Assembly (NCBI GenBank): GCA_000004985.1
Contig: GG739347.1
Origin: Naegleria gruberi
Taxonomy: Eukaryota
Strand: one strand, 5' to 3'
Length of the DNA: 1,683 nt
Shown here piece after piece: positions 1 to 1,683 of this stretch (position 1 is its first letter; the number at the start of each line of letters is the position of its first letter). Made by a program: the position numbers and the translations under genes. Below the pieces are notes generated by a model. That model was given only the letters and a program-made list of their open reading frames with translations. It had not been told where the DNA came from and ran no database searches.

Positions 1-2
1 AT

Positions 3-572
3 TCAAAAGTGTTTTCAAAACTGGTAAACAATGGTTATTTAATTACAACGACTTGCTCATTTGGAGGTGTGAGCCCATTGGAATATCTATTACCACGAAT
101 TCATCCAGATCTGATTAGATTGGGCATTAGAGAACGATTACAATGTCATATTAAGAATTGCCAGAAAGAAACCAATTCAATCAATAGTTACGCCAATTCA
201 AAATATCAAGATATCAAAAAGAGAGTTCAGGATTGTGGAGGATTGGCAAATATTGGAGAGGATCTTGCAATTGAATATATGCAGTTTATTGGAAAGGATG
301 GTGGTGTATTGCGTAGATTATCTAAATCTTTGATTAATGACAGAAGTTTTGTGTTGAAAGCTGTTGAGATTTGTCCTGTTGACATTTTCGCAGCTCCTGA
401 TCATTTCCAGAATGATAGAGAGATAGTAATCACAGCATTACGCAATGATGCATGGATATTGGAAAATTTGGAACATGCATTTCAGTACGATGAGGAGATA
501 TTTGAACTTGTTGCACGAACAGATTTGGCAGCTCTAATGTTTGCTTCTGAACGATTAGACAGTTGTAGGTAA
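3..572 (+). CDS. DUF4116-like tandem-repeat protein, probably 5'-partial (frame open to window edge; ORF track lists 9..572 starting at GTG)
   Basis: 189-codon reading frame with no stop from position 3 to TAA at 570-572. The C-terminal about 100 aa form four units of about 25 aa with the DUF4116-like pattern: 'LAIEYMQFIGKDGGVLRRLSKSLINDR / SFVLKAVEICPVDIFAAPDHFQNDR / EIVITALRNDAWILENLEHAFQYDE / EIFELVARTDLAALMFASERLDSCR'. There is no in-frame ATG in the first ~80 codons, and the GTG at position 9 has no Shine-Dalgarno-like sequence upstream, so the start most likely lies upstream of the window. Family assignment is from memory of the DUF4116 consensus, not from a search. Confidence 0.6.
   Translation, partial: SKVFSKLVNNGYLITTTCSFGGVSPLEYLLPRIHPDLIRLGIRERLQCHIKNCQKETNSINSYANSKYQDIKKRVQDCGGLANIGEDLAIEYMQFIGKDGGVLRRLSKSLINDRSFVLKAVEICPVDIFAAPDHFQNDREIVITALRNDAWILENLEHAFQYDEEIFELVARTDLAALMFASERLDSCR
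261..569 (+). repeat. Protein-level tandem repeat array (4 units of about 25 aa, DUF4116-type) inside gene 1
   Basis: Periodic recurrence of [DE]-[IF]-[VF]-x-x-[AV]-[VLA]...A-x-x-x-[LF]-x-x-D in the translation. The units are diverged at the DNA level; the 'gcttctga' (ASE) motif is shared with gene 2 at 1170-1177. Confidence 0.5.
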
Positions 573-593
573 TGGACATTTGTTGCTCTGACC

Positions 594-604
594 AAAAATT
601 TTTT
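594..604. repeat. A5T6 self-complementary tract in the spacer
   Basis: 'ccAAAAATTTTTTaca'. It is an AT-only palindrome with no GC stem. Confidence 0.4.
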
Positions 605-683
605 ACAAGTCTAAAAGGCTTGGCTTGGGGACAACAAAACGGGACATGAAGAAAATTGTTGGAGGACAATGTTATTTCTCAAG

Positions 684-698
684 ATGTTGTTGTTGTTG
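684..698. repeat. Trinucleotide microsatellite ATG(TTG)4, equivalently (GTT)4
   Basis: Direct reading of 'atgttgttgttgttg' at 684-698. It lies in the spacer and encodes the Leu run of a 12-codon mini-ORF. Confidence 0.6.
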
Positions 699-716
699 CA
701 CCAATAGTGAAATCCT

Positions 717-1670
717 GTGTTGGAAAACAACCAAAAAGTGAAGAGAGGTACTTCATTGTTGAAAGTTTGGTTTTTTTTGTTTGATGAAACTAAAGTTTAT
801 TTTGATGAAAGTGTAACGTCTTCTTTCGTGGCGCCAACTAATGTAACGGTTTATTCTCGACTTGTAACATTTTTTAAAATCACAAGCGAAAAATGGCTGG
901 AGTTTCGACTTGGCCAAAAAATTTTTGGGGACAAATTTTATCTACCTACAACTGTCTATGAACGATTGAGGAATGATACTTCTTTTATAATGAAAATGTT
1001 TCGTAAAATTGCACAAGATAGTTCGATGGACCATATGAGCGAAAGAGAAATTGCTATGCGTATGGTCAAGATGAATGGTTTATCTCTTCAGTTTCTCAAT
1101 GAGGAATACAGAGATGATTTCGAAATTGTTACTTGCGCACTGAATAATCATTGTCACTCTCTTGCTTATGCTTCTGAGAGAATTAGAAGTGATCGAGATT
1201 TTATGAAAAAAGCAATTGAGAAGTACAGCGTTGTTTACTCGTATGCTTCGGATGATTTACGAAATAATGATGTTGAACTTGCTTTGATTAGTATAAGGGG
1301 AGGGAATTGGATTCCTGTTGAGCATGAGATGAACAGACAAGTTGTAAAAGAGGCTGTGAAAAAATCAGCATTACAATTGACTAGAGTTCCTGATGAATTA
1401 AAAAGTTGTGCACCATTCATGTTTGAGATTATCAATGAAACCACTGAACCAATTTTGAAATATATTACAAACGAATTGAGATTTTCTCAAGATTTTGTAT
1501 TGGAAGCAATCAGGATAAGTAGCAATAATGTGCTAGATCTTAGGAATGCAGAAATGGATAATAAGGAATTTGCGAAAAAAGTTGCTCAACTAACTGGCTA
1601 CACATGTACATATAGAAACGACCTATATGAAGCAAGAATGGAATACATGTTCCATGGAGCAAAGTGCTAA
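717..1670 (+). CDS. DUF4116-like tandem-repeat protein; 3' end is firm (TAA 1668-1670), start codon uncertain (GTG 717, TTG 756, ATG 990, or upstream exon/frameshift)
   Basis: 318-codon reading frame in the same frame as gene 1. Residues about 80-317 form about nine units of 24-27 aa, for example 'EREIAMRMVKMNGLSLQFLNEEYRDD / FEIVTCALNNHCHSLAYASERIRSDR / DFMKKAIEKYSVVYSYASDDLRNND / ... / DFVLEAIRISSNNVLDLRNAEMDNK'. These carry the recurring D-[FI]-[VM]-x-x-A-[IVL]...L-x-x-A-S-x-x-L-R-x-D signature. Two stops, TAG TGA at 705-710, sit 6 nt upstream. The first in-frame ATG is at 990 (residue 92), but the repeat 'YERLRNDTSFIMKMFRKIAQD' begins upstream of it. Confidence 0.6.
   Translation: MLENNQKVKRGTSLLKVWFFLFDETKVYFDESVTSSFVAPTNVTVYSRLVTFFKITSEKWLEFRLGQKIFGDKFYLPTTVYERLRNDTSFIMKMFRKIAQDSSMDHMSEREIAMRMVKMNGLSLQFLNEEYRDDFEIVTCALNNHCHSLAYASERIRSDRDFMKKAIEKYSVVYSYASDDLRNNDVELALISIRGGNWIPVEHEMNRQVVKEAVKKSALQLTRVPDELKSCAPFMFEIINETTEPILKYITNELRFSQDFVLEAIRISSNNVLDLRNAEMDNKEFAKKVAQLTGYTCTYRNDLYEARMEYMFHGAKC
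771..778. repeat. T8 homopolymer inside the N-terminal coding part of gene 2
   Basis: 'ggttttttttgtttg' with T at 771-778 exactly; codons TGG TTT TTT TTG TTT (W-F-F-L-F). Confidence 0.6.
914..928. repeat. Near-perfect palindrome CC-A6-T5-GG inside gene 2
   Basis: 'ggCCAAAAAATTTTTGGgg' at 914-928; the homopolymer pair lies immediately downstream of an out-of-frame ATG at 893. Confidence 0.4.
954..1667 (+). repeat. Protein-level tandem repeat array (about 9 units of 24-27 aa, DUF4116-type) inside gene 2
   Basis: Recurring 'A..AS..LR.D.efv..A' signature, e.g. LAYASERIRSDRDFMKKAIEK and YSYASDDLRNNDVELALISI. Unit boundaries are approximate. Confidence 0.55.
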
Positions 1671-1683
1671 AATAATGTAACTC

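Follow-up and report, generated by a model that had tools for sequence, protein, structure and literature searches.

A MITE-like insertion probably splits one DUF4116 repeat-protein gene of Naegleria gruberi into two open reading frames

Results

The two long open reading frames (ORFs) of the window, that is, of the whole 1683-bp stretch of DNA analysed here, are most probably halves of one already annotated gene, interrupted within one of its repeat units by a transposon; from sequence comparisons, we put the probability of this reading at about 85%. The insertion is MITE-like and previously unannotated, lies in a known gene, and is of a routine kind. The window is an entire scaffold of Naegleria gruberi, and the DNA is eukaryotic. 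This small, unplaced scaffold carries one copy, most likely that of the alternative haplotype, of a gene for a DUF4116 repeat protein, NAEGRDRAFT_59807 (XP_002670018.1 / EFC37274.1 / UniProt D2W107; 501 aa), which is found on a 218,836-bp contig.

Both open stretches lie on the plus strand in frame 3 (ORF1, 3..572; ORF2, 717..1670) and are separated by 144 nt with stops inside. ORF1 has no start codon in the window, its N-terminus being cut by the scaffold end, and it closes with ...FASERLDSCR* at a TAA belonging to the inserted element. The 'M' of ORF2 at position 717 is a GTG read with the bacterial table, and the first true methionine is found in ...SFIMKMF; a bacterial-style start at this GTG was rejected, since the host is a eukaryote. 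The best database matches were two N. gruberi proteins, XP_002668083.1 and XP_002670018.1. The former (also EFC35339.1) is the window's own protein record, an NCBI model of the scaffold annotated as 'predicted protein, partial', and covers both ORFs as one gene. The latter, encoded by NAEGRDRAFT_59807, runs uninterrupted across the junction (...FASERL/RNDTSF...) and has 83-84 extra N-terminal residues, beyond the window. The coding parts of the window are as follows.

3..555, plus strand: coding segment A, 5'-partial, collinear with NAEGRDRAFT_59807 residues about 84-268, with 3 substitutions (R/Q, Y/D, E/D)
309..555, plus strand: DUF4116 units 1-3, followed by the initial third of unit 4 (...LMFASERL), from unit-HMM tiling; PF13475 63.2 bits
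967..1670, plus strand: coding segment B, comprising the remainder of unit 4 (from RNDTSFIMKM...), units 5-12 and the C-terminal tail, corresponding to NAEGRDRAFT_59807 residues 268/269-501, with 1 substitution (R/H)
1668-1670, plus strand: stop TAA closing segment B

An earlier note, made from the sequence alone, had recognised DUF4116 in both ORFs, and Pfam bears this out. The scores for PF13475 are well above its gathering cut-off of 24.9 bits: 63.2 bits for ORF1 (E 1.6e-17, 2 stretches) and 117.7 bits for ORF2 (E 1.5e-34, 5 stretches), while the reconstructed protein, with the element deleted, reaches 173 bits in 8 stretches. The proposed periodicity of about 25 aa was recovered as well. 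An HMM of the 25-aa unit, built solely from distant homologues (n=10) and then run over the protein, placed about 12 units at steps of 22-26 aa, with the core (A)SxxLRxDxxFV; the array ends near position 1592. The suggestion of alpha-helical repeats agrees with the AlphaFold model, which is all-helical, has long helices starting every 21-26 residues, and reaches pLDDT 80-98 over residues 260-450. An independent contact-based model of DUF4116 also gives an alpha-solenoid fold (PMC8078820). The protein is predicted to form a purely alpha-helical array, in which about three short helices make up each 25-aa unit, and it is most plausibly a putative protein-binding scaffold. Structure searches revealed no solved structure resembling the DUF4116 array. 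The top structural matches in the viral library were giant-virus DUF4116 domain-containing proteins (Foldseek E down to 6.6e-09), in line with the note's statement that DUF4116 is expanded in these viruses.

The segment between the two halves of the array has the organisation of a small DNA transposon.

548..555, no strand assigned: target-site duplication, left copy TGAACGAT, 8 bp (9 bp, TGAACGATT, if T556 is included)
556..958, no strand assigned: MITE-like non-autonomous DNA transposon, 403 bp, between the codons for L and R of ASERL/RND
556..571, no strand assigned: left terminal inverted repeat TAGACAGTTGTAGGTA, perfect at 16/16 nt, containing AG/GT at 567-570
570..572, plus strand: in-frame TAA stop brought by the element
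592..604, no strand assigned: subterminal inverted repeat arm CCAAAAATTTTTT, whose partner is 916-928 (13 nt, 100%)
943..958, no strand assigned: terminal inverted repeat TACCTACAACTGTCTA at the right end, reverse-complementary to TAGACAGTTGTAGGTA
959..966, no strand assigned: target-site duplication, right copy TGAACGAT

The direct repeat (548-556 / 959-967) has a spacing of 411, and both the inverted repeat and the target-site duplication coincide exactly with the borders of the indel relative to NAEGRDRAFT_59807. A longer inverted repeat of 28 nt (556-583 / 931-958) matches at 23/28 positions (82%), and an imperfect extension of the left arm reaches to about 612; its score beyond nt 16 was equalled in 1/2000 shuffles. 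When the whole window was shuffled, even a weaker configuration (an 8-bp duplication with an 8-nt inverted repeat), occurring anywhere, appeared in just 1/2000 cases. As single-stranded DNA, the element folds end to end (z = -5.0).

Removal of the element together with one duplicate (556-966) yields an ORF of 418 aa, the same length as residues 84-501 of NAEGRDRAFT_59807, from which it differs by 4 internal substitutions and the first residue. The restored frame rejoins one DUF4116 unit in register, and this unit, LMFASERLRNDTSFIMKM, scores 16.6 bits with the unit HMM, against -0.0 and 10.0 bits for its separate halves. Eleven possible removals would recreate the ERL/RND junction and none of them (0/11) has GT-AG, GC-AG or AT-AC ends, so the NAEGRDRAFT_59807 protein cannot come from canonical splicing of the window. 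Compared at the protein level, NAEGRDRAFT_59807 reads SERL/RND, which corresponds to a single TGAACGAT. We infer that its locus represents, at the protein level, the empty site, and that the scaffold copy is an allele of NAEGRDRAFT_59807, not a recent paralogue.

The element is small (403 bp), with no detectable transposase gene. Its only long open frame has no Pfam match, and a six-frame search against 5.8 billion proteins returned XP_002668083.1 alone. Rfam gave nothing near gathering scores on the window, which also has no tandem DNA repeats of note. A scan of the JGI metagenome and viral contigs for the paired inverted-repeat pattern gave 0 matches. The 18-mer of the left inverted repeat occurred in 4 metagenome contigs; none of these matches extended past the 18-mer, and all four were rejected as chance occurrences. 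Neither the JGI metagenome and viral contigs nor, in translation, the 5.8 billion proteins contained a further copy of the element.

A separate problem is the origin of the N-terminal parts, which the earlier note had taken for two different stretches of about 85 aa in a shared layout, and hence for swappable modules. Neither idea is supported: ORF1 is truncated by the scaffold end, and the part ascribed to ORF2 appears to be transposon read-through, its 84 residues before the first repeat all being inside the inserted 411 bp.

717..968, plus strand: '85-aa N-terminal module' of ORF2, made up of 82 element codons open in the host frame followed by ERL from the target-site duplicate, with no in-frame ATG
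6..125, plus strand: single weak ankyrin-repeat-like stretch KVFSKLVNNGYLITTTCSFGGVSPLEYLLPRIHPDLIRLGI within the N-terminal part of ORF1 that has no repeats, from weak HMMER matches; not called by Pfam

The element-derived 84 aa have no Pfam match at E<=10 and a sole homologue, XP_002668083.1, the model of the same scaffold. The 82-codon run, open to the end of the element, was reproduced in 5/5000 shuffles for that frame and position, and in 307/5000 for any frame; such a long run in the host frame is unlikely by chance, which speaks against the transposon reading. With the N-terminus of ORF1 (window 3-311), exhaustive HMMER searches recovered the protein itself and otherwise weak matches alone, to ankyrin-rich STAND/NACHT proteins and bacterial cadherin-repeat proteins. 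Apart from this weak ankyrin-like resemblance, it recurs in no other protein.

Discussion

The organisation of the window would be accounted for by the following course of events. A non-autonomous cut-and-paste DNA transposon of 403 bp would have entered the coding sequence inside the fourth DUF4116 unit; after staggered cleavage of TGAACGAT by the transposase, those 8 bp (possibly 9) would have been duplicated by gap repair. As the element codes for no protein, a transposase from elsewhere would be needed to move it. Unless splicing removes the element, translation would halt at the TAA just inside it; the truncated product would consist of the N-terminal region plus some 3.3 repeats and would lack the 8-9 C-terminal units, which are the best conserved. 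A second 'gene' is apparent because the 3' 246 nt of the element are open in the host frame and continue into the remaining repeats.

The length of the duplication and the TAG... terminus suggest the hAT superfamily, with Mutator or Merlin also possible. Elements of the hAT type produce an 8-bp target-site duplication, have YARNG termini, and prefer targets of the form nTnnnnAn. For the duplication studied here, the length depends on T556: 8 bp when this base is counted with the inverted repeat, 9 bp when it is counted with the duplication. Against the hAT consensus sequences, the terminus TAGAC agrees at 4/5 positions, while the target TGAACGAT fits at position 7 but not at position 2. Mutator-like elements duplicate 9-11 bp and usually have inverted repeats of 100 bp or more; a 9-bp duplication is possible in our case, and the inverted repeat comprises 16 perfect nt with an imperfect extension of about 50 nt.

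A different account of the same segment is given by the public gene model, which proposes the following intron.

569..811, plus strand: predicted intron of the NCBI/JGI model XP_002668083.1, 243 nt, GT..AG, in frame and wholly within the element (...ERLDSCS/VTSSF...)

If this model were correct, the window would contain an ordinary 243-nt spliceosomal intron and a genuine 52-residue exon at 812-968. Indeed, GT569..AG811 is canonical and in frame, and 812-968 is open in frame, in a run longer than chance would give for that frame. We nevertheless regard this account as unlikely. The 52 residues have neither a homologue nor a Pfam match, and they break the repeat register: the spliced model has an out-of-register step of 56 aa at the junction, where the reconstructed array keeps to 22-26 aa. 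They also form the least confident part of the AlphaFold model of XP_002668083.1, in which residues 166-239 fall below pLDDT 50 between confident repeats and include most of the element-derived part (190-241). Moreover, NAEGRDRAFT_59807 lacks both this exon and the 'intron', exactly at the borders set by the inverted repeat and the duplication, and the model is an ab initio detour around the TAA at 570. The 568/812 splice could itself be a consequence of the insertion, and to that extent the public model is partly compatible with the transposon explanation.

Another alternative is that the element behaves as a new intron, similarly to introners, in which case 402 nt would be removed and a functional protein with 3 additional residues (ASERL-DSC-RND) would be made.

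569..970, plus strand: alternative candidate intron, 402 nt, GT..AG (AG at 969-970), in frame; its removal would leave 13 nt of the element (...ASERL-DSC-RNDTSF...)

Here, the GT located 13 nt inside the terminal repeat (AG/GTAATG) would pair with a host AG (TTGAG/G) past the right duplicate. This candidate has GT..AG ends and a length which is a multiple of 3. As the inverted repeat has no mismatch up to nt 16, the element offers AG/GTA at its 5' end whichever way round it is inserted. Introners described in the literature bring one splice site of their own and recruit the second from the host, and some of them add codons, which in Aureococcus amount to 12 bp (4 aa) (PMC9860276). On the other hand, this splicing is a candidate derived from sequence, the region upstream of AG970 is just 50% pyrimidine, and divisibility of the length by 3 has a one-in-three chance of arising anyway. 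The general eukaryotic donor consensus is GTAAGT, from which GTAATG differs at the last two positions. Further copies, as noted above, were found neither in the JGI metagenome and viral contigs nor in the protein database. We therefore consider intron-like behaviour of the element doubtful. In the supplementary table of a 2022 introner survey, the entry for N. gruberi NEG-M is '1 0 0 0', and introner-bearing species, such as Aureococcus, have '1 1 1 0'; to judge from that table, N. gruberi appears to be introner-negative. It is quite improbable, though worth stating, that the element belongs to an undescribed Heterolobosea transposon family able to create introns, and that the coding exon tolerates it, with 402 nt removed as an intron and three codons added. 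Its AG/GTA, 13 nt from the upstream end, would then pair with the host AG 4 nt past the duplicate. If true, this would be a case of heterozygous intron gain caught in the act, in a lineage without introners according to the table of that broad survey.

Two further explanations have very little in their favour, and we return to insertion of the element into one gene as the preferred reading after weighing them. The earlier note had described two tandem, same-strand DUF4116 paralogues with different N-terminal modules. Its observation of two open stretches on the same strand and in the same frame is correct, and two long ORFs 144 nt apart with stops between them, each with a significant DUF4116 match, do resemble two genes. 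However, the host is a eukaryote, the first in-frame ATG of ORF2 comes only halfway through a repeat unit, the end of ORF1 and the resumption of the repeats in ORF2 fall within one unit, and a 99%-identical protein joins both ORFs seamlessly. The spacer and the 'module' together form a transposon between inverted repeats and a target-site duplication, and the N-terminal region of ORF1 recurs nowhere else. Two independent genes were thus rejected on the shared repeat unit, the missing start of ORF2 and the seamless relative, and are very improbable; the stretches are far better seen as halves of one gene with the element between them. Equally improbable is that the 411 bp are ancestral and were lost from the NAEGRDRAFT_59807 copy between the 9-bp direct repeats (by microhomology deletion or precise intron loss): such repeats do flank the segment on both sides, but the perfect 16-nt inverted repeat abutting both of them is not predicted by deletion, the DUF4116 unit of the shorter form is intact, in register and in agreement with the family consensus, and the longer form has an in-frame stop, on which grounds this origin was rejected.

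Insertion of the element into a single gene has several consequences for the annotation. The two ORFs become one gene, the 'N-terminal module' becomes transposon read-through, and XP_002668083.1 probably includes transposon-derived 'exon' sequence. A perfect inverted repeat and duplication, probably confined to one haplotype, suggest that DNA transposons were recently active in the N. gruberi NEG-M lineage. DNA transposons are present in N. gruberi and few have been classified (PMC12344493), and we found neither MITEs nor introners described for Naegleria in the literature. The site also offers a test of what becomes of an insertion into a coding exon, which may be spliced out, as a nascent intron, or amount to a knockout of one allele. 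It is well established that insertion of a MITE may truncate a protein or give rise to splice variants (PMC12595863). Knowledge of DUF4116 itself is left unchanged by these results: it is a helical repeat, common to giant viruses.

As regards the protein, DUF4116 proteins of giant viruses (Klosneuvirus, Hokovirus, Catovirus, mimiviruses, Bodo saltans virus) and those of bacterial or virus-like metagenome contigs have the same 25-aa helical repeat as N. gruberi. Sequence matches to them are at 18-30% identity. They are distant relatives, and their N-terminal parts differ from that of the N. gruberi protein, an example being the kinase in a Sylvanvirus protein. As regards the element, MITEs of the hAT and Mutator type (e.g. 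rice nDart1 and dTok) likewise measure a few hundred bp, code for no protein and are bounded by terminal inverted repeats and a short target-site duplication. FaSt, a 358-bp Mutator MITE which truncates ParMDO in apricot, is likewise exonic and brings a premature stop (PMC12595863). Unlike these MITEs, the N. gruberi element has a terminal sequence that fits no consensus tested, and it resides in a heterolobosean amoeba, most of whose transposons have yet to be classified (PMC12344493). The Aureococcus introners form families which bring splice sites with them and lengthen the mRNA by 12 bp, whereas one copy of the N. gruberi element was found in the collections searched. They too are elements with terminal inverted repeats and target-site duplications in coding sequence, with a GT near the end (PMC9860276), and in-frame excision, leaving a few added codons, is also a candidate outcome in N. 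gruberi.

A single repeat gene and its annotation

The window makes up a whole small eukaryotic scaffold, so the bacterial GTG and TTG starts in the ORF list are inapplicable to it. Its GC content is even throughout (32-38%), and frame 3 is open at 3..572 (ORF1) and 717..1670 (ORF2). The gene that it carries is already annotated: in a protein search ORF2 was matched at 100% identity by two N. gruberi proteins, P0001, the public NCBI/JGI model of this scaffold ('predicted protein, partial', 474 aa), and P0002 (NAEGRDRAFT_59807), a protein of 501 aa encoded on a 218,836-bp contig.

The family name DUF4116, given in the earlier note, was confirmed, as both ORFs exceed the Pfam cut-off for PF13475 (24.9 bits), ORF1 with 63.2 bits (E 1.6e-17, 2 stretches) and ORF2 with 117.7 bits (E 1.5e-34, 5 stretches). 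The proposed array of about 25-aa repeats was recovered by an HMM of the 25-aa unit, derived from 42 units taken solely from the distant homologues P0003-P0012, which tiles the protein with about 12 units in steps of 22-26 aa. A small tandem repeat within the coding region (TCAAAATA x 2.8, window 198-219) is probably insignificant. At window 1-12, where P0002 reads ...ETIQKVFSK..., frame 1 gives IQK and is followed by frame 3 (SKVFSK); the A-run at 5-8 is thus one A shorter than expected, which is either a sequencing error at the scaffold end or a genuine frameshift of this copy.

A transposon insertion splits the gene

Taking the two ORFs for a tandem pair of genes is not borne out by either protein. 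They are joined in P0001 through an in-frame GT..AG intron of 243 nt (569..811, placed by matching ...ERLDSCS|VTSSF... to the DNA), and P0002 is collinear with both (junction ...FASERL|RNDTSFIMKMF...) and lacks everything from window position 557 to 967. Removal of 556-966, that is, of a 403-bp element and one copy of its duplicated target site, leaves an unbroken ORF of 418 aa, equal in length to P0002 residues 84-501, from which it differs by R/Q, Y/D, E/D, R/H and the first, scaffold-edge residue. The extra DNA has the following features at and inside its borders:

548-556 and 959-967, 9-bp direct repeat D18, TGAACGATT (repeat finder)
556-583 and 931-958, inverted repeat I1, the longest in the window, directly inside D18 (repeat finder)
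592-604 and 916-928, perfect 13-nt inverted arms inside the imperfect extension of the inverted repeat

The inverted repeat is perfect for 16 nt (TAGACAGTTGTAGGTA); a gapped, imperfect extension runs on for about 50 nt, and the score of the part past nucleotide 16 was reached by just 1 of 2000 shuffles. As single-stranded DNA the 403 nt fold end to end (z = -5.0). Even a weaker configuration, an 8-bp duplication with an 8-nt inverted repeat, appeared anywhere in no more than 1 of 2000 window shuffles. Together these are the hallmarks of insertion by a cut-and-paste DNA transposon.

All 11 removals that recreate the P0002 junction were listed, and none has GT-AG, GC-AG or AT-AC ends. Canonical splicing of this sequence therefore cannot give P0002, and its locus must be without the element, an empty site as judged at protein level.

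The insertion splits DUF4116 unit 4. When rejoined, this unit (LMFASERLRNDTSFIMKM) scores 16.6 bits with the unit HMM and the array is in register, as against -0.0 and 10.0 bits for the separate halves; the NCBI model places a 56-aa out-of-register step at the insertion point. The reconstructed protein reaches 173 bits against DUF4116 in Pfam, in 8 stretches. The current annotation appears to treat the insertion as part intron, part exon.

The supposed N-terminal modules

The swappable N-terminal modules suggested for the two ORFs found no support. The first 84 residues of ORF2 fall wholly in the inserted 411 bp (the element, then one copy of the target-site duplication). In-frame ATG codons are absent from them, Pfam gave no match at E<=10, and protein searches found P0001 itself as their sole homologue. 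In the AlphaFold model, P0001 residues 166-239, including most of the element-derived 190-241, have pLDDT <50 between confident repeats, low values to which a shallow alignment contributes. The N-terminus of ORF1 is truncated by the scaffold end, and an exhaustive HMMER search with window 3-311 gave nothing convincing except P0001, the weak matches being ankyrin-rich STAND/NACHT proteins and bacterial cadherin-repeat proteins. When residues 1-184 of P0002 were used in a word-indexed protein search, P0002 itself was missed, and negatives from that search on short or low-complexity queries are untrustworthy. It was a transposon insertion that gave the false appearance of a tandem pair with modular N-termini.

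Within this non-repeat region, residues 2-41 (window 6-125, KVFSKLVNNGYLITTTCSFGGVSPLEYLLPRIHPDLIRLGI) resemble one ankyrin repeat, with about 30% identity to successive Ank units of STAND/NACHT proteins; Pfam gave no Ank match there at E<=10.

Nature of the element

A 403-bp element with terminal inverted repeats, a target-site duplication and no coding capacity is MITE-like. A duplication of 8 bp points to hAT or P, and one of 8-9 bp to Merlin or Mutator; T556 may count as part of the inverted repeat or of the duplication. The terminus TAGAC agrees with the hAT consensus YARNG at 4 of 5 positions, and hAT, P, Merlin and Mutator are all candidate superfamilies. No further copies were found in metagenome or viral contigs or as translated sequence, the N. 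gruberi genome lying outside this search. DNA transposons, few of them classifiable, have been reported in N. gruberi (PMC12344493).

The last 82 codons of the element (717-958) are open in the host frame up to its end. A run like this arose in 5 of 5000 shuffles when frame and position were fixed, and in 307 of 5000 when any frame was allowed; an origin of the element from coding sequence is one possible explanation, a chance pattern spotted only afterwards another.

Fold, relatives and possible role

The idea of an alpha-helical repeat protein agrees with the AlphaFold model of P0002, which is all-helical (pLDDT 80-98 across residues 260-450), with long-helix starts every 21-26 residues and about three short helices per unit; a published contact-based DUF4116 model is an alpha-solenoid (PMC8078820). 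No solved structure was related by sequence, and none convincingly by fold. From the fold class, a protein-binding scaffold would be the most likely role.

The expansion of DUF4116 in giant viruses mentioned in the earlier note is supported by a viral structure library, whose best matches were DUF4116 proteins from Klosneuvirus, Hokovirus, Catovirus, mimiviruses and Bodo saltans virus (E down to 6.6e-09). Among sequence matches there were no Naegleria orthologues (N. fowleri or other species), and the next best after the N. gruberi proteins is just 26% identical. Two sequence relatives lie on gene-dense contigs, in which most genes have no family assignment; the loci of distant relatives are:

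L005, 6453-7247, distant DUF4116 relative
L006, 7285-8271, distant DUF4116 relative
L007, 8001-8987, distant DUF4116 relative

L005 also has P11_C, RING and RNase H genes and resembles a giant virus; SIR2, UvrD-PDDEXK, WYL and DNA ligase genes occur on L006 and L007, which resemble a bacterium or mobile element. Catovirus is a genus with a Naegleria-infecting member, and gene transfer between virus and host is conceivable.

Consequences for transcript and protein

An in-frame TAA comes with the element (570-572). Without splicing, the mRNA would therefore give ...FASERLDSCR*, a product without the 8-9 C-terminal units, which the AlphaFold model folds with the highest confidence. The element also brings AG|GTA at 567-571, within the perfect terminal repeat and hence present in either orientation. 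The candidate in-frame acceptors for this donor are:

811, acceptor of the NCBI model
970, acceptor of a candidate 402-nt intron, leaving +DSC within the ASERL/RND motif

It is possible, from the sequence, that the element is a nascent intron. The insertion is ordinary in kind, and its value is modest, as evidence of recent transposition and as a possible nascent intron. Plants have many MITE insertions by which proteins are truncated or splice variants arise (PMC12595863). In an introner survey's supplementary table, N. gruberi NEG-M is entered as '1 0 0 0' and introner-bearing species as '1 1 1 0'. The candidate intron ending at 970 resembles published introner mechanisms, including that of the Aureococcus elements, through which the mRNA gains 12 bp (PMC9860276).

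Follow-up and report, generated by a model that had tools for sequence, protein, structure and literature searches.

Two open reading frames (ORFs), at 9-572 and 717-1670, lie in the same frame on a small Naegleria gruberi scaffold and are parted by a cluster of stop codons, which raises the question of whether they are two genes, the remains of one decaying gene, or a single gene interrupted by other DNA. The scaffold is complete at 1683 bp, and the whole of it is the stretch analysed here (the window). Its frame-3 translation reads LMFASERLDSCR, a stop, WTFVALTKNFLQV, a stop, KAWLGDNKTGHEENCWRTMLFLKMLLLLHQ, two further stops and then NPVLENN; together with the ORF list, it bears out the common frame and the four stop positions from which the original prediction had started. 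That prediction was also right in placing the end of ORF1 inside a repeat unit, since ORF1 closes with ASERLDSCR and a stop where ORF2 runs on as ASERIRSDRDF. The frame of ORF1 is already open from base 3 at the left window edge, so that "gene 1" is merely a fragment.

Both ORFs match DUF4116 (PF13475; Pfam gathering cutoff 24.9 bits), with 117.7 bits in ORF2, and the protein reconstructed below scores 173 bits and contains eight DUF4116 stretches, in units of ~25 residues of the form x-D-x-x-F-V-L-x-A-V...L-x-Y-A-S-x-x-L-R. Judged by these profile matches, the host gene shares with the DUF4116 repeat proteins a family match above the gathering score and is a clear member of that family, showing no features atypical for it. 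In a collection of 15 billion proteins, at least 90% identity was reached only by the protein deposited for the window itself (EFC35339.1/XP_002668083.1, "predicted protein, partial"), which is 100% identical to the window-encoded protein, and by NAEGRDRAFT_59807 (XP_002670018.1), the product of a second N. gruberi copy on a 218,836-bp scaffold of GCF_000004985.1, which is ~99% identical to the window gene product. The nearest relatives beyond these two N. gruberi copies are merely 18-30% identical.

Neither the stops nor the shared frame is significant alone. Four stops in 47 codons compare with ~3.7 expected (~0.079 stops per codon, an estimate from base frequencies), which is the level of non-coding DNA of such composition, and two ORFs fall in one frame by chance in one case out of three. 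No ATG in the frame of ORF2 precedes position ~990, so ORF2 is not a eukaryotic gene in its own right that begins at 717. The significant feature around the stops is instead an architecture of inverted and direct repeats (Table 1).

Table 1. Coordinates of the features of the 1683-bp window (the strand cell is empty where no strand is given)
Feature	Position	Strand	Remarks
DUF4116 gene, 5' part	3..555	+	Equals NAEGRDRAFT_59807 residues 84-267; gapless alignment; 63.2 bits
Target duplication (TSD), left copy, TGAACGAT, 8 bp	548..555		Adjoins left TIR
MITE-like non-autonomous DNA transposon, 403 bp	556..958		TIRs and TSD; no counterpart in NAEGRDRAFT_59807 protein
Left terminal inverted repeat (TIR), TAGACAGTTGTAGGTA	556..571	+	16/16 perfect; includes donor-like AG/GTAATG at 569
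GT-AG intron of the XP_002668083.1 model, 243 nt	569..811	+	Wholly inside the element; GTAATG...GAAAG/T
Four in-frame stops	570-572 TAA, 612-614 TAA, 705-707 TAG, 708-710 TGA	+	All within the element
Right terminal inverted repeat (TIR)	943..958	-	Exact reverse complement of 556-571
Target duplication (TSD), right copy, TGAACGAT, 8 bp	959..966		Identical to left copy
DUF4116 gene, 3' part	967..1670	+	RNDTSFIMKMF...HGAKC; stop 1668-1670
Candidate acceptor AG	969..970	+	First AG beyond the element, whose right end is rich in pyrimidines; hypothetical

The longest inverted repeat of the window pairs 556-583 with 931-958 over 28 nt (82% identity), its outer 16 nt being perfect, and when the left and right ends of the element are aligned the inverted similarity reaches ~60 nt with indels. 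Among 3000 dinucleotide-preserving shuffles of the sequence, none had a TIR of at least 10 nt beside an 8-bp direct repeat, the best inverted repeat beside any such repeat being 8 nt against the 16 observed. The element termini also pair on folding, with a z-score of -5.0. The duplication can alternatively be read as 9 bp (TGAACGATT), in which case the termini are offset by one base and asymmetric. We consider it very probable that the window shows a haplotype or else a very recently arisen duplicate of a single DUF4116 gene, with a 403-bp MITE inserted in a coding exon.

Removal of the element with one copy of the duplication (556-966, 411 nt) restores an uninterrupted ORF of 418 codons, which aligns without a gap to residues 84-501 of NAEGRDRAFT_59807 with five mismatches, one of which falls on the partial codon that opens the window. 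The protein of the second copy runs from ASERL straight into RNDTSF, precisely where the empty site is predicted, a comparison made at the protein level only; the empty-site DNA is predicted to be a contiguous GCTTCTGAACGATTGAGGAATGAT with a single TGAACGAT. The repeat unit is restored along with the reading frame: the junction peptide matches DUF4116 with 27.3 bits, above the cutoff, over residues 2-37 across the junction, and Pfam gave no DUF4116 match for the truncated end of ORF1, for the junction of the XP_002668083.1 model or for the element-derived "exon". Eleven registers of excision from the window yield the ASERL/RNDTSF junction and none of the 11 has GT/GC-AG or AT-AC ends, so the junction in NAEGRDRAFT_59807 does not reflect the removal of that stretch as a conventional intron; judging from its protein, that locus must lack the 411 nt. 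The two gene halves stand in one frame because element and duplication together measure 411 nt, or 3 x 137.

These results bear directly on the original prediction, which saw a single ancestral DUF4116 gene decaying by nonsense mutations or split in two, with degraded repeats in the spacer. Its single-gene origin stands, as the two ORFs are halves of the same DUF4116 gene, and its proposed test against a related locus does reveal a single uninterrupted ORF, in the paralogous or allelic NAEGRDRAFT_59807. The cause and the boundaries that it assigned do not hold, however, since all four stops belong to the 403-bp foreign element with its 8-bp duplication. The likeness to the repeat unit that had been seen in WTFVALTKNF (aligned with AIEK), itself a piece of the transposon, as if the gene continued straight after the TAA, finds no counterpart in the stop-masked translation of 573 to ~1000, which matched no Pfam family even at E<=10 and so leaves no residual repeat signal in the spacer; ASERL in fact continues as RNDTSFIMKMF, from 967. 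In the same way, the "gene 2" placed at 717 starts too early, its first ~80 codons (717-958) being element sequence. Although the common frame, the stop of ORF1 in mid-unit and the clustering of four stops would all suit decay or fission, the stops lie in DNA without counterpart in NAEGRDRAFT_59807 and at the density expected of non-coding sequence, the missing half of the broken unit is intact 411 nt downstream, the late first ATG of ORF2 does not suit a gene newly split off, and transposon termini with a target duplication are present. Decay or fission seems barely tenable, and the gapless alignment to NAEGRDRAFT_59807 after excision of 556-966 would appear to have refuted it in practice already.

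The polarity of the difference between the two copies deserves separate consideration, as only two copies are available and it is not directly observed. The 411 nt could be ancestral and NAEGRDRAFT_59807 could have lost them through a microhomology-mediated deletion between the TGAACGATT repeats, a 9-nt direct repeat that does flank the difference. However, such a deletion does not predict perfect 16-bp inverted repeats immediately within the direct repeats, and it is in the short form that a regular DUF4116 unit spans the junction and exceeds the cutoff, whereas the long form has stops and no family signal, which makes a loss from the second copy very unlikely. We regard it as extremely unlikely that the scaffold is a chimeric or misassembled product of cloning or assembly. 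It is a tiny orphan of 1683 bp with a gene running off its left edge, as an artefact might be, but chimeras do not make an exact 8-bp duplication around exact inverted termini inside a gene, and the four to five amino-acid differences from NAEGRDRAFT_59807 outside the insertion point to a haplotype or copy of its own. Examples of these differences are R44/Q, Y161/D, E164/D and R215/H, in the numbering of the reconstructed protein. An assembler confronted with a haplotype-specific 411-bp indel would also be expected to produce just such an orphan.

The public annotation offers another account of the same DNA. A translation of join(3..568,812..1667) reproduces XP_002668083.1 exactly, and the model thus treats 569-811 as a spliceosomal intron and 812-958 as a genuine exon of a 474-residue protein. 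Introns do occur in N. gruberi genes, and the annotated one has GT...AG ends and a length that is a multiple of three. However, the annotated intron and the following 147 nt, with which model exon 2 opens, sit inside the structure of inverted repeats and target duplication, and the 49 residues encoded by those 147 nt are absent from the near-identical NAEGRDRAFT_59807 and match neither DUF4116 nor anything else. The junction of the model breaks up a repeat unit that is made whole by the empty-site junction, and since 74 in-frame GT/GC-AG bridges are possible, of which the annotated intron is one, the intron model is not uniquely determined. We therefore find the annotated intron-exon structure highly improbable, and the intron of the deposited model is probably spurious.

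Returning to the MITE insertion, the content of the element is consistent with a non-autonomous transposon, as its 403 bp hold no transposase coding capacity and no Pfam match. All of its frames carry stops except for a tail of 82 codons without relatives, formed by the right 248 nt, which are open in the frame of the host gene but contain no in-frame ATG; it is the chance openness of these 248 nt that makes "gene 2" appear to begin at 717. An open stretch of 82 codons in any frame occurred in 25% of shuffles, and one in this exact frame and position in 30 of 5000 (0.6%), a figure that was obtained post hoc. We treat the open tail as a post hoc coincidence, unlikely by chance and not accounted for by the transposon model. 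When the 82-codon ORF was compared with 1.84 billion representative proteins, it retrieved XP_002668083.1 and a single further sequence, a translated tandem DNA repeat, which was set aside as chance or low complexity given that the match consists of six weak repeated stretches. Translated in all six frames and compared with 5.8 billion proteins (E<=10), the element had XP_002668083.1 as its sole match.

At the nucleotide level, a degenerate 28-mer describing both termini had no match in metagenome contigs, and a paired-TIR pattern had none in metagenome contigs, prokaryote genomes or viral contigs, none of which hold N. gruberi DNA. A blastn search of phage records returned nothing matching the window, and a prokaryotic or viral origin was set aside once the protein matches had pointed to Naegleria. 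The only Rfam candidates at E<=1, SNORD81 (23 bits) and STnc180 (21 bits), lie far below the cutoff of 50 and were rejected as chance matches. No tRNA was found and no Rfam match exceeded the cutoff, and the element is therefore neither derived from a tRNA or SINE nor a known RNA.

In regards to the class of transposon, the 8-bp duplication and the short inverted repeats lead us to a tentative assignment to a hAT-like superfamily. hAT elements have TIRs of 10-25 bp and TSDs of 8 bp (PMC3942097). The element fits on both sizes, with its 8-bp TSD and its perfect TIR of 16 bp. The hAT terminal consensus is 5'-YARNG, and insertion of the Ac type prefers targets of the form nTnnnnAn. The terminal pentamer TAGAC agrees with the former at four of five positions, differing at the fifth base, and the target TGAACGAT agrees with the latter in its A at position 7, with G in place of T at position 2. 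Duplications of 8-9 bp are also made by P, Merlin and some Mutator-like elements, and membership of one of these groups is possible. Like MITEs and non-autonomous hAT elements in general, the element has longer, imperfect subterminal repeats, is inserted in a gene and has an element-free copy of its site; unlike such families, it is without a cognate transposase or further copies in the non-Naegleria collections searched. Maize Ds1, a member of the Ac/Ds family, is given as ~400 bp in the account of it in PMC3260210. The N. gruberi element resembles Ds1 and other non-autonomous hAT elements in this size, its lack of a transposase ORF, its short TIRs and its 8-bp TSD. Our search of the literature for MITEs, hAT elements or introners of Naegleria found nothing specific.

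The insertion could have proceeded as for other cut-and-paste elements. A transposase supplied in trans would have cut the target at TGAACGAT, within the S-E-R-L codons, with a stagger of 8 bp; the element would then have been joined into the cut, and gap repair would have doubled the 8 bp. Read-through from the gene into the element would add D-S-C-R before its first stop, and the stops of the "spacer" would simply be those of non-coding element sequence. Repeats and duplication are both perfect, and the element is present in one copy and absent from the other, which points to a recent insertion. If the two copies are allelic, as we infer they may be, the allele in the window would encode a truncated protein unless the element is lost from its RNA, and the intact NAEGRDRAFT_59807 would cover the function.

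Such a loss from the RNA is conceivable, although we think it rather unlikely: the insertion allele would not be null if the element were spliced out from the donor at 569 to the acceptor at 970, as a MITE-born and still polymorphic intron. The donor-like site lies within the terminal inverted repeat and would thus be present in every copy of the element, whichever way round it lies. Host sequence supplies the acceptor at 970, which belongs neither to the element nor to the duplication. Splicing of 569..970 (402 nt) would yield ASERL-DSC-RNDTSF, with three added residues, and a junction peptide of 17.7 bits, below the DUF4116 cutoff. In maize, Wessler and colleagues reportedly showed between 1987 and 1991 that Ds and Ds1 alleles of wx and adh1 are spliced as pseudo-introns. 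As in those alleles, a small hAT-like insert sits here in an exon with a donor-like site near its terminus, and splicing of the Ds/Ds1 type to a nearby acceptor, hypothetical in the present case, would restore the frame with few extra residues; the host there is a plant, however, and here a heterolobosean amoeba.

A further parallel may be found in the introners, transposons described as giving rise to new spliceosomal introns (Gozashti et al. 2022, PMC9860276). Like these, the element is non-autonomous, bears TIRs and a TSD, lies in a coding exon and carries a donor-like site in its own terminal repeat; its 3' end is also rich in pyrimidines and precedes an AG, its in-frame excision as 402 nt is possible, and part of it already figures as an intron in the public annotation. 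Introners are defined, however, by many near-identical intron copies in unrelated genes, whereas the six-frame search with this element retrieved the window's own deposited protein alone. In the supplementary table of species in PMC9860276, the entries for N. gruberi NEG-M are "1 0 0 0" and those for the known introner host Aureococcus "1 1 1 0"; on the column meanings that we infer from these entries, N. gruberi appears in that table as screened and introner-negative.

More generally, two in-frame ORFs parted by stops on a eukaryotic scaffold will more often be due to an intron or an inserted element than to gene decay. For this locus, the public gene model XP_002668083.1/EFC35339.1 is corrected, in that it contains a probably spurious intron, 49 transposon-derived residues and four more at the splice junction. 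The insertion is otherwise ordinary biology, and only splicing as a nascent intron, if true, would exceed the routine, as it would fall in Heterolobosea, where one published screen, going by its species table, appears to report no transposon-derived introns. The recent insertion indicates that N. gruberi NEG-M carries a recently moved cut-and-paste DNA transposon, and the termini TAGACAGTTGTAGGTA provide a handle for finding its family and its transposase.

Frame-3 translation and Pfam confirmed that the window holds two ORFs in a single frame: ORF1, which ends in ...LMFASERLDSCR and is followed by in-frame stops at 570, 612, 705 and 708, and a long ORF2 lying 3′ of these stops and extending to 1670. 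Both contain DUF4116 (PF13475; 63.2 and 117.7 bits, respectively, against a Pfam cutoff of 24.9). ORF1 is open at the left window edge and is therefore a fragment. The residual repeat (A-[IL]-[ET]-K) claimed by the original prediction in the spacer between the two ORFs is unsupported, since Pfam, at a threshold as permissive as E≤10, matched nothing in the spacer with stops masked together with the N-terminal third of ORF2. The four stops in 47 spacer codons compare with approximately 3.7 estimated from base frequencies, a density that non-coding DNA of the same composition should show.

The protein search returned two matches of 100% local identity, both from Naegleria gruberi: P0001, the model deposited for the window itself, and P0002 (NAEGRDRAFT_59807), a second copy. 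The next-best matches were only 18-30% identical, so that P0001 and P0002 are either allelic or a pair that duplicated very recently. P0002 carries 83 extra N-terminal residues, including a poly-Thr stretch, with no counterpart in the window. Deletion of 556-966, that is the 403-bp element described below and one flanking duplicate, restores an uninterrupted 418-codon ORF, which aligns with P0002 residues 84-501 with 0 gaps and five substitutions (S/Q at the partial first codon on the window edge, R/Q, Y/D, E/D and R/H); such differences would be consistent with two allelic haplotypes or with copies duplicated very recently. The original view of one interrupted gene is thus upheld by the gapless alignment, whereas its proposed decay within 540-720 gives way to an interruption reaching well past that interval (556-966), an insertion bounded by inverted repeats and a duplication. 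That both ORFs share a frame is a one-in-three coincidence, because 403 + 8 = 411 = 3 x 137.

The restored junction peptide (YDEEIFELVARTDLAALMFASERL joined to RNDTSFIMKMFRKIAQD...) clears the DUF4116 cutoff of 24.9 with 27.3 bits, and the match, over its residues 2-37, therefore runs across the junction. No DUF4116 match was found in the truncated end of ORF1, at the P0001 model junction or in the element-derived 'exon'. The restored motif A-S-E-R-L-R-N-D-T-S-F parallels three other stretches of the protein (ASERIRSDRDF, ASDDLRNNDVE and EEYRDDFEI), so that the regular, ancestral state is the short form and the insertion the long one; this argues against the reverse history, in which the other copy lost the DNA through a microhomology deletion.

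The disagreement between the two gene models is informative. At the site where P0001 places an intron, P0002 reads ...LMFASERL/RNDTSFIMKMF..., skipping the equivalent of 411 nt. Owing to the direct repeat flanking the extra DNA, 11 registers remove 411 nt and reproduce this junction, and none of the 11 has GT/GC-AG or AT-AC ends; removal of the same DNA as a conventional intron therefore cannot explain the P0002 junction. To judge from its protein model, the NAEGRDRAFT_59807 locus must lack the 411 nt and represent the empty site. Altogether 74 in-frame GT/GC-AG pairs could bridge the interruption; the deposited intron uses one of them, presumably picked by the gene predictor to rescue the ORF.

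Gene models and features of the interrupted locus (window coordinates)
Feature	Position	Size	Details
P0001	join(3..568, 812..1667)	474 aa	EFC35339.1/XP_002668083.1, 'predicted protein, partial'; encoded by the 1683-bp scaffold that the window comprises in full
P0002		501 aa	EFC37274.1/XP_002670018.1, UniProt D2W107; on 218,836-bp scaffold
Scaffold left end	1-8		Cuts gene
Intron of P0001 model	569-811	243 nt	GT-AG
Model residues after intron	812-958	49 residues	VTSSF...TTVY
Flanking octamer	548-555, 959-966	8 bp	TGAACGAT, directly outside both arms
Inverted repeat	556-583 with 931-958		Longest in window; outer 16 nt, TAGACAGTTGTAGGTA, perfectly complementary
Subterminal inverted pair	592-604, 916-928	13 nt	CCAAAAATTTTTT / AAAAAATTTTTGG, perfect; each arm nearly palindromic; part of extended inverted-repeat structure
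Microsatellite	686-698		(GTT)4, short; LLLL or CCCCC in two frames
Tandem-like direct repeat	775-810	15 nt	TTTTGTTTGATGAAA / TTTATTTTGATGAAA, spacing 21 nt; second copy ends just 5′ of model acceptor at 811
Open tail	711-958	248 nt	Right part of element

The scan of the window found a single 8-bp direct repeat enclosing an element with inverted-repeat ends (556-958). Across 3000 dinucleotide-preserving shuffles the longest comparable inverted repeat measured 8 nt, with no shuffle giving 10 or more. Once reverse-complemented, the right end aligns with the left over ~60 nt with small indels, and the 403-nt element folds with paired termini at -59 kcal/mol (shuffles -39.8 ± 3.8, z = -5.0). Stops occur in all frames except for an 82-codon tail, and Pfam and protein searches found no coding relatives, the only hit besides P0001 being P0013, a match to the tail dismissed as a translated tandem repeat. 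RNA-family and tRNA scans ruled out a known RNA or tRNA-derived element. GGACA occurs five times on the + strand of the element (574, 629, 642, 664 and 929), often inside GGGACA or GGGGACAA, against none on the + strand and one on the - strand (372) in the other 1280 nt; five copies were reached in 0 of 20,000 shuffles, for a motif picked after looking, which might be bound by a transposase at subterminal positions.

Inverted repeats, an 8-bp duplication and the absence of coding relatives are together the hallmark of a non-autonomous, miniature DNA transposon of the cut-and-paste type. Its terminus, TAGAC, agrees with the hAT consensus YARNG at only four of five positions, and no sister copy appeared in the metagenome, prokaryote-genome and viral collections searched; we tentatively label the superfamily 'hAT-like, unconfirmed'. 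The 8-bp duplication and 16-bp TIR fit hAT elements, with 10-25-bp TIRs and 8-bp TSDs (PMC3942097), and the size is similar to that of maize Ds1, ~400 bp (PMC3260210). Our literature search found no description of Naegleria MITEs or hAT elements.

The tail stays open for 82 codons in the exact host frame up to the insertion boundary; it lacks both homologues and an in-frame ATG. Such a tail at this frame and position arose in 30 of 5000 element shuffles, and open stretches of 82 codons, whatever the frame, turned up in 25%; this post hoc observation is not accounted for by the insertion model. The "gene 2" start placed at 717 is abandoned, codons 717-958 being element sequence open by chance, with coding resuming at 967. 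A GTG start at 717 following bacterial ORF logic is inapplicable, the matches being from a eukaryote.

It is also conceivable, though unlikely, that the element is spliced from the RNA as an intron. The left terminal repeat carries AG/GTAATG, with a candidate donor at 569, and the right end is pyrimidine-rich (TTTTATCTACCTAC...), the first AG beyond it lying at 969-970. The resulting 402-nt excision would be in frame and reminiscent of maize, where Ds1 insertions act as pseudo-introns. The hypothetical product, ASERL-DSC-RNDTSF, reaches only 17.7 bits for DUF4116, below 24.9. The excision likewise recalls the introner elements of PMC9860276; in its species table N. gruberi NEG-M has '1 0 0 0' and Aureococcus '1 1 1 0', and on our interpretation of the columns we read the former as screened with none found.

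We consider it very probable that a recent MITE-type insertion lies in a coding exon of one DUF4116 haplotype or copy. The insertion at 556-966 would interrupt the exon, with the gene continuing at 967; read straight through, the insertion allele terminates as ...ASERLDSCR*, with D-S-C-R supplied by the terminal repeat. On this favoured reading, the 'intron' and 'exon' annotated at 569-958 in P0001 would be a mis-modelled transposon insertion.
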